Shown: in pieces, positions 1-64,000 of the stretch | How the letters are laid out: every line of letters begins with the position of its first letter | Position numbering within the stretch: position 1 is the first letter of the stretch | Virus record (IMG/VR): IMGVR_UViG_3300014205_000008 | Span: 1-64,000 of that record | DNA length: 64,000 bases | From: a virus | Taxonomy: Duplodnaviria > Caudoviricetes | Strand: one strand, 5' to 3' | Made by a program: the position numbers and the translations under genes | Notes under the pieces: model-generated | The model's input: only the letters and a program-made list of their open reading frames with translations | Told to the model about the DNA's origin: nothing | Databases searched by the model: none

Positions 1-167
1 AAGATGTTATTGATTGTCTTGATTTAATTAGCGAATATTACTCACTTGATGTATTTGGATCGTCAACAGATTATTTACAAGATCTATTACATCATGAATT
101 TTCGATTATAGTCCCTATTTTAGTAATAGAGGATATTTTAGGAAGTCTTAGACCGTTACCTTTTTAA
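1..167 (+). CDS. 3' end of hypothetical protein (partial, runs off window)
   Basis: Open frame from nt 3 (DVIDCLDL...RPLPF) to TAA at 165-167. Confidence 0.6.
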   Translation, partial: DVIDCLDLISEYYSLDVFGSSTDYLQDLLHHEFSIIVPILVIEDILGSLRPLPF

Positions 168-200
168 TGGTCTTTTTAATTAAATAACTTTAAAATATAG

Positions 201-815
201 ATGAATGAAGATGTTCCTATTCTAATTAGTTTAAAAAAACTTTTAGAATATAAATTAGCCTGTGAAGATTATATATTTTTATATCTTCTTTATATTGGCG
301 AAAGGTGGAAATTAAGTAAATATTTAACAGAAGTAAAAAACATTAATGCGCAAAAATATCTCAAACTAATTGAGTCAGGTATGGTTGAGAAAATCAACCC
401 ACACATTAGTACTATTTCTCTAAATAATCTTAATACCACTCAAAAGTTTAAGGACATTATTGAAGGAATAAATAACGAACAAAAAATTGAAAATTGGATA
501 GAAAAATGGTATGCTTTGTGGCCTCCTGGTATTAAAACTGGTGGATATTATCTTAAAACAGATAAAACAGGATCTTTAAGAAAAATGAAGAGATTTGTTG
601 TAAAATATCCTGAATATACACAAGAAGATATTATGCAGGCTACAGAGAACTATTTAAGAGAACAATCAATAAAAGGTTATTCTTTTACTAAACTTGCTCC
701 ATACTTCATTGAAAAAGACGGCTTATCTGTCTTGGCAGGAGAGTGTGAAGCGGTTAAAGAAAAAGCAACTCAAGTAATTATGAAAGGAGACATGTATGGA
801 AATGAAGAGCTATGA
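201..815 (+). CDS. Hypothetical protein upstream of DnaB (possible replication initiator or helicase loader)
   Basis: 204-aa ORF overlapping the dnaB start; function inferred from position only. Confidence 0.55.
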   Translation: MNEDVPILISLKKLLEYKLACEDYIFLYLLYIGERWKLSKYLTEVKNINAQKYLKLIESGMVEKINPHISTISLNNLNTTQKFKDIIEGINNEQKIENWIEKWYALWPPGIKTGGYYLKTDKTGSLRKMKRFVVKYPEYTQEDIMQATENYLREQSIKGYSFTKLAPYFIEKDGLSVLAGECEAVKEKATQVIMKGDMYGNEEL

Positions 816-1283
816 TCCTCTTAACATAATTACTCAAGGAGAGGCTATTGAAAGAGCTAATAAGAAGATTTATTTTAATATGCATAATAAATTTCCTGGA
901 TTAGTAACTAGATGGCTTAAAATAAATAGAGCTCTTGGAGGTGCTTTTAGATTTGGAGAGATTACTTATATAAGTGGTCCTTCTGGCTCTGGAAAATCGT
1001 ATTTACTAAATATGATAAGAGAAGATTTTGCTGGAGACTTAAATAAAAGTTATCCAAATAAATTTAAAATATTAGCATTATCTTTTGAGATGGGAGCTGA
1101 AGACGAAGTTATTAGAACTTATAGTAGTTCTTTAAATACTAGTTACAGCTTACTTGTATCGGCAAATGAAAAAATTACTAAGGAATATTATAAAATTATT
1201 GAGGAAACTTCAAAAAAACTTAATAACAACAAAATATTTTATGTAGAAACAACTGGGAATAGAAAACGAATACTTTCTACCGT
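796..1283 (+). CDS. dnaB: DnaB-like replicative helicase, exon 1
   Basis: TRWLKINRALGG, Walker A GPSGSGKS, SFEM motif; unspliced frame stops at TAA 1288-1290 inside the intron P1 loop. Confidence 0.92.
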
Positions 1284-1362
1284 AAACTAAATCTGCGGCT
1301 TTATACAGTAATGTATATAGAAAATTCCGAATAACGGGGAAACCCTTTTTTAAAATTAAAAT

Positions 1363-1983
1363 ATGTACGTAACTTATAAAACATACAAAGATAATAAATT
1401 AATAGATAATTACAAAAACACATCTTGTTTTAGTGAATTGTTTAATAATCAATGGGATAAAATGGAATTATTACTTTATGAGTCTTCACTAAGTAAAGGA
1501 CAATTAAAATTTTGGTTTGATTTTGTAAAAAAGATTGAACCTAAAATTAAACTTAGAGAAGATAATTATTGTATAATTCCGTATCAAGGTAAAGGTAAAA
1601 CACTAACGTTAGTTACAATATTAAGATTCCTTTGGGAAGATATAAATCATTATGATACTATTATCCCTTTAACAAAAGAAGTTATTAAACTAGTTCCTGA
1701 TATTGATGAAATGGGGGCAGTAGTTCTTGCTTCAAGTATAACTCATGAGTGCGACGGATGGGGACATTCATTAGTTAATGCAGTTGCCACTAAGATACCA
1801 AGAAAATGGCACTATAGAAGGTATAAAGGAAATTCTATTTTTGGTCTTACAGCTTTAAATGATCATGATAGTTCCTCTTATAAAAATAGATGGCTTCTTA
1901 ATAGATTAAGAACTCAAAAAGAAACTCCTTTAGATGTTAAACCTATACTTAAACATTTTAATATTCCATACAATGAACAATAA
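1363..1983 (+). CDS. Hypothetical protein (intron cargo, loop L5)
   Basis: 206-aa ORF with A-rich leader, between P5 strands (1344-1350 / 1988-1995); no LAGLIDADG, GIY-YIG or HNH motif. Confidence 0.8.
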   Translation: MYVTYKTYKDNKLIDNYKNTSCFSELFNNQWDKMELLLYESSLSKGQLKFWFDFVKKIEPKIKLREDNYCIIPYQGKGKTLTLVTILRFLWEDINHYDTIIPLTKEVIKLVPDIDEMGAVVLASSITHECDGWGHSLVNAVATKIPRKWHYRRYKGNSIFGLTALNDHDSSSYKNRWLLNRLRTQKETPLDVKPILKHFNIPYNEQ

Positions 1984-2122
1984 TAATAAAGAAGGCAATC
2001 CCGTGACGTTACTTAGTAATGAAGAGAATGAATATTTAGTATTATTATTAAAAGATCAAATTATATATGGTCTGTTTGATAATGATGAAGAATATGAACT
2101 TGCAAAAAAATATTCTTCTTAA
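1973..2122 (+). CDS. Small ORF overprinting P5'/P4'/P6 and loop L6 of the intron
   Basis: ATG 1973 overlaps the end of the previous ORF; MNNNNKEGNPVT...; may join 2067-2336 through the A7 run at 2104-2110. Confidence 0.45.
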   Translation: MNNNNKEGNPVTLLSNEENEYLVLLLKDQIIYGLFDNDEEYELAKKYSS

Positions 2123-2336
2123 ATTACAATACGTCCGAACGACTGACAAGGAGCAACCTACCTATTATGAATTAGATAAATGGTTTGAAGGACAAAGAAC
2201 TGCAACAGTCTATGAAAAACCAATAGGTAAATTCTTTGGAACAAAACTTAAAACTAAAGTATTACAATTAAGTGGTATGGAGGTTGTTTTGTTTGAAGAT
2301 GGTACATATACTTTATCTGATACAACAGGAGGCTGA
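2067..2336 (+). CDS. Small ORF crossing P6'/P7/P3' and filling loop L8 of the intron
   Basis: Open frame ending TGA 2334-2336 at the P8 3' strand; true start uncertain. Confidence 0.55.
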   Translation: MVCLIMMKNMNLQKNILLKLQYVRTTDKEQPTYYELDKWFEGQRTATVYEKPIGKFFGTKLKTKVLQLSGMEVVLFEDGTYTLSDTTGG

Positions 2337-2368
2337 TGATACAGTCTGATCTATAAAAATAAAATTTA

Positions 2369-2704
2369 ATGAAAAAAGAAATAATAGAGTATTTTAACTC
2401 AAAACAATTAAAGGTTTTAGATGTTAATCCAGGAGGATATAATAAATCTTTCTATACCGGTGTAACTGTAGGATATATTGCAAAATATGTTTGTCATACA
2501 ACACCAGGTAGAATTGTTAGGTTACTTTGGAAGATGCATCAAAATGGTGAATTAAGAGCATTGTTCTGCGGAACAGTCAACGAACCCGTTTTTGAATCAG
2601 CAACTTTCCCTACTAATCATTGGAATTATGAAAAAGGTAATTGGGGTGCAGACATTAATGATCTTAAAAAACATTTAGAATCTTTCGTTAAAACTAAATT
2701 ATAG
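2369..2704 (+). CDS. Hypothetical protein (intron cargo, loop L9; possibly winged-helix-like)
   Basis: 111-aa ORF between P9 strands TCTATAA(2350-56)/TTATAGA(2699-2705). Confidence 0.75.
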   Translation: MKKEIIEYFNSKQLKVLDVNPGGYNKSFYTGVTVGYIAKYVCHTTPGRIVRLLWKMHQNGELRALFCGTVNEPVFESATFPTNHWNYEKGNWGADINDLKKHLESFVKTKL

Positions 2705-2758
2705 AGTTTAGCAGAAATGACTAAGCCTCTTTTGTAATAAATAATAAAAAATAATATT

Positions 2759-2980
2759 ATGTCTAAAATTTTAAAGCTAACCGTAAAACAACTTACGAAT
2801 TTAATAGGATCTTATGTAATAATGAGAAAACCTACATCAACGATTACCAAAAACAAAAGATATATTGTAAAAAATATTCAATTTTATTCTTATACAAAAA
2901 AGAAAAATTCTATTCTTACAATTATTAATGATTTTGGTAAAGTTATTTCAATTCGTGAAGATAGAATTACAATTGAGTAA
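2759..2980 (+). CDS. Small basic hypothetical protein (intron cargo, loop L9.2)
   Basis: 73-aa ORF between P9.2 strands CTCTTTTGTAAT(2727-38)/ATTACAATTGAG(2966-77). Confidence 0.7.
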   Translation: MSKILKLTVKQLTNLIGSYVIMRKPTSTITKNKRYIVKNIQFYSYTKKKNSILTIINDFGKVISIREDRITIE

Positions 2981-2988
2981 CAAAAATG

Positions 2989-3475
2989 AGAAAAGTTTCA
3001 AAAAGATTATCCAGAACATAAATTAGTAGTTACAATAGATCACTCTTTACTAATGGAATATTTAGATGAAATTAGTGAGGTGGATCTTATAAATCAAATG
3101 TCACGTTTAGCTTTAGTACTTAAGAAAAAGTATGGAGCAATGGTAATAATGTTAGGTCAGTTAAATGATAAATTAGAACAACCAGAGCGATTAAAGACAC
3201 CACAATTACAATATCCGACTAAAACCGATATTCATGGTGGAAAATCTATATACGCAATCGCTGATACGGTAATAATTATTCATAGACCTGAACTATTAAA
3301 CCTGCAAACATATGGACCTAAATTTTATCCTACAAAGGATTTAATTGTGTTACATTTTTTGAAATCTAGATTAAACGGAAGTGAAGGTGTTTTGAGAATG
3401 AGGCAAGATTTTAGTCATGGTACATTATTAATGTGGCAGGATGAAGTCAAAACTACTCAAGAAACGCTTTTTTAG
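2989..3475 (+). CDS. dnaB: DnaB-like replicative helicase, exon 2
   Basis: LVVTIDH (Walker B region), LGQLN, P..TDIHGG.SI...AD.V..IHRP, KSR; spliced product 324 aa. Confidence 0.92.
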
Positions 3476-3545
3476 CACTTCTAAGACACTTTTTTATTAT
3501 AGTTGATACATTGTGTCATTTATATTAAAAATATCATTAAAACTT
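3476..3545 (+). repeat. Dispersed ~70-bp element, copy A
   Basis: CTAAG..TTT..TGATACATTGTGTCA..TTAAA pattern shared with 20310-20379. Confidence 0.45.
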
Positions 3546-3549
3546 ATTT

Positions 3550-4221
3550 ATGGGAGTATTAATATTGGTAGAAGGAGAACCAGGAACTGGTAAATCAAGA
3601 GGTATTTTAAATCTTGATCCAGCAACAACGATTGTTCTTAGACCTAACACGAAAGACTTGCCTTTTCCTGGAGCAAGAAAACTTTATAATGAAGAAGCTA
3701 AGAACATGTTTCATGTTTCTTCTTTACAGGAAGTCGGAGAATATATTACAGACATTAATTCTGGTAAGAAAACCAAAGTTATTGTAGTAGAAGATTTCTC
3801 ACATTTATTGGGACAAAGAGTATTAGAAGATTCTAATATAGTTGGTTACACTAAATGGAATAAATTAGCGGTTGACGCTTTTGAAGCAGTTATAGGAATA
3901 GAAAATGAACTAAGAGATGATTTATACGTAATATTAATAGCACACACAACTACTGTTCAAAAAGCAGAAGGGGAAATAGTTACGCACATGCTGACCCCTG
4001 GTAAATTACTTGATAATTTAATTAAGATTCCAAGTTATTTTACCTATGTGTTTCATACAGAGGTTATAGAAGAAAAAGGAAAGATCCTCTATAAATTCTT
4101 AACCAACCGTGATGGGTCTGGTAAAGAAGCAAAAAGTCCAGAAGGATGTTTTGAGCTGTATGAAGAAAATGATTATGCCATGCTTATCAAGAAAATTGAG
4201 GCTTATCAAAATGGCAACTAA
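3550..4221 (+). CDS. AAA_24/Sak4-like ATPase (recombination or annealing)
   Basis: Walker A GEPGTGKS, VIVVED, LIAH, AKSP motifs. Confidence 0.8.
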   Translation: MGVLILVEGEPGTGKSRGILNLDPATTIVLRPNTKDLPFPGARKLYNEEAKNMFHVSSLQEVGEYITDINSGKKTKVIVVEDFSHLLGQRVLEDSNIVGYTKWNKLAVDAFEAVIGIENELRDDLYVILIAHTTTVQKAEGEIVTHMLTPGKLLDNLIKIPSYFTYVFHTEVIEEKGKILYKFLTNRDGSGKEAKSPEGCFELYEENDYAMLIKKIEAYQNGN

Positions 4222-4239
4222 TTTTAAAAAAATAATATT

Positions 4240-4755
4240 ATGAGTAAAAAATTCGGATTTAGTGATGTTGAAGAAGTAAAGTCAAGAATTGAACCTGGTG
4301 TTGAAGAAGTTGAATTTACTGGCGTAGAATGGGGCGAAAATGATAATGGTAAAGCATTCATGTCAATTGGCATGGTTTCTTTATCAGGTAATCATGAACA
4401 TTCAGAACGTTTATATTTCTCTACCAAAAAAGGTGAGAAAATATCTCTTCAAAGAATTAAAACTATTCTAATGACTATATTAGGCGAAGAAAAAGCTAAT
4501 AAGGAGTATGATGTAGAAGGCCTTAATAAAATTCTTACTGGTAAACAGGCAAGAATTAAATTTATTGGTGAAGAATATGAAGGTGAAAATGGAATTAAAG
4601 TTAAAACCCAATTTGCGTTTGCAAACTTTATCGAAAATATTGATGTTTCTGCAGAAAATTCAAAATTACATTTTGACTCAAGCCGTAATATCAAATTACT
4701 TCCTCAATCTCCTAAGATGAAGGAAAAATCAAAGAAAGATGTCTTATTCGAGTAA
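4240..4755 (+). CDS. Putative single-stranded DNA-binding protein
   Basis: Follows the Sak4-like ATPase; beta-rich sequence typical of phage SSBs in this position. Confidence 0.55.
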   Translation: MSKKFGFSDVEEVKSRIEPGVEEVEFTGVEWGENDNGKAFMSIGMVSLSGNHEHSERLYFSTKKGEKISLQRIKTILMTILGEEKANKEYDVEGLNKILTGKQARIKFIGEEYEGENGIKVKTQFAFANFIENIDVSAENSKLHFDSSRNIKLLPQSPKMKEKSKKDVLFE

Positions 4756-5071
4756 TCAACAAAGAATGATTGATGCTTTATTAGACCAAATGTTGAGGAC
4801 CTCTCTTTGGGGGGTCCTTGACCTTTGTCTTTTGAAGAAGAAATTTGAAATAATAGATCTAGTTATTGAACTAAGAGAAGAAGAATATTTTAAACCTTAT
4901 GGATTTACCGTTACATTAATTGATGGTGGAAACTTTGTTCAAAAAATTCCATTCTTTGAAAACAATGATGAATTTATAAAAGAAAATAATCTATACTTTT
5001 TAGGTGAAAAATCATATCCTAGTTATTTAGCGTTTATGAATAAAAGTGTAGAAAGACATAAATCCTTGTAA
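4739..5071 (+). CDS. Hypothetical protein
   Basis: 110-aa ORF abutting the primase start. Confidence 0.6.
   Translation: MSYSSNQQRMIDALLDQMLRTSLWGVLDLCLLKKKFEIIDLVIELREEEYFKPYGFTVTLIDGGNFVQKIPFFENNDEFIKENNLYFLGEKSYPSYLAFMNKSVERHKSL
4792..4821 (+). terminator. GC-rich hairpin just after ssb (possible terminator or processing site)
   Basis: GTTGAGGACCTCT/GGGGGTCCTTGAC stem followed by CTTTGTCTTTT. Confidence 0.4.
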
Positions 5072-6115
5072 ATGAAAAAAGTATTCAATTTTAACACTAA
5101 TAATATAACAAAAGATAAAGTTAAAGAAATATTATCTGATAACCAAATATATGAGTTTTATCTAGGTGATAACATTGAATTTACACGAAAATTTAATTCT
5201 CCGTTTAGAAAAGATGATCACCCTAGTCTCTCCTTTTTCTTAATTAATAATCATACTATATTATGGAGAGATTGGGGTTCTTCTTTACAAGATAAACCAC
5301 AAGATGTTTTTTCTTTTGTTATGACCTATTACAATTGTTCGTTTAGAGAGGCATTGGAATATATTAATATTGATTTTAACTTAAATTTTACTAGCGATAT
5401 TCAAGTATCAACTGTAATTTTTGATAGAGAAATTCCTACTAAAAGAGCTTTTAAAAAAGTTAAAGAGAAGAAGATAATAGAAGTAGAGACGCAAAACTTT
5501 ACAATAGAAGACGTTAAGTTTTGGAAGTCGTTTGAAATATCTTTAGAAACTTTAATTAAATATAATGTTAGATCTATAAAATATTGTTGGTTAAATTATA
5601 AATTATTTAGAACCTATACAAGATCTAATCCAATATATTCATTTGAGTTAATAAATGAAGAAGGAGAAATAGTATACAAAATATACTCTCCTTATGAAGA
5701 AAAGAATAATAAGTGGTTTAGTAATGTATCTAAAGATACCGTACAAGGCCTATCTCAATTAAAGTATGAATCAGATACTCTAATTATAACAAAAAGTTTA
5801 AAAGATGTAATGGTTTTAGATACATTTGGTTATGAATCTATTGCTTTTCAATCAGAAATTTCTGAATTTAGTAATTTTATATACGAAAATGTTGTATCTT
5901 TGTACAAAAATATAATTGTATTTTATGATAACGATCAGCATGGTATAACTAATTCAAATAATATGTGTGAAAAGTACTCTTTTAAACAAATTTCAATACC
6001 GCAAGAATTCAAAGCAAAAGATATAAGTGATTATGTAAAGAAATATGGTGTTGATAATACTAAAATTTTCATTAAAACACTTATCAATAATGCAAAGATA
6101 TATAATAGTGTATAG
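5072..6115 (+). CDS. dnaG: DNA primase (TOPRIM, crAss type)
   Basis: SPFRKDDHPS, WRDWG, IITKSLKDVMVL, YDND..G, KDISD motifs. Confidence 0.9.
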   Translation: MKKVFNFNTNNITKDKVKEILSDNQIYEFYLGDNIEFTRKFNSPFRKDDHPSLSFFLINNHTILWRDWGSSLQDKPQDVFSFVMTYYNCSFREALEYINIDFNLNFTSDIQVSTVIFDREIPTKRAFKKVKEKKIIEVETQNFTIEDVKFWKSFEISLETLIKYNVRSIKYCWLNYKLFRTYTRSNPIYSFELINEEGEIVYKIYSPYEEKNNKWFSNVSKDTVQGLSQLKYESDTLIITKSLKDVMVLDTFGYESIAFQSEISEFSNFIYENVVSLYKNIIVFYDNDQHGITNSNNMCEKYSFKQISIPQEFKAKDISDYVKKYGVDNTKIFIKTLINNAKIYNSV

Positions 6116-6401
6116 TACATTTTACTGTAAGAAAGTAGTAGAGGTAATATATGCACGAAGTAGATATATGGCAATGATAGAAATAGCTACTACTAACAAT
6201 GAAGTAGAGATTAAATCTATTAGAGAGTTATATAATCCGTATTTTGATCCCAATAGTGTGATAACAAACTATGAACTATCTTTACTGAAAGATGGATTTC
6301 ATAATGTTACAAATAAATTTAATTTATCTCTTAACATCTATAACACAATAGCACAGATCTATGGAGATAAGTTATTAAAAGCACATGAATATGGAGGATA
6401 A
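6090..6401 (+). CDS. Hypothetical protein
   Basis: ORF 6045-6401; likely start at MQRYII (6090). Confidence 0.55.
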   Translation: MQRYIIVYSTFYCKKVVEVIYARSRYMAMIEIATTNNEVEIKSIRELYNPYFDPNSVITNYELSLLKDGFHNVTNKFNLSLNIYNTIAQIYGDKLLKAHEYGG

Positions 6402-6786
6402 ATATTTCTTTGAGGTTAAAGTAGAAAACTTCATAGATAGAATTCAATTATCAAAAAAACAGAGACCAACATATTTTAAGAAAAAAGATAAGATTCCAAA
6501 AAAGTATAGTACTGAACAGTTTGCTTTTGTAAATAATTCACTAATCAATATTGTAACAGGTGAAAAAGTAATTAAAAATTCTATAAAAGTTGGAACTCCT
6601 AATATAAAATTAATTACTGGACAGTACTTCTGGGAGGGAGCACATCCTCACATTAGAAGAAAGATTAAGAAAGAAATGTCTGAATACTTTTATAAGTATT
6701 TAAAAGACGCTCCGCAAGTAAAAGATGATCAATACCCTATCGGAGTTCGTATTGATTTATATGATGATATGAACTCTGGACAGGAT
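6385..6786 (+). CDS. rusA: RusA-like Holliday junction resolvase, exon 1
   Basis: Ends ...SGQD at U6786; joins exon 2 to give the D-I-D-N motif. Confidence 0.8.
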
Positions 6787-6809
6787 TAAAGTAAAAAAAT
6801 GTTAAATTA

Positions 6810-6841
6810 TTTGGAAAAAACTGATTTTTGTTGTATCTTTG
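6810..6841 (+). promoter_or_regulatory. Bacteroidota-type sigma promoter driving the intron endonuclease
   Basis: TTTG (6810-13), 20-nt spacer, TATCTTTG (6834-41), matching the -33/-7 consensus TTTG / TAnnTTTG. Confidence 0.7.
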
Positions 6842-6864
6842 TATTTAATATAAAAAATATAAAT

Positions 6865-7554
6865 ATGGAACAATTAAATCAATTAATTCTAGGAAGCATA
6901 CTTGGAGATGGTTATTTAGATAAAATAATAAATAACGGTAATTCAAGAATGACTTTTGGACATAGTGAAAGTCAATTAGAATATTTAAAATATAAAATGT
7001 CTATTTTTAATAAATATGATTTATTTAATAATAGTTTTTATAAAAATAAATCAATTTCAGAAAGATATAAAAATGGATATTGTATATCTTATCATACAAA
7101 AACTAAAAAAGATCCATTATTTAATACATATAGAAATGAATTTTATCCATTTGGAAAAAAGATTCTTACAAATAAAATATATGAATTAAATAATTTTAGA
7201 TTGGCAATTTGGTTTATGGATGATGGCAGTAATACTACAAGTAGTTATCAATTAAATTCTAATGGATTTAGTAGAAATGAATGTAATATATTACGAGATA
7301 TGTTATTTAAAAATTTTAATATAGAAACTTCATTATGGAAAACACATAATATTATATACATTAAATCTAAAAGTGCAGAATTATTTAAAAATTTAATTTC
7401 TGAATTTATAATAGATTCAATGACATATAAATTAAAAACCAAATATAAACATAAAAGAGTCCTGAATAAATCGGATAAATTGCTGGAAAACCCTGGAGAG
7501 GACAATCAGCAGCCTATCCAGAATCTAAATGGTTCTGGCGGGTTCAACGACTAG
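6865..7554 (+). mobile_element. LAGLIDADG homing endonuclease (intron-encoded)
   Basis: ILGSILGDGYL and LAIWFMDDGS motifs; likely start ATG 6865; C-terminus reads through the intron core. Confidence 0.9.
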
Positions 7555-7759
7555 ATATTGAAACTAAGAAGTGCTATACGCAGAGTGGTAGTGGAGTATA
7601 CTAAACCATACGAGCGCAGGTATACTCTCACTTCTTAGAATATAATATATCCACGAACATCCGACACCTTATGGTGATGATATAGTCTGGGCTGCAACCA
7701 TAACTTAAAAAAGAAATTGCAGAATCTAAAGATAAAGAACTTTAGAGATAACAAAACCG

Positions 7760-7948
7760 ATCGACAACTTCATCTTCTTGTACAGAAAAGTTATACACGA
7801 TGTATTAACTGCTCACGAAATGAATCATAAACCAATAATAATTGATGATTCAAAACTTTATTTAAGAGATATACCTACAAGGTTTTATCCAATAGATGAG
7901 GGAATAGAAAAGTTTTTACATATACAAATTTATTCATTAAATAATTAA
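7760..7948 (+). CDS. rusA: RusA-like resolvase, exon 2 (missed by the ORF track)
   Basis: IDNFIFLYRKVIHDVL...IIIDDS...; RusA DxDN..K..D..DD catalytic pattern; spliced product 196 aa. Confidence 0.85.
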   Translation: MDNFIFLYRKVIHDVLTAHEMNHKPIIIDDSKLYLRDIPTRFYPIDEGIEKFLHIQIYSLNN

Positions 7949-7951
7949 AAT

Positions 7952-8299
7952 ATGTGTTTAAATATTAAATGGTATAGTTGGAAACATACCGCAAAAAAAG
8001 ATATTATTGTTTATAAATATTTAGATAAATGTAACGATAATACATTAAAAACTCCTTACAGAGGAGTTATAATAGAAATTAGCAAAACATATATATCTGT
8101 AATTGAAAGAATAGATAATGTAATTGAAAAAGCACTACATTCTTTTGCTCAACAAAAAGGCGCTCAAGATAATTTATTTAATCAGATAGTAATAGTTGAA
8201 TGTATAATTCCAAAAGGATCGTATTATTATACAGGTAAATTTATAGGACATAAAGCTTACGCCTCTAATAAATTAATTTACAAAAGAATTATATCTTAA
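7952..8299 (+). CDS. Hypothetical phage protein
   Basis: 115 aa; TAKKDIIVYK..TPY..HSF..CIIPKGS.YY.G pattern typical of a Bacteroidota phage family. Confidence 0.7.
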   Translation: MCLNIKWYSWKHTAKKDIIVYKYLDKCNDNTLKTPYRGVIIEISKTYISVIERIDNVIEKALHSFAQQKGAQDNLFNQIVIVECIIPKGSYYYTGKFIGHKAYASNKLIYKRIIS

Positions 8300-9285
8300 T
8301 GACAGATAAAGAATATTTCGCAGATAAAGAATTTTTAACAAATACTATGTTAGGTTGGATTTTAGTTAGCCCACAATACTTTAAGAAACAAATATCCTTA
8401 CTTGGTTTAGACAAAGAAACTACTGAAAGATATTTCGTCTTTGGAGGTGCTGTACATTGTAGATTATTAGAAAATAAAGAATTCGCTAATAGATATTTTG
8501 TATCAGCCGCAAACTCTCCTTCTAATGTAGTTCAAAAGAAATTCTGTACATTACTATCTGTACATAAAAAAATAGATGATAAGTCTTTAGTTTCTGCTTA
8601 TAAGTTATCTTATTCTACTGAAAAGATGAAAGAAGAAGATATTTTAAAAAAAGCTAAAGAATTATATGAAACCTATTCTGAATACGTTTCAGAACAAAGA
8701 AATAAAGGTGACAAGATAGAGTTAACTTCTTATGAATATGATTCAATCCTTGCAATAGAAAGAAATATTCTTTTTAATGCTAGAGCTAAAGAGCTTTTAT
8801 TTTCAAAAAACGATACAGAGAACAATGAATTTATTATATTTTTTACATTTAGAGAAATAAAATTTAAAAGTAAAATTGATAGATTTATTATTGATGTTGA
8901 AAACAAGACTATTACAATAATTGACATTAAGACACACTCTCCTAAAAGAGAAGGATCTAATCTTCAGAAATCATTTGAAAAATCATTCTTTGAATTCAAT
9001 TATGACAGACAACTTTATTTATATACAACTGCAGTGGTTAGTCATTTTATAGAAAAATATCCTGAAGAGGATTTATCTTTATACAAAATAGAACAGAAAA
9101 TTATCTTAATAAAGGCAAACTTTGATAATGAAGTTCTTGTTATTAATTTAGATGAATCTATACTTAATTCTGGAGAAGAAAACTTCAATAAAGCGTTTGA
9201 TATGTATAATTATTACGAAGCTAATGGATATGATAAAGTATTCGGATTAAATTCTCAAGGAGAAATAACCCTTTTTAAAAAATAA
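8299..9285 (+). CDS. PD-(D/E)XK exonuclease (RecE/ExoVIII-like)
   Basis: FGGAVHCRLLE, KSKIDR, IIDIKT, YDRQL.LY motifs. Confidence 0.85.
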   Translation: MTDKEYFADKEFLTNTMLGWILVSPQYFKKQISLLGLDKETTERYFVFGGAVHCRLLENKEFANRYFVSAANSPSNVVQKKFCTLLSVHKKIDDKSLVSAYKLSYSTEKMKEEDILKKAKELYETYSEYVSEQRNKGDKIELTSYEYDSILAIERNILFNARAKELLFSKNDTENNEFIIFFTFREIKFKSKIDRFIIDVENKTITIIDIKTHSPKREGSNLQKSFEKSFFEFNYDRQLYLYTTAVVSHFIEKYPEEDLSLYKIEQKIILIKANFDNEVLVINLDESILNSGEENFNKAFDMYNYYEANGYDKVFGLNSQGEITLFKK

Positions 9286-9288
9286 AAT

Positions 9289-11895
9289 ATGAGCGAAAAC
9301 AATTTAACTGATTTTTTTATTAACACTTATGGATTTAAGTTAGAAAATGATTCAAAAGAAAAATTAGAAAAATTTTGTTTAGAATATTTTGGTGGAGATG
9401 AATTAGCTGCATCTGTATTTATTAATAAATATTCTGCAAAATATAACACTCCAACAGACATGCATGAAAGAATTGCCAATAATATACATCGTATTGAAAG
9501 TAAATATCCAAATCCTTTAAGTATTGATTATATTTTTTCTTTATTAGATAAATTTAAATATTTAATTCCTGGTGGTTCTGTAATGTTTGGATTGAATAAT
9601 TATAATATGCCTGTATCTTTAGGTAATTGTTTTGTAATTGGAGAAGAAAACGAAAAAGATTCTTATGGAACAATTATAAGACGTGATGAGGAACAAGTAC
9701 AGTTAATGAAGCGCAGAGGTGGCGTTGGCCAAGACCTTTCCTTCTTAAGAGGCAAAGGATCTCGTGTTAATAATGCAGCAAGAACCTCTACAGGTGTTGT
9801 TCCTTTCGCAGAGAGATATTCTAACTCTATAAAAGAAGTAGCTCAGGATGGCAGGAGAGGAGCTGGTATGCTTACTCTTAATATTACTCATCCAGATGCA
9901 TTAGATTTTATTAAAGCAAAAGCTAATACTGATAAAATTAATGGAGCTAATATTTCTTTAAAGATTGATGATTTTTTTATGAATTCTTTAAAAGAGGTAA
10001 ATGATATTTTTATTAAAAAAAAACTTTCTTTTGATGAGGCTAATGAAATAGCGGCTCCTTATTTTCGGAAAACATCGTCAGTATACGAACCCCGTTTTAA
10101 TAATGATTTTGTTTTTAATGAATTAATTAAAAATACTAGAAACTTTTCAGAACCTGGAATTTTATTTTGGGACAGGGTAGAAGAAGAAATTGATTCTATA
10201 CTTTATGATGAATTTTCTCCTGTATCTACAAATCCATGCGGAGAGTTACCCTTATCTCCTTACGAAAGTTGTAGACTAGCTTCATTAAATTTATACAGTT
10301 ATGTTGATAATCCATTTACAGAAGATGCTGAATTTAATTTTGACTTATTTGAAGACCATGTTATAAGTGCTCAACGAATAATGGATGATATTGTTGATTT
10401 AGAAATAGAGCAAATAAATATTATTCTTAGAAAATTAGGATCAGAAATAATTATTCCTAATTCTGAACAAGAAGATTTTTATACAGATGAAAAATATAAC
10501 GGAAGTATTGATGTTGAGATTTCATTATGGAAGAAGATTCTTTCTAAAACTGAAAGAGGTAGAAGAACTGGTTTAGGAATTACTGCTTTTGGAGATATGT
10601 TTGCTGCATTAGGAATTAAATATGATTCTAATGATGGTATATTTATGGCTGAAAATATATTTTCTTTAATGTTAAAGAATTCTTATAAGTCATCTATTAT
10701 AATGGCAAAAGAAAGAGGTTTTTTCCCGGCTTATAATGGCGGTGAACTTGTTAATAAAGATTTCCAAGTCAAAATGATTGATACGTTAAAAACATTATTT
10801 CATAATGAACCAGAAATTATAGAAATGTGGAAAATTTATGGAAGAAGAAATATCCAAAATCTTGCAATAGCCCCTACCGGTAGTATTAGTATTATGACTC
10901 AAACTACTTCAGGAATAGAGCCCGTGTTCAACTTAAGATATAAAAGACGTAAGAGAGTTAATGGAGAAGTTGATAAATCATCCAAAAAAGAAATTATTAC
11001 AGATGATAATGGAACTTGGGAGCTCTTTAATGTAACTCATCCTAAATTTAAAACTTGGTACAAGATTAAATATCCTGATAGGAAGCCAGATTCTCTTGAT
11101 TCTATGCCTGAAGAGTTATTTAAAGAAATAGTAAAAGAAAGTCCTTATTTTGAGTCTTCAGCACATGAAATTGATCCTATTAAAAAGATTACCTTACAAT
11201 CTATTGCACAGAAATATATTGATGGTGCTATTAGCATAACGCATAACTTACCAGAAGATGTAACAGAAGAGCAGGTTAAAAAACTTGCTTTGTACGCATG
11301 GGAAACTGGTTGTAAAGGATTTACTATATATCGTGATAATTCAAGAGGTGGTATTCTTATTAAAGATAAGAAACCGGCTTTTGAGAAGAACGATGCCGCT
11401 CAAAGACCGGAATCTATTGATTGTGATGTTCATCAAACTTCTATAAAAGGAGAATTATGGACTGTATTAATAGGTACAATAAATAAATCACCCTATGAGA
11501 TTTTTGCATTTAAATCAAATAACAACGCTAAACTACCATCTGGTGAAGGATATAAGTTGTCTAAAATTAAAAGTAAACAATATTCTCTTACTAAAAACGG
11601 TGAAGATGTAATTAGCAATATACTTGATTATTTTGATGCTCCAGAAGAAGAGTTTATAACTCGACTTATGAGTGGAGCTTTTAGACACGGGATGGATGTA
11701 TCATATGTCTATGAACAATTAGTTAAATCTAATGGATATGTAACTGATTTTTCTAAAGCAATAGCACGAATACTTAATAAATATGTTACTAAATCGCTTT
11801 CAAAAAAACAAGCGGAAACTTGCCCAGAGTGTGGTAATACTGTCGTCTTTTCTGGCGGTTGCGTCTCTTGCTCTTGTGGATGGTCTAAATGTTAG
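9289..11895 (+). CDS. nrdJ: Class II (adenosylcobalamin-dependent) ribonucleotide reductase
   Basis: NCFV, RGGVG, GRRGA, TNPCGE, IAPTGS, C-terminal CPECG..CVSCSCGWSKC zinc ribbon; no nrdB nearby. Confidence 0.93.
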   Translation: MSENNLTDFFINTYGFKLENDSKEKLEKFCLEYFGGDELAASVFINKYSAKYNTPTDMHERIANNIHRIESKYPNPLSIDYIFSLLDKFKYLIPGGSVMFGLNNYNMPVSLGNCFVIGEENEKDSYGTIIRRDEEQVQLMKRRGGVGQDLSFLRGKGSRVNNAARTSTGVVPFAERYSNSIKEVAQDGRRGAGMLTLNITHPDALDFIKAKANTDKINGANISLKIDDFFMNSLKEVNDIFIKKKLSFDEANEIAAPYFRKTSSVYEPRFNNDFVFNELIKNTRNFSEPGILFWDRVEEEIDSILYDEFSPVSTNPCGELPLSPYESCRLASLNLYSYVDNPFTEDAEFNFDLFEDHVISAQRIMDDIVDLEIEQINIILRKLGSEIIIPNSEQEDFYTDEKYNGSIDVEISLWKKILSKTERGRRTGLGITAFGDMFAALGIKYDSNDGIFMAENIFSLMLKNSYKSSIIMAKERGFFPAYNGGELVNKDFQVKMIDTLKTLFHNEPEIIEMWKIYGRRNIQNLAIAPTGSISIMTQTTSGIEPVFNLRYKRRKRVNGEVDKSSKKEIITDDNGTWELFNVTHPKFKTWYKIKYPDRKPDSLDSMPEELFKEIVKESPYFESSAHEIDPIKKITLQSIAQKYIDGAISITHNLPEDVTEEQVKKLALYAWETGCKGFTIYRDNSRGGILIKDKKPAFEKNDAAQRPESIDCDVHQTSIKGELWTVLIGTINKSPYEIFAFKSNNNAKLPSGEGYKLSKIKSKQYSLTKNGEDVISNILDYFDAPEEEFITRLMSGAFRHGMDVSYVYEQLVKSNGYVTDFSKAIARILNKYVTKSLSKKQAETCPECGNTVVFSGGCVSCSCGWSKC

Positions 11896-11932
11896 TAAGA
11901 TAAAATTATATATTATATCTATATTCTTTTCA

Positions 11933-12145
11933 ATGTTGATTCTTGGAATTATGTTTTTATCTGTTTTGCAAAAAATTGATAGAAAAGTATTAAATCTACA
12001 AAAAACAATAGATAAGAAAGATAGTATAATTAATGTTAAAGACTCAACTTTTAGAGAATACTTGAAAAAATGTATGTTTATTGATAAAGATCAATTCTAT
12101 ATTGATAAATATGGCAATGTTAAAGTAAAAACACTTATAAATTAA
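11933..12145 (+). CDS. Small membrane-anchored coiled-coil protein
   Basis: Hydrophobic N-terminus then heptad-like segment; start uncertain. Confidence 0.5.
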   Translation: MLILGIMFLSVLQKIDRKVLNLQKTIDKKDSIINVKDSTFREYLKKCMFIDKDQFYIDKYGNVKVKTLIN

Positions 12146-12184
12146 ATTTTAATTTGTAAGTGGTGATTAATAATAGTTAGTTTT

Positions 12185-12214
12185 GGGAGGAGTGTGGCAG
12201 CTTCTCCCTTTTTT
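12185..12214 (+). terminator. Rho-independent terminator
   Basis: GGGAGGAG-TGTGGCAG-CTTCTCCC-TTTTTT. Confidence 0.8.
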
Positions 12215-12226
12215 AAAATTTAAACT

Positions 12227-12469
12227 ATGACAGTAGACGAATTTAATGATAAATGGTCTAATAATTTAGAAGAAGGATATTACGGTTTAGCAATAAATCA
12301 TCCTAAAGTTATTAAATATTTAGATAAAGAATTTGAGGAAGAAGTAAAAACTAATCCTAACTTTACGTTTTCTCAGATTAAAACAAAATGGGGATATGTA
12401 AATGTTTATACAGATAGCCCAAACAGGAGTAAATGGGAAAATGAAATAACAAAACTTTTGTATGTATAA
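12227..12469 (+). CDS. Hypothetical protein
   Basis: 80-aa ORF, QIKTKWG motif. Confidence 0.65.
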   Translation: MTVDEFNDKWSNNLEEGYYGLAINHPKVIKYLDKEFEEEVKTNPNFTFSQIKTKWGYVNVYTDSPNRSKWENEITKLLYV

Positions 12470-13052
12470 ACCAGAAAATTTATATTTTACATCAGACATG
12501 CATTTTAATCATGCCAATATAATCAAATATTGTAGTAGGCCTTTTTCTAGTGTAAAATAGATGGATGAAACCATTATATTAAACTGGAACAATAAAGTGC
12601 CTCATGACGCTCATATCTTCATTCTAGGAGACTTTATGTTCACGGGTAATATAGAACTCATAAGAAACACTTTAAGTCGTTTAAACGGCTTTAAACATCT
12701 TATAATGGGTAATCATGACTATCAGAACAAATTTGATAGATTATCTGTAAGAGAACTATTTGCTTCTACACATGATTATTTATATATAAATGTTGAAGAT
12801 GAAGAAATTGGCGGTAATCAAGGGATATTCCTTTGCCACTATCCAATGCATGTATGGAATAATTCTGTAAGAGGTAGTTGGCAACTGTTTGGTCATATAC
12901 ACTCAGGAAAGTTAAGTACTTCTTCTGAACAATATATAACCTCAAAACTTTCTCCTGCTCAATATGATGTTGGAGTAGATAATAATGACTTTACACCAAT
13001 ATCTTATGATGAAGTAAAGACTATTATAACTAAATACTATTTAAGAAAATGA
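12462..13052 (+). CDS. Calcineurin-like phosphoesterase, interrupted by in-frame TAG at 12558-12560
   Basis: YFTSDMHFNHANII upstream of the TAG, in frame with LGDF, GNHD, LCHYP, GHIH, DVGVD. Confidence 0.85.
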
Positions 13053-13291
13053 AAAACAATCCTTTAAGAGAAGAATTAGATAAAAAAAAAGATAGAATTA
13101 ATTTATTCTTTAATACTAAATTTATAGGATTTTGTTATAAAGAGATAGATGGATTTTATGTTTTTAAAATGGGACATGGGGGATGTTGGAATGAATATTC
13201 ATTATCTCTTATTTTAGATAAACTTCAGAAATTAAATGAACCTTTTAATAAAGAGGTCGAAGAATACTTTAAAAAAGAAATAAAATGTTAA
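13049..13291 (+). CDS. Hypothetical protein
   Basis: 80-aa ORF translationally coupled to neighbours. Confidence 0.65.
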   Translation: MKNNPLREELDKKKDRINLFFNTKFIGFCYKEIDGFYVFKMGHGGCWNEYSLSLILDKLQKLNEPFNKEVEEYFKKEIKC

Positions 13292-13740
13292 AATATAATA
13301 CAAAAAAAATAATAGAAGTTCATGATTGGAATAATCTTGTTGAAGAAACTTATAAAAAAATTTATTCTTTTCAACAACAAGAAGGTTGCCAGTCAAGAGG
13401 GATTGTAAACATTACTATACCTTCTGAATCTTATGAAGATGAAATGAATAATAAAATCCCAGAAGTTATTAATAATGAAAGTGAAATGGGAGTCAAATTT
13501 GATATTTGGTTAAAAAGAGACCCCAAAGAACCCTTAAATCCTTCTAAAGAAGAGCTTAAAGAATGTAATTATTATCTGGGTAAAACAGAAGAGGATGAAA
13601 TAGCTTGGAAACAAGATCAAAGTCATATTAATATGTTTTGGGAAAGAAACTTTTATCCAAATTTACAAACTATAGCTAATGATCTCCACGAAAAAGGATT
13701 AATTGAAGCGGGAGATTATGGTATAAATATTGATTGGTAA
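13285..13740 (+). CDS. Hypothetical protein
   Basis: 151-aa coupled ORF. Confidence 0.7.
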   Translation: MLKYNTKKIIEVHDWNNLVEETYKKIYSFQQQEGCQSRGIVNITIPSESYEDEMNNKIPEVINNESEMGVKFDIWLKRDPKEPLNPSKEELKECNYYLGKTEEDEIAWKQDQSHINMFWERNFYPNLQTIANDLHEKGLIEAGDYGINIDW

Positions 13741-14517
13741 ATGGAAGGAATCAAAAACGATGAAAAAAAATTAAGATGGGATCTATTAGATTATTCTCAA
13801 ATTGAGAAAGTAGTTGATATTCTTACATTTGGTGCTGCTAAATATGCTGATCATAATTGGAAATCGGTTACTCCTTTTAAGGAGAGATATTTTGCTGCAC
13901 TAATGAGACATTTAGTTGCTTCTCAAAATGGAGAGAAGTATGATCAAGAATCAGGGAGATCCCATCTTTCTCATGTAGCTACAAACTTGCATTTTTTAAT
14001 GTGGGGAGAAGATAATCTATGGAATATAGAGAACTTAAGAATAGGACTTGACATTGATGGAGTATTAGCTGATTTTAATAATGCAGCAATGCTTAGGTTC
14101 GATATTAAAGATCCTAATTGGTGGAAATATTCTTATAAATTTAATAGTGGAGAGATATGGAAGCAATTGGATGTTGATAAAGACTTTTGGTTAGGATTAC
14201 AACCATTAACAGACCCAAGATATATGCCATTTGAGCCAACCTGTTATATAACTTCAAGAATTCATCTTGACTGGACAATGGAATGGTTAGAAAATAATGG
14301 ATTTGCTACTAAACCTGTATTAATGGCAAGTAAGAATAAATCAGATATTATTAAAGAACGAAACTTAGATGTATTTGTTGATGATAAAATTGAGTTTTAT
14401 TTAGACGCAAAAAAATTAGGTATTAAATCATTTCTAATGGATCAACCTTGGAACCAAAGATATGATGTTGGAAATGATAGAATTATTAGTTTAAACGATT
14501 TAAAATATAAATTATAA
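13741..14517 (+). CDS. DUF5664-type dATP/dGTP diphosphohydrolase domain fused to HAD 5'(3')-deoxyribonucleotidase
   Basis: GIKND.KKLRWDLL..GAAKY..HNW..AALMRHL..DQESG.SHL; then DIDGVLADF, ITSR, FVDDK. Confidence 0.8.
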   Translation: MEGIKNDEKKLRWDLLDYSQIEKVVDILTFGAAKYADHNWKSVTPFKERYFAALMRHLVASQNGEKYDQESGRSHLSHVATNLHFLMWGEDNLWNIENLRIGLDIDGVLADFNNAAMLRFDIKDPNWWKYSYKFNSGEIWKQLDVDKDFWLGLQPLTDPRYMPFEPTCYITSRIHLDWTMEWLENNGFATKPVLMASKNKSDIIKERNLDVFVDDKIEFYLDAKKLGIKSFLMDQPWNQRYDVGNDRIISLNDLKYKL

Positions 14518-14616
14518 ACAACTACAGAAAAAAAAGGTTTGTAGTGCTTAGTAAAATCCTGAAACCTTGAAACACCCATTAAGATGGCCAGTAGTCACTA
14601 TTTAGTAGTTGTTTAT
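14514..14616 (+). other. Structured intergenic element upstream of mazG
   Basis: Perfect 12-bp closing stem ATAAACAACTAC/GTAGTTGTTTAT plus internal pairings. Confidence 0.5.
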
Positions 14617-14630
14617 TTAAAAATTATAAT

Positions 14631-14957
14631 ATGGATATACAAGAATATCAAAAAAGAGCATTAGCTACTACTGAATATGGTAGTGGCAATGCTATTATTT
14701 ACCCTGCGCTAGGAATGAATGGAGAAGCTGGTGAGGTTGCAGAAAAGATCAAGAAAGTTCTTCGAGATAAAAAAGGAGAGTTTTCTGATGAATCTAAATT
14801 AGAAATTGCTAAAGAAATTGGAGATGTAATTTGGTATTGTAGTGCACTTGCAAATGATATTGGATATACATTAGATCAAATTTTTTCTATTAATATTGAT
14901 AAATTTGAATCTCGTAGATCAAGAAACGTATTAAGTGGAAATGGAGATAACCGATGA
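14631..14957 (+). CDS. mazG: MazG-like nucleotide pyrophosphohydrolase
   Basis: YPALGMNGEAGEVAEKIKK..EIGDVIWY..GNGDNR. Confidence 0.9.
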   Translation: MDIQEYQKRALATTEYGSGNAIIYPALGMNGEAGEVAEKIKKVLRDKKGEFSDESKLEIAKEIGDVIWYCSALANDIGYTLDQIFSINIDKFESRRSRNVLSGNGDNR

Positions 14958-15700
14958 AAACATTTGTAATTGGAGATATTCATGGTGCTTATAAAGCGCT
15001 TATACAATGTCTACAACGTAGTAACTTTAACTATGAAGATGATGAACTGATTTGTCTTGGAGATGTAGCAGATGGATGGAGTGAGGTTAGAGAGTGCTTT
15101 GATGAGTTGCTTAAGATTAAAAACCTAACATTTATACGGGGTAATCATGATGATTGGCTTTTACAATGGTTTAAGTTTGGTAGAACTCCAGATGCCTGGC
15201 TTACTCAAGGTGGTTATGCCTCTATTGATTCTTATATTAAACATGAGAATTATTTAGAAATAATTGAACCGCACAAGAAACTATTAGAAAATTCTGTATT
15301 CGCACATGTAGATAAACAACATAGATTGTTTGTACATGGTGGATTCAATTGGAAGATAGATAGAACTGAATGGATTGCTAATGAATTAATGTGGGACAGA
15401 CATGCGTTTGAAACTGCGTGTATGTGGGAAGCTTATGCAATTACACATCCAACAGATAAGAAAGATTACTTTAAACAGTTTGAAGAAGTATTTATAGGAC
15501 ATACTGCTACTAATAATAATGTAGGATTTAGAATGGATAAGTCTACTATTCCTTTACATGTATCAAATCTATGGAATATGGATCAGGGTGCTGGATGGGG
15601 GGAAGGAAAGCTTTCTATTATGGATGTAAATACAAAACAGTTCTGGCAATCAGACTCTGTGTGTATACTTTACCCTGAAGAGCATAATTCTAGAAAATAG
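14954..15700 (+). CDS. Ser/Thr protein phosphatase-like metallophosphoesterase
   Basis: GDIHG, GDVADG, GNHD, VHGG, GHT motifs. Confidence 0.9.
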   Translation: MKTFVIGDIHGAYKALIQCLQRSNFNYEDDELICLGDVADGWSEVRECFDELLKIKNLTFIRGNHDDWLLQWFKFGRTPDAWLTQGGYASIDSYIKHENYLEIIEPHKKLLENSVFAHVDKQHRLFVHGGFNWKIDRTEWIANELMWDRHAFETACMWEAYAITHPTDKKDYFKQFEEVFIGHTATNNNVGFRMDKSTIPLHVSNLWNMDQGAGWGEGKLSIMDVNTKQFWQSDSVCILYPEEHNSRK

Positions 15701-15711
15701 TTTAAAAATAA

Positions 15712-15743
15712 TTTGGAAATATAGATTATTTTTTGTATCTTTG
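15712..15743 (+). promoter_or_regulatory. Bacteroidota-type sigma promoter before the HNH gene
   Basis: TTTG (15712-15), 20-nt spacer, TATCTTTG (15736-43). Confidence 0.7.
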
Positions 15744-15759
15744 TGGAAAAGTATATATA

Positions 15760-16359
15760 ATGAAAAAAAGAGAAATAATTATATTTGAAAATGTAAAAGG
15801 AAAGATTTATAACTATTTAACAGTATTAGCTGAAGCAGCCCCATTTATAACAAAAGCAAGTTATAAATCAAGACGCTGGTTATTTAAATGTCTTTGTGGT
15901 AAAGAAAAAGTTATAAATCCAAGTAATGTATTAAATGGTTCTGTAAAAAGCTGTGGATGTAAAAGAAAATTTTTAATAAAGAAAGCTGTTGCTGATTATT
16001 ATAAAAAAGAATATGTTTTACCTGTTGAAGGTAGATTATATGCTAACTATAAAAGTCAAGCAAAAAAACATAGTAAAGAATTTAAATTATCTAAAGAAGA
16101 CTTTAAAACATTAGTTAATAGTGATTGTTACTATTGTGGGGAGATTCCTTTTTTAGTTAGGGGTAATAAAACAATGAGTATGACTAAACCTTTAAATGGT
16201 ATAGATAGATTAGATTCGTCTAAAGGGTATGTTAAAGATAATGTAGTCTCTTGTTGTATTATTTGTAATAGAGCTAAAAATACATTATCTGTAGAAAAAT
16301 TTAAAAACTGGTTAACTAAAATTTATAATAACTTTATTAATGAAAAATTTAACACCTAA
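15760..16359 (+). mobile_element. Free-standing HNH-family homing endonuclease
   Basis: C.CG..SCGC N-terminal domain; CYYCG..GIDRLDSSKGY..DNVVSCC..CN.AK; likely start ATG 15760. Confidence 0.85.
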
Positions 16360-16396
16360 AAATATACTAAAAACAATACAACGAATATATTAAACT

Positions 16397-16438
16397 AAAA
16401 AAGGGAAGTCGAATTAACGGCCTCCCTTTGTTTTTTTT
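16397..16438. terminator. Bidirectional terminator between the convergent gene blocks
   Basis: A6-GGGAAGTCG...CGGCCTCCC-TTTGTTTTTTTT. Confidence 0.8.
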
Positions 16439-16450
16439 ACTGCGTAAGAT

Positions 16451-19400
16451 TTATTTCAACCTTGTTCTATCATATGTACCAAATGCATGTACCCAAGCAT
16501 TTTCGTCTTTTGTATTCTCAAATTTCCTCATTACATCTTTATAAGAAGATAATAAAGGAATTGTTTTTACAAAGTTATTCCAGCCTCTTAAATCTCCACG
16601 TTTAGTAAATGCCGCATCTTCATTTCCAACCGCATAATTAGCCGCCGATGCAATCATTAACGCTCCATTTACAGTAAAGTCAGATAATTTTGCTATTGCA
16701 ACAGGGTTAGATACAGTTTTAGCTGTACGAACTAAATCAACTACATTATATTGTTGAGATAAGTTATCTACTAAATACATTTTAAACCATTTCTTTCTTG
16801 GGTCGTTCTCATCATCATCATCAAACATTTGTAGATAAGCACCGTATGTCCCAAGCAAGATAGCCATAGTTAACATAGCCTCTATAACGTTTTGTTTTTG
16901 TTCATCAGATAATTCACTCCATTTATAATCTTTATTGGCGGTACCTAATGAAAGCAACCTAAACATTACATTTACTAATGTTATGGCTCTGCCTTCTGTT
17001 AATTTTTGAATCCATTCATATACTGGGATATCTTTACCGTTTTCGTCTTTATAAACAGGTTTACCTTCTTTATCAAACATTTGTTTGTAATAGCCTAAAT
17101 CAGTCTCTAATCGTTTAGAATGGTATAAGTTTAGAATAAGTCTTGGAAAATATTTCTTAAGATGTATCATCATTTTCCCTGCTGAATATATTTCTATAAG
17201 AGCAGCCTCATCCTTTCTATAACCTCCTTGTAAGCGTTCGTGTACCTTTCTTATCTTAGCCTGTTCTTTACTATCAAGACCTCTTAATTCTTCAGTATAA
17301 GTAGATCCACCGGCTCCTTTCTGTATATATCCTCGTACTCCGCCATTCCATACTAATTTATATTCTCCAGTACCTTTACCATTTTCGTCTTTTATTTCTT
17401 CTGTATCATAAGATTCATATAAAGATTTACCAGTTACCTCATTCTTCATGCTAAGAAGTTGAGCAGCCATAGTTGTTAAACTTACAAACTCTTCTGGTAT
17501 ACTATGAAACATATACATAGAAGATTCGTTCATAAATTTATTTCTAGAGGATAACATGGTTTTTTCCATTTCAGCATAATCAAAATTATTACCAAAATAA
17601 TCAAATTCTTTTGCTAATAAGAACATTTTACTATTCTTCAACTCATTCTTAATGCCAGCGCCAATATAATCTTTAAAGTATAATCCTTCAGCCTTTACAA
17701 TATCTCCATATCCAAAATCTATACCGTTTCCGCTTATACCAAGAAGTTTAATTTTAGATATAGAGCCTTTCAACCCATCTCTATGTGTTAATAATGCAGC
17801 ATGAACACCGTTACCAGTTCCTTGCCAAGGTCTTAGCCACATAGTATTCATACTAGCCCATTTGGTTAAACCACGTATAACAGCATCTAAAGATACTTTA
17901 TGTTGTTCCCACCCATTAGGAGTATACATTGGTATCCTAACTCCTCTACTTCTAGAATTATGAATAACACTTTTACGCTGAATATCTTGCATAAGTTTTA
18001 AGTCAAACATTTTAGATAAATTCTTATATGCAGGTTGTCCTTCAGCAGTTTTTTCAACTTCAAGTTTTGCTTGTAAAGCTTTTCCTAAAGCATAAGTATC
18101 ATCCATGTATTTTTTATACTCTAGATTTTCTACTGCTTTAGAGAAGATTATTTCCATATTACGAGTATAGGCTCTACTGCTATCAATAAAACTATTCCCC
18201 ATATACTTAACTGGTAAAGCCTGATTTTCATCATTCCATCCTTCATATTGATATTCTCTAAAAAATGTAGCATATCTATATAACAAAGAACCTAATGTTT
18301 TTTTTGAAAACTTACCCTTAAGTTCGCTTCCTTTACCATTTCTTAAAATAATATCATCATCTGTAGGCGGAACTTTAAAAAAGAAGCCCTTACTCCATGA
18401 TACTTTATTCTTTTTTTCTTTATTAACATTAAATAAATCTAAGTGTGATAAATTTTTCCCGTCTATAATTGTGGCTGTTTCATTTAAAAACGCTCCTTGC
18501 CCATTAAAATAAGAACTAAACTCTTCGTTTACATAATCTAAAAGGGTTTTTTGAGACTTAGATAATGCATTATATTTTGCTTGTAAATCAGAATCTTCTT
18601 CTGTTGAAGTAAGTAATCTTTCTTTTGTCTGACTAGTTTCTTCACTTACAGACTGATCTACATACATAAATTTATATAGTTCATCAGAGTTTATAGCCTT
18701 ATTACCTAATATATTAATTATCTTATTTTTCTTTTGGTATTCTTCAAGAACTGGCCTTAATAAAGATCTAAATTTACTCTTTTTGTACTCAGCAGCTTTT
18801 CTAGCTTTATCAAGTTGTTTATCTTTAAATGCTTTCCAGGTTTGAACCATTGGATGATTCATTTCAGAATAGTTACCAATCCACATAGAGAGCCTGTCTA
18901 TATCATTATATAATATATCATTATCTTTTATAGAGGGATCTTTAATAAGATTATCAATTTCAAGCATTAATACCTCAGCTTCTTTTCTATCCTTTGGAGC
19001 TAATTCTTTATATATTAAATTTCTACCAGTAATAATTTTAAGTCTATCTAACTTATCTTGTAATAAATCTTGTGGTGTCATTTTACCACTTTTTATTTCA
19101 TCTACAACGGTTTTGTTATATGCTTGACTATATACACTTGGATTAAATATATTAGAATCTTCTTGCAAAAGCCTATCTTTAATTCCAGGTTTAAGCCCAG
19201 CTTCTTTTAATAGGATAGGGTCTGATAAGAAACTTTCAATCATCGGTATAAAGGCAGCTACATCTACAGCCATATCAGGATCTTTATTAACAGAATTATA
19301 TTCAGAAGGAATCCAAGCTAAATTTAAGTTTCTAAATTGAAGATTTTTATTTTTAGACCTTAACATTACAGCGTACAAAGCTAATTGTAATTTAGATCTA

Positions 19401-20290
19401 TTTCTAATAGAATCCGTAATACCCTGTGATGATTGATTACCATATTTCATGATAACATCATTCATTCCTTTAAATACTTTATTAAACGATCTTCCTGTTT
19501 TCCAATCAATTATAGAATGAGTTTTGTCAGAATGTTTTACAAGCATATCAATTGTACCAGCTAAACCAAATTCATCAGAAGAAACCGTGACTTCAGAAAA
19601 TATTTCATCTCTTAACACATCTTCTTCGCTCGTTAAATCATGAAAATAATTTATACCAACATTATTAAAAATCTCTTCTATTACACCTTTGTTTTCTATC
19701 CATTGCCAGTTAAAAGGTAATCTTCCTTTTTCATCCTGAAACTTAGCAATAATAGTGTCCATTTTTAATTGAATTTCTTCTATTTTACTTGGATTTATAA
19801 ACTTTTCTATTGCTAAATGGATTAAAGTACCTTTTGCGGCACCCATATCATATTGTCCTTGTAAATAATTGACGTATTCTTGAAAGGTTTGTACTATTCC
19901 AACATCAGTAACCATTTTTTCATCAACAGGAGTAGATCCCCAAAAGGATTCTGCTTTTCTTAATGCAGGACTTTTGTCTTTATTAGCTTTAGATGAAAAG
20001 TTTTTAATAAAATTACTAATTCTATTAAATGTTTTAGATCCTTTACTACCATCTTTATTTATAACAACATATTTATCTGTTTCTTCGCCTTTGTCATCAA
20101 GAATAACCTCAACGTTTTCTCCAAAATCTAAAGAGCTTTTCTTTATATTATTTACCACATCACTATTTAAAGCCGGAATCTCGTAGCCGTTTTCAACAAA
20201 AGCCTCCATAGCAGAAAGTCTACTATTATTTAACTCTTTTACTAAATCTTGCCATTCTTGTGAATTTATATTTGGGCAACTTGTTTTCAT
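16451..20290 (-). CDS. Large virion cargo protein with N-terminal PD-(D/E)XK nuclease domain
   Basis: KGTLIH..E..GLAGTIDML..IIDWKTG..QLALYA; hydrophobic helices near the C-terminus; follows the vRNAP gene as in crAss-like phages. Confidence 0.75.
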   Translation of the reverse strand: MKTSCPNINSQEWQDLVKELNNSRLSAMEAFVENGYEIPALNSDVVNNIKKSSLDFGENVEVILDDKGEETDKYVVINKDGSKGSKTFNRISNFIKNFSSKANKDKSPALRKAESFWGSTPVDEKMVTDVGIVQTFQEYVNYLQGQYDMGAAKGTLIHLAIEKFINPSKIEEIQLKMDTIIAKFQDEKGRLPFNWQWIENKGVIEEIFNNVGINYFHDLTSEEDVLRDEIFSEVTVSSDEFGLAGTIDMLVKHSDKTHSIIDWKTGRSFNKVFKGMNDVIMKYGNQSSQGITDSIRNRSKLQLALYAVMLRSKNKNLQFRNLNLAWIPSEYNSVNKDPDMAVDVAAFIPMIESFLSDPILLKEAGLKPGIKDRLLQEDSNIFNPSVYSQAYNKTVVDEIKSGKMTPQDLLQDKLDRLKIITGRNLIYKELAPKDRKEAEVLMLEIDNLIKDPSIKDNDILYNDIDRLSMWIGNYSEMNHPMVQTWKAFKDKQLDKARKAAEYKKSKFRSLLRPVLEEYQKKNKIINILGNKAINSDELYKFMYVDQSVSEETSQTKERLLTSTEEDSDLQAKYNALSKSQKTLLDYVNEEFSSYFNGQGAFLNETATIIDGKNLSHLDLFNVNKEKKNKVSWSKGFFFKVPPTDDDIILRNGKGSELKGKFSKKTLGSLLYRYATFFREYQYEGWNDENQALPVKYMGNSFIDSSRAYTRNMEIIFSKAVENLEYKKYMDDTYALGKALQAKLEVEKTAEGQPAYKNLSKMFDLKLMQDIQRKSVIHNSRSRGVRIPMYTPNGWEQHKVSLDAVIRGLTKWASMNTMWLRPWQGTGNGVHAALLTHRDGLKGSISKIKLLGISGNGIDFGYGDIVKAEGLYFKDYIGAGIKNELKNSKMFLLAKEFDYFGNNFDYAEMEKTMLSSRNKFMNESSMYMFHSIPEEFVSLTTMAAQLLSMKNEVTGKSLYESYDTEEIKDENGKGTGEYKLVWNGGVRGYIQKGAGGSTYTEELRGLDSKEQAKIRKVHERLQGGYRKDEAALIEIYSAGKMMIHLKKYFPRLILNLYHSKRLETDLGYYKQMFDKEGKPVYKDENGKDIPVYEWIQKLTEGRAITLVNVMFRLLSLGTANKDYKWSELSDEQKQNVIEAMLTMAILLGTYGAYLQMFDDDDENDPRKKWFKMYLVDNLSQQYNVVDLVRTAKTVSNPVAIAKLSDFTVNGALMIASAANYAVGNEDAAFTKRGDLRGWNNFVKTIPLLSSYKDVMRKFENTKDENAWVHAFGTYDRTRLK

Positions 20291-20309
20291 ATATAATTAT
20301 TATTTTAAA

Positions 20310-20379
20310 GCTCTCTAAGAGCCTTTGTGTACTAAATGATATATTATACCACCCAATACACAAAGTACTCTTAAATCGC
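20310..20379 (+). repeat. Dispersed ~70-bp element, copy B (imperfect palindrome)
   Basis: GCTCTCTAAG...CTTAAATCGC; arms TAAGAG..TTTGTGTA / TACACAAA..CTCTTA. Confidence 0.55.
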
Positions 20380-20398
20380 CTGTAATTGCGTTAAACTA

Positions 20399-23300
20399 TT
20401 AAATTCCGCATTGCTTTAATGCATTTATAAGATCTTCCTCTGTAATTTCAGTAGAACCATTTTCAAGTTGTCTGTCTACTAAATTTTCAAAAGCATCAAT
20501 ATTTAATGTGTAAACATCTGCAGCTAAATTTTGATTAACCATTAAATCACTAAAAGATTTATTTAAAAGATTTGCTATATTAACGTTTCCTTCAAATAAT
20601 TTAACAATAGAATTAATTAATTTCTGTAATAAAGTAGAATTATCAACTTTTATATCAACAAGTTGTTTTATAAAATCTTTATTAGTTAATCCATAAGCTA
20701 AGAACTCACCTATATCTTTAGCTTTAAAGAATTTAGGATTTGATTTGTATAAACTTGAGTTCTTGTATAGATTATATAATTCATTGGCTTCTTTTACAAA
20801 TGTTTGTTCTGGTTTAGTTAGAGGTAATATTGCTCCATTAGCAGCCCACTCATTAGATGTGTTTACCATATAGTTTAAATACCTATGTATTTCTTCATGT
20901 ATGATAATCTCATCTTTTGAAAATTCATTAAAGATAGTGTCATTAATTATAGTTCTAATATTTGATTCTATAATTCCTTCTTTAGATACCGTATTTTCAT
21001 TTAAGGTAACTCCTTGATATGGAGAATCTCTATCAATATTTATACGGTTACGTAAAGAAGAAACTCTATTGAGTAACAAGTCTGCTATAGGAGCTAATCT
21101 GCCATGAGCATTTGATACTTTAGTAAGTTCTTCACGAACACTTAAATCTTCAAAATTTTTGTAGTTAGGAAAGTTAATATACTTCTCCTCCTCTCCAATA
21201 TTTCCTAAAATCGTAGGTGGTTCACTAACAAGCTCAACAGAATACTTCTTATAGGCTTTACCGTCTTTCGTTTTGTTAGATGCTCCTTTAACTTTATAAA
21301 AGTATTTATCTTGTCTAGCTGGGTCCGCAAATGCAGTTAAACTAATCGTAGAACCTATTCTTAAATCATAATTAGTATTGGATAAAGCTTCATTACCTTC
21401 TTCTGGTCTACCAACAGTTATGTTTCTAATATCAGGTCTAAAGGCTTCATTCATTTTATAAGAGAATTCGTTTCCGCTTTTCCCTACAGAATAAATATTC
21501 TTTATACCTTGTCTAGCAACTTTCTGATAGTACATCATCCCAGTTTCAGGATCAGTATGTGTTTGTACATATACATCTACATAAGTATTTCCTGTCTTAG
21601 AAGTTTTTTCTCCACTTCTTACAAATTTAGGGAAGTCTTTATTAGTTTTTCTTACATCAATCTTACCTTCAGCATCACGTCTAGGTTCAGAAGAAAAGTT
21701 AGCAAAGATTGATTCATTATCAATAATATACATTTTGTATATGTTTTTTTCATCTATTTTTACTTTATCTACACTAGGAATAAAAGGTAACGAAGATGCG
21801 TTGTTAACAGAAACTTGAACTTCAAATAAATTTGATAATTCTTTAAGTTTAGTTTTATTAGCTAATACATTATCCATTAAATATTCAAATTGTATATGGA
21901 AGATTTTCATCATTCTCAAAGGAAGTACTTCGGCGTAGTTATTCTTACTATGAACTAATCCTTGCTCAAGAATTAAGTATCTCATAAAATCCTTCTGGAT
22001 CTTACTCAATTCCATAGTATACTTACTATTACCTAATTTATCTTTCTTAACAATTTTACCATTTACAACTTCATAATATAAAAGTTTATCAAAAGCATTT
22101 TCATAATCTATAATATCCTCGTAATCCATACTTGACGCAGGCGCAAAGTTTATAACTTTTTTTGCGTTAGCTCCATTACCCAATGATATTCCTGATACAA
22201 AAAGATTATCTTTGGTTGCTGGATTATTTTTCAATAAACTAACCGACTCAAACATTCTATCTAAAAAGGCATATTCTCCTTTGAGAACATTCCCTTTAGA
22301 TGTTAATCTTTCTGGTTCAGAAGCAAATCCTTTATAGGCAGGGTCCCACTTAACAGAAGACAATAAGAACTTCATAAATTCTTCTGTCTTTTTCTGATCA
22401 TCTTCTTCAGGATCTTCAGCGTAAGAGATGTCTTTGTTTTTATAGACTTCTTTTACAGCAGTTTTAATTACTGGATTATATCTATAAAACATTTCTTCTA
22501 GCTTAGTATTTGTCTTCTCTAAAGCATCATAAGCAGCTTGTACGTGTGGTAACTCCTTAAAGAAGTTTTCTACATCAATAGGGAATGTGCTATCTTTACC
22601 AAATATATTATTCTTTGCATTAAGTATCTTTTCAATATCAAACTTTGTAACAGGGAATTGTTTTATAATACTTAGTACTTTAGAAATTTTTGATATAGCA
22701 TCACCAATATAAAGAGCCTTATTGAATAAGGTAAAGAATTCATATTGTTTATATACGTATTCTAATTCTTTTTCAGTAAGTTCTTTTTCATCTTTCTGTT
22801 TTTTAAATATATCTTCTAGTGATAATTCACTTCTGATACCAAATTCTCCAGTTAAATCTCTAGAGTTTATTCCTTCAGAAGGTTTTTCAATTATACCATT
22901 ACCTAATACAGATAGGAAAGATAATTTTAAATATTTCTGTCCCCTTCTACCTTTCTTGTTTAAGACTTCAGCAAACTCTTGTGAAAACAATTGTAGCGAA
23001 GTATCTAAATCAACTCCAAAACCTCTTAATGCTATAAAAGCTTTGATATTATCTTTTGTCATATTGACATTAGGTAAATCTTGCTCATTAACATTGTCGA
23101 TTGCAGAGTTAAGAAAAGCATCTTGGTCTTCCCATAATTTTTTATCTGATTGTAGTGTATCAAAATTTTGGTTATCTATAACAAAAGCTCTATTAATTTC
23201 TTCTGAAGATATAATCTTTGGATCACTACCGTCTTTTCCTGTACGCTGCATATAAGCTAATGATTTAATACCATTTGCAAATATACCTGTACCAGATAAA

Positions 23301-26300
23301 GCTTCAAAGGAAGAAGCATGTGTTTTTTGTCTGTCTAATATAAATGAAGAATCGTTCTTTCTAATCTTGCTCTTAGGTTTTATCTTAAGAATTTTTGTAA
23401 TAGCCTTTTTAATTTCAATCATAGAAATTGGCGAAGCCATTCTCATTCTATTCTCTCTAATTGTAATAGCCTCTAAGAAGGTATCTAAAATCTGATTCTT
23501 TAAGTATTTTGACTGTTCATCTACTGATAACTCGTTAAACTTATCTGAATTAATGAATTCATCATCAAACACGTACTGTTCGTTTTCTTTTTTATATCCT
23601 ATAGGATTTCCGTCTTTATCATATTCTCTCCTTATTACATATAAAGCATCAACATCATAGTCACTACCATGAAGGGCAACTATTTCTTTTGGTGCTATGA
23701 TTACGTTAGTACCTTGAGCATCATAAAAGCCTACAATCTTTAAAGGAATTGCAGAGTGTAATTCAGATGAAGGAAGCCTAAATCCAAGTAAATCTGGATA
23801 TAAAAATTGTTCTGGTGTATCTTCTTTAGAATTTTCTATAAACTGTTCTAATTCTTTAGGCAACATACCTCTTGGAACTATAACTTCTGCATATAGAATA
23901 TCACCAGCATTTTCTTTATTACCAAACTTCTTTACCTTGTAATTTAGCTTTGCTTCTTTTCTAAGCAGCTCTTCGTTGTCTTTTAATATATCTGTACCAA
24001 AAGCAGTCTGTAAAACTAATTTAGACCCTTTAAATCTAACATTAACAGTACTCTTACTAATTAAAGACACAAGTTGTGTAGTTAATTTTGAAGAGATTGC
24101 AGGGTAGTTCCAAGGAGTTTTTATCTTACTAAACTTTTCAGTAAAGTGTTCAAAAATCTCACTAGTTCTTTTATTGGTTTGCCCATTTCTTAATACTCCT
24201 TTTATCTTTGATGTTTTACCTTCTTTAGTAGATAGTTCACTAAATATTTGATCAGAACCATTATTTATTAATTTTGATAATGCAGAGTAAACCTTAGCTG
24301 CTCTAGCTACATTGTTTTTCATTGTATTTAAGAAGTACCCTAATTGAGTTGGATTAGCAACGTCACTATCTGGATTATGAAGAGGGTTTAATTGTAATCT
24401 ATAATCTTTATTATATATCTCAAATCCAGAATCTTCTTGAATAAATGATTCTTTGTTGTTTAATAATTCTTTTACATCTGTTAAGATCGTAGGAGTTCCT
24501 ACTTTATTACCTGATGCAAATACAACTTCACCGTAAACAATATTTCCATCTTTTCCACCTTTACGCATCTTATCACGTAATACTCTTAAGGTTTCATATT
24601 TAGAGGTTAATTCATCTGTTAACACAACAGAAGAATATTTTAACATCCTAGGAATTTGATTTTCATCTATATGATAATAAGCTGGTTTAGAAACATTGCC
24701 TACTCCGTAATTAAGCCCAAATCCCGCAATTAATTCTTCTTGTCTTTCAGGCAACATAAATCCCTGTCCGTCAGTATATTCAAAAGAAGAATTTTCATCT
24801 CCGAATAATGATATAATAGAATTTATATCTTCTTCTGAAATTCCGAAACCTTCTTTTAATAAAGCCCTAATATCTGTACCCACATTAAATTTTTCATCAT
24901 CTAAAATAGCAATATTAGTTCTTTCAGGCATACCAACTTTACTATCTACGATTCCTCTAATTCCAGGAGAACTAGCCCCAGATAACCTTTTAGTTAATTC
25001 GTTTGCGCTTTTAAAGAAATTAAAAGGACCAGAGATTAATTGTGTTAATTGATTAGAATTTATATAATCGTTTACAACAAAAGCAGCGACAAGAGGTTCG
25101 ATTACTTCTTTCTCAATTAATTTTTGAGATTCAAAGATAGGATCAAGCTCTCCATATACAGCCATTGCATCATCAAGATTTTGAAATTCTGTCTTATAAA
25201 ATTTATTAATACGTTTTAATATATCATCTCTAGTCTCCCTAAACTTAATAGAGGGGCTTAAAAACTTAGAAGTTATAATCTTTTTAGTTTTCCAATCAAA
25301 CGTTTTTTCATAATTAATATTTGAAAAGTTTGCTGTTGGGAATAACACCTTATCTATAATACTTGTTATGTTATCGTTATTTAAGTTGTCTACCGGTATG
25401 GAAATTCCATAATCAATAAACTCTTGTGTTACTAACTTTGATTTTTCTATTAACAAGTTATATACATCATTTGAAATATCTTTAACAAAAGCTTGATCTG
25501 ACAAAGCAGCAAAAGCAGCATCTGATAATTCATAATGTGTAAATGTTCCTTTTGAGAAAATCTCAGTAGCTCCACCTTTCATCTTGTTATTGATAGCTTC
25601 ACCAAGTACATTAAAGTTTACTAACCTTCTCTTGTTACCAAGTTTTACTTTTGAAAAATCTTTCTGTTTTCCAATTTGAGTTACCATAGAATTTAAAGCC
25701 TCAATAGCCTTTAATCTATTTAATGGGGATACCCCTACAGAAATATTAGATGGTTTGTTAGAGATCGTATATAGATTCTGTGAGTACATTTTCCTAGCTG
25801 AAGATGACGCTGATAATGCTGCTATAAATTGAGCTGAAAAAGCTCTCTCCATATAGTTATCATATTGTTCATCTTTGTATTCAGTAGTATATGAATCACG
25901 ACTATACCCAACGTTTTCTGTAGTTCCGTCAAAGTCTTCTACTTGAAAGATAGAATTAATCCCTTTCTTAAAAATATTCCAACTAAAGTATTCAGATCCT
26001 GTTATAAAAGGAGGCAACTTTAAAGCGCTTAATCCATGATAAGAAGTTCCTTCAAATCCTGGAGACTTAACTCTATTCTTTAAATTATTCAATATAGTTT
26101 GTGCTTGTCCGCCTACCACATAATTATACTTTGTTTTTCCGCTTGCAGAAGTTACAGATGTAGCTCTTTGTACTCTTGAATTAGCCCCTAACAATTTAGC
26201 TAAGTTATTCAACAAGCTATTTGTAAGTTTTGCAACATCAGAAGAAAGTTTGTTTCTTATAAGCTCTTCTTCTTTCTGCGCATCTTCATCTTTATCAAGT

Positions 26301-29300
26301 TCTGAATTTACATCATTATATATCTCAGATAAAGCATTTGAATTAACAAATAACAGTTCTATGCTATTATATACATCATCTATTAAATCAGATGTAGTTG
26401 AAATATTATCTGTTAATAATGATTCTAGACCAAGTTTCTTTATAAAACTATTAATTACTTCTACTTTATCTTCCGCAGTTTTTACACCACGCATAATACT
26501 CTTAGTATAGTTTAATAATTCTATTGCAGTTTCTTTATTTTTCAATGATGTAAGAGCATTTTTAATTTGGTCTTTAATAGGAGAAACATGTGTTCTTCCC
26601 TTTGCACCAATAAACTTCATCATTTTCTTACCATTGTTATTAGTAATCTCAATAATCTTAATATCTCTTTCTCTTTGAGACAAGAAGTTAGAGAATACTG
26701 TTTTTAGTAAGTCTGCATTTTTATATTGAGAATATAGGTTAAACAAATCTTCCTTAGAAAATCTATCATTAGTCTCGTCTATAATTTTATTTATAAATTC
26801 TTTAGTCCTATAGTTATCTCTTGTAACTTCACTAAATTGTATTCCTTTAGTTGTTAAAGAGTTTTTACCTATTGCAAATAAGATGTCATGTTCTGCAGAA
26901 GGATCTTTTGTATATAAGAATGTCCCGTCTGTTAAGAACTTAGCGTCACGCCTTACTTTGTTTTCATTTACATAACCTAAAGAAACGTTGTTATACAAAT
27001 CAATAAGTTGATTGCCAACAGCACGATACATTTTGTTCGTGTTCTTTTTCATCTTCTCATTAATCTGGTCTACAATATTACCAGTAGATTCATCAACACC
27101 ATTCATGATTTCAAGAGCAGCTATGTATGCAAACCTAGGATTAACGTAACCACCAATAGTACCGTTATCTTGTTTCCATTTGATGTTAGACATAAACTGT
27201 TTAGAAGCAGCGCTAATCTTACCTTCCATATTAACAGTATCCCAATCTATAATGTCATCAGCAATACTAATAGAAGTTTCTTCATCAAACAACTCATTAA
27301 CTAAATCATCTTCACTTCCAAAGTTCTTTATATCCCAAGTAGGATAAGCAAATTCAAAAATAGTATCAAAATGTTTATATGTTTTACTATATAGTTTGAT
27401 AGTCTTTTCAAACTTCTGTCTTTGAAGATCTAACTTATCATAAATGTCTTGAGGCATATTTGATAACATCTCAAGTTTTGCAAGTTGATTTATAATAGCT
27501 TCAAACTTAGTTTTGTTTTCAGAGATTCTTTGTTTTAAAGCATATTTAACCTGTTCCTTGATTTCATTTTTGGAAATAGGATACCCGTCAACTCCCTCGT
27601 TGTTTAATTTTGACATTGTATTAACAAGTGCCTTCTTAGCTAATTTAGCGTCTTCTGCTGTATCAAAAATAGTTTTTATAGCTGCAGTACGTCCACCAAT
27701 AGTATTTAATCCTGACTCTTTATATAGACCATTTGAGATGTCTCTAAATACAGATTCAATATATTCTCTATTGTCAGATACAAATCTAAAGAAGTCTCTT
27801 AACCTTGCAAACAATTTTTTAATAACATTATTGTCTGTAATATAATCTCCAGCTTTCCATAATTGATATTTCTCTGCCATGAACTCCTCAAGCTCAATAC
27901 GATCCATTATAAGTGTCTTAGGAAATTCTTTATTAAAAGCAGATTTAATTCTTCTTCTTTCTTCTAAAGAAAATCTTTCTGTATATACCTTATGGAAGAT
28001 TTCATGTTTAACAATATTCTCTCTAATACCACCATTCTTGTCAACTACTAAAGATATAACACCGTCTACATAAGAACCCCAAGCTTCAATAGATGAATCA
28101 CCTACTTGCTTAACAATACTTTCTACAAATTGTATCTGACCTTCTTTTATACCAGGAATTCTTTTCTTAATAAGTTTAACAACAGACTCTCTACTAAGAA
28201 TAGCTCCGAGATATTTATCTTCATCTTCTTTAGAATCAAATTCTCTAATTGTAGAAAACAAAATATCATCTTCATTATCTTTTAAGAAAGCTTCATTATC
28301 TTTTAATAATTGTTCTGCTTCACTCAATGCACTAGGAGTATTATCCTTTGGCGGTGTAGTTGTATCATCCTTCTTTTTTGCTACAGGTTTATCAATTTTA
28401 ACATTAAGAGTGGTAGGTATAATATCATCAAGTCTTGATTCTACTAAGTTACCAGCATCTTCATCTAAATTATCTGTACCAAGATCATTTATCTCAGACA
28501 AGTCAATAGGATACTTTAAAGTTGAACTTTCAATAGAATCACCTTCAAATCCTAACGCTTGTTTTAACGAACCTGTAGACAAAGCTTCACTCTCAATTGA
28601 AGTTCTAGCCTTCCACATTTCTTCTGGCGTGAAGATATTGTTATCTATAATAGCAGCTTCTACAACGTAAATAGACTCTTCATTCTTAGGGTCAATATAA
28701 TCTATATCAATACTATTCTCCATTAAAACTCTTCTCAAGAAAGAAACATATTCCATATTAGAAGTACCTGAAGACAGCAACGATTTCCCTGTTACAAATG
28801 AGTATGAGTTACTACTGTCTTTCTGTTTTATTGTTTTTCTAACCCTTATATTAACATCTCCTGGAGTTGCGTTATTCTTAGCTAATTTATTTAGTGAAAT
28901 CTGAGACATACCTTTCCCGGCAACCAAGTCTTTCTTTGTTAAGAATTTTCTTGGAAATTTCTCATCTGTCTTTTGATCTACTAATACTTTATTTCCATTA
29001 CCTTTTGTGTAAAGAGACCTAGCAACAACTTTACCGGTTTCTGTATCATATTTAAAGAACCTTTCTTTACTGTCTACATAATAAATTCCATCATAATCTG
29101 TATTCTCTTGATATTCTGGATTATCTATGAATTGTTCCTTAAATTCTTCTTCAGACATTTTAACGCTAACATTACCAATTCCGTAAAAGCCTTTTACTAA
29201 AGGCTCTATTATCTTAACAATATTATCAAATTGTTCCTGAGTTAATTCTGGAATAATCAATTTAGCTTCTGTTAATGATACTCTGTTACTTGTTTTTTCT

Positions 29301-32300
29301 ACAATAGAAGAACCATCTTCAGAAACTTTATAGTTACCTTTAAACTTCTTAATTAAATCATTAAAAGGTTTTGTTCCTAACTTTATATTATCGTCAGAAA
29401 TTATACTTTCAATTTTCTCTGTAGAATTAATAAATGAAAATATAGGCTCTAGTAAACTAGCGTCTTTCTCTTTATTAACCATTCTGGGAGATAATTTAAC
29501 GTATTGTTGGAAGATAGATCCATTACCATCTTTAGCGTCTCTCTGTATATCTATAATAAGATAAGGTACACCAGCTCTTACTCCGCCAAGTTTCTTTTTC
29601 TTGACTTCATTAGGTTTAAAGATTTTTAATTCTTTACTTAATATAGTAAACCCTCTTGTACCAAATACTCTTTCAAATATATCCATAATATTTGATACAA
29701 TATTATTTGAGGTATCTTTATCTTTCTTATACACATATGTTATTGGTCTAGGGGTAGTCGCAATAATTCCTGTTCCAACAATAGAAGATTGATTACCTGA
29801 TAATTTAATGTGTAATTGACCATTACCGCCAACAGCATTTGCTGTTATTAAATCATCATTTAAAACCTCATCTAATGTTCTACCGAAAAGATTTAGCGAT
29901 TCTTCATTATCTATTACTCCAACTCTAAAATAGGATTCTTGAGATATATCAGAACTATTTCTAGTAAACATTTCAACATACTTGTTCTTTCCTCTTTCAA
30001 CTTTAACATAATAAACTTTATCTCCTTTACTATAAGGAGTCTTTACTCCGTTACTTCCATCTTTTTCTCCAAAATTAGTAGTATGTTTTACATTATGTAT
30101 TACATCTCCATCTTTAAGATTGTTTACTTCAAAGAAATCATCAAAACTTTCGGATCCTATTTCAGAAATAGAATCATCTACAATCTCTGGTTCGTCTTCT
30201 TCGATAATAATCTCTTCTTCAATAGAAGTAGAAATAGTATTGTCAACATCATCTTCTTTCTGTTCTTCTTGACCTTTTACGGAAGGTTTAGTTTTTTCAA
30301 CTTTAATCCCGAACCCTTTCATTATATTAATATCCTTTGCAACATCTTTTAGATATTGGTCTTGATACTCATTTTTCTGTTTAACATTATTTTTTTCAGA
30401 TTCTTCAATTGAATCGGATTTCTTATTTACAAAGGTTCCTGTATGATCAAATATAAAAATGTATTCTTTAGCTCTCGATGTAGCTGTATACATAATTTTA
30501 TTTCTAGCGGTTGAAGCAGTAAGTTTTTGGCTATCAGACATTAAAGAACTAATTGCGTTTACAGAAGGATCTATATCTATAAACACATTTTCAAATGTTT
30601 TTCCTTGAACGTTTTGATATGTTAATATCTCTAAACCTGGAATAGTATCTCCAAGTAATGATTTGTACATATCAACATCCTCATCTCTACCAACAACTAA
30701 TACTTTTGTTCTACCGTTATCTTTATGAGTATTTAATTGATTAATTAAAGCTTGTTTTGTAAATCCTGCCTGAACTCCTTTTGCTTTAACACCTAAATCT
30801 TCTGACGCAGAAACAGTTATCCCTGAAACAGTATTCTTATTCATATGATACACATTTTGAACCTCGAGTACGGAGTTAATATCACTTCTAAAAGGAATAG
30901 TTAATGGAGTAATAATTGTTACATCTTTTAATTTAGTATTTCTTGAACTTTGAATTGGATTATCAAAATTCTCTTTTCTAACAATCTGAGTAGGATCACC
31001 TAAAGCAACTACCTTAAGCTCTTTAATTCTATTAGCAGCTCTATCTTTATTAATACTTTCTACAATAGAAACTAAGTTATCAAACTCTTCTTGTAATATA
31101 GCACCGATTTCATCTACAAATAATAACTCAATGTTATTAGCAATATCTGCTTTTACAATAGTTGAGATTGTTTTATCACTTACTGTACCTAAACTATCAT
31201 TAATAGTCTTTGTAGAAGAATCGTTATTACCTATTGCAAAGATGTTTTTAGAATCAACTCCAGCAAACTTAGCAAATAGTTTTGATACAACTGTAGTCTT
31301 GCCGGTACCAGCTAATCCTTTCATATAAGCAAATGAACCTAACCCATTACCCTTGTTCCCAGACTTAAACCACCGTAATAGCTCAAATATAGCTATGCGC
31401 TGTTGTCTTGACGGAGATAACTTTAATTCAGCTGTCTTCTCTGCTAAGGCATTTTTTTTCTCATTATTTAAGTACTCTAATGTATCTAAGTTAGAGTTTA
31501 CACTCTTCTCTATAGAATCAATAGATTCAATGAGCATATGTTGTTCTACAATACTAATTAACGAATCATAAGGTATTCTAGGAAATCCACTACCAATAGA
31601 CTTATTGCCATGTTTTAATGCATAATGTAATTCAGCAATATTATTGTTTAGATAATAAACATCTATAGGTCTAACATGTTCATCACCTTCTTCTCTATTA
31701 GGAAACTTCTCTAATAGTAAAGTAGGAAATGTTGAAGATGGGTTTTCTTTATAAGCCACTAAGAACTCATCTAACTTTTTAAGTAGATTAGCCTCAGCTC
31801 TATCTCTCGACTTAGTTACTGTAGGATTTGCTGCGGCAATTTCTTCTTTAGTATATGTAGGGTTTTCTTTAAGAGTTTGTTTAATATATTCTACTAGGTT
31901 ATCAGATAAACCGTCTTTTGTAGAGGTTAAGATAGACATTAAATTCTTTCTTTCGTCTACGTCAGCAGTTTTTATCTTAGCGACAAGTTTCTCTATATGA
32001 ATAAAGTTGTTATTATCTTCTACAAAATCATTCTTAATAGAGTTTACAAGATCACCTCCCATATACTTTGATAATATTTCAAAGATACTGTTATTCAAAA
32101 CAACTTGACCTCTTAATATACCATAATTAACCTTTGCATTATTATCTGCAGCAGTTTTATTATTTTGATTGTTTGTAGCAACCTTTAATATGGTATTAAG
32201 CATATTTCTCAATTTAGCCACTTTAGAGACGATCTCCTGACCTTTCTTTGAGTTAAGCAGTACTTGCCTTGACTCATGGTTTAACCCCGTCTCAAGCAAT

Positions 32301-34978
32301 CTAAGAGACTCTAATGCGGAATCAACTGATTGTACGTTATCAAAACCTTCTTTGTTACTATTAAAAAAGTTTATAACATGATTTACAGATTCATCAATAA
32401 ATCTATTAGCAGCTATTGCTTTTAAATCATCTTCAGATTTAGTTCTGTTCTCCCCCGCTAAATTAAAATCACTATTACTTAATATGCCTTCTATCTTAGG
32501 TAGTACAGAGTTAACTTCTTTTAATATTTCAAAATCCTTTTTAGATTTAGATATTTCATCTTCTGTCCAGTTAAATTCTAGTAACGAACTTTCGTCACCT
32601 TCGGCATCCTGAAGTTCGTTCATATAAGCTTCTACGCTATCTCTATTTATATCATTTTCTTTGTTCCTTAAATCAGTAAACAAATCTTTTAATATCTTTT
32701 TATCTTGTAAGTTTAACGGAGAGTTCTCATTAACATTATTTATAATAGAATTGAACACGTCAGAAGAAGTAGTTTCACCTTTCTTATATTTACTATAAGT
32801 TTCGTCTCTTGCTATTTTCTTCTTGTATTGCATTCCTTTTACAAAATATTCACCATCTCGTATACCAAGATTTTTTCTCTCTCTTGCTATTTCTTCTCTT
32901 ACAATATCTAAAGGAGAAATCCTACCATCACCATCAATTAAAGAATCTTCTATATTATCATAACTTAATTCTTTAATCCTTTTTATTGCATCAGTTTTCT
33001 CTTCTGAAGTTGTTTTATCGTTGTTTAGCTTTTGATTAAGATTGAAAATTTCTTTTAGATTATTAATTCTTCTTTCGTTAATATTAGAAATATCTTTGTA
33101 TTCTTTTGCTATATTTTTACGACCTTCTTTACTTAATAAGTAATCTGATTTTTGTTGAGAATCATTAATTAAACTATCAATAGCATATTTCTGGCTTTCG
33201 TCAATAGTTTCTTTAAGTTTATTTAAGGTTTCTCTTTTATTTAACTCATAGAATAATGCTTTATTAACTATATTATTAATAGCAATATCAGCTGTTGTAG
33301 CAGCTACATTATTAAACTTAGTGGTTTTATTTTGAACTTGATCATATAAATCTTTAACCTTACTTGCGTTTTCTTTAAACTTTGCAAACTCTTCTTTGTC
33401 AGTTCCTTCTACGTTTTCCATATCTGCAATACGAGATATAGCATAGTCAAGAGCGTCATCAGTAGACTCAAAATGTTTATCATCAGAAAGAAAAGTATAT
33501 AAATATTTAGATAATGCCATATCGTTATTAAACTCATTATGGAAACTATCATTATTCAATGTTGCAGCTGTTGCTTCATTAAATACATTTCTATCTCCAA
33601 GAGTTTGATAAAATGATTTAACCGTCTTATTTATATCTAATTCACCATTGTTCTTAGTAATACCACCAATTCTGTCTTTAAAATTTTTATCTGTTGTATC
33701 AAGATAACTAGCAATATTCTTTTTCCAGCTTTCTCCGAATTCGGTTACTTGTTTATTTTGTTCTGCTGCAGTTTGAAAACCAGAAACACCACCCATAGGA
33801 GCCCCTATAAGAGCGCCAAGAATCATTGATTTTTGTCCTTCGGTAGTAGAAAATCCGTTTACCCATTCTTTTGCATAGCCAGTTATAGCGTCTGTAAACG
33901 TTTTTTTTGTATTAGACGCAGTTCTTGTTTCATAATTTTGAATAGCAGTTTGAATTCCTTCTTCCCAAAGACCTTCTGAAGCAACGCCTAATCCTGCATA
34001 TTTTAAAGTATTACCTGTTTTAGTAGTCATTACCTTAGATAAGTCATCAACGTTATCACGCATAACTTTTCTCATCTTAGATACATTCTTATTAAATCCA
34101 CCTAAAAAGAATTTAGATTGAATAAAATCAGGCAGAACTAAAATAGCTGAGTTAGAAACAAATGTATTTGCTGCACCAGATGAAGCTATATCGTTTATTT
34201 CTTCTGGTGTATATTTATCTGTAGCTTCCAGATTTCTTTTAATAGTATTATATGTATCGTTAGATTCAAATGCAGATTCACTTACGGTATTATATGCTGT
34301 AACAGCCCAAGGAGTTATTGCATTAAACGTTTTAGCTGCGTTACCAGTTAGTTCTAACGCCTTCCCAAGTTTACCTATTGCTCCAGCAGGAATATAAGCA
34401 GAAGCCATAAATGCAAGCCCATCTGTAAAATCTTCAAACCAAAATTTTTGACTTGATAAAATATCAAATATATTATCAGAATTATATTTATCTCCAGCGT
34501 AAACAGGTAACGCCTCTCTTAATACTTCATCTGCCTTTTCCATAGAATTAGCAAAATCACTATTAATCATAGTATTGATGTCTCCAGTTATTAATGAGCC
34601 AATTGCACCAGTAGTATAAGAAAGAGCAGCCCCCGCTTTTGGAATTACCGCTAAAGCTCTACTAGCAACTCCATTTAAAAGTGCTGAAGAAAACGGTTGT
34701 GATTCTGATCTGTATTTTGGAAGATTTTGTAATTGAGATATAGATGTAATATCCTTATCATATTTACTTTCTCCAAATCCAGGAACCCCAACTCCTCTAC
34801 CAGATAAATAATCAGAAGAATTTTCTTTATTATTTATTGATTCCTGCCATGCTTTTTGAGCGTTATCATTTTTTAATTTAGTGTTAACGGGGGCAACTGT
34901 TGGAATAGAATCCAATACAGAACCAACGTTATCAACTTCTGGCATATCCATTATAATTTTATCGAAATTATCTTCCAT
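20399..34978 (-). CDS. Giant virion-associated RNA polymerase polyprotein (cargo region, SF1 helicase, zincin, RNAP)
   Basis: RNAP catalytic GSDYDVD (~23640-23668); Walker A GLAGTGKTT, DE, GDPTQ, QGKTF, YTATSRAK; HExxH motifs HEIFH and HEEIH; likely start MEDNF at 34978. Confidence 0.88.
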   Translation of the reverse strand: MEDNFDKIIMDMPEVDNVGSVLDSIPTVAPVNTKLKNDNAQKAWQESINNKENSSDYLSGRGVGVPGFGESKYDKDITSISQLQNLPKYRSESQPFSSALLNGVASRALAVIPKAGAALSYTTGAIGSLITGDINTMINSDFANSMEKADEVLREALPVYAGDKYNSDNIFDILSSQKFWFEDFTDGLAFMASAYIPAGAIGKLGKALELTGNAAKTFNAITPWAVTAYNTVSESAFESNDTYNTIKRNLEATDKYTPEEINDIASSGAANTFVSNSAILVLPDFIQSKFFLGGFNKNVSKMRKVMRDNVDDLSKVMTTKTGNTLKYAGLGVASEGLWEEGIQTAIQNYETRTASNTKKTFTDAITGYAKEWVNGFSTTEGQKSMILGALIGAPMGGVSGFQTAAEQNKQVTEFGESWKKNIASYLDTTDKNFKDRIGGITKNNGELDINKTVKSFYQTLGDRNVFNEATAATLNNDSFHNEFNNDMALSKYLYTFLSDDKHFESTDDALDYAISRIADMENVEGTDKEEFAKFKENASKVKDLYDQVQNKTTKFNNVAATTADIAINNIVNKALFYELNKRETLNKLKETIDESQKYAIDSLINDSQQKSDYLLSKEGRKNIAKEYKDISNINERRINNLKEIFNLNQKLNNDKTTSEEKTDAIKRIKELSYDNIEDSLIDGDGRISPLDIVREEIARERKNLGIRDGEYFVKGMQYKKKIARDETYSKYKKGETTSSDVFNSIINNVNENSPLNLQDKKILKDLFTDLRNKENDINRDSVEAYMNELQDAEGDESSLLEFNWTEDEISKSKKDFEILKEVNSVLPKIEGILSNSDFNLAGENRTKSEDDLKAIAANRFIDESVNHVINFFNSNKEGFDNVQSVDSALESLRLLETGLNHESRQVLLNSKKGQEIVSKVAKLRNMLNTILKVATNNQNNKTAADNNAKVNYGILRGQVVLNNSIFEILSKYMGGDLVNSIKNDFVEDNNNFIHIEKLVAKIKTADVDERKNLMSILTSTKDGLSDNLVEYIKQTLKENPTYTKEEIAAANPTVTKSRDRAEANLLKKLDEFLVAYKENPSSTFPTLLLEKFPNREEGDEHVRPIDVYYLNNNIAELHYALKHGNKSIGSGFPRIPYDSLISIVEQHMLIESIDSIEKSVNSNLDTLEYLNNEKKNALAEKTAELKLSPSRQQRIAIFELLRWFKSGNKGNGLGSFAYMKGLAGTGKTTVVSKLFAKFAGVDSKNIFAIGNNDSSTKTINDSLGTVSDKTISTIVKADIANNIELLFVDEIGAILQEEFDNLVSIVESINKDRAANRIKELKVVALGDPTQIVRKENFDNPIQSSRNTKLKDVTIITPLTIPFRSDINSVLEVQNVYHMNKNTVSGITVSASEDLGVKAKGVQAGFTKQALINQLNTHKDNGRTKVLVVGRDEDVDMYKSLLGDTIPGLEILTYQNVQGKTFENVFIDIDPSVNAISSLMSDSQKLTASTARNKIMYTATSRAKEYIFIFDHTGTFVNKKSDSIEESEKNNVKQKNEYQDQYLKDVAKDINIMKGFGIKVEKTKPSVKGQEEQKEDDVDNTISTSIEEEIIIEEDEPEIVDDSISEIGSESFDDFFEVNNLKDGDVIHNVKHTTNFGEKDGSNGVKTPYSKGDKVYYVKVERGKNKYVEMFTRNSSDISQESYFRVGVIDNEESLNLFGRTLDEVLNDDLITANAVGGNGQLHIKLSGNQSSIVGTGIIATTPRPITYVYKKDKDTSNNIVSNIMDIFERVFGTRGFTILSKELKIFKPNEVKKKKLGGVRAGVPYLIIDIQRDAKDGNGSIFQQYVKLSPRMVNKEKDASLLEPIFSFINSTEKIESIISDDNIKLGTKPFNDLIKKFKGNYKVSEDGSSIVEKTSNRVSLTEAKLIIPELTQEQFDNIVKIIEPLVKGFYGIGNVSVKMSEEEFKEQFIDNPEYQENTDYDGIYYVDSKERFFKYDTETGKVVARSLYTKGNGNKVLVDQKTDEKFPRKFLTKKDLVAGKGMSQISLNKLAKNNATPGDVNIRVRKTIKQKDSSNSYSFVTGKSLLSSGTSNMEYVSFLRRVLMENSIDIDYIDPKNEESIYVVEAAIIDNNIFTPEEMWKARTSIESEALSTGSLKQALGFEGDSIESSTLKYPIDLSEINDLGTDNLDEDAGNLVESRLDDIIPTTLNVKIDKPVAKKKDDTTTPPKDNTPSALSEAEQLLKDNEAFLKDNEDDILFSTIREFDSKEDEDKYLGAILSRESVVKLIKKRIPGIKEGQIQFVESIVKQVGDSSIEAWGSYVDGVISLVVDKNGGIRENIVKHEIFHKVYTERFSLEERRRIKSAFNKEFPKTLIMDRIELEEFMAEKYQLWKAGDYITDNNVIKKLFARLRDFFRFVSDNREYIESVFRDISNGLYKESGLNTIGGRTAAIKTIFDTAEDAKLAKKALVNTMSKLNNEGVDGYPISKNEIKEQVKYALKQRISENKTKFEAIINQLAKLEMLSNMPQDIYDKLDLQRQKFEKTIKLYSKTYKHFDTIFEFAYPTWDIKNFGSEDDLVNELFDEETSISIADDIIDWDTVNMEGKISAASKQFMSNIKWKQDNGTIGGYVNPRFAYIAALEIMNGVDESTGNIVDQINEKMKKNTNKMYRAVGNQLIDLYNNVSLGYVNENKVRRDAKFLTDGTFLYTKDPSAEHDILFAIGKNSLTTKGIQFSEVTRDNYRTKEFINKIIDETNDRFSKEDLFNLYSQYKNADLLKTVFSNFLSQRERDIKIIEITNNNGKKMMKFIGAKGRTHVSPIKDQIKNALTSLKNKETAIELLNYTKSIMRGVKTAEDKVEVINSFIKKLGLESLLTDNISTTSDLIDDVYNSIELLFVNSNALSEIYNDVNSELDKDEDAQKEEELIRNKLSSDVAKLTNSLLNNLAKLLGANSRVQRATSVTSASGKTKYNYVVGGQAQTILNNLKNRVKSPGFEGTSYHGLSALKLPPFITGSEYFSWNIFKKGINSIFQVEDFDGTTENVGYSRDSYTTEYKDEQYDNYMERAFSAQFIAALSASSSARKMYSQNLYTISNKPSNISVGVSPLNRLKAIEALNSMVTQIGKQKDFSKVKLGNKRRLVNFNVLGEAINNKMKGGATEIFSKGTFTHYELSDAAFAALSDQAFVKDISNDVYNLLIEKSKLVTQEFIDYGISIPVDNLNNDNITSIIDKVLFPTANFSNINYEKTFDWKTKKIITSKFLSPSIKFRETRDDILKRINKFYKTEFQNLDDAMAVYGELDPIFESQKLIEKEVIEPLVAAFVVNDYINSNQLTQLISGPFNFFKSANELTKRLSGASSPGIRGIVDSKVGMPERTNIAILDDEKFNVGTDIRALLKEGFGISEEDINSIISLFGDENSSFEYTDGQGFMLPERQEELIAGFGLNYGVGNVSKPAYYHIDENQIPRMLKYSSVVLTDELTSKYETLRVLRDKMRKGGKDGNIVYGEVVFASGNKVGTPTILTDVKELLNNKESFIQEDSGFEIYNKDYRLQLNPLHNPDSDVANPTQLGYFLNTMKNNVARAAKVYSALSKLINNGSDQIFSELSTKEGKTSKIKGVLRNGQTNKRTSEIFEHFTEKFSKIKTPWNYPAISSKLTTQLVSLISKSTVNVRFKGSKLVLQTAFGTDILKDNEELLRKEAKLNYKVKKFGNKENAGDILYAEVIVPRGMLPKELEQFIENSKEDTPEQFLYPDLLGFRLPSSELHSAIPLKIVGFYDAQGTNVIIAPKEIVALHGSDYDVDALYVIRREYDKDGNPIGYKKENEQYVFDDEFINSDKFNELSVDEQSKYLKNQILDTFLEAITIRENRMRMASPISMIEIKKAITKILKIKPKSKIRKNDSSFILDRQKTHASSFEALSGTGIFANGIKSLAYMQRTGKDGSDPKIISSEEINRAFVIDNQNFDTLQSDKKLWEDQDAFLNSAIDNVNEQDLPNVNMTKDNIKAFIALRGFGVDLDTSLQLFSQEFAEVLNKKGRRGQKYLKLSFLSVLGNGIIEKPSEGINSRDLTGEFGIRSELSLEDIFKKQKDEKELTEKELEYVYKQYEFFTLFNKALYIGDAISKISKVLSIIKQFPVTKFDIEKILNAKNNIFGKDSTFPIDVENFFKELPHVQAAYDALEKTNTKLEEMFYRYNPVIKTAVKEVYKNKDISYAEDPEEDDQKKTEEFMKFLLSSVKWDPAYKGFASEPERLTSKGNVLKGEYAFLDRMFESVSLLKNNPATKDNLFVSGISLGNGANAKKVINFAPASSMDYEDIIDYENAFDKLLYYEVVNGKIVKKDKLGNSKYTMELSKIQKDFMRYLILEQGLVHSKNNYAEVLPLRMMKIFHIQFEYLMDNVLANKTKLKELSNLFEVQVSVNNASSLPFIPSVDKVKIDEKNIYKMYIIDNESIFANFSSEPRRDAEGKIDVRKTNKDFPKFVRSGEKTSKTGNTYVDVYVQTHTDPETGMMYYQKVARQGIKNIYSVGKSGNEFSYKMNEAFRPDIRNITVGRPEEGNEALSNTNYDLRIGSTISLTAFADPARQDKYFYKVKGASNKTKDGKAYKKYSVELVSEPPTILGNIGEEEKYINFPNYKNFEDLSVREELTKVSNAHGRLAPIADLLLNRVSSLRNRINIDRDSPYQGVTLNENTVSKEGIIESNIRTIINDTIFNEFSKDEIIIHEEIHRYLNYMVNTSNEWAANGAILPLTKPEQTFVKEANELYNLYKNSSLYKSNPKFFKAKDIGEFLAYGLTNKDFIKQLVDIKVDNSTLLQKLINSIVKLFEGNVNIANLLNKSFSDLMVNQNLAADVYTLNIDAFENLVDRQLENGSTEITEEDLINALKQCGI

Positions 34979-34979
34979 A

Positions 34980-36611
34980 TTATTTATTTTTATATTGGTA
35001 AACGTCATTAAATATTTCAGCTGCATCTTGTGAAAATAATGCATTTGTCATAACTGATTTTGTCATATTACCTTTATCATCTTTTTGAATCTTATAGATT
35101 TCTTTTTCTGTTGATCCTTCGATTGGTCTTAAATAATACATATATTTATTTCCGTTTTGATCTAAATAACTATTATCTAACATATTATTAAGAGTCTTTT
35201 GAAATCCTTTTTTAACATCAGCACCTTTACTTATATTTAATCCGTTATTTTTATCATATCCTATTAAAGTTTCTCCGCCTCCAGAAAAATCATACATTGA
35301 GTTATAAATTGCTTCTCCTTGTGAAAGAACAGCTCTAGCTTTTTCAGATAGTTTTGGATTATCTTTTGTTATAAAAATATCTTTATCATTTATAGTTACT
35401 TTTATAGCGCCTTTAAATGGTAAAATTTCTATGTTATTTGGATTATATTTTCCTTCTTCTGTTGCTAAACTGAATTCTCCAGCTTTCCCATTACTTTCAA
35501 CTCCAGATATTTTCCCATCTGTTGATAAAGTATTTAATAGATTATCATGAGATGTAGGACTTTCAAAAGAACTAGTAGACGCAGACCTTGCTTGCTGTCT
35601 CTCTAAAAATGTAGCCATACCAGTGCGCACCTCATCTTCACTAGGTTTTTTACCAAGAGTTTTTTCCATTTCTTTTGATGTTATATCATAAAGTTCTGGA
35701 TATTTTTCTTTTATAATCTTTTCGGTTCTCTTCATAGCATTATCATCAGCTGCCAATTTACCTAATCCAGATGGCGCAAAAATTGCTTTCCAGTCCATCC
35801 AATCATTTAATGTAGTGTTACCAGATAGATTTGCAATATCACGTGTATTTAAAGATACATTAGGTCTTGTACCTGGAATATATTTATTAACTTCTCCGGT
35901 CCCGTTGCCAGAATCATTACCATCTGAATTTGTTGGCGGCTTATTCCTATATTTATTAAAGAATACATTCATCGCTTTTTCTCTCATTTGAGTTATCTCT
36001 TCTGGTTTCATATATTGATATTCAGAAGCAGCTAATCCATCAAACATTGCTAAAGCGTTTTTCATTGCATATTCTTTATCTCCATTAAATATATCATCAT
36101 TATAATTTGATGTAGCAACTTTAGTAGCAAATGTTTCTAATGGTTGGGTATCTTTTGTTACAACTCGTCCAGATGTAGGATCAGACATCATTTCTCTATA
36201 TCCATATTGGCTTATTTGTCCACTCATTAAAGCTTTATCAGCCTTTTCTTTAGTATCCATAGCAATAGTATATCTCTTATTAATATCATATAGGCTACCA
36301 GCAAGTTTCTCTTTCTGGAAGTTTCTATTAAGAGTTGTCATCGCTGCTAATATAGCATTAGGATCTCCTTGATATTTAGTATATATATCAGATAATTGAG
36401 AGTCATATTGCTTTGAAATCTCTTGTAACATCTTTGTATCAGCTTCTCCATACGCTTTAGTTGATAAAAGATCATTCTCAAGAATAGCTCTTGATTGTTC
36501 TGCTTGAGCAGAGTCTTGAGCTTTCTTTTGCATCAACATTGCCTGCATTTGAATATTAGGACTAGTCGGAATGTACTGAGAATTAATTGGTTGGGTATAG
36601 CGATTGATCAT
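34980..36611 (-). CDS. Virion cargo (ejection) protein
   Basis: Helical ~543-aa protein between cargo 1 and vRNAP; crAss-like synteny. Confidence 0.6.
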   Translation of the reverse strand: MINRYTQPINSQYIPTSPNIQMQAMLMQKKAQDSAQAEQSRAILENDLLSTKAYGEADTKMLQEISKQYDSQLSDIYTKYQGDPNAILAAMTTLNRNFQKEKLAGSLYDINKRYTIAMDTKEKADKALMSGQISQYGYREMMSDPTSGRVVTKDTQPLETFATKVATSNYNDDIFNGDKEYAMKNALAMFDGLAASEYQYMKPEEITQMREKAMNVFFNKYRNKPPTNSDGNDSGNGTGEVNKYIPGTRPNVSLNTRDIANLSGNTTLNDWMDWKAIFAPSGLGKLAADDNAMKRTEKIIKEKYPELYDITSKEMEKTLGKKPSEDEVRTGMATFLERQQARSASTSSFESPTSHDNLLNTLSTDGKISGVESNGKAGEFSLATEEGKYNPNNIEILPFKGAIKVTINDKDIFITKDNPKLSEKARAVLSQGEAIYNSMYDFSGGGETLIGYDKNNGLNISKGADVKKGFQKTLNNMLDNSYLDQNGNKYMYYLRPIEGSTEKEIYKIQKDDKGNMTKSVMTNALFSQDAAEIFNDVYQYKNK

Positions 36612-36612
36612 T

Positions 36613-39162
36613 TTATTCTCCTCCTTCAAATTTAGTTATTGCGTCTGCTAATTTATTATAATCACTACCTTTTATTTTATCAGAAGAAGTTATTCCTAAT
36701 TTTTTAGCAATATGTATAATATAATTTTTTGTTGAATCAGAACTAGCATCTGGCGCATAAACTTTAACAAACTCTTCTACTGTTAGATCCCTGTTTGCTT
36801 TTGCAGTTATATCTTGAATTAACGCTTTCCTACCTAATTCTGAAGACCTAAAAATAGCATGCCCTTGTTTATCTACTCCTGTTACAGAATCTCCCCATAA
36901 TTGTTTTGCTCTTTTCATAGTCATTGGTTTAAGATTTCCTGGGTTGTTATTCCTAACTGATCTAGCTTCAGTATTTACTGATTCTGTATTTGATTGATTA
37001 GATTCTTCAAGATTTGATACATAAGGATTTTGTTCTTTTGTGTAAGGATTTGGAGACTCAATAGTTGCAGAAGGTTGTGTTTCTTTCTTAGCTGGTGCTC
37101 TTAATGTATCATTTTTACCGGGGATATAAGCTCCTTTTACAGTGGTTGTGTCGTATTCAGGATACATATCATATAACATCTCTTGAGTATTTTTATCTTG
37201 TAAATTATAACGTGCAGCTTCTGATAACTGCCCAATTCCTGTTGTGATTAAAGCGTCTTTAGCTGCTTCATTACGATCATTAATATCACTAATGCCAAGT
37301 TTTATTCTATTATTATGTTCTCTTGTACGCATATTTAATTCTTCTGCTCTTCCTGCCAATCCTTCGTTAACATTAAATGCACTTTCTTTCATTCTTGAAA
37401 CTTGATCACTTGCGGCTACATCGCTTGCTATTCTCTGTGCTGCATTAGCGGTTGGAGAACTAGGGTTATACGCACGTAATCTATTATAGTTTGCTGTTTC
37501 AATTTGTTTCTCTGCTTCTCTTGTTCTGTATTGTCTAGGTGTAATATTAGCATCTAACATATAATCATTAGGGTCAACTTTATCAACCTTATCAAATATA
37601 CCACGAATAGTATTAACAGCTCCAGGGATATAGTTTAATATATCACTTTTATATTCAAAAGGTTTTCGTGTTGAAGTTGTAGTATCTGATAAATAAGAAC
37701 CTTCTCCTGTTAAGTTATTAATAGTTTCTTCTGGTATTGGTTTAGGGTCAAGCTTAGTTACGTTTATTGGTTTTCTTCCATCTATAGTTACTTCTGGTAA
37801 AGTATTTTTTGCTTGTGAATCTGGAACCTGAAATCCTGGTTCTACTGTATTAAAAAACTTTGGAGCAGGAATATAAGGTATATTAACAAATGGCGGGTTA
37901 GGTTTAGCTGGTGGATTTTGTTTTTGAATAATTGACATTTCATAATCATCAAATCCAAGTCCAGTAGCATCTCCATTATTATTAGCTCTTATAGCTCTGT
38001 TATACATTATCTCTTCAGGATTTAACGGATCAGTTTGCTCATACCAATTCTTTCTACGTTTAGGCGGATTACCATCATCTATAGAATAATAAGGAGACAG
38101 TACGCTGTTTCTGTTTACTAAACTAGGAATCTTTTCTCCATATTTTTCTCTATAATAATTTAATACAGATAAATCTTCACCTCCGTCAAGTTCTGGCAGT
38201 TCTCCTCCATCAGCCATTATACCATTCTTCTGTGCGTACATATTTAATGCAGCATTTTCATTAGCATACTTAGATTCTAACATATCATTACCCATACTTC
38301 CTAACATACCAGCAGCACCAAATCCAACAGACATACCTTTAGTTAACCCAGTAGAATCTTCACCAGAGTTTTTCATAATGTTACTTCCGGTATCCGCACC
38401 TATTGACGCATCAAATCCGGCTACAGAAAAGTCTTCATAAGGGCCCCCAAACGCTAACATCTTATCGTTAATAGATGTATTAAGCTCTGCTCTCTTTGCA
38501 TCATTAGCTGCAGATATTTTCTTTAATTCAATACCCATAGCTTCAGAAGCCATCTTATCATCATTCTGGAACTTATCTCCTAATCTTTTCTTATACTTAT
38601 TAAGTATAACTTTGGCTTCATCTGCAAAAGTTTTATTGTTAGCAGACTTAAGTCTATTACTAAAGACATATCCATTCCAAGATACTTCTCCATTTTCAAC
38701 TTTTGCAATAGGTCCTCTGTCCCCTGTTACGGAAGGATTACCTTTTTTATCTACAGGTATACCTCCATTAGGGCCTTGATGTGTTTGTCCTTTATATTCT
38801 TGTACCATATCAGGCATCATTCCAGGCATCTGTCCACCATCAGCAAACATTCTTTGATGCCAAACTCCACCTTGTACACCGTCTTGTGAGTTCCAGAAAT
38901 TCTGATCTGCAACTTGGTTCATAACCATTTCTTTTTTCTTGGCTAATGTCTTTTCAGTAGCCTCTTCTTTAAAGTGACCAGCTATTCCTCCTACTACAGC
39001 TCCAAACGCTCCACCAACACCAGTGCCAATAGGTCCAAATATCGAACCAACAGAAGCTCCTGCGGCTGCACCTGTTCCGGCACCAGAAAGTGTACCTCCC
39101 CACCCTAACTCCTTGATATACAGTACTTCATCTGGGGTAAATTGTGTTTTTTTATTTTTCAT
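36613..39162 (-). CDS. Virion cargo protein 1-like, with Gly/Ala-rich membrane segment and C-terminal RNNNPGN lysozyme-like domain
   Basis: GAAAGASVG..GAVVGG segment, G.TH.G.NGG..VE.GEV motif, C-terminal RNNNPGNL..YAP..Y..AI..FE. Confidence 0.7.
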   Translation of the reverse strand: MKNKKTQFTPDEVLYIKELGWGGTLSGAGTGAAAGASVGSIFGPIGTGVGGAFGAVVGGIAGHFKEEATEKTLAKKKEMVMNQVADQNFWNSQDGVQGGVWHQRMFADGGQMPGMMPDMVQEYKGQTHQGPNGGIPVDKKGNPSVTGDRGPIAKVENGEVSWNGYVFSNRLKSANNKTFADEAKVILNKYKKRLGDKFQNDDKMASEAMGIELKKISAANDAKRAELNTSINDKMLAFGGPYEDFSVAGFDASIGADTGSNIMKNSGEDSTGLTKGMSVGFGAAGMLGSMGNDMLESKYANENAALNMYAQKNGIMADGGELPELDGGEDLSVLNYYREKYGEKIPSLVNRNSVLSPYYSIDDGNPPKRRKNWYEQTDPLNPEEIMYNRAIRANNNGDATGLGFDDYEMSIIQKQNPPAKPNPPFVNIPYIPAPKFFNTVEPGFQVPDSQAKNTLPEVTIDGRKPINVTKLDPKPIPEETINNLTGEGSYLSDTTTSTRKPFEYKSDILNYIPGAVNTIRGIFDKVDKVDPNDYMLDANITPRQYRTREAEKQIETANYNRLRAYNPSSPTANAAQRIASDVAASDQVSRMKESAFNVNEGLAGRAEELNMRTREHNNRIKLGISDINDRNEAAKDALITTGIGQLSEAARYNLQDKNTQEMLYDMYPEYDTTTVKGAYIPGKNDTLRAPAKKETQPSATIESPNPYTKEQNPYVSNLEESNQSNTESVNTEARSVRNNNPGNLKPMTMKRAKQLWGDSVTGVDKQGHAIFRSSELGRKALIQDITAKANRDLTVEEFVKVYAPDASSDSTKNYIIHIAKKLGITSSDKIKGSDYNKLADAITKFEGGE

Positions 39163-39178
39163 ATTATTATATATTATT

Positions 39179-39209
39179 CAAAAAAAAAGCCCTCTCGCAA
39201 AAGAAGGCT
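39179..39209 (-). terminator. Rho-independent terminator (minus strand)
   Basis: AGCCTTCT-TTTGCG-AGAGGGCT followed by a T run on the minus strand. Confidence 0.7.
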
Positions 39210-39272
39210 AATATGTTTTATTAGATTTTTTAACCTCAATAATAAAATAAATTATTTTTTTAATTATCTTAG

Positions 39273-39304
39273 CAAAGATAGTATAAAAAATACAATTTGT
39301 CAAG
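39273..39304 (-). promoter_or_regulatory. Bacteroidota-type sigma promoter (minus strand)
   Basis: CTTG, 20-nt spacer, TATCTTTG on the minus strand. Confidence 0.55.
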
Positions 39305-39358
39305 TGTTACTGACTGTTATTTTCTAATGAGAATTATTATATTTTAGTTACAAAAGAA

Positions 39359-42300
39359 TTAAGTTATAAATAACGTTGGTCTCCAATGAGTTATAATTGG
39401 ATTCAAATACAGACTTTTGTTAGACGAGTTAGTAAAGAGTAAATCAAACTTAATATATTTACCTATAATTCTTTTTTTATGAGTATTTTCAGTATACCTT
39501 GGGAATAACGCTCTCCATGTTCTAAATCTAAAACTAGCATTTATAGTTACACTCCCTGTGTCTAAAAAGTTATTATATGCTCTCATGTGAGTAAACGTAC
39601 TAGATGCTACTGGGGGGCTCCCTACTATATCAACTGAATCATGTGAGTATTCTATTGAATCAAATGTTTTCATTATAGCAGGGGCTTCTGTAATGATAGG
39701 AGTGACTACTGTATTATAAGTAGCCCCATAGAATTCTCCTTTATCTCCTCCGTTATGCATATACCCGCTGTTCCTTGTAGTGGGATCTATTGTTATAAAC
39801 CTATACATATTGTTGATATATATTGTCGGAATAAAACTATAAAAAGAAACAAACTCTTTAAGAAGTTCATTATATCCAAGAGTAAAATTACCTACCTCTG
39901 CTGGATTTCTAAACGAAAAATAGATCATGTCTTTGTTGTGATCTCTTCCTGCGTATACTCCAATATAATCATACTGACTAATCTTCTTATAGAGCTGCCT
40001 ACTCACGTTTGATTTTATATAAGAATTAACTCCCTTTAAATAACTAAGCTTAAATTCTCCATCCTCACCTACAGCAGATATGCATTTGTTGATAGTATCG
40101 AAATAGTATATAGCATCTCTACCTTTTATGACAGAATTAGACTGTGACGTTCCTGATGTGTTTGTAGCATATACAGGCTTTGAAAATGTATCTCCAGTAC
40201 CTAAGACTAAAGAAACCCCCTCAGAATCATTTACAAGCGCTCTGTCGTCGATTTTAGTCATTCCGATAGAATTGTCTTGGAAGAAGTATAAGTTGCTTGA
40301 GATCGCTTCTATTGCGTTTATAGAGCCACCAGACCCTTCTACATCTAGTATGTTGTTCGGTTTAAACTTTAACCAACTATCAGCAATTTCTCCGTCATAC
40401 TTTTGATCACTTGCCGTTAATCTATGTGTTAGATTGTAAGTAAGTTTATCAAAGAATGTAGGAGTTTCTGTAAAAGTAATGAAATTGTTTGCTTTAATAT
40501 AAGAATAGTTTAATAAATTAAGATCATATTCTTGGTTAAATATATCGCCATCAAGTTCATGAGACCCTTTATATTCTTTCATCAGGTGCCTGTTGCCACT
40601 AGATCTCGAATAAGTTTTGTCGTGTCTCCAATCAATATTAACAGAAGTTTCTACTGGATAAGCTACTACAGACTGTGTTGTTTTATATACCTGCCAAACA
40701 TCACTCATGTTACCATCTTCATTGTTTGGGTTATTGTATAATCTTAAATGTTCAAACATAGAAATATATGTATCTCCACCGTATACAGTTATACTCGTTA
40801 CGTCAGAAGTATGTAAAGAAGATGTTTTTATATATTTGTTTGTCTTACGTGAATAAAACGAATTACCATTATATTGTGTTACGTTAGATAATTTTAAAGT
40901 GCCATATAAGATTTCATTTCTACTTTCTTGTACAGTTCCAACAATTCCCGCAAGAGTAGTCCCTATAAGTCCGCCTAACTTTACAGACATTCCAGTTGCT
41001 AATTTTAGAACAGCTCCTGTCCCAGCTTGTGCGTTAACAACAACAGAAAGTGCATCAATCCAATGTTGTTGATGAAAATGATGATAATTATATACTTTAG
41101 ACGCTGTTCCAGCTAAAGCTTCATCTGTAGTTATCCCAGATACAGCATAATCACCGGTTTCATTTGTTATCACAGCAAAATCTTCTATTGTCGTATTAAG
41201 ATCATTAAGAAACGGAGTTAACCTAGAGGCTTTTGCATATAAGGAATATGGTGTAGGATTTGTTCCTCCAACATTTTCTATAAATTCTCCATTATGCATG
41301 ACACTGAAAAATCCTCTTATATATAATTTCGCCCCGCTTATCTTTATGTTCTTGTAAAATGATATTTCTGGTGACCAAAAATTACATAACTTATCTGCAT
41401 ATACAATCGTTCTTAAAAATACACCTGATTCATATTGTCCAAATCTATTTGCTCCACTACTTGTTAAAGCATATTGTTGCTGTGCTAATTCCCAACTATA
41501 ACTTTTACGTAAAGACATAGAAGCTGTTGGCCTTAATATAGACGTGTCTATGTCTGGTGTTTGTACCGGAGTAATATATCCACTAGCTATAACAGTTTTA
41601 TCAAAATCTCTTAACTGCACTCTTACTATCTGGTATGAAACAGAATCAGTTGGTGCGTTTGCTATACTAAATTCTAAACCAAGAATATTTGCATATGTAT
41701 TTATAGAGGAATAAGAACCAGGAAATATGTTTGCTGTAGTCAAAGCAAAGTCATATCTATTTACATTTGACCCTAAACTAGCATCTACATAACTTACGAC
41801 AGAATCGTTATCTCTTTGTTCTGGCATTGTTATATCTCCAATCCATCTTACAAAAGAACTTCTCCCTTTGTTATCAAAGAACACTATACCAAACCTATAT
41901 GTCTCTTCTCTTCTATATCCAACTAGTTGCCCAGAAATAATATCATTTGCGTAGTTTGCATATCCGTTGGAATCCTGATATGAAGTATCAATTGTAGTAG
42001 ACCACGTTTGATTTAAGAGCCTGGTAAAATGATTTCTCATCTCTGGCAATTCCAATGCACGATCATTAGTATAATCTTTGTCAGTAGTCCCATTATGTTG
42101 TACTGTAAAAGGACTATTGTCAATAAACAACTGGTTAAGAGTAAAGTTATATGAAATATTCTTTCCTGTACCACCGATTCTTCCTGGAGCAGTTCCTCCA
42201 GCAGTATTATTCTTATACTTATATGTAGCTGGGTCTGGATTTACACAATCAAATTCTTCTGGGATAGACCAGTTAGTGCCGGTAACTCCAGTGGATACAC

Positions 42301-43519
42301 CGCCAACATAATATGTCCAAGCTCCAGCAAAAGTAATTAAATAATAATTAGTAGCGTCTGTAGAACTTACCACCTTAGCTATACCAGTATCATCGAATCT
42401 GTATGTCCTAGCATCGTATGTAGTAGTATAGTAAGATTCGGTAATATTGGCTGCGACAAGTCTATTATTAGCAATTGCAAGATCTAATGCAGAGAATAAT
42501 ATTCCTCCCATAGCAGCATATTCTTGTGTAGTATATGATCCCAGAGTAATATCTCCATTATCTATAATAATGATTTCGTCTTGATCTCCTATTGGTTCTT
42601 CTGCTACTATTCTAATCTCTGGAGAAGAGTATTCATTCTGATAATATAACCTTACTATTCTGATATAAGTAAAGTCTCTTTCTAAATTTTCTATACGTAC
42701 TCGAACAGACTTACCTGAAGTATTATCTTCGTTTTCTATATACTCGCTACCAACAAAATTTCTAGAATCGCTTTGGAAATAATCCTCTTTAGATATATTA
42801 ACAAGATCACTAGCGGAAGAGAATTTAGTTTCAGATCCTGAGTACGAAAAAAATTGGAAAGCATACTGAACAGATCCTACATTAAAAGATCCGCCATTTA
42901 CAACATCGCAATATGGTTGTCTGAATAAGACATTTTGGATAATCTCTAGATAGTCTAATGGTTGATTTATCAAACCAGTTTCCAGTACGTTCATGTGTCT
43001 TAACCTATTCTGACTATCGGCTATATAAATCTTAACAATAGAATCACTTTCTATATTTGCAGCAACTTTTATTTTACTATTATAAGCAAAATTCATATTA
43101 TCATAATATACAATATGCGTAGCTGCAATAAGTTCTTTAGTAGAATAGTTTATAATTCCTTCTATCTGCTCATTTGCGTCAAACTTTATTTTCCATACAG
43201 CTCCAATTGGGCCTATATATCCATTAGCCTCGTCAGGTATAACTTCAGCAGATAACATAATAATATAGTCACCAACAGACGTAGCAGCAAGTATTCTATG
43301 ATTACTAGAATTTCCTATAGACTTCGTTGTTGGGTCTACTATTGTAGTTGGTAATGTAAATTTAAACTCATTACCATTAATATTACTAATAGTACCAGCC
43401 CCCATTTCATCATCTATAAGTAATTCTCCATTTAACAACTTAAAGTATTTTTTATTATCCCTTAATGAATAAGCTGTGTCCATATCCATTCCAAGAAAAT
43501 AACTTTCTGTACTTGCCAT
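39359..43519 (-). CDS. Tail stabilization (muzzle) protein, P22 gp10-like
   Basis: 1386 aa, beta-rich; GY.R.E.YRFGIVF...G..S.V.WIGDI, DSWLKF motifs; crAss synteny. Confidence 0.85.
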   Translation of the reverse strand: MASTESYFLGMDMDTAYSLRDNKKYFKLLNGELLIDDEMGAGTISNINGNEFKFTLPTTIVDPTTKSIGNSSNHRILAATSVGDYIIMLSAEVIPDEANGYIGPIGAVWKIKFDANEQIEGIINYSTKELIAATHIVYYDNMNFAYNSKIKVAANIESDSIVKIYIADSQNRLRHMNVLETGLINQPLDYLEIIQNVLFRQPYCDVVNGGSFNVGSVQYAFQFFSYSGSETKFSSASDLVNISKEDYFQSDSRNFVGSEYIENEDNTSGKSVRVRIENLERDFTYIRIVRLYYQNEYSSPEIRIVAEEPIGDQDEIIIIDNGDITLGSYTTQEYAAMGGILFSALDLAIANNRLVAANITESYYTTTYDARTYRFDDTGIAKVVSSTDATNYYLITFAGAWTYYVGGVSTGVTGTNWSIPEEFDCVNPDPATYKYKNNTAGGTAPGRIGGTGKNISYNFTLNQLFIDNSPFTVQHNGTTDKDYTNDRALELPEMRNHFTRLLNQTWSTTIDTSYQDSNGYANYANDIISGQLVGYRREETYRFGIVFFDNKGRSSFVRWIGDITMPEQRDNDSVVSYVDASLGSNVNRYDFALTTANIFPGSYSSINTYANILGLEFSIANAPTDSVSYQIVRVQLRDFDKTVIASGYITPVQTPDIDTSILRPTASMSLRKSYSWELAQQQYALTSSGANRFGQYESGVFLRTIVYADKLCNFWSPEISFYKNIKISGAKLYIRGFFSVMHNGEFIENVGGTNPTPYSLYAKASRLTPFLNDLNTTIEDFAVITNETGDYAVSGITTDEALAGTASKVYNYHHFHQQHWIDALSVVVNAQAGTGAVLKLATGMSVKLGGLIGTTLAGIVGTVQESRNEILYGTLKLSNVTQYNGNSFYSRKTNKYIKTSSLHTSDVTSITVYGGDTYISMFEHLRLYNNPNNEDGNMSDVWQVYKTTQSVVAYPVETSVNIDWRHDKTYSRSSGNRHLMKEYKGSHELDGDIFNQEYDLNLLNYSYIKANNFITFTETPTFFDKLTYNLTHRLTASDQKYDGEIADSWLKFKPNNILDVEGSGGSINAIEAISSNLYFFQDNSIGMTKIDDRALVNDSEGVSLVLGTGDTFSKPVYATNTSGTSQSNSVIKGRDAIYYFDTINKCISAVGEDGEFKLSYLKGVNSYIKSNVSRQLYKKISQYDYIGVYAGRDHNKDMIYFSFRNPAEVGNFTLGYNELLKEFVSFYSFIPTIYINNMYRFITIDPTTRNSGYMHNGGDKGEFYGATYNTVVTPIITEAPAIMKTFDSIEYSHDSVDIVGSPPVASSTFTHMRAYNNFLDTGSVTINASFRFRTWRALFPRYTENTHKKRIIGKYIKFDLLFTNSSNKSLYLNPIITHWRPTLFIT

Positions 43520-43521
43520 AT

Positions 43522-44277
43522 CTAAAACTTTTTAACTGTTGGGACACCTAATGATTCAAACCCATAATCATGAGCGTTTGAATCTGTCCTTATTTTAACT
43601 ATTTGATTCTTCAGCGCTTCTGCTTCGTCATAATTAGGAGTAACAATCTTTGTAAAAGCACTATTAACATAGAATAACCAATTCTGTTCTGATTCATCTT
43701 TAATAGTTTTTGAGATAATACCTCTACGATAAAGTTTACTATCTATCTTATAAACTATATAAGACTCTACTGCAATCATATATCTATCTACATCAGGAAT
43801 TAATAAACATCCATTACTATCTAAAGGATAATAAGAATAAGCAATATCTATAGCCCCTTCTTTTACATTTAAAAAAAGATATCCATTCTTAATTTGATAT
43901 GAAAACATTCTTGCTGGTTTTTCTCCCATTAATAAATTATCTTCTCTTATTACAGGATCATCAAATTCTGTTTCGTTATTTATAGATTGATCATATAAAG
44001 ACATTAAGTAAGAATCTGTTGCTTCAATTAACGTATGTCTTGATAGATGATCTCGTACAGCAATAATTTCTCTAAGATTAGTTGGAAGTTCTGCTCTATA
44101 ATTTACTACACCAACAGTTGTTATAGTTTGCGTATAGACTAAAGGAGCGCCAATTAATTCCATTGCTCTTACAGCCCACTCAGTAATATCTTCTTTGTTA
44201 ATTTCATTATAATAATCAGTATCTCTAAGGATATTTTCTATTACAGTTGAAATTGATTTATATTTTCCGTTAAACAT
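43522..44277 (-). CDS. Tail tubular (ring) protein, P22 gp4-like
   Basis: KY.SI..VI.., P.D..G..LIPD, W.FYV..A; precedes the muzzle gene. Confidence 0.8.
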   Translation of the reverse strand: MFNGKYKSISTVIENILRDTDYYNEINKEDITEWAVRAMELIGAPLVYTQTITTVGVVNYRAELPTNLREIIAVRDHLSRHTLIEATDSYLMSLYDQSINNETEFDDPVIREDNLLMGEKPARMFSYQIKNGYLFLNVKEGAIDIAYSYYPLDSNGCLLIPDVDRYMIAVESYIVYKIDSKLYRRGIISKTIKDESEQNWLFYVNSAFTKIVTPNYDEAEALKNQIVKIRTDSNAHDYGFESLGVPTVKKF

Positions 44278-44291
44278 AGTATATATATTTT

Positions 44292-44813
44292 TTATTCAAA
44301 AAAATCAACCTTTAAGGTTTCGTCTTTTATAACTGAAGCAAGCCAACGCTTATTAGTTCTTGATGGTATAAATTTATATGCCTCCTTATTTCTTAGTTTA
44401 CCATTAGTTTTATCCCAATAAAACCTATATAAGTAACCATCAGAATGTTCATTTAGATGTAGGACGAGCTTTTTTTCTTCCTTTGCAGCTGGATTTCGCT
44501 CCCATAAGTCTTTTGTTTTTTTATAATCTATTAATAATTTCTTTTTAATAATATTATTATTCTCGTCATACTGAATACCAGAATACTTATACTTTTTGAT
44601 TCTTAAAGTACCTAATGTGTAAGGCATCTTAAAAGCAAAGTTTTTATATAAGATAAGCTTTATAAGTTCTCTATTAAACTTTTTAATGATCTTATTAAAT
44701 TTAATCTTTTTAATATCTAAATTAAACTGAGAGTTTTCTTTATAGAAATTATATAAATCGTTTTGAGTATAATCTGTTTTAACCTTTCCTTTTCCTCGCT
44801 GTAAATTACTCAT
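44292..44813 (-). CDS. IHF/HU-like protein of the crAss tail module
   Basis: Basic; FKMPY.LG.L.IKK, N.HSDGY.YRF.W, F.P.R.NKR; likely start 44813. Confidence 0.75.
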   Translation of the reverse strand: MSNLQRGKGKVKTDYTQNDLYNFYKENSQFNLDIKKIKFNKIIKKFNRELIKLILYKNFAFKMPYTLGTLRIKKYKYSGIQYDENNNIIKKKLLIDYKKTKDLWERNPAAKEEKKLVLHLNEHSDGYLYRFYWDKTNGKLRNKEAYKFIPSRTNKRWLASVIKDETLKVDFFE

Positions 44814-45501
44814 TCGTTGCGTTATTTGTTTTATCTTCTGGAGCATTAATTTTATTAGCTGCAGTTTTCCAAACATAATCTTGAATATAAGGCCATAACT
44901 TACCCATTGCTAATTCTGAAGTATCATCATCGAATTCAGACACGTCTCTTGGATCATCAAAGATTGCTTCTATTATAACAGAAGCAATTGTTCTTGTTGG
45001 GGTTACTACTTTCCCCACTACATATAAGTATTGGTTCTTTATAAAAGAAACTAATTGGGTAGAATTGAATCTACCAGAACCACTATATAAACCTCTATCT
45101 TTGCTTGTAAACAATATAGATGGTTTAATTGTATATAAGTCAGGATATGTAATCGAAACATTTGTAACAGCTAATCTCCGTCCCATTGTCATTATCCTGG
45201 GTACAGTAGTTGTAGATTTCCACGATTCTCTATTCTCATAACAAATACTTCCTGATGTAATAAGAGTTTCTCTTGTTAATGCAAAAGTTTGTGTTTGAGT
45301 AAATATATCCCATCCGCCATCATAACCAGATGAAGAACCATAATCAGCAGAACCTCCTCTACTTATTAAGTTAGCAATAGATAGTTTTCTTTGTTCTATA
45401 ATTAATTCTTTAATTAGCCTAATATCTATCTCAAAGTCATCTCCAAGATTCTTTTGCAACAACTCAAGTATTTCGTATGCATAAGAGTTTAATGTTCTCA
45501 T
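44806..45501 (-). CDS. Tail ring (structural) protein
   Basis: MRTLN..AYEI.., IEAIFDDPR; crAss synteny. Confidence 0.65.
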   Translation of the reverse strand: MRTLNSYAYEILELLQKNLGDDFEIDIRLIKELIIEQRKLSIANLISRGGSADYGSSSGYDGGWDIFTQTQTFALTRETLITSGSICYENRESWKSTTTVPRIMTMGRRLAVTNVSITYPDLYTIKPSILFTSKDRGLYSGSGRFNSTQLVSFIKNQYLYVVGKVVTPTRTIASVIIEAIFDDPRDVSEFDDDTSELAMGKLWPYIQDYVWKTAANKINAPEDKTNNATNE

Positions 45502-45512
45502 ATATTATTTGT

Positions 45513-46112
45513 TTAAAATATTTTTATCATCACCCCAACCTTAATCTCTTTCTGAACGAGGTCGTAGGAAGCGATATAAGCGTGTTTCTTTTTATTTATG
45601 AACATTCCTGCCACTTCTGCACCAAAAGAGCTTAGAGAGCCTCCTACGGCTCCTCCTGCATAAAATTCATTCTTGGGTACATATGCTTCTTTAATTCCTT
45701 TAGTTATTCGGATATAAGTAGGATAGAATTTCTTCTCAACATTTCTATTTTTAATTCTATTCTTTTGAATAGTATCAGAGATTCTTACAAACCCATTGGT
45801 ATCATTTAGAATTGTATCAATAGAAATTACATAAGCAAAGTAATCTACATACATATCAAGAATTGCTTGAGTATCTACAGCGATATCTTTCCATTTTATT
45901 ATTGAATCTGTTTTATAAACTACATTTACTTTAGGGACATAAACAGAATCAGTATAATGAATAGTATCATGTATCCATGCGGTATCTATCTTAATTGTAT
46001 TATCTACAGGAGGACATGGTTTCTTACACGTATCCATAAAGAAAATTACAATTATAGCTACTCCAAAAAGAAGTTGCCATATATATTTTGATATAAAAGT
46101 CCAAATTGTCAT
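45513..46112 (-). CDS. Spanin-like membrane protein
   Basis: N-terminal TM helix, repeated DT(I/V) motifs, located in the lysis cassette. Confidence 0.55.
   Translation of the reverse strand: MTIWTFISKYIWQLLFGVAIIVIFFMDTCKKPCPPVDNTIKIDTAWIHDTIHYTDSVYVPKVNVVYKTDSIIKWKDIAVDTQAILDMYVDYFAYVISIDTILNDTNGFVRISDTIQKNRIKNRNVEKKFYPTYIRITKGIKEAYVPKNEFYAGGAVGGSLSSFGAEVAGMFINKKKHAYIASYDLVQKEIKVGVMIKIF
45571..45640 (-). repeat. Dispersed ~70-bp element, copy C (inside a CDS)
   Basis: Minus strand GCTCTCTAAG...CTTATATCGC, same 70-nt span as copy B. Confidence 0.5.
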
Positions 46113-46780
46113 ATCTTGTTATATATATTAATTATTATTATAGAAATGATTATCATTGCTATACCAAACCATTGCGCTATTTTCCTTTTACGATTACTAA
46201 ATATTCTGGGTTTCCAAAATTGAATCTTAGCAATATAAAATAGAGACATACCTTTTTTAAATCTTATCCAAGGTAAATATATAGCGACCTCGCTCTTTGT
46301 AATAGCATCTAAGTGATCATCATCCTTTAAACCTGCAGTCACACCTTTCTGAAAATAATATGAAGCAGATAAGATTATACCTATCATAAAAGATAAAGCT
46401 AATCCTACTTGTATTGCAATCTCCCGTATATTAGTTGTATAATTTGCAATACGTTCTGATGCAAATATAAACAATGAAGACGATAAACCTATTGCTCTCC
46501 ACGTATCTGTTTCTAAAAAATGTATATTTTTGATGTATTTTTCAAGATACGGAGGTAATGGGTTATCATTCTTATGATAGAAAGATCCATTCTCCATTCC
46601 ACTAAGTATAATTAAATATGATAACATTACTGCAAACATAAATGAATATAAAGAATATTCAAATTGTTTGCCAGAAATTTCTATATTTAGTTCTTGAAGG
46701 ATTAAGTATCCTGCAAATATAATAAGTAATGCAGCAAACACAATTATACCTTTAGACCAAATTAGTTTTAACGTTTTCAT
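46109..46780 (-). CDS. Multi-pass membrane protein
   Basis: 4-5 hydrophobic segments. Confidence 0.65.
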   Translation of the reverse strand: MKTLKLIWSKGIIVFAALLIIFAGYLILQELNIEISGKQFEYSLYSFMFAVMLSYLIILSGMENGSFYHKNDNPLPPYLEKYIKNIHFLETDTWRAIGLSSSLFIFASERIANYTTNIREIAIQVGLALSFMIGIILSASYYFQKGVTAGLKDDDHLDAITKSEVAIYLPWIRFKKGMSLFYIAKIQFWKPRIFSNRKRKIAQWFGIAMIIISIIIINIYNKI

Positions 46781-47163
46781 ATATTCATTTCAAAATGAGG
46801 AGCGTCATAGAAGTTAGTAAAGTTTCCGCCCCAACGATTATGAGAATCTAAAGACTCCCAATATTTAGCTAATTCATTAATTAAAGTATGTTTGTAAACT
46901 AATTTTCCATTAATAAAGAAATTAAAATCTACAGCTAATCTTTTTAAATGATTACTGTTCATCGTTTTAGTGCGCTTAACACCACTAACAAGTTCTAATT
47001 CTCCGTCTTCAGGTCTTAACGTCTTGCCATAAAAATAAAGTTCTTGCTGATCTTCGGTTCTATATGCTTCTCCAAAAGTAAGTCCTATTCCAAGTTCAGT
47101 TGCTTTAGATATTAATTTAGCAACATTCTTTGTAAAAACTTGTTGATATGTATTTAGTCCCAT
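46777..47163 (-). CDS. Endolysin, M15-family (L-Ala-D-Glu) peptidase
   Basis: EAYRT..QQ, S.H...LAVD, WGG.F...D.PHFE. Confidence 0.9.
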   Translation of the reverse strand: MGLNTYQQVFTKNVAKLISKATELGIGLTFGEAYRTEDQQELYFYGKTLRPEDGELELVSGVKRTKTMNSNHLKRLAVDFNFFINGKLVYKHTLINELAKYWESLDSHNRWGGNFTNFYDAPHFEMNI

Positions 47164-47164
47164 A

Positions 47165-47434
47165 TTAATTTATTAAAGTTGTTTCATCAATCTCAACATT
47201 GTCATCATTATCATGGTGATCTCGTTTAGGTTGTTTCCAAATGCCTACAACACTATCAAGACCAAGTAAAGCAGCTCCAATAGCATATTGAGCTACAATT
47301 ATAGTTTCGTTTAAATTATATGAAGCAAGACCATCAAATGTTGATTGTATCATTGTATATACTATAATAGCAGCTCCAAAGACTCTTTTAGAACTCCAGT
47401 CCCCTCTGGCGTCTTGAAATAAACTATTTTTCAT
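47165..47434 (-). CDS. Holin-like two-TM protein
   Basis: WSSKRVFG motif, two hydrophobic helices, adjacent to the endolysin. Confidence 0.65.
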   Translation of the reverse strand: MKNSLFQDARGDWSSKRVFGAAIIVYTMIQSTFDGLASYNLNETIIVAQYAIGAALLGLDSVVGIWKQPKRDHHDNDDNVEIDETTLIN

Positions 47435-48194
47435 ATTGACATACAATTAATTGCTTAATTTTAAACTCACTATTTTTTCCTGTTATCATATCAACTGTTA
47501 CTCCTCCAGCTATTGCTGTATTAATAACAAGATGCATAGGAATTTGAGGAATATCTTTTGTTACTTTATAAATTGGATAATCATCGAATAACCAAGTAAG
47601 ACTTTTTTCATTCCACTCAATTCCATATCTATGATATTCTTTAGATAGATCATGTCTGCTTTTGATTCTTCTACCAAGTTGATAATGATCATTTCCACTA
47701 GTTCCCCAATGATGAGTTGTAGATATGTGTTTAGTTTCTTTTGTATAATTTGTATTATACATAGCCTCAAAGATATCTATCTCTGGAGGCCACGTTCCAT
47801 ACATCCACCAAGCAGCCCAAAACATTCCTTCGTTTTCAGGAAGCTTGCATACAAGATCAAATCTTCCATACTGTTGAGTAAACTTACCTTTTGTACTAAG
47901 CCTCCCACTTTTAAAATTAAATTCTTTCTGTGTCTTTTTATCTATATTAACTCTAGTAAAAAGAGAAATACCTTCTTCAGTTTGTTGAATACAATCAAGT
48001 TTAGGAATTACATTTGTCATAGGTTCGTTTACATCTGAAAACCATTTATTAAAAGTAGAGAATAAATTACCAGCAAAATTATAATCAATAACCTTAACCA
48101 TTCCATTAGGAACTTTAAAATCTTTTAATGTATTTTTAGGTAAAAAATAGAATCTAATTTTATACCATAAATTAATTAGTTTAATTGTCATCAT
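47424..48194 (-). CDS. Glycoside hydrolase family 16
   Basis: SGRL..K..F.Q.YG.F, WAAWW, catalytic EIDIFE, H.YG.EW. Confidence 0.88.
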   Translation of the reverse strand: MMTIKLINLWYKIRFYFLPKNTLKDFKVPNGMVKVIDYNFAGNLFSTFNKWFSDVNEPMTNVIPKLDCIQQTEEGISLFTRVNIDKKTQKEFNFKSGRLSTKGKFTQQYGRFDLVCKLPENEGMFWAAWWMYGTWPPEIDIFEAMYNTNYTKETKHISTTHHWGTSGNDHYQLGRRIKSRHDLSKEYHRYGIEWNEKSLTWLFDDYPIYKVTKDIPQIPMHLVINTAIAGGVTVDMITGKNSEFKIKQLIVCQYEK

Positions 48195-48567
48195 GTGTTA
48201 GTATTAAATCTTTACCTATTTCTCTTGATATAATTTTAATATTATAATCATATATCTTTAAATGAGTTTTCCATGTATCATTAAATGTTGTAATAGGGGT
48301 GTATGACTCAAATTTTATTTCAGTCTTATTGTCATATTGTATTCTGGCTACTCTTTCATCTTCAATTGAGGTAGTGTTTTTAGATATTGCATTATCTCTA
48401 TTTGCATTAGCCACATCATTACCAAATAATGTTGTCACAAAAGCTAAGGCAATTATACCAATAATTTTCATAACATACGGCATAATACTTTCTTTTGACT
48501 TAGCACTTAAAGATTGAGCTACCGTTTCTTTTATTGTTTTTATTAATTCTTCTTCAAATTCGGTCAT
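48181..48567 (-). CDS. Single-TM hypothetical protein
   Basis: 128 aa with one hydrophobic helix. Confidence 0.6.
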   Translation of the reverse strand: MTEFEEELIKTIKETVAQSLSAKSKESIMPYVMKIIGIIALAFVTTLFGNDVANANRDNAISKNTTSIEDERVARIQYDNKTEIKFESYTPITTFNDTWKTHLKIYDYNIKIISREIGKDLILTHDDN

Positions 48568-48593
48568 AACAAAAAATATTATTTTTTATATAT

Positions 48594-48631
48594 GACTACA
48601 CTTAAATATAATTAAATAAATAAGTGTAGTC
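48594..48631. other. Intergenic inverted repeat
   Basis: GACTACACTTA...TAAGTGTAGTC. Confidence 0.55.
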
Positions 48632-48641
48632 TAATTTTTGT

Positions 48642-49103
48642 TTATTTAATTACAAGTTCAAAACTTCTTAGTTCTTTAGGAGATAAATCAATAAGTATCT
48701 TTTCTCCATCTTTATCTGTTACATACAGTCCTTGAAATGCTTCTATACCTACTTTATATAAATCAACCTCAACTTCTTCTTCAAGGATTAGTTTATATTT
48801 ATCAAGCGTCTCTTTATTATCCTCATTATACTTAGTGAGAGCTTCTGTAAGAGTATCTTTATCTGCAAAGATATAAGTATTACCTTCAAGTATAAACTTA
48901 CCCTTATCATCTTTAAGCGCTAATTCTTTAACTAGTTTATACTTACCTTCTGAATAATCTTTAGTCATCTTAGTTAAATCATCAACTATGCTTTTAACAA
49001 CGTCTAAGTTTAAATTGTTCATGTGAGAGAACATAATGTTACCTTTTACGTTTTCAAAGTTTTTAAGATTGTTGTGTAATTGTAATACTTCTTTTCTTTT
49101 CAT
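48642..49103 (-). CDS. Hypothetical protein, paralog of 49915-50385 (possible fibre chaperone)
   Basis: Shared N.L..F....GN..F....N.NL and YK.IL.EEV..DLYK motifs. Confidence 0.7.
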   Translation of the reverse strand: MKRKEVLQLHNNLKNFENVKGNIMFSHMNNLNLDVVKSIVDDLTKMTKDYSEGKYKLVKELALKDDKGKFILEGNTYIFADKDTLTEALTKYNEDNKETLDKYKLILEEEVEVDLYKVGIEAFQGLYVTDKDGEKILIDLSPKELRSFELVIK

Positions 49104-49127
49104 TGTTATTTGTATTTATGTTTATAC

Positions 49128-49907
49128 TTATCTCATTATAATTTGTTTATGTTCTCCAACAGGAATAATATATGGGTCTGCAATACTCCCTGCTGATTCA
49201 ACATCATCTATATCAGTTAAAGTTATAGTAGTTACTCCACTAGGTAAAGCTACTTGTATAACATCAGCATTCCTTGTTACAGTAGCCCCGTTGGTTGGGA
49301 TGTAAGATGACCCTATACCAAGCTCAACCTGAACCATATTAACTACTCCAGTAACAGTACATGTTAATGTAGTTGACGCACTTGTAAAAGTTAACTTATT
49401 ATTTCGTGTAAAATCACTTGCTAATACTGTTCCTGTTGTGGCTCCTGTTAATGCGATGCTACCACTACCACCAAGAAAATAGATCGTGTATTGAGTAGCA
49501 TTTACTACCGTCACATTCTGAGTAACACCAACCATTGAATTTAGGAATAGGTTTATTGTCTCTGCCTCTGTCAATAAAACAGGCACACCATCTGTGTAAT
49601 CATACCTAGGTACATTAGCTAATACACTATTTATATATCCATCACTACCAACTTCAGTAGCCGTATCTAAGGCTCTAGTTACTGTAAAAGGTATAAGTGT
49701 ACCATCTGGTTCCATACCATACATAGTATCAGCTTTCCTTGCAGCAGGATTAAATATTAATATTGCATCATCATATAAATCATTTCTCTTTAATTTATCT
49801 ATATGGGGTGGTAAACAATTAGGTAGATATTCTCCACCATCTGCTAATACATTATATTGGAAAGCTGCTGCTTTTATTGAGCCAAATCCAGGACTTACGT
49901 TTGTCAT
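49128..49907 (-). CDS. Fibre or spike-associated structural protein
   Basis: FTVTRA..AT.V..DG.I..NVPRYDY..LL.E...NL and SSYIPT....VTR.AD motifs. Confidence 0.65.
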   Translation of the reverse strand: MTNVSPGFGSIKAAAFQYNVLADGGEYLPNCLPPHIDKLKRNDLYDDAILIFNPAARKADTMYGMEPDGTLIPFTVTRALDTATEVGSDGYINSVLANVPRYDYTDGVPVLLTEAETINLFLNSMVGVTQNVTVVNATQYTIYFLGGSGSIALTGATTGTVLASDFTRNNKLTFTSASTTLTCTVTGVVNMVQVELGIGSSYIPTNGATVTRNADVIQVALPSGVTTITLTDIDDVESAGSIADPYIIPVGEHKQIIMR

Positions 49908-49914
49908 ATCTTTA

Positions 49915-50385
49915 TTATTCCTCCTTAATTATTGCAGATAATCCTTCTAATTCAAATGCAGAGAATGAGAATGGATGATCTTTTCCTTCACCATCAACTG
50001 TATAAAGACCTTCAAGTGAACTTAGATCAATTTTATAAAGGTCTATTTTTACTTCTTCTTTAAGTATCTCTTTGTACTTGTCAAGAAATTCTTTTTGTTC
50101 TACCTCATACTGTTTCAAAGCTTCATTCAGCTTATCCATATCTGTAAACTGGTATCTGTTATTCTCAACAAGTGGAGCTTTTGTTTTCTCGTCAATTTTG
50201 TAGAAAGATTTAATAATCTTATCTCTACCTTCATTATACTCTTTAGTTACTCCTTCAAGGTCTTCAACTTCCCCTTTTAATAAACGAAGATTACGATTAA
50301 CTCCATAAGGGAACTTAACATTTCCTCTTAAATGTTTAAAACTAGTTAACTGATTGTTCAACTCAACGATTTCTTTCTTTGTCAT
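49915..50385 (-). CDS. Hypothetical protein, paralog of 48642-49103
   Basis: See paralog. Confidence 0.7.
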   Translation of the reverse strand: MTKKEIVELNNQLTSFKHLRGNVKFPYGVNRNLRLLKGEVEDLEGVTKEYNEGRDKIIKSFYKIDEKTKAPLVENNRYQFTDMDKLNEALKQYEVEQKEFLDKYKEILKEEVKIDLYKIDLSSLEGLYTVDGEGKDHPFSFSAFELEGLSAIIKEE

Positions 50386-50414
50386 TTTCTTACTTTTTTA
50401 ATTAATATATTCTA

Positions 50415-53042
50415 TTATTCTAACTTATAAATTCTCCAATAGGTTTCATTATTATATGCTAAATATAGTTTATTAGCAAGTAGACTAATAGTACTTACTG
50501 CTGATTCAGAGGCACTAGAAAAAAGATAAGTACCTGAACCTTCTCCTTGTGATAGTGTACAATTTGCGGTAGGAGCTATATAATATGTTCTACCATGTGA
50601 AGCAGCTACAGTTGGTAATGTTCCACCACCTGCTCCTAGTGTAGTCATAACATTAGCACCAAAACTAGTAGCATTATTAAATCCTAATGAACCTACCAAG
50701 TCCAAGGTTGATACTGGAGAAGTTACATTAATTCCTAAATTTATAACTGTAGCTATATCTCCTACTAATATAAGTGGGTATTTAATAATTTGACTAGGGG
50801 TAGCATCGCTTCCTATAGACTTGAATTTAAAACTACCATATACATTAGTATTATAAGTATCTTCAGATTCAAACAATAGTGTTGCACTAAGTTCTCCATC
50901 GGCAGCAGTAAAATCCATACCACCATAATAAACAGTACTGTTGTCACCAAAGTAATATCCACCACTGTTAGGAGCATAATATGAATTAGCCAATACTACA
51001 CCATTTACGTCTAACGTAGTTAAATCCCATGTTAAATTAGTGCTACCTTCAATTCCATCACCATTCCCTATTGCAACTTGATTGTCTACTATAGGAGTTC
51101 CTGAACTTGACCAGAGTAAATTTTTAGTAACTCCAATAGCTCTAATATACATACCTGTTCCGGTAGTCCATATATCTCCATCATTAGGAGAAGTTGGTGC
51201 TCCACCTTCCCTTAGATTAAATCCAGCACCTGCTGTTGTAGATGCTGCTGCTGTAATTAGACCAGTAGTAACGGTTAAACTTCCAACTAAAGAAAGTGTA
51301 CCAGTAAATGTATCAGTAGTATTTAATAAGTAATTAGCTAAATCTCCAGACCAATTATTTATCCAAGTAGTTCCTGTTGCTGTTGAACTTAGTATTTGAC
51401 CTGATGTACCTATATCCCCACTTGTATCATAAAAGCCTCCTGTTAAATGAAAACCGTAATAAGCATAAAATTCTCCACTTTTTAATACTTTTATAGCATC
51501 TAATAGTGTTGCTGGATTTGAACCTATACCTATCTCAAATATAGGATCGGTTGATACCCAAGACGTAGGGGTTCCTCCTCCAATATTATATCGTCCAATA
51601 GCTACTCCCAAATAAGAATCAACTACTGTTGTTCCTATTGCTACTGATAAGCCTGCATTTGCTTCACCCGATGTCATTGCTACTGACGTAGCACCATTTG
51701 CTGTTGAATTAGAAAGGGCTGTAGCTTGCTCTGCACTAGCAACTGAATTATCACCAAAAGCTGAAGAGGAAGTCCCACTAGCTGTTGTAGAATTCCCTGT
51801 TGCAAGAGAATAGTTTCCTATATTAGCATCATCCCATTGAGTCCCATCTACTGAACCAGCCCTAAACGCATATTTAGATGGAATCCACATAAGTCTTATC
51901 CCTGCATCTGATGCTGGGGTCGTCCCAGCCCCTCCTATAAGCAGTAAAGTCCCATCCTTCAAAGTAAGTAATTCGCTTGTTCTTGTTAGGTTTGCATCGC
52001 TGGTTAACCCATCGCTTGTAGCGTTTCCGTATGCTACTTGTGTGGTGGGGATAGTTACTAAACCTACTGCATCACTCCAATGGCGACCATCTAAGAGGTC
52101 TGCGTTTAGGTTGGTGTTAACAGTTGTTGACGTAACAGCAAATGGTGAGGTTCCTGTTGCAAGACTGGAAGTAAGTTGGCTACTATATGTTTTAGCTCCC
52201 GCAAATGTTTGAGTTCCTGTTGTGACTACTCCACCAAAAGATGCGGATGCTGGTTCTAAATTAAGTACCTGAGTAGACAAAGTCATACCATTAGCATTAG
52301 GAGTACTTCCTATTGCTGCTAGTGTTATTGGATTGTGACCTGCTGCTGTTATATCACTTGTAAAAGCAAACTGTTTCCTTTCTTCTCCAGTAGTTATTGT
52401 TCCGTACCAGGCATCAGTATCAAATTCTACTTTACCTGCAACTGGAACTGTTAGTAAAGGGCCTGATGTGAATCCTAAAGGAGATGTCCCTGCTGTGGCT
52501 GAACCTGCTGCTAAATGAAGTTTAGATGTTGGAGTAGTTAAGTCGATGCCGACGTTGCCATCAGCTAAAATTCTCATTCGCTCTGTAATTGTTGCTCCAT
52601 TGTTTGTTGATAATGTTATATAACTGGTTTTACTTCCTCCATAACCTGCTTTAATAGGCAATTCACCATCTCCAAACAAGGAGTAACCGTTAGTTGCCGA
52701 TAATAGGTAGCTCCCACTTATAAAATAACTAGTTGCTCTAACATCTCCCTTAACATCTAATTTATATCCTGGTGCCGTCGTCCCGATGCCGAAACTCTTA
52801 TTAACGTCATTCCAAAACAACTCACTAGTCTCTGTATGCACCCACTTTGCGGCAGTTGAATCCCAGAAGGCTAGTTGACCTTGGGCTGTTCCTTTCTCTA
52901 TCCTATCTAATGCTAGTTCATGATTTACTACACCATCTCCAATAAACAGTTCATGTGAATCAGTAGTGAATGCAAATTCAGCAGGATTTAATGTTCCTAT
53001 GTTTGCTAGAACACCTCTTTTTATTTGGATGGTATTTGCCAT
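50415..53042 (-). CDS. Tail fibre / receptor-binding protein (Mtd-N-like start, YadA-like repeats)
   Basis: MANTIQIKRG..E.AFTTD..LFIGDG; GIGTT.P..KLDV.G; A.G..S.A.G repeats. Confidence 0.8.
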   Translation of the reverse strand: MANTIQIKRGVLANIGTLNPAEFAFTTDSHELFIGDGVVNHELALDRIEKGTAQGQLAFWDSTAAKWVHTETSELFWNDVNKSFGIGTTAPGYKLDVKGDVRATSYFISGSYLLSATNGYSLFGDGELPIKAGYGGSKTSYITLSTNNGATITERMRILADGNVGIDLTTPTSKLHLAAGSATAGTSPLGFTSGPLLTVPVAGKVEFDTDAWYGTITTGEERKQFAFTSDITAAGHNPITLAAIGSTPNANGMTLSTQVLNLEPASASFGGVVTTGTQTFAGAKTYSSQLTSSLATGTSPFAVTSTTVNTNLNADLLDGRHWSDAVGLVTIPTTQVAYGNATSDGLTSDANLTRTSELLTLKDGTLLLIGGAGTTPASDAGIRLMWIPSKYAFRAGSVDGTQWDDANIGNYSLATGNSTTASGTSSSAFGDNSVASAEQATALSNSTANGATSVAMTSGEANAGLSVAIGTTVVDSYLGVAIGRYNIGGGTPTSWVSTDPIFEIGIGSNPATLLDAIKVLKSGEFYAYYGFHLTGGFYDTSGDIGTSGQILSSTATGTTWINNWSGDLANYLLNTTDTFTGTLSLVGSLTVTTGLITAAASTTAGAGFNLREGGAPTSPNDGDIWTTGTGMYIRAIGVTKNLLWSSSGTPIVDNQVAIGNGDGIEGSTNLTWDLTTLDVNGVVLANSYYAPNSGGYYFGDNSTVYYGGMDFTAADGELSATLLFESEDTYNTNVYGSFKFKSIGSDATPSQIIKYPLILVGDIATVINLGINVTSPVSTLDLVGSLGFNNATSFGANVMTTLGAGGGTLPTVAASHGRTYYIAPTANCTLSQGEGSGTYLFSSASESAVSTISLLANKLYLAYNNETYWRIYKLE

Positions 53043-53590
53043 TAATTCTTTTTCTTAATAGTTCTCTTTGGTTTTGTTGATAATCTTTCTATCTCTTCTG
53101 ATTTCTCTTGGAGTATAGCTTTCATATCTTTAACCTCTTTTTCTTTTACAACAAGTTCTTTCTTTAATATTGAACTCTGATTACTTTCTTCTGCTAACTT
53201 AGTTGTTACATAATTCAACTTTTCTGTTTTAGAAGATAAACTTCTCTCTAAATTTACTTTATCTTCTTTAAGTTTATTTAGTTCAAGAATACGTTCATCA
53301 TTTAGTTTTCTTTCTTTAACCAACGTTTCGTCAAGTCTTCTATTGTTTTCTGCTAACAAAGCATTAGATTCTGCTACTTTTTTTTCTTTAGTAGCTAAGT
53401 TCTCTTGCATAGCTTTTGTACCAAGATAAGCTTCTTCAGCTACCTTAATCTTCTTTATTAACAACATCTTTTCTTTATTGTAGTTAAGCTTCTCTACATT
53501 AAGCCTACCTATTTCCATAATAAGATCATCGACACCTAGTAGACTATCTCCTGTATTCTCTTTGATATTACTTACTTCTGCGTCTTGCAT
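53042..53590 (-). CDS. Coiled-coil hypothetical protein
   Basis: K/E-rich heptads. Confidence 0.65.
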   Translation of the reverse strand: MQDAEVSNIKENTGDSLLGVDDLIMEIGRLNVEKLNYNKEKMLLIKKIKVAEEAYLGTKAMQENLATKEKKVAESNALLAENNRRLDETLVKERKLNDERILELNKLKEDKVNLERSLSSKTEKLNYVTTKLAEESNQSSILKKELVVKEKEVKDMKAILQEKSEEIERLSTKPKRTIKKKN

Positions 53591-53601
53591 ATCTCTATAT
53601 A

Positions 53602-55014
53602 TTAAAATGAACCTCCATCAATTATAGCCATAAATTCAACAGCATTACCTGCGGCATTAACACGTAAAAGACTATAAGCTTCACCTGTATAAGCTGCTGG
53701 AGTGTCATCTAATTCAAGAAAGGTATCTGCTGTAGCTGCTAATTCATCTACATAAGCCTTAGTAACAAGATATTCATCTGAACCTGTTTCTGCTGCTCCA
53801 CGAGCTACTCCCATAAAAGAGTCAGCAGTAGAACCAATAGTAAAACTTATTCTTCCAGCAGTTCCAAATCCAATTCTATCTGCTGTAGTTTTACCTACCC
53901 ATCCTGTAGTTTGTAAATTTGCAGAACCATGATTAAAATTTCCTGTAGAATGAACTATTTGATCTGTTGCGCCAAAGTATTGAATTGCTCCATCTGCTAA
54001 ATATAGATCACTCCACATCTTAGTAGCAGAACCTAATGCAATAGTATCTGTAGTCCCAGGTAACAAAGACTTATTAATAGCAACTGTATCTTCTAAATTA
54101 CTTAACCATTTATTAGCACCACCACCTACTTGTGAAAACTGTACAAAAGTTAATGTAGTAGTATCAACAGTAATTGGATTGTTTGTAGACAACATCCAAC
54201 CTTGATCAGCATGAACAGTACCTTCAGTAATGAAAGTATATGTACCTGCCATTACTTCATCATCTTCATCATAGTCTGTAACACGAGTCAATATTGCAGC
54301 TACACCAGCAGTACCCTCAGTAGTAACTTCATATATACCACCATTAGAAGTATAACCTGATATTAAAATCCTATCTCCTAATACAGTATTAACACTATCA
54401 ATAGTAAGTATTCCAACAGCATCCATTGTCAAAGTCTTTCCAACCTTACTACCAGCCGCTGTATAAGCAGGGAGTTCTCCAGCAAGAGCAAGTACTCTAC
54501 AGCTTTCTTTTGATCTTACACCCATCGCTAGAGCATCTGCATAAGATTTAATAACATAGTCATCATCAAGTATAGGAGCAGTACCAGCTCTAAGTAGATA
54601 ACCTCCCATTGAGAAATCAGCAGCAGCTTGTCCGCTCAATGCGGCCATAGTCTCTGCGCCAGTTAATCCTTCTATACCAGCAGCTGTAAATCTTGCAAAT
54701 TCATTATCATTTGGACTGCCATCAACTTGTAACATATTGTTATCTGCAATACCAATAGCTACAGCCGCTATATTTCCCCCTGTCAGTCTACCAACAATAG
54801 TTTGTTCTGTAACTGTTAATGCTAAAGGAGTATCGTCTGCATTAGCAGCTAATATGCTATTAGCACCAAAAAGTTTGTGCATTACAACTTCCCAGTTAGT
54901 AGTACCATCGCCTATATGAAGTTGCGCTGTATCTGTAGAAAAACCTAACTCTCCTGCACTAAGAGTAGGAAGAGATGCAAAGAGACCCCTTTTTATTTGT
55001 ATTTTATTTGCCAT
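53602..55014 (-). CDS. Tail fibre protein (Mtd-N-like start)
   Basis: MANKIQIKRG..LPTL.AGELG..TDT..L.IGDG; KSY.D..A.G..KES.RV; ends IDGGSF. Confidence 0.8.
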   Translation of the reverse strand: MANKIQIKRGLFASLPTLSAGELGFSTDTAQLHIGDGTTNWEVVMHKLFGANSILAANADDTPLALTVTEQTIVGRLTGGNIAAVAIGIADNNMLQVDGSPNDNEFARFTAAGIEGLTGAETMAALSGQAAADFSMGGYLLRAGTAPILDDDYVIKSYADALAMGVRSKESCRVLALAGELPAYTAAGSKVGKTLTMDAVGILTIDSVNTVLGDRILISGYTSNGGIYEVTTEGTAGVAAILTRVTDYDEDDEVMAGTYTFITEGTVHADQGWMLSTNNPITVDTTTLTFVQFSQVGGGANKWLSNLEDTVAINKSLLPGTTDTIALGSATKMWSDLYLADGAIQYFGATDQIVHSTGNFNHGSANLQTTGWVGKTTADRIGFGTAGRISFTIGSTADSFMGVARGAAETGSDEYLVTKAYVDELAATADTFLELDDTPAAYTGEAYSLLRVNAAGNAVEFMAIIDGGSF

Positions 55015-55025
55015 TATTTTATATT

Positions 55026-55676
55026 TTAAAATGAACCACCATCAATATTAACTTCATCACTACCACCTATTTCGTGTTGAGTATGATGATGTTCTAACGC
55101 ATATTCTGTATGAGAATGTGCAAAACTTTCTATGATTTCACTACCATTAAGCATTGTAAATACTACCGAACTAATATTTTCAGCATTAACATTAGCTAAA
55201 TAAGTAACATCAGTTAATAAATTATATCTACCATCTAAATCTTTTGTTAAATCACTACCTACATTCCTGCCTAAAGTAAGTATACCAGTTGCGGTATCAA
55301 ACTCTAAAGAATTAACATATTCATCTGCGGGAGGAGTATATGTATTATTAATTGTAATGTCACCATTCTCTTCATAAACAATAGATATGTCAGTACCAGA
55401 TACTAAATTAATTGAATCATTTGATCCAATTTCAACAACGGGTATTCCGTCTATATTTAAATTCCAGACAATAGAATCAAGGACAAGTTCAAGAGATCCT
55501 GTATAAATAGGTATATCATCATCTAGTCCTTGATTCGTAGTTAATTTTGTCTGTGCTGGCGCTGACCAGTCTCTAAATTTTTTTGAAAATCTATCCTCTG
55601 TATCTTGTATTCTATCAACCTTCAGTCTATCCCACGTCCAGTCCCATATTAATTGTTTTTGTTCGTATGATAACAT
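55026..55676 (-). CDS. Fibre-associated structural protein
   Basis: G.LTL.R...DL..DLDGRY motif; ends IDGGSF. Confidence 0.6.
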   Translation of the reverse strand: MLSYEQKQLIWDWTWDRLKVDRIQDTEDRFSKKFRDWSAPAQTKLTTNQGLDDDIPIYTGSLELVLDSIVWNLNIDGIPVVEIGSNDSINLVSGTDISIVYEENGDITINNTYTPPADEYVNSLEFDTATGILTLGRNVGSDLTKDLDGRYNLLTDVTYLANVNAENISSVVFTMLNGSEIIESFAHSHTEYALEHHHTQHEIGGSDEVNIDGGSF

Positions 55677-55709
55677 ATTCTTAAATATTTAAATACAGGT
55701 ATATATTTT

Positions 55710-56957
55710 TTATATTGATTGTAATACTAATTTTCTCCAATTTGCACCAGAAATAGTATTTGCGGTCATGGCTATATAAAGATTTGTAGAATCATAATAT
55801 AATTGGCCTGTCCCAGCGACAGTTCCATTAACTCCTCCCGCAAGAAATAAATCACCATTAGTCCACGAACCATCAGCAAGAGTTTCTGCTATACCAATTG
55901 AGTTCCCTGAAACTCCTTTAATTAAAGATGTGGCCGTCATTGTAGCTGGACTTGCTTTTACAGCTGTAGCATTTGCATTAACTACAGTACCAGTTCCATA
56001 TAAAACACCTTCGTTAGTGCCTGCTCCAGCATCATATGTAATTGCAAGAACTAAATTATTAATAGAATCTTCAGTAGTAGCGCCAATTAATACATCATTA
56101 GCGGTTTGTACCGCAATCCCGCCAACTAAAGTAGTATTCCCCCAAGTAGCATGAGTAGCGGTTCCGGCGGTATCATATTGATTACCTAGAGTCCCAACAG
56201 TATCATATGTAACTAACATTGTATCAGCAGTAGCTTTACTAGCGGTAACTGCACCTTGTGATAAAGTATCAACTGAATAATTAGTACCTTCTACACCAGT
56301 ACCCTCAATAGCGGCAATTAAATTATCCATTGAAGCTTCAGTAGTTGTAGCGGCAATTAAAACTTCATTTGCAACAGTTGGTTCAGCGCTAAGAGCGGTT
56401 TTAAAAGTATAAGTAGTATTTCCCATTAATACAGTATCTCCATCATGTGGTTGATCTGTATTCATTGTCAAGGTTCCTGTTGCTGCAACACCTGCTCCAA
56501 CTGCTACTCTAAATTTATAAGCAGTTCCTCCTATTGTAATTAAAGTGGCTTCTACTGGATTTGTACCAATAGTTAATACACTACTTGCTGCTACCGCATT
56601 TAACGGAGTACCTGAAATTACAATATTATCTAATTGTGTCTGAATATTAGAACTAACATTGTTTAAATATCCTAATTCTGTATCCGTAATTACTGCAGTC
56701 CCATAAGTTACTGCAGTAATATTACCAACATATATATCATTTGCTGTTGAATTTCCAGCTGTTGTTACATTATCAAGTGTTTGTAACGCACCAATACTTG
56801 AGGTTACAAATTTATTAGTTGCGCTTGGTGTGTCAGTTCCTGTAGGAATTGCTTCTCTTTCATTTAAAGATAGATGCTCACTAAAATAAAATGCATGAGC
56901 ACGTCTTGCCCATGAATCTAAATTATTTCTGTAGAATTTTGTATATATATTACTCAT
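55710..56957 (-). CDS. Structural or fibre protein with nested domain duplication
   Basis: T/A/G-rich; two related A.G.LT..P..G..V.IG..Y.F repeats. Confidence 0.65.
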   Translation of the reverse strand: MSNIYTKFYRNNLDSWARRAHAFYFSEHLSLNEREAIPTGTDTPSATNKFVTSSIGALQTLDNVTTAGNSTANDIYVGNITAVTYGTAVITDTELGYLNNVSSNIQTQLDNIVISGTPLNAVAASSVLTIGTNPVEATLITIGGTAYKFRVAVGAGVAATGTLTMNTDQPHDGDTVLMGNTTYTFKTALSAEPTVANEVLIAATTTEASMDNLIAAIEGTGVEGTNYSVDTLSQGAVTASKATADTMLVTYDTVGTLGNQYDTAGTATHATWGNTTLVGGIAVQTANDVLIGATTEDSINNLVLAITYDAGAGTNEGVLYGTGTVVNANATAVKASPATMTATSLIKGVSGNSIGIAETLADGSWTNGDLFLAGGVNGTVAGTGQLYYDSTNLYIAMTANTISGANWRKLVLQSI

Positions 56958-56978
56958 CTTTTTGTTTGTTTATATTGT

Positions 56979-57007
56979 AAAAAAAAAGAGAGGAAGTTAC
57001 TCCTCCC
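56979..57007 (-). terminator. Rho-independent terminator
   Basis: Minus strand GGGAGGA-GTAACT-TCCTCTC-T9. Confidence 0.75.
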
Positions 57008-57037
57008 TTTTAATAATCTGTAAATTAATAGGATAAA

Positions 57038-58261
57038 TTAAGCTGCTGTCAATCCAGAGATTGATGTTGCTGTATTTAAGTCAATATTGAGTTTAATTTC
57101 TTCTGCTGATGGCATAAATATATAAATTTCACCAATAGAAGCCGGAGCCTGTCCAACAATATTAGTAAATTCAGAATCTTTCCATTTAAGGTAAGTACCT
57201 TTTTGTCCATTAGCATTAGTAAGTGTAGTATAAATAGTAGCAGAGCTAAGTTGACTATCTACAGGCAGAGTATCTACTCTGTATCCAAATCCACGATTTC
57301 CCATTGCAAACCATTCAAGTTCTTTAATCTGATTTGTAGTTAAAGATCCTTTACTTCCTTCTGTAACTGTTTCGGTAGTTAAATCACCAGCAAGCAAATC
57401 AAACGTATAGTTTAAATCTCTCCATGTGCCAGCGATAAAATTTGTACGAGCAGCTGCGGTGAATTCTAATTTTACTACGGCAGCAGCACCTAAAACAGCT
57501 GTAATTTGCTCCATAGTGTTATTAGCTACGGCAGCATTAGTAGCCCCAGCATAAGGACGATCTAAAGTAATTGTTTCTGCAGTAGTATCAATTGCTGAAA
57601 TCAAGTAAACTGGATCAGTCACAGCTGTTCCAAATCTAATAAATACTCCAGCTGCTAAAGCCGTTGCTCCTGTTGCATCATCTACATCTGTACCGAAAGT
57701 TACCGTCTTAGAACCATTGGTAACAGCAGCTGTTCCAGCGCCAGTCCCTATAATTGCTCCGGCATGATCCATTAAAATTTCTCCAGTAATATACTGTTCT
57801 GGTTCACGAGCCATATTAGCATCAAAGTTTATCAGTAGCCTACTAGCTATAGTATAAGCATCTACGGCAGTAGTTAAAGTTTTATACGTTGCACTCTTCA
57901 TCATAGCTTTATTACCATAGGTAGTCATGCTATCTTTAATTACAAACCACAAAGTAGTTACTTCGTCTTTTGCTACTCCATCAGGAATAGTTACCGTTTT
58001 CTTTGTATAAGTAGGTGCTACATATACACTTGATTTTGCTTTAAGAATATTTACTCCACTCAAAAATGGAGAGAATTCTAATACTCCTTTATCGTTGTAT
58101 TTTGCAATACGGAATCTTTGCCCTGTAATAGAAGTTCCGCCTGCTCCATTGAGCCAAGTTCCATTTTCTAATTGAATCCCAATTTCTCCAGCTGCATTAG
58201 GAGCGGCAGAAGCCGAGAACGAACTGCCTACAAAGACATACGTTACGTTATTTTCATTCAT
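57038..58261 (-). CDS. Auxiliary capsid (decoration) protein
   Basis: A/T/G-rich, 407 aa; I.ELEWFA.GNRG motif; position after the ring genes as in crAss-like phages. Confidence 0.65.
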   Translation of the reverse strand: MNENNVTYVFVGSSFSASAAPNAAGEIGIQLENGTWLNGAGGTSITGQRFRIAKYNDKGVLEFSPFLSGVNILKAKSSVYVAPTYTKKTVTIPDGVAKDEVTTLWFVIKDSMTTYGNKAMMKSATYKTLTTAVDAYTIASRLLINFDANMAREPEQYITGEILMDHAGAIIGTGAGTAAVTNGSKTVTFGTDVDDATGATALAAGVFIRFGTAVTDPVYLISAIDTTAETITLDRPYAGATNAAVANNTMEQITAVLGAAAVVKLEFTAAARTNFIAGTWRDLNYTFDLLAGDLTTETVTEGSKGSLTTNQIKELEWFAMGNRGFGYRVDTLPVDSQLSSATIYTTLTNANGQKGTYLKWKDSEFTNIVGQAPASIGEIYIFMPSAEEIKLNIDLNTATSISGLTAA

Positions 58262-58283
58262 AATAATTAAATATTAAATTAAA

Positions 58284-58913
58284 TTACCCTCCTTGTTTTA
58301 TGACACTAAGAGAGTTTAGCGCTAATTGAATAGCAATATCGACAATATTTTCTAAGTCAATATCTTTAAATTCTAAGCTTGTTGAATCTTCTGTCGAAAA
58401 TTCTATTGTTTGAGGACTAGTTAAATACCTATAAATATAATTTACTGGTGTAATTCCACTTGAAATTATCTCAACATAGCCATCTACATCTAATCTCCAC
58501 ACTAAATCTACATATGGATTCTTAAACGGATTCTTTATATTTGCATGATATTGATCATGCGTTATTGGTTTTGAGGTTATTCTTGCTCCAGTAGATGTTG
58601 TAACGTATTCCTCAACTATTCTATACAAAGTTCCATCAACTGATGAAGGAAGTGTATAGAATTTAGATGTTGTACTTAAGGCTGTTACACCTGTAGGAGA
58701 TACTGATGTTAATGAATGACTCTTTGTAAATGGAGACAACACTCTTCTTACCTCTTCGTTACGCTCAAACACATCAGCTAAAGCTTTAAAATATCCATTC
58801 TGTGCATTATTTAGGAAAACCTCAACTTCACTTGTTAAGAAAGTCTTGTTTGTATTAGTCATTAAAGGACCAATCTTGCTTTCAAACAAGAATAATAGTT
58901 CATACTTATTCAT
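58284..58913 (-). CDS. Tail ring protein (paralog 3)
   Basis: EVEVFLNNAQ, NPFKNP, Y.YRYL..P, IVD.A..LA. Confidence 0.7.
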   Translation of the reverse strand: MNKYELLFLFESKIGPLMTNTNKTFLTSEVEVFLNNAQNGYFKALADVFERNEEVRRVLSPFTKSHSLTSVSPTGVTALSTTSKFYTLPSSVDGTLYRIVEEYVTTSTGARITSKPITHDQYHANIKNPFKNPYVDLVWRLDVDGYVEIISSGITPVNYIYRYLTSPQTIEFSTEDSTSLEFKDIDLENIVDIAIQLALNSLSVIKQGG

Positions 58914-58921
58914 ACTATATC

Positions 58922-59611
58922 TTATTTAGTTTGAACTAACCTCATTTTAAATTCATTTACATATGTATTAACTGACAGTCTAACTATTTCTTCATGCAAG
59001 AATGGAGCTAATTCACATTTACTTGTAATAGAATACGTTAATGCTGTAGGTTGTTTTATATATGTAATAGCATTATTAATTGGGGCAGACATTAATCTAT
59101 CAACAACAGTAATAAATTTATCATAATCCTTATCTCCACTATGATTACGGATAGTAACAACTGGAGATAACAATAACGGTTTATTATTTGGAGTCTCAAT
59201 AAGTCTATCTAACTCTTTATAGTCAACTTCTTCATTATTAACCCACTTTGTTGTAGTAGCTAAAAAGTCTGTTCTAGTTATTTCTGTATCAGATCTAATA
59301 TAAGCTAAAAAATCAGATGGTAAATCACATGAAAAAGCATTTTTTAAATATGGTATTGCTGTAAAAACAATAGGGGTTACGTTATATGAATTATTTACTA
59401 ACTCATTTAACTCTCCTATATTAATTCTTAATCTTAAAGCTTTCTCCTTAAAAGAAGAATCACTTAAGTATTTCTCTTTAATATACCTATTTATAGTTCT
59501 GTTAATGTAATCTAAAATTTCATATGAATCAAGTCTCTCTTTATCTTTAAATGTTGGACTAATCGTAAACAAGAGTTGTTGAAACGAATATACCATTTCT
59601 TTAGCGTTCAT
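58922..59611 (-). CDS. Tail ring protein (paralog 2)
   Basis: MNAKEM...F, LP.DF..YI, YIKQP, CEL...LHEEIV. Confidence 0.7.
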   Translation of the reverse strand: MNAKEMVYSFQQLLFTISPTFKDKERLDSYEILDYINRTINRYIKEKYLSDSSFKEKALRLRINIGELNELVNNSYNVTPIVFTAIPYLKNAFSCDLPSDFLAYIRSDTEITRTDFLATTTKWVNNEEVDYKELDRLIETPNNKPLLLSPVVTIRNHSGDKDYDKFITVVDRLMSAPINNAITYIKQPTALTYSITSKCELAPFLHEEIVRLSVNTYVNEFKMRLVQTK

Positions 59612-59612
59612 A

Positions 59613-60266
59613 TCAATTTGATTTACTGTTATCTTGCTGTCTAACTCTTGTATCGTTAGTAACGATTAAAGCATTTAAAACAGCTTTATTTACAATGTCC
59701 TGATGCCATTTTTCACTTAATTCACTATCCTGTGTAGTTTGAGTCATTTCTAAAGGCATCCTTAGATATTTTAATCTATAAGAAAATTGATCAGTTAAAT
59801 CACTTTCTATTATAGTATCGTTATCTATTACCAATAGAATTTTACCATCTTTTACTGTTACAATTGGATTGATTAATATTAAGTTATTTAATGCTGAATT
59901 TATAAACTTGTCTATAAGATTTACATCAATTAACTCACATCTTATCCATGAAGCAACCGCTATTACAGGATGAGAGACCCTTGTCAATATTACCTTTGAA
60001 CTAATATAGAACATAAAGTCTGCTGGTAGTTCTATATAATTCAAGGTAACTTCTTCAGGATCAGTTCCTACCGTTTGCATATTAACTTCTTTTACAAGTG
60101 AATATAAATGGTTAGGACCGTTATTTATAAAGACCTTTTCAACAATCTCTTTTTGTGCTTTATTTAAAAAAGAAATAATTTCACTATCCTCAAACCCAGC
60201 AACAGCTCCACTACCATTTAAATCATATTCTAATAAAAAAGCATCTATCATTTGTTGAGTAGTCAT
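59613..60266 (-). CDS. Tail ring protein (paralog 1)
   Basis: MTT.QM...F..EYD..AGF...EI..FLNKAQ, SEL...WHQDIV. Confidence 0.75.
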   Translation of the reverse strand: MTTQQMIDAFLLEYDLNGSGAVAGFEDSEIISFLNKAQKEIVEKVFINNGPNHLYSLVKEVNMQTVGTDPEEVTLNYIELPADFMFYISSKVILTRVSHPVIAVASWIRCELIDVNLIDKFINSALNNLILINPIVTVKDGKILLVIDNDTIIESDLTDQFSYRLKYLRMPLEMTQTTQDSELSEKWHQDIVNKAVLNALIVTNDTRVRQQDNSKSN

Positions 60267-60272
60267 ATTTTA

Positions 60273-61130
60273 CTATTTTGTTGTATTCTTAATTTGATTA
60301 TCTATTCGTAAATAGATATCATCAGTATCTCGTTTATATATTTTTAGTTGCTCAACTGTTCCATTTAAAGTTGGATCGTTTTCATTAATAACGTCTCCGC
60401 CTTGTAAATAATATTTTCTATTTGTTCTTACGATTGCTCCAGCTTCAATTGCATCTTCAATGAATAATTTCATCTCATAATCATTATCTTTAATGATAGC
60501 GATTACATTATCAATTGTTTTTGAATCTTCAATAAGTTTATCAATTTCTCCTTTAAGGAAGTCAACAGTTGCTGTTGCAGATGGTTTTTTACCATATACA
60601 CGCAAGAAATCAATCATCTTTTTAGTTGATCCTTCAATTTTACCAAGAAACATATAAGCGTCTTTTTTCTTATCTGCTACCCTTGCTCTACTTTCAATCA
60701 TCTCATTTTCTTCTACAAGAGCAAACGTATAATCTCCACGATCAAATCTTTCTGCCCAAGACGGAGCAACGTGTGAGTCGATTTTCAATAATCGCCATCT
60801 TAGGTTATCAATAGGGTCGCTAAGATCCATTTCATAACCATCTCGCATTAATTTATCATCTTTTCTAATCTTAACAGTAAATGTACTCCAAAAATTATCA
60901 ATCTTCTTATGAATATTTAAATCTTCGTTTAATTTACTTTCAAAAAATTCTTGTTCTTCAGATGTTAAAATGGAAGCGAGTCTACCTTTTTTAATATCAT
61001 ATGGTAATACAAAATGTGTTTCTGTTCCAGAATACATAAATTCACCATCATGTCCTTTTGGATTCATTCCTCCAGGTTTTACAATAGGTTTTAGGAAAAC
61101 CTTTTTGTCCTCTAAAAAATCTTTTTTCAT
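60273..61130 (-). CDS. Conserved crAss-like protein downstream of the major capsid gene
   Basis: LT.EE..FFE, NFW, DLSDP.D, FIEDAIEAG; synteny. Confidence 0.7.
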   Translation of the reverse strand: MKKDFLEDKKVFLKPIVKPGGMNPKGHDGEFMYSGTETHFVLPYDIKKGRLASILTSEEQEFFESKLNEDLNIHKKIDNFWSTFTVKIRKDDKLMRDGYEMDLSDPIDNLRWRLLKIDSHVAPSWAERFDRGDYTFALVEENEMIESRARVADKKKDAYMFLGKIEGSTKKMIDFLRVYGKKPSATATVDFLKGEIDKLIEDSKTIDNVIAIIKDNDYEMKLFIEDAIEAGAIVRTNRKYYLQGGDVINENDPTLNGTVEQLKIYKRDTDDIYLRIDNQIKNTTK

Positions 61131-61150
61131 TCTTCTTCTTCTTAAATTTT

Positions 61151-61187
61151 TAAAAAACTCCCTAAGTTTTTAGTACTCAGGGAGTTA
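61151..61187 (-). terminator. Rho-independent terminator after capsid and endonuclease genes
   Basis: Minus strand AACTCCCTGAG...CTTAGGGAGTT-TTTT. Confidence 0.7.
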
Positions 61188-61194
61188 TTATTGT

Positions 61195-62085
61195 TTAAAT
61201 GTTATTATAACATTCACTTACTCCTTTAAAATTAATTATTGGAGTGTATCTAAATTTTTTATGTAAATGTTTAAATTCTATTTCCATTTTACTTATTGTT
61301 CTAGCATCACCTTCTTCAAGTTTGATAACTTTCCAACTATATGGCATTTTAATTTTAGTCTTATATCTTCTCGATATGTTATTAAAAGTTTTGCCAATCT
61401 TGTAAAAATGTTCATTTTCATTCCAACATTCGATAATGTAAAATTTAAATCCTTCAAATCTACTAGAATTTAAGCCAGCCTTTTCCCAATTAGAAAAAGA
61501 CCAGCCTTTATTCTCTTCTGCACATTCAGGACATCCATCACCAGATAAATGTTTGTTTGCACCTTGTGTAAAGAACCCGTGAATATTACAAATAATATTT
61601 ATTTTATAAGCATGTCCTTTATAAGCAACCTTAGAATAATTATATTTATCTCCATGTACAATTAACGCTCTTTGAATAAATTCATCTTTAGTTAATTTTT
61701 TGTTACCTGAACAAGCTATACAGCCATCACCAGAAAGATGTTTAACTGCTTTTTGTTCAAATATACCATGAATAGGGCAAATAATTTTAACCTTATTCTC
61801 TAAAACACTAAATTCAACTAAAGAATAGTTAAACTTATTATTATGTTTTAAACTTGCTCTTTTTATAAATTCTTTTATAGTTACCTTTTCTCTTCCAGCA
61901 CATTTTGGACAATTTGCCCCGTTCATATGTTCTATAGGTCTTTGACTAAAAACTCCATGCTCAACACATATTATATTTATATATGTTCTAGCATTTACAT
62001 ATTCAGATTTACTATAGTCATATTTTATAGTGTGTGAATTAATAGATCTTTCTATAAACTCTTCTGTTGTTACTTTTTTAGACAT
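61195..62085 (-). mobile_element. Free-standing endonuclease with three Zn-binding repeats and a GIY-YIG-like C-terminus
   Basis: 3x IIC..HG.F.Q....H..G..C..C; FYII.C......FYKIG.T. Confidence 0.8.
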
Positions 62086-62104
62086 CCTAACTACCTGATA
62101 ATCA

Positions 62105-63580
62105 TTATATTACATTTGGAAGGATGCGTGCGCACCTCATGGGATTCTTAATCCTCAATCCACCAATAAACATCTTATGAACTTCGTAACCATCAACAGA
62201 ACTAGCTGTCATACCTGGTTGAGTCAAGTTGTTATATGCTGAATAAGGATCACGCATACCAGGAATATACTTAAAGATTTCTTCTTCACCTTCAAGCATT
62301 ACCTTTTTAATGTTTGAGTCTCCACCTGCTGTACCAAAGTCAAGCAAATCGTATTCACGTGAGGATAACAAACCACCATCTGGATGATATACTTTATTAC
62401 GAATTGGGCTATCCTTCATAGGATCATGCATCAACTCAAAAGTAATACCATTTACAGTACGATACTCCAAGAACTGTCCTTTGTAGGACATTTTATTACC
62501 AGAAATAGTAATACGATCTTGGAATTGATTTGGAGCCCATCCAGTAGCTTTATTTTCTATTGCGTTATGGAATTGGAACATTCCGTATTCACCAGTTGAC
62601 AAAACAAAACGCCTTGAATCTTCTGGTAGTTTACCTACAGAAAGACCAATTGCAATTTCAGTCAACCAATCAATATCAAATGTATTGTAATAGAAAATAT
62701 TTGAAGGAGCGATTTGTTCGTACAAACCGTGACCTGCTCTAATTTCGTATCCAGATTCTCCAAGGTTTCCAAAACTTCCGTCTGCTTTTTTGTTTGAATT
62801 ACCATAAAGTAACAAACGAGCACGTTCACGCCTAAACTGAGTTAGGAAATCCCAGTCAAGTTTCTTGATCCAGCGTGTTTCAACTTTACCTACGCCGTTT
62901 ACAAATGAGAAAGCTAATGGTTTATTTTCACCTTTACGGATCATATTACCAGGAACTTCGTATTGTTTACGAATCATAGACAAGTTGTTCTCCATCATGA
63001 ACGGAGAGGAATGCGATACATTACCACCACGTTTTGACAAAGTTTGTTCTACTAGAGAATATTCTTTACTCCAACGAGTATTTGCAGCAACTTCGTCTGC
63101 AGGTACTGAAAGTAAATCATTACCAGTTACAAGCTGTACTGTATAAGCCCAATCCCCATTATACGGTTCTGGATCTTTTATAATACGAAGCTTATATAAG
63201 TCTGGTTTTTCTCCTACAATAACATCAGTAGCGAAGAACATTTTCTCACCAAAAACGAGAACAAAGGGACTCATCCCTAAACCTGGTTTCGCTGGTAAGG
63301 CAGATCCGTCTACATCAGCATAAGAGGCAACAAGAGCGATATTTTTTTCATCTGCACCTTGCAACATCCATTTAAAAGGGACATCATCCTGTACGTATTC
63401 CGTAGGAAACTGATCGAGGAAAGATACAATATCATCTCCGCCAAGGTTAACTTTATATATCTGGTCAATGACTTTTGATATAAATTGAGGCTCTTGAGCA
63501 TATAATGCTCCCAAGTGATTCTCAGTAGTTAAACCAGACCAATCTTTCGGTTCGTACTTTTGAAGTGGACTAATTAACAT
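62105..63580 (-). CDS. Major capsid protein (crAss-like)
   Basis: W.GLT.ENHLGA.Y, S.EY..VE..LS..G, TGE.G..QFH, GMRDP...DGY motifs of the crAss MCP family. Confidence 0.92.
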   Translation of the reverse strand: MLISPLQKYEPKDWSGLTTENHLGALYAQEPQFISKVIDQIYKVNLGGDDIVSFLDQFPTEYVQDDVPFKWMLQGADEKNIALVASYADVDGSALPAKPGLGMSPFVLVFGEKMFFATDVIVGEKPDLYKLRIIKDPEPYNGDWAYTVQLVTGNDLLSVPADEVAANTRWSKEYSLVEQTLSKRGGNVSHSSPFMMENNLSMIRKQYEVPGNMIRKGENKPLAFSFVNGVGKVETRWIKKLDWDFLTQFRRERARLLLYGNSNKKADGSFGNLGESGYEIRAGHGLYEQIAPSNIFYYNTFDIDWLTEIAIGLSVGKLPEDSRRFVLSTGEYGMFQFHNAIENKATGWAPNQFQDRITISGNKMSYKGQFLEYRTVNGITFELMHDPMKDSPIRNKVYHPDGGLLSSREYDLLDFGTAGGDSNIKKVMLEGEEEIFKYIPGMRDPYSAYNNLTQPGMTASSVDGYEVHKMFIGGLRIKNPMRCARILPNVI

Positions 63581-63602
63581 AATTTATTATTTAAAATTGT
63601 TT

Positions 63603-64000
63603 TTAGATAAGCTTTTTCATTGATTCAATATTTTGTTTCATTTTAGCTTTATCTACTTGGTTTTCTCTTGCAGGCGAACCCGAAGAGTATTGCTGGTCAG
63701 TTCTTAAAACGGAGTTAAGTTCTTCCATTGCTGATACCTTGGCACCAGTTTTGATTTTAGATATATCTGGTTTTAATTTCCCAGTATTATCCATATTAAA
63801 TAAACCTATCTGAGTATAATAATGAAGCAGTTTTTCAAAACCTAACGGATTCCTTGCTCTAAGTTGCATAACATAATTCATTGGATTTCCGTTTGAATCA
63901 GTATCAACAACCTTAGTCATAGACTCATAGATCTTTTCTTTTTCTCTATCAGAGAGTTTTATTCCTTCAATAATACTTTCAGTTTTTGTTATATCTTCTT
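63603..64000 (-). CDS. Conserved protein upstream of MCP (partial; scaffold-like)
   Basis: Frame is open to the window edge; crAss synteny. Confidence 0.65.
   Translation of the reverse strand, partial: EDITKTESIIEGIKLSDREKEKIYESMTKVVDTDSNGNPMNYVMQLRARNPLGFEKLLHYYTQIGLFNMDNTGKLKPDISKIKTGAKVSAMEELNSVLRTDQQYSSGSPARENQVDKAKMKQNIESMKKLI

Follow-up and report, generated by a model that had tools for sequence, protein, structure and literature searches.

A group I intron of the self-splicing type, with protein genes in its RNA loops, in the helicase gene of a crAss-like phage

Why is the replicative helicase gene of a crAss-like phage divided into two halves, and what is the 1705-nt sequence between them? 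To answer this question we analyzed a stretch of 64,000 nucleotides (positions 1 to 64,000 of IMG/VR record IMGVR_UViG_3300014205_000008), referred to below as the window. A preliminary description, made from the sequence alone, had proposed that positions 1284-2988 are a group I intron in dnaB, that its ribozyme lies in six short segments separated by five loops of protein-coding sequence (206, ~50, ~89, 111, and 73 aa), that these genes are non-endonuclease cargo, and that the excised RNA may act as a polycistronic mRNA. Our analysis confirmed what had been seen in the sequence, with one correction regarding the two middle ORFs; the interpretation placed on it was supported only in part. The features we could place are as follows.

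796-1283 (+), helicase exon 1, DnaB-like, with Walker A GPSGSGKS; ends with CCGU 1280-1283 of P1, U1283 being the U of the U.G splice pair
1284-2988 (+), group I intron, 1705 nt, ending in G2988
1292-1320 (+), internal guide, with P10 UCU 1292-1294 and P1 GCGG 1295-1298, followed by the P2 hairpin 1299-1320 with a GUAA loop
1325-1351 (+), P3 5' strand UUCC 1325-1328, J3/4, P4 5' strand 1334-1339, J4/5, and P5 5' strand 1345-1351
1363-1983 (+), cargo gene 1 (ORF1, 206 aa) in the P5 loop (L5)
1973-2336 (+), two overlapping ORFs (1973-2122 and 2067-2336), coding status uncertain
1988-2009 (+), P5 3' strand 1988-1994, J5/4 GCAAU, P4 3' strand 1999-2004, and P6 5' strand GACGU 2005-2009
2010-2130 (+), long structured P6 arm (L6)
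2131-2161 (+), P6 3' strand ACGUC 2131-2135, J6/7, P7 5' strand GACUG 2141-2145, J7/3 ACAA, P3 3' strand GGAG 2150-2153, and P8 5' strand 2154-2161
2162-2327 (+), structured P8 arm (L8)
2328-2356 (+), P8 3' strand 2328-2335, J8/7 AUGAUA, P7 3' strand CAGUC 2342-2346, and P9 5' strand 2350-2356
2369-2704 (+), cargo gene 2 (111 aa) in the P9 loop (L9), its stop codon lying in the P9 3' strand
2699-2737 (+), P9 3' strand 2699-2705, P9.1 hairpin 2706-2726 with loop CAGAAAUGA, and P9.2 5' strand 2731-2737
2759-2980 (+), cargo ORF 3 (73 aa) in the P9.2 loop (L9.2)
2966-2988 (+), P9.2 3' strand AUUACAA 2966-2972 and conserved 3' end UAACAAAAAUG, with terminal G2988
2989-3475 (+), helicase exon 2, with Walker B VVTIDH and DnaB_C; starts with AGA 2989-2991, which pairs in P10

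To ask whether the two halves belong to a single gene, we joined them in silico. Exon 1 ends ...CUUUCUACCGU1283 and the intron ends ...UAACAAAAAUG2988; removal of 1284-2988 joins GT|A, with a predicted ligated junction of CUUUCUACCGU|AGAAAAGUUU, and gives one 324-aa ORF with a single terminal stop. This ORF aligned over its whole length with the intact 324-aa helicase of crAssphage cr113_1, and one ungapped block (residues 88-172) spanned the junction at residue 163. The halves matched phrog_19 at positions 323-437 and 461-587 (2e-10 for exon 1), and the C half matched PF03796 (1.2e-7), placing Walker A in exon 1 and Walker B in exon 2. Helicases of the crAss type are contiguous genes. In a related contig, L002, an orthologous intron (L002 4362-5999) lies at the same site and phase, and the exons of the window are 74% (exon 1) and 73% (exon 2) identical to those of L002 at the amino acid level. 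In exon 1 the differences fell mostly at third codon positions (65 at position 3, 16 at position 2), and both exons are under purifying selection between the window and L002. The exon 2 frame is open and conserved from the splice site, 21 codons upstream of the first ATG at 3053. A blastn search with 700-3600 against cultured phage records found no match.

We next examined the ribozyme itself. All six core segments named in the preliminary description coincide with helices that we could support. CCGU1283 pairs with G1295CGG, forming the U.G pair, and UCU 1292-1294 pairs with AGA 2989-2991, although P1, like P3, has only 4 bp. The IGS, CUGCGGCUU, is shared with L002 and with L117, a contig in which a sister intron interrupts a ribonucleotide reductase gene. 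Additional sister introns cut a different DnaB-type helicase at its Walker A loop (contigs L088, L063, L022, L010, L037, and L126) and another gene (L014); the other subfamily has GGU/GCC and UUU(U)/AAA(A) in place of the P1 and P10 pairings above. To determine whether the helices were more than chance complementarity, we scored pairing in nine related introns. P3, P6, P7, and P8 paired in 36/36, 41/45, 45/45, and 65/72 cells, respectively, 187 of 198 in all; whereas sliding the 3' strand by 1-3 nt gave at most 18, 25, 18, and 32, and non-cognate strand pairs also paired far less. Compensatory changes were present: P7 is G-C in the window and in four relatives and A-U in the other five of the ten listed (5 and 4 when L010 is left out), the last base pair of P3 (column 4) takes four pair types, P6 covaries, and P8 stems differ in sequence, with two mismatches in the window. 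P2, P9, and P9.1 covary around GNRA or conserved loops; P2 stems differ in sequence but keep a GNRA loop in all ten members, and the P9.1 stem covaries in eight members around a loop that is identical in seven of them (L126 has UAGAAAUGA). The motif UAACA(A/U)A..UG| ends all eight introns whose 3' end we located. In the P6'-P8 segment (2131-2161) 25 of 25 nt are identical to L117, and in the P9'-P9.2 segment (2699-2737) 30 of 31 nt are identical to L088. The sequence AACGGGGAAACC, in the P3-P5 segment, occurs once in the window.

The core resembles that of the T4 td intron. In the P5'-P4'-P6 segment (1988-2009), 14 of 16 nt are identical to T4-type td, a score reached by 0 of 300 shuffles, and in the J8/7-P7' segment 14 of 15 nt are identical to td GAUAUAGUCUGAUCU. 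The intron does not, however, belong to subgroup IA2 in detail. P3' (GGAG 2150-2153) follows P7 (2141-2145) after only ACAA, in the window and in eight of nine relatives, leaving no P7.1 or P7.2; whereas in td, P3' (GAUAGA) lies about 45 nt after P7. A placement of P3' at 2238-2243 (UUGGAA), by analogy with td P7.1/P7.2, was rejected because covariation puts P3' at 2150-2153. Scans with Rfam RF00028, at the gathering threshold and at E<=10, gave no hit on the window, but the same search also missed the genuine td intron with I-TevI and the relatives tested, among which only unrelated introns in contig L028 scored. As the td control is missed, the lack of an Rfam hit was set aside as evidence.

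We then asked what the inserts encode. ORF1 in L5 is 53% identical to the L5 ORF of L002 and 46% identical to a free-standing gene in L007, another phage, in which the helicase gene has no intron. It is conserved with synonymous changes, is under purifying selection, and belongs to a large unnamed family with 148 cluster representatives at E<=1e-3; a tblastn search with ORF1 found nothing significant. ORF1 had no Pfam or PHROG hit, and a PDB profile search found nothing. Its predicted AF2 structure has a pLDDT of 95, yet Foldseek against the PDB gave no hit at E<=0.001 with either of two models. Low-probability LAGLIDADG rows (TM 0.16-0.20, probability <=0.09) were treated as noise, and a wide VIA-align search gave a best Z of 4.4 (Dop/PafA, 135 residues aligned, rmsd 3.8), below the noise level of the method. 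Atlas feature hits to small P-loop/DnaC-like clusters scored 0.88-0.89, below the 0.9 threshold, and are leads only; the GKGKT motif is not conserved in the wider family. The 111-aa gene in L9 matched a free-standing 151-aa gene in L007 (BLASTP 4e-7), and L088 and L126 also hold an ORF in L9. The Atlas neighbours of its model are winged-helix proteins (FUR, MarR, IclR; TM about 0.5), and we regard it as probably winged-helix. The 73-aa ORF in L9.2 is the weakest of the three, with almost no support as a gene; it showed only weak similarity to the L9.2 ORF of L002 (BLASTP 5e-5 over 33 aa). Other homologue searches with the 111-aa and 73-aa ORFs returned only the window's own proteins.

The two middle ORFs, contrary to the preliminary description, are not confined to loops, so that five loops of coding sequence is an overstatement. 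The '~50 aa' and '~89 aa' ORFs read through P5'-P4'-P6 and P6'-P7-P3'-P8, respectively, and overlap each other at 2067-2122. They also overlap the strongly structured P6 arm (MFE -28 kcal/mol; z -4.1 and -4.4 in two analyses) and P8 arm (z -3.1 with its closing stem included), the latter lying inside the 89-aa ORF. One continuous ORF covers the same stretch in L002, L088, L063, L022, L037, L126, and L117, but in the window it is broken by a 1-nt shift at the A7 run 2104-2110. This could mean decay of part of the element, or an assembly error at a homopolymer.

To test whether any insert is a homing endonuclease, we searched all five window ORFs against Pfam and PHROGs. No endonuclease family (LAGLIDADG, GIY-YIG, HNH, His-Cys box, PD-(D/E)xK, or EDxHD) was hit at E<=0.1, and no endonuclease domain was found in 20 ORFs of sister introns; the same searches did detect LAGLIDADG and GIY-YIG genes in the window's other intron and in sister introns. 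The term 'non-endonuclease' rests on absence of evidence, and a new nuclease family cannot be excluded. It had been suggested beforehand that relatives should show the same core with different loop contents, and this is what we found. L002 has a GUGA-capped P9 where the window has the 111-aa gene, and an extra 96-aa ORF in a 5' hairpin that the window lacks. The homologues of the cargo genes in L007 are ordinary free-standing genes beside the uninterrupted helicase. A sigma-70 promoter scan showed no excess, and no terminator-like site was found inside the intron. A scan for the 5' splice/guide signature CCGUAAAC..CUGCGGCUU found 33 loci, but no further intron at the window's helicase site beyond L002.

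We conclude, with fair though not complete confidence, that 1284-2988 is a group I intron, very probably still self-splicing, with a td-like P4-P6 and P7 core, which interrupts the DnaB-like helicase gene of a complete 97-kb crAss-like phage between the Walker A and Walker B motifs. The anatomy, the covariation, the restored frame, the purifying selection on both exons and on ORF1, and the absence of known endonuclease domains are demonstrated by our analysis; whereas the splicing activity, the expression route, including the proposed polycistronic mRNA, and the function of the cargo are inferred. In the mechanism we infer, the gene would be transcribed as one precursor, stems P5, P6, P8, P9, and P9.2 would close off the long inserts and bring together about 215 nt of dispersed core, and guanosine-initiated splicing would join U1283 to A2989. 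In this view three peripheral loops, L5, L9, and L9.2, each hold a co-oriented protein gene, and the P6 and P8 arms are structured RNA overlapped by the frameshifted ORF. As the cargo families occur as free-standing genes beside an uninterrupted helicase in another phage, the cargo genes are most likely ordinary replication-module accessory genes, or independent small selfish ORFs, that have settled in splicing-neutral loops, and are probably not the intron's own homing endonuclease. This intron copy is probably inherited vertically, since it sits at the same site as in L002.

Of the alternatives, the one that survives best, although we consider it unlikely, is that at least one cargo ORF, most likely ORF1, is a so far unrecognised homing endonuclease or splicing maturase, making the element a conventional mobile intron with extra passengers. 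ORF1-family genes occupy L5 in introns at two different helicase sites (window and L002; L010 and L022), which would also fit an intron-specific role, and L5 of the sister intron in L014 holds a GIY-YIG gene. A free-standing position next to the target gene, seen in L007 and L126, is also how free-standing homing endonucleases behave, as established for the T4 seg/mob genes (PMC2988022), and as the fold has no PDB counterpart a new nuclease fold remains possible. In contrast, no nuclease family was found in Pfam, PHROGs, or the PDB profile search, and the invariant residues of a 70-member ORF1 alignment are only C22, R88, and H135, with no acidic metal-binding set. The BFVD structural relatives of ORF1 are domains of 280-500 aa unnamed proteins of crAss-like, N4-like, and other phages, and L010 carries a true LAGLIDADG gene in addition to an ORF1-like gene.

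It is quite improbable that the core is a decayed relic that no longer splices, with the helicase made as two associating polypeptides or dispensable because the phage uses the host DnaB. The short P1 and P3, the two mismatches in P8, the frameshifted ORF, and an in-frame ATG (3053) conserved in both the window and L002 would fit this view, as would the fact that the case for splicing rests on sequence alone. However, a product starting at 3053 would lack Walker B, although those 21 codons are conserved in frame right up to the splice site. The core helices all pair in the window as well as in its relatives, the exon 1 frame stops two codons into the intron, nothing suggests a separate start for exon 2 at the junction, and both exons evolve under purifying selection. 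The remaining possibility, that a cassette of small genes was inserted into the helicase gene and the short helices are chance complementarity in AT-rich DNA that Rfam does not recognise, is very unlikely, as the same ordered helices recur with compensatory changes in ten sequences, across three unrelated host genes and two insertion sites, the slid and swapped-strand controls fail, the boundaries obey the U.G and terminal-G rules and restore the frame exactly, and Rfam misses td as well.

Phage group I introns are described in the literature as ORF-less or as carriers of a single homing endonuclease that explains their mobility (PMC3984707), and we did not find the present layout described for phages. 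The family holds three to six unrelated, conserved genes, not recognisable as endonucleases, in separate loops of one ribozyme inside an essential replication gene, and is shared by about ten environmental phage sequences found here. If the intron splices, a ribozyme core can assemble across more than 1.5 kb of coding inserts, intron loops would be a previously unappreciated niche for phage accessory genes, and standard annotation (Rfam, endonuclease-domain searches) systematically misses such introns and miscalls the host genes as split or truncated. ORF1 additionally represents a large, well-modelled protein family with no match in the PDB fold searches performed. A more far-reaching reading, which is possible but doubtful, is that this intron family works as a modular gene carrier, in which stem-closed, splicing-neutral loops (5' hairpin, L5, L9, L9.2) would act as docking sites where small replication-module genes are gained, lost, and swapped. 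Whole sets of accessory genes would then ride inside an essential gene, move with the intron between phages and between host genes (two helicase types, ribonucleotide reductase), and be expressed from the precursor or from the excised intron RNA.

The closest known systems are the T4 td intron (group IA2) with I-TevI and the T4 nrdB and nrdD (sunY) introns. These share with the present intron a self-splicing-type element in a phage DNA-metabolism gene, near-identical P4/J5/4 (CAAUCCCGUG) and J8/7-P7' (GAUAYAGUCUGAUCU), a GNRA-capped P2, a 3' end ...ACAnAAUG|, and an ORF looped out of a peripheral helix. However, td has one ORF, a GIY-YIG endonuclease in P6a; whereas this intron has three loop ORFs plus a core-overlapping frame, none a known endonuclease, and about 87% of it is insert. 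Fungal mitochondrial group I introns can also house a gene other than their own endonuclease (rps3 in the rnl mL2449 intron) or several ORFs (multi-HEG introns such as Exserohilum turcicum cob, PMC11835236), and ORFs may run into core sequences (PMC3984707). These are organellar; rps3 is a single essential host gene, and the multi-ORF cases reported are multiple endonucleases, not unrelated small genes in separate loops. Introns are frequent in core genes of Crassvirales-like phages (Yutin et al. 2021, PMC7886860; Jug phages, PMC12880540), and for some Jug phage introns splicing was confirmed with metatranscriptomes. Those introns were recognised through endonuclease domains, or are small (about 206 nt) and ORF-less, and multi-gene non-endonuclease cargo is not described in the parts of these papers that we consulted. 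The sister introns found here in IMG/VR contigs (L088, L063, L022/L127, L010, L037, L126, L117, and L014) share the core sequence and helices, the loops used for inserts (5' hairpin, L5, L6-L8, L9, L9.2), the core-spanning frame, and cargo families (ORF1-like in L5 and an ORF in L9). They differ in host gene or insertion site (Walker A GK|T, not between Walker A and B), in the IGS (UUGCCCC in place of CUGCGGC), and in carrying four to six ORFs, including families absent from the window (168-185 aa 'CKHCYLD' type, 99-aa type, and 155-188 aa L9.2 type), and L010 and L014 do carry LAGLIDADG and GIY-YIG genes.

The window is the first 64 kb of a complete 96,958-bp IMG/VR virus record with direct terminal repeats, and its replication genes and a giant 4881-aa ORF identify it as a crAss-like phage. 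The two helicase halves hit contiguous "DNA helicase" genes of Crassvirales at 30-38% identity. ORF 796-1290 carries Walker A and matches phrog_19 (DnaB-like replicative helicase) at profile positions 323-437; the frame 2990-3472 matches positions 461-587 and also PF03796 (DnaB_C). When U1283 was joined to A2989, with the codon divided as GT and A, the result was a single 324-aa ORF which aligned over its full length with the 324-aa helicase of crAssphage cr113_1, an ungapped block running across the junction. The observation made in the preliminary description, that removal of the intervening DNA fuses two DnaB halves into one frame, is therefore correct.

To ask whether the intervening sequence is a group I intron, we first searched it against Rfam, which gave no hit; however, the same search for RF00028 also missed a genuine T4-type td intron carrying I-TevI that was used as a control (L001), even at E<=10, and the result is therefore uninformative. 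It follows that Rfam-based surveys will under-count ORF-bearing phage introns. By sequence, the window shares two stretches with td: the P5'-J5/4-P4' stretch, 14 of 16 nt, a score reached by 0 of 300 shuffles, and J8/7-P7'-P9, GAUAYAGUCUGAUCU, 14 of 15 nt. The decisive evidence is comparative. A contig whose helicase is 73-74% identical (L002) has an intron at exactly the same site and phase, with exon 1 ending in CUACCGU, the intron beginning with AAAC and ending in ACAAACUG, and exon 2 beginning with AGAGG; it has the same guide sequence and core but different loop contents. A scan for the P4 motif, followed by motif filtering, recovered sister introns in a different DnaB-type helicase, cut at its Walker A loop (loci L088, L063, L022/L127, L010, L037, and L126), in a ribonucleotide reductase (L117), and in another gene (L014). 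We then counted paired cells in four core helices across nine members, with the 3' strand in register or slid by 1-3 nt.

Paired cells in core helices across nine members (in register; the most obtained when the 3' strand was slid by 1-3 nt)
P3: 36/36; 18
P6: 41/45; 25
P7: 45/45; 18
P8: 65/72; 32

Cognate strand pairs also fitted better than non-cognate ones, and compensatory changes were plain. P7 is GACUG/CAGUC or GACUA/UAGUC; the last pair of P3 is C-G, U-G, U-A, or A-U; P6 is GACGU/ACGUC, GCCGU/ACGGU, or GGCGC/GCGCC; and P8 stems differ at six of eight columns. P2 keeps a GNRA loop on stems of varying sequence, and P9, where it is compact, is CUAUAUG-GUGA-CAUAUAG, CUACAUG-GUGA-CAUGUAG, or CUGUAUG-GAAA-CAUACAG. 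P9.1 covaries around the loop CAGAAAUGA, which is identical in seven of eight members, and every 3' end that we located reads UAACA(A/U)A..UG. All six segments to which the preliminary description had assigned the ribozyme coincide with these helices. The intron is not strictly of subgroup IA2, as P3' follows P7 after only ACAA, so that P7.1 and P7.2 are absent.

The helices close the following inserts.
L5, closed by CUUUUUU/AAAGAAG: holds ORF1 (1363-1983, 206 aa).
P6 arm, closed by P6: a 120-nt arm that folds much better than shuffles (z -4.1 and -4.4).
P8 arm, closed by P8: a 165-nt arm (z -3.1).
L9, closed by P9 (UCUAUAA/UUAUAGA): holds the 111-aa ORF; in L002 and four other relatives a GUGA tetraloop sits at this position.
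L9.2, closed by P9.2 (UUGUAAU/AUUACAA): holds the 73-aa ORF; L002 has an 11-bp stem of different sequence at the same place.

The ORFs of ~50 and ~89 aa, which the preliminary description had also placed in loops, are not loop genes. They read through P5'-P4'-P6 and P6'-P7-P3'-P8 and overlap at 2067-2122; thus the interpretation of the intron as a ribozyme with five coding loops was only partly supported. In L002, L088, L063, L022, L037, L126, and L117, a single ORF runs through the same stretch in the same frame, and its L8 part is a conserved Cys-rich peptide in L063 and L117 (70% identity over 44 aa). In the window the frame is broken by one base at the A7 run 2104-2110, where the two core-overlapping ORFs (1973-2122 and 2067-2336) differ by one base; this may reflect decay or another genuine frameshift, slippage, or a homopolymer error in the assembly.

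To determine whether the loop ORFs are real genes and whether they encode endonucleases, we examined their conservation and their matches to known families and folds. ORF1 is 53% identical to its L002 counterpart, and 41 of 110 identical residues use different codons. A profile of ORF1 found 148 cluster representatives at E<=1e-3, and with 70 of them as the alignment AlphaFold gave a model with pLDDT 95 and pTM 0.91. Neither Foldseek nor VIA-align found a PDB fold (best Z 4.4); searches of Pfam, PHROGs, and PDB profiles were blank; and the structural relatives in BFVD are only unnamed 280-500 aa proteins of crAss-like, N4-like, and other phages. ORF1 is a candidate new fold family, on the basis of a predicted structure, of about 150 clusters. 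The 111-aa ORF matches a free-standing 151-aa gene in the locus L007 (4e-7), and its Atlas model resembles winged-helix regulators at TM about 0.5, which is only a lead. The 73-aa ORF is weakly supported. None of the five window ORFs, and none of 20 ORFs in sister introns, hit a known endonuclease family, whereas the same searches readily detected LAGLIDADG_2 in the intron of the RusA gene of the window (Pfam, 1.3e-32), LAGLIDADG_2 in L010 (3e-38), and GIY-YIG/NUMOD in L014 and L126. The intron family therefore does associate with classical endonucleases in some members, but this copy has none that can be recognized.

The surroundings of the helicase in L007 bear on whether the cargo genes are ordinary genes. 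In L007 (5258-8979) the DnaB-like helicase (7064-8191) is uninterrupted (phrog_19, 8e-17) and is flanked on both sides by free-standing homologues of four intron-cargo families, of 216, 151, 99, and 166 aa. Upstream are an ORF1 homologue (46% identity) and the homologue of the L9 gene of the window; downstream are the 99-aa gene, 66% identical to the L5 ORF of L088, and the 166-aa gene, homologous to the L9.2 ORFs of L063, L010, L022, and L126. L126 also has a free-standing ORF1-like gene downstream of its helicase. These families therefore live either beside the helicase gene or inside loops of its intron, a pattern that fits accessory replication genes that settled in splicing-neutral loops. 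It also fits small selfish ORFs, including unrecognized free-standing endonucleases, and we retain this second reading as a rival, although we consider it unlikely.

Both exons of the host gene are under purifying selection between the window and L002, as third-position differences number 65 and 74, against 16 and 22 at second positions. The 21 codons between the 3' splice site and the first ATG of exon 2 include Walker B and are conserved in frame, which argues for splicing and against a two-chain helicase. No terminator-like site lies within the intron.

In the reviews and surveys that we could read, bacterial and phage group I introns are described as ORF-less or as carrying a homing endonuclease, sometimes overlapping the core (PMC3984707). 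crAss-like and jumbo gut phages are known to be rich in introns, found through endonuclease domains or as small ribozymes (PMC7886860, PMC12880540), and multiple ORFs in one intron have been reported as multiple endonucleases in fungal mitochondria (PMC11835236); we found no description of phage introns with several non-endonuclease genes. The window adds a second insertion site in a second helicase lineage, an orthologue pair showing gain or loss of loop genes, and a link to a ribonucleotide reductase intron with the same guide sequence. We conclude that this is a real group I intron of a gene-laden family. We are highly confident that it is a true group I intron, somewhat less so, though still confident, that it splices, and reasonably confident that its loop genes are not its homing endonuclease. 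The restored frame, the covarying core, the selection on both exons, and the lack of any match to a known endonuclease family come directly from the sequence comparisons, while splicing, and the expression and function of the cargo, are inferred.

Other features were noted in the same loci. In L126 (reverse strand; oriented 5158-9892) and L010, the same helicase gene carries two introns; the upstream one in L126 has a GIY-YIG/NUMOD1 endonuclease and the downstream one is of the multi-ORF family, with five ORFs, while L010 also has a LAGLIDADG gene between P7 and P3'. In L063, a match to the Rfam tmRNA model above the gathering score (58 bits) was found at 9765-10142 (minus strand, locus coordinates), but it is possibly spurious. 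In L117 (8520-10400), the ribonucleotide reductase gene is cut after MNGRR by an intron with the same guide sequence (CUGCGGCUU) as the window; a 172-aa ORF runs through the whole core, and two tandem paralogous ORFs (134 and 122 aa) follow P7'. The locus L130 has the same exon end. Within the window itself, at 6385-7948, a RusA-like resolvase gene is interrupted by a second group I-type intron, whose LAGLIDADG_2 endonuclease ORF (6799-7554) runs into the core at its 3' end, and which shares the J8/7-P7' motif GAUAUAGUC at 7679.

Follow-up and report, generated by a model that had tools for sequence, protein, structure and literature searches.

Small genes that run onto ribozyme strands in a group I intron of a crAss-like phage helicase gene

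The question raised by this locus is why the open reading frames (ORFs) carried in the loops of a group I intron stop where the ribozyme helices close. The window, i.e., the whole 64,000-nt stretch of DNA that was analysed (IMGVR_UViG_3300014205_000008, positions 1 to 64,000), originates from a 97-kb crAss-like phage. The initial annotation noticed the coincidence of stops and helices and proposed that the ORFs and the ribozyme are co-adapted and that cargo translation may compete with splicing, thereby timing the start of replication. We consider it likely that small translated genes fill the peripheral loops of the intron wall to wall and have extended onto the ribozyme strands ('core creep'), with translation and folding excluding each other.

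The interrupted helicase gene and its ribozyme

A DnaB-type helicase gene (796-1283 and 2989-3475) is interrupted by a 1,705-nt group I intron:

796..1283, + strand: helicase exon 1, DnaB-like, Walker A GPSGSGKS; PHROG 19 'DnaB-like replicative helicase', 2e-10
1284..2988, + strand: group I intron, 1,705 nt; omega-G at 2988
2989..3475, + strand: helicase exon 2; Pfam DnaB_C 1.2e-7; tblastn

Exon 1 has tblastn matches to uninterrupted crAss-like 'DNA helicase' genes. When both exons are compared with uninterrupted helicase genes in tblastn, the gap between them is exactly 9 nt (NC_055896.1) or 3 nt (MT774382.1), in frame, and consists of the junction codon and unaligned residues. The junction codon (GU from exon 1, A from exon 2) encodes Val and is followed by EKFQKD... 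of exon 2; removal of the intron yields an intact host protein, colinear to the codon with crAss-like helicases. The splice sites lie directly 3' of U1283 and of G2988. P1 is formed by CCGU 1280-83 (the last 4 nt of exon 1) and the guide sequence GCGG 1295-98, including the U1283.G1295 pair, and likewise in L001, which has the same intron at the same insertion site (related introns are designated by L and three digits). P10 pairs UCU 1292-94 with AGA 2989-91, the exon-1 frame is closed by UAA 1288-90 within the intron, and the intron end is ...UG in seven relatives. Relatives lie in genes for two different helicase types; the host gene of L042 is a different one and apparently not a helicase.

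The helices were fixed by homology with nine related introns:

1302..1351, + strand: non-coding 5' strands, namely the P2 hairpin 1302-06/1313-17, P3 UUCC 1325-28, P4 ACGGG 1334-38 and P5 CCUUUUUU 1344-51
1988-95, + strand: P5', AAAGAAGG, partner of CCUUUUUU 1344-51
2000-04, 2005-09 and 2131-35, + strand: P4', P6 5' strand and P6'
2141-45 and 2150-53, + strand: P7 5' strand and P3'
2154-59 and 2330-35, + strand: P8, CAACCU/AGGCUG
2336-41 and 2342-46, + strand: J8/7 AUGAUA and P7 3' strand CAGUC
2350-56 and 2699-2705, + strand: P9, UCUAUAA/UUAUAGA
2706-11 and 2721-26, + strand: P9.1 hairpin, GUUUAG/CUAAGC, with conserved loop CAGAAAUGA
2727-38 and 2966-77, + strand: P9.2, 5' strand CUCUUUUGUAAU and P9.2' AUUACAAUUGAG

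Pair tables for the nine introns contain compensatory changes in P3, P4, P6, P7 and P8, with the P3/P7 pseudoknot core present; such changes are also seen in P2, P9, P9.1 and P9.2. In P2, the window has a U-A pair where L001 has G-C; the P3 closing pair varies in the family (C-G, U-A, U.G or A-U), and P7 is GACUG/CAGUC or GACUA/UAGUC. P9.1 occurs as GCUAG/CUAGC, AUUAAG/CUUAAU, GCCAAA/UUUGGC and others. In P9.2, the sequence of the 3' strand differs among all seven relatives compared, and pairing with the non-coding 5' strand is always kept.

We regard the intron as real on two grounds: joining the exons gives a product colinear with uninterrupted homologues, and the helices covary in related introns. 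The Rfam model RF00028 gives no match in the window, either at the gathering threshold or at E <= 10, which is expected, since more than 1.4 kb of insertions divide every domain; the structure was therefore assembled by hand and from covariation. Among the relatives, Rfam returns a weak match of 22 bits in L017 and, in L005, a match to a second intron that is unrelated; the other ORF-poor relatives have no match. A DNA search of a phage collection with the window gave no match, and an independent groundwater metagenome contains identical sequence, the A7 run included. Our best explanation is that the intron is mobile and belongs to a group I family occurring in crAss-like and related phages.

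The cargo ORFs and where they stop

Five ORFs lie within the intron:

1363..1983, + strand: L5 ORF, 206 aa; leader 11 nt; TAA 1981-83, 4 nt 5' of P5'
1973..2122, + strand: core ORF A (fifth ORF), 49 aa; UAA 2120-22, 8 nt 5' of P6'
2094..2336, + strand: core ORF B ('L8 ORF'); TGA 2334-36 spans P8' (2330-35) and J8/7
2369..2704, + strand: L9 ORF, 111 aa; leader 12 nt; TAG 2702-04 inside P9' (2699-2705)
2759..2980, + strand: L9.2 ORF, 73 aa; leader 20 nt; codes through P9.2' (2966-77)

The ends of the L5, L9 and L9.2 ORFs are as first annotated: just 5' of P5', inside P9', and, after coding through P9.2', at 2978-80, where the TAA belongs to the conserved terminal motif UAACAAA, 8 nt 5' of omega-G 2988 and the 3' splice site. 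The stop of the L8 ORF in P8' was also placed correctly (U and G of the TGA are the final two bases of P8', and A is the first base of J8/7). As a correction, this ORF has no start in L8: the frame is open from 2052, and its candidate ATGs (2067, 2082, 2085 and 2094) all lie outside L8. Core ORF A, a short one at 49 aa, was absent from that annotation. Its AUG lies within the 3' end of the L5 ORF (AUGAACAAUAA), and the overlapping start is also present in L001 and L009.

The chain of ORFs from 1973 to 2336 runs across P5'-P4'-P6-P7-P3'-P8. Core ORF A codes through P5' (1988-95), P4' (2000-04) and the P6 5' strand (2005-09); core ORF B codes through P6' 2131-35, the P7 5' strand 2141-45, P3' 2150-53 and the P8 5' strand 2154-59. 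In all, coding sequence covers about 62 helix nucleotides (P5', P4', P6, P6', P7, P3', P8, P8', P9' and P9.2'). Since the ORFs run onto 3' strands, most of the long-range helices (P3, P4, P5, P9 and P9.2) have one coding and one non-coding strand.

It could be objected that these are chance, untranslated open frames in AT-rich intron RNA, so that their stop positions mean nothing. Four of the five ORFs are without a Pfam or PHROG match and ORF A has only 49 aa, which would suit this objection. Nevertheless, we hold it to be highly improbable: by base composition, the chance of open frames of 73-206 codons is <=0.003, the codon-usage log-odds of the five cargo ORFs (0.40-0.76 bits per codon) equal those of the exons (0.47-0.62) while off-frames are strongly negative, protein homologues were found for L5, L8 and L9 and weakly for L9.2, and the same sequence was recovered from an independent groundwater metagenome. 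Individual coding scores are 0.49 for the L5 ORF, 0.59-0.76 for core ORF A and 0.74 for the L8 part of core ORF B. Judged from coding score, start context and homologues, all five cargo ORFs look translated.

The L5 product has 53% identity to that of the L5 ORF of L001, and two more homologues are at 47-48%; a metagenome scan with the L5 protein alignment returned the L001 contig only. No Pfam or PHROG family matches the L5 protein, Foldseek against PDB gave nothing at E <= 0.001, and its AlphaFold model is poor (pLDDT 58). The L8 module of core ORF B is 72% identical to P0049, and both known copies end in ...SGG followed by the stop. For the L9 product, 43 homologues were found in a search of 1.84 billion cluster representatives, and its alignment with homologues of free-standing length extends to the last residues. 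The L9.2 ORF is weakly homologous to the L9.2 ORF of L001. The similarity of the window core ORFs to the L001 core ORF is restricted to RNA-conserved segments, so it gives no evidence of protein-level selection there. Pfam and PHROG searches assigned no family to at least four of the five window cargo ORFs, nor to most cargo of the relatives (a LAGLIDADG ORF in L005 is an exception), and identified no recombinase or endonuclease in the window cargo. Cargo sets vary among otherwise similar introns.

Reassignment of a stop codon was considered and ruled out by the absence of a suppressor tRNA and the normal use of all three stops. The window shows no enrichment of TAnnTTTG, the -7 promoter motif of Bacteroidota, and no cargo start is preceded by it; as a weak negative, this gives no sign of internal promoters.

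Termination of the cargo ORFs is non-random: all five ends lie inside a closing strand or within 8 nt of it. Stop triplets make up 7.5% per codon, so that a frame running on closes after about 13 codons on average, and the rough chance of a stop within 4 codons is about 0.27 for each ORF. All three frames are closed within 24 nt downstream of P8'; we rejected this barrier as a statistically striking feature, because it is only mildly unusual for the base composition (P about 0.07).

The positions of stops relative to the helices recur in relatives with other cargo, where ORFs end in P5', in P8'/J8-7/P7', in P9' or in the terminal UAACAAA. In L001 and L009, P5' holds the stop of the L5-type ORF. 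The core ORF is closed in P8' in four relatives (L001, L009, L019 and L046), in P7' in one (L031), and immediately 3' of P7' in another (L042). An ending ...AAAUUAUAG in P9' is common to the L9 ORFs of the window, L036 and L046, and the UAA of UAACAAA is the stop of the last ORF in the window, L001, L005 and L009. In these same four introns the last codons of the final ORF are encoded by the P9.2 3' strand; the ORF of L031 stops just 5' of that strand. There are two exceptions, L019, where the last ORF extends 35 nt into exon 2, and L036, where the core ORF continues into the L9 leader.

The triplets concerned lie in conserved RNA: UAAAG in P5', UAGGUUGAUGAGAUAGUC over P8'-J8/7-P7', UAUAGAG in P9', and UAACAAA near the 3' end. 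They are found where no ORF needs them. In L001, L031, L019, L005 and L009, P9 is a plain hairpin with a GUGA loop and without an ORF, and the UAG is kept (AUAGAG); the ORF-less L5 hairpins of L008 and L012 keep the UAA in P5'; UAACAAA is kept in L031 and L019, although it is not used as a stop there. Judged by comparison of the introns, the stop triplets are part of the conserved RNA independently of the ORFs. This touches the two halves of the initial proposal differently. Co-adaptation of ORFs and ribozyme is borne out by the shared nucleotides, by the conserved triplets that serve as stops, and by the coding P9.2', which varies and yet keeps pairing in seven relatives. The stops as a purpose-built device are not supported, considering that packing and 'core creep' predict the pattern and that the triplets are present in ORF-less loops.

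Packing, probable creep and possible insertion

The coding fraction of the intron is 1,532 of 1,705 nt (90%), and that of the genome is about 88%. Successive intron ORFs are spaced by -11 nt, an overlap, 32 nt and 54 nt; the genome median is 11 nt, with 69% of spacings at or below 60 nt. The cargo leaders (11, 12 and 20 nt) contain 45-68% A and 0-14% GC. The A-rich leaders without a Shine-Dalgarno (SD) sequence, described for L5, L9 and L9.2 in the initial annotation, were confirmed and match the genome norm: an SD-like 4-mer precedes 10% of the starts, and the mean A content of leaders is 50%. Bacteroidetes rely on mRNA structure and on A residues 5' of the start, and not on Shine-Dalgarno sequences, to tune initiation (PMC6847099). 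No start-masking hairpin of the T4 kind was found in the start regions of L5, core A, L9 and L9.2, and these regions are no better folded than shuffled sequences (MFE 0 to -3.3 kcal/mol, z -0.3 to +1.8). Considering the tight starts, the 90% coding fraction and the genome-typical gaps, the best reading is wall-to-wall packing with 'core creep', and not a special stop signal.

The layout can be described as follows. Beyond the 5' strand of each closing helix the loop retains no more than an A-rich leader of 10-20 nt, which is what a ribosome of the Bacteroidota type requires for starting. The loops have no 3' untranslated sequence, each ORF continuing to the start of the next ORF or to the first in-frame stop in the 3' strand. 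The stops reached in this way are triplets of the conserved ribozyme sequence, in agreement with published 'core creep', and the driver would be phage selection for compactness. The overlap of ORFs and core appears to fit that description, i.e., a loop ORF closed by an in-frame stop in core or closing-helix sequence, with an extension of variable length; the extension of the core ORF differs by lineage, reaching P8', P7', a point past P7', or the L9 leader.

The ORFs could instead have recombined into hairpin tips with short conserved flanks, so that their ends were flush at once and no creep was needed. By BLASTP, the L9 ORF of the window does not resemble those of L036/L046, yet they have common flanks, with CUAUAAAAAUAAAA on the 5' side and AAAUUAUAGAG on the 3' side; P9 keeps its basal 5 bp relative to ORF-less hairpins, and otherwise similar introns differ in their cargo set. 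The L9 C-terminus looks native and not 'crept', because the alignment with homologues reaches its last residues, and such an end fits flush insertion as well as creep; together with the GG ending of both known copies of the L8 module, it bears on the matter of an add-on tail. However, hhalign gives a weak match with a matching motif between the L9 ORFs of the window and L036/L046, which may be distant homologues; if so, the common flanks could reflect common descent, and the shared P9' stop could be inherited and not convergent. The varying stops of the core ORFs (P8', P7' and beyond) are a prediction of creep, and no recombinase or endonuclease was identified in the window cargo. Overall, we find insertion unlikely.

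A published experimental precedent is the T4 td intron with I-TevI. As summarised in PMC3073962, the final 20 nt of its ORF make up parts of P6a and P7, and splicing is impaired when ribosomes occupy these nucleotides (Gibb & Edgell 2010, Mol Microbiol 78:35). According to the same summary (PMC3073962), the single ORF of td, located in one loop, encodes a GIY-YIG homing endonuclease, and its translation is delayed by a hairpin that masks the ribosome-binding site. The window intron is likewise a phage group I intron in a gene of DNA metabolism with an in-frame stop just past the 5' splice site, and the 3' ends of its ORFs share nucleotides with helices needed for splicing. It differs from td in having five ORFs (L5, L6, L8, L9 and L9.2), none a recognisable endonuclease, open start regions, SD-less leaders of the Bacteroidota type, and an ORF chain that spans the whole P4-P8 core.

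The term 'core creep' and a table of ORF-core overlaps of 9-81 nt are due to Edgell, Chalamcharla & Belfort 2011 (PMC3073962, Table 1). The cases include the Synechococcus lividus LSU intron, with an overlap of 81 nt (P6/P7/P3/P8/P9.0/P9), and the B. thuringiensis nrdF intron, with 56 nt (PMC3073962). The window shares with the listed cases an ORF that starts in a loop, an in-frame stop inside core helices and a variable overlap length. Unlike them (they are single endonuclease ORFs), its family carries several ORFs per intron, and each of them ends on a helix of its own; the stop triplets can be shown to be conserved RNA, and in L042 the whole core P4-P7' is coding.

Mitochondrial group I introns include ones with in-frame or multiple ORFs: fungal ones are fused to the upstream exon, and the hexacoral ND5 intron carries ND1 and ND3. 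They resemble the window in having coding sequence through or within the ribozyme and more than one gene per intron, and differ in their organellar setting, in their translation systems and in lacking the compact layout that resembles an operon. In crAss-like phages, which belong to the same virus order as the window, group I introns are described as frequent in core replication and structural genes of some groups (Yutin et al. 2021, PMC7886860). Those introns were recognised via endonuclease domains; multi-ORF cargo without an endonuclease and relations of ORFs to helices are not described in the intron passages of that paper (PMC7886860).

Predicted exclusion of translation and folding

A terminating ribosome, given established footprint sizes, would open P5, P7/P8, P9/P9.1 and P9.2, and one terminating at 2978-80 would cover omega-G and the 3' splice site. 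Because ribosomes on the cargo ORFs must open helices, translation and splicing should exclude each other on each RNA; on mechanistic grounds, such exclusion on a single RNA would be close to a physical necessity. At any one moment a given RNA would be either ribozyme or messenger. A kinetic resolution seems most likely, in which the molecules that fold first splice and give the helicase mRNA and an excised intron, which could then be translated; heavy ribosome loading would reduce the splicing yield.

Whether the exclusion has been turned into an evolved switch is a different matter; in that view, the position of the stops on the 3' strands would let translation of the cargo hold back helicase splicing and so set the time at which phage DNA replication begins. 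The proposal has its attractions: the host gene is a replication helicase, each helix domain is met by at least one ORF, the last stop sets the ribosome on omega-G, and the layout is kept in relatives within two different helicase types. In addition, several relatives have a core ORF whose start overlaps the L5 stop, so ribosomes ending L5 could re-initiate into P5'-P4'. Even so, we think it quite unlikely. L042 shows the same layout in its apparently non-helicase gene; the layout therefore travels with the intron and not with the replication function. The stop triplets are already present in ORF-less loops, compaction fully predicts the pattern, and the start regions yielded no dedicated control element such as a start-masking hairpin.

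A more specific picture would be an RNA of two states, a five-gene polycistronic messenger or a ribozyme. Ribosomes on the cargo, re-initiating in a coupled manner from L5 into the P4-P6 strands, would determine how much of the helicase pre-mRNA can splice and so gate the supply of replication helicase, and the cargo would be made mainly from excised intron. We give it as a speculation that is unlikely to be correct.

For phage introns with a single endonuclease, textbooks already cover the overlap of ORF and core and the interference of ribosomes with splicing. In the window this principle takes an extreme multi-gene form: an intron that is 90% coding, with five genes each ending on a different helix, and a ribozyme made largely of intergenic spacers of normal length and coding sequence. 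Should translation indeed limit helicase splicing, it would add a new layer of phage replication control. Caution is called for in the annotation of crAss-like genomes, where such introns can be missed because they have no endonuclease domain and escape Rfam. The layout is also a natural test bed for the sharing of sequence between a ribozyme and an operon, in which five starts and five stops can be mutated independently.

The interrupted helicase gene and its intron

The source virus record (96,958 bp, with direct terminal repeats) has the window, of 30.4% GC, as its first 64 kb. The two tRNAs found are ordinary, the tRNA inventory contains no suppressor tRNA, and TAA, TAG and TGA all serve as stops. 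The halves of a DnaB-type helicase lie in ORFs 796-1290 and 3053-3475 (PHROG 19 matches both; Pfam DnaB_C matches the second) and align by tblastn, at ~34% identity, to crAss-like phage "DNA helicase" genes that are each in one uninterrupted piece. Joining U1283 to A2989 yields a single junction codon (GU plus A, Val) and predicts in-frame gaps of 3 and 1 codons. These agree exactly with both homologues: in NC_055896.1 exon 1 residue 162 ends at 20837 and exon 2 residue 3 begins at 20847, and in MT774382.1 the exon matches are separated by 3 nt. The 1,705 nt at 1284-2988 are therefore an intron; the exon 1 frame meets a UAA (1288-90) two codons inside it.

796-1283 and 2989-3475: helicase exons
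1284-2988: intron
1363-1983: L5 ORF
1973-2122: core frame A
2094-2336: core frame B ("L8 ORF")
2369-2704: L9 ORF
2759-2980: L9.2 ORF

On sequence evidence this is a group I intron. Rfam gave no match to it, as expected for an intron whose insertions exceed 1.4 kb, nor to anything else in the window; the structure was built from homologues. The viral contig L001 (exon 2 73% identical) has this intron at the identical site, and a P4 motif scan of viral contigs identified L031, L019, L036, L046, L042, L005 and L009 (identical to L053), with L008, L012 and L017 as more distant, ORF-poor members. The insertion sites lie in two helicase types and a third, apparently non-helicase gene (L042), so the family is mobile. 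In anchored pair tables, P4 (ACGGG/CCCGU) is invariant, P7 alternates between GACUG/CAGUC and GACUA/UAGUC, P6, GACGU/ACGUC in the window, reads GCCGU/ACGG(U/C) in most relatives, the P3 closing pair is C-G, U-A, U.G or A-U, and P8 has four distinct first pairs; P2, P9, P9.1 and P9.2 likewise covary. The U.G pair of the 5' splice site, omega-G (the last intron base) and P10 are present. P8 of the window (2154-2159/2330-2335) and of L019 contains an A.C mismatch (CAACCU/AGGCUG); it is a perfect helix in other relatives.

Six relatives (L001 4445-4735, L019, L036, L046, L005, L009) have two additional hairpins between P3 and P4, and the window's intron is without both (UUCC-GAAUAA-CGGGG). Within the second hairpin lies another ORF (96-185 aa), stopping in UAAUUAGCUAAC just upstream of P4. 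The best-conserved cargo is a 99-aa protein (MKKTTTACCALCQ...), 62-90% identical across five introns (L019 1477-1776, L036 1270-1569, L046, L005, L009); it matches no Pfam family and is a candidate for a function linked to the intron itself. In L046 (oriented coordinates 7551-7850) the P5'-P4'...P7 core segment is partially duplicated in tandem, with two Q-like and two R-like motifs inside one 150-aa ORF. L005 and L046 contain a separate intron farther upstream, whose ORF (253 aa) is GIY-YIG-like; in L005 this intron is matched by Rfam Intron_gpI (7002-7233, minus strand). On the viral contig L031, a tmRNA match in Rfam (58 bits; 9765-10142, minus strand) lies a few kb from the intron-bearing helicase. 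Other short contigs in the landfill (source) and groundwater metagenomes match only the conserved intron RNA (window 1295-1343, 2330-2390), so more family members co-occur in these samples.

Coding content of the intron

At this composition, open frames of 73-206 codons would arise by chance with a probability of <=0.003. By codon-usage log-odds, with the phage's long genes as the training set, the five intron ORFs score 0.40-0.76 bits per codon in their own frames, against 0.47-0.62 for the exons; all off-frames are strongly negative. The L5 ORF has homologues at 47-53% identity, and a search of 1.84 billion cluster representatives gave 43 matches to the L9 family. The C-terminal part of P0049, a homologous protein that also ends ...SGG*, shares 72% identity with the L8 module, and the L9.2 ORF weakly resembles its L001 counterpart. 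The cargo leaders are A-rich and without Shine-Dalgarno sequences, as are leaders genome-wide, and the start regions are unstructured; initiation in Bacteroidetes depends on A-rich, unstructured upstream sequence (PMC6847099). No window cargo ORF matched a homing-endonuclease family in Pfam or PHROG, and the L5 fold model is too poor for classification. L005 has a true LAGLIDADG_2 endonuclease ORF (1653-2276, minus strand; Pfam 3e-38) immediately after the P7 5' strand.

Once the helices are fixed by homology, each statement of the initial annotation is correct. The "L8 ORF", however, has a frame that is open from 2052, lacks a start codon in L8, and crosses P6', J6/7, P7, P3' and P8 (a prime marks the 3' strand). 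The additional ORF 1973-2122, whose start overlaps the L5 stop at AUGAACAAUAA, crosses P5', P4' and P6, ending 8 nt upstream of P6'. Passing from frame A to frame B (to 2336) takes a +1 shift; in every relative one ORF spans this region, and 2012-2119 codes by score in frame A only. The loop of a 9-bp hairpin (2087-95/2110-18, within 2087-2122; dG -10 kcal/mol, z -2.85) contains an A7 run (2104-10). Either ORF B begins at AUG 2094, or slippage joins A to B. An independent groundwater metagenome is identical over 1128-1436, 1506-2210 and 2443-3098, A7 run included, so the layout is not an assembly artefact.

Of the intron's 1,705 nt, 1,532 lie in the five ORFs, leaving 79 + 32 + 54 + 8 nt non-coding, and about 62 helix nucleotides are coding. 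P3, P4, P5, P9 and P9.2 each pair a 5' strand from a non-coding leader with a 3' strand from coding sequence. Leaders are 11-20 nt long, and the ORF spacings are -11, an overlap, 32 and 54 nt; genome-wide, gene gaps have a median of 11 nt and are <=60 nt in 69%. The ribozyme's 5' strands and unpaired joints occupy seemingly ordinary intergenic spacers, the remainder being written in coding sequence.

Stop positions in the family

Nine introns with partly different cargo were compared, and ORF ends cluster at a few fixed places. The coincidence of stops with helices, noted initially for the window, is real and conserved.

Places of ORF ends in the family
In or adjoining the strand immediately before P4 (UAAUUAGCUAAC): six relatives
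In P5' (UAAAG): L001, L009
In P8': L001, L019, L046, L009
In P7': L031
Immediately after P7': L042
In P9', same UAG: window, L036, L046
At UAA of the terminal UAACAAA: window, L001, L005, L009

The remaining ORFs end where the following ORF of their loop begins, with two exceptions: in L019 the last ORF overlaps exon 2 by 35 nt, and in L036 the core ORF extends into the L9 leader. The ORF-less P9 hairpins of five relatives (GUGA loop) keep ...AUAGAG, the ORF-less L5 hairpins of L008 and L012 keep UAA in P5', and L031 and L019 keep UAACAAA, yet their ORFs stop elsewhere. The triplets used as stops are present irrespective of the ORFs. The P9.2 3' strand differs in every relative, its pairing with the segment after P9.1 is always kept, and in the window, L001, L005 and L009 this strand also supplies the final four or five codons. 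The co-variation of this protein tail with the non-coding strand is genuine and bears out the suggested co-adaptation of ORFs and ribozyme.

The layout corresponds to the core creep of Edgell, Chalamcharla and Belfort (2011), in which an ORF lodged in a peripheral loop lengthens to the next in-frame stop, possibly in the core (PMC3073962). A partial alternative is that gene cassettes were inserted flush with the tips of hairpins: the L9 flanks are common to the window and relatives and the L9 C-terminus appears native, but distant homology may link the L9 ORFs. The intron is a new, extreme variant of the known ORF-core overlap, and its special feature is the absence of spare RNA anywhere, rather than the stops.

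Translation and splicing

By accepted footprint geometry, a ribosome unwinds RNA as far as about +11, counted from the first base of the P site, and its 3' edge lies near +15. Terminating at 1981-83 it would open 2-6 of the 8 pairs of P5; at 2334-36 it would already have crossed P8' and reach P7'; at 2702-04 it would open P9 and the P9.1 5' strand; at 2978-80 it would cover omega-G and the 3' splice site. Elongation along 1973-2336 would fully unfold both P4-P6 and the P3-P7-P8 core. Because ribosomes at the stops and within 1973-2336 would open helices, we infer that translation and folding are mutually exclusive on one molecule. In T4 td/I-TevI such a conflict was shown experimentally as a splicing defect (Gibb and Edgell 2010, as cited in PMC3073962). 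There a hairpin masks the start, whereas folding of the start regions revealed no start-masking hairpin at the cargo starts here; a motif search found no host-type promoter motif upstream of them.

Possibly the system times replication, the one point in favour being the identity of the host gene; the same layout occurs in L042 in a different and apparently non-helicase gene. The likeliest arrangement, we presume, is a kinetic partition of the RNAs, in which the excised intron would afterwards act as a messenger.
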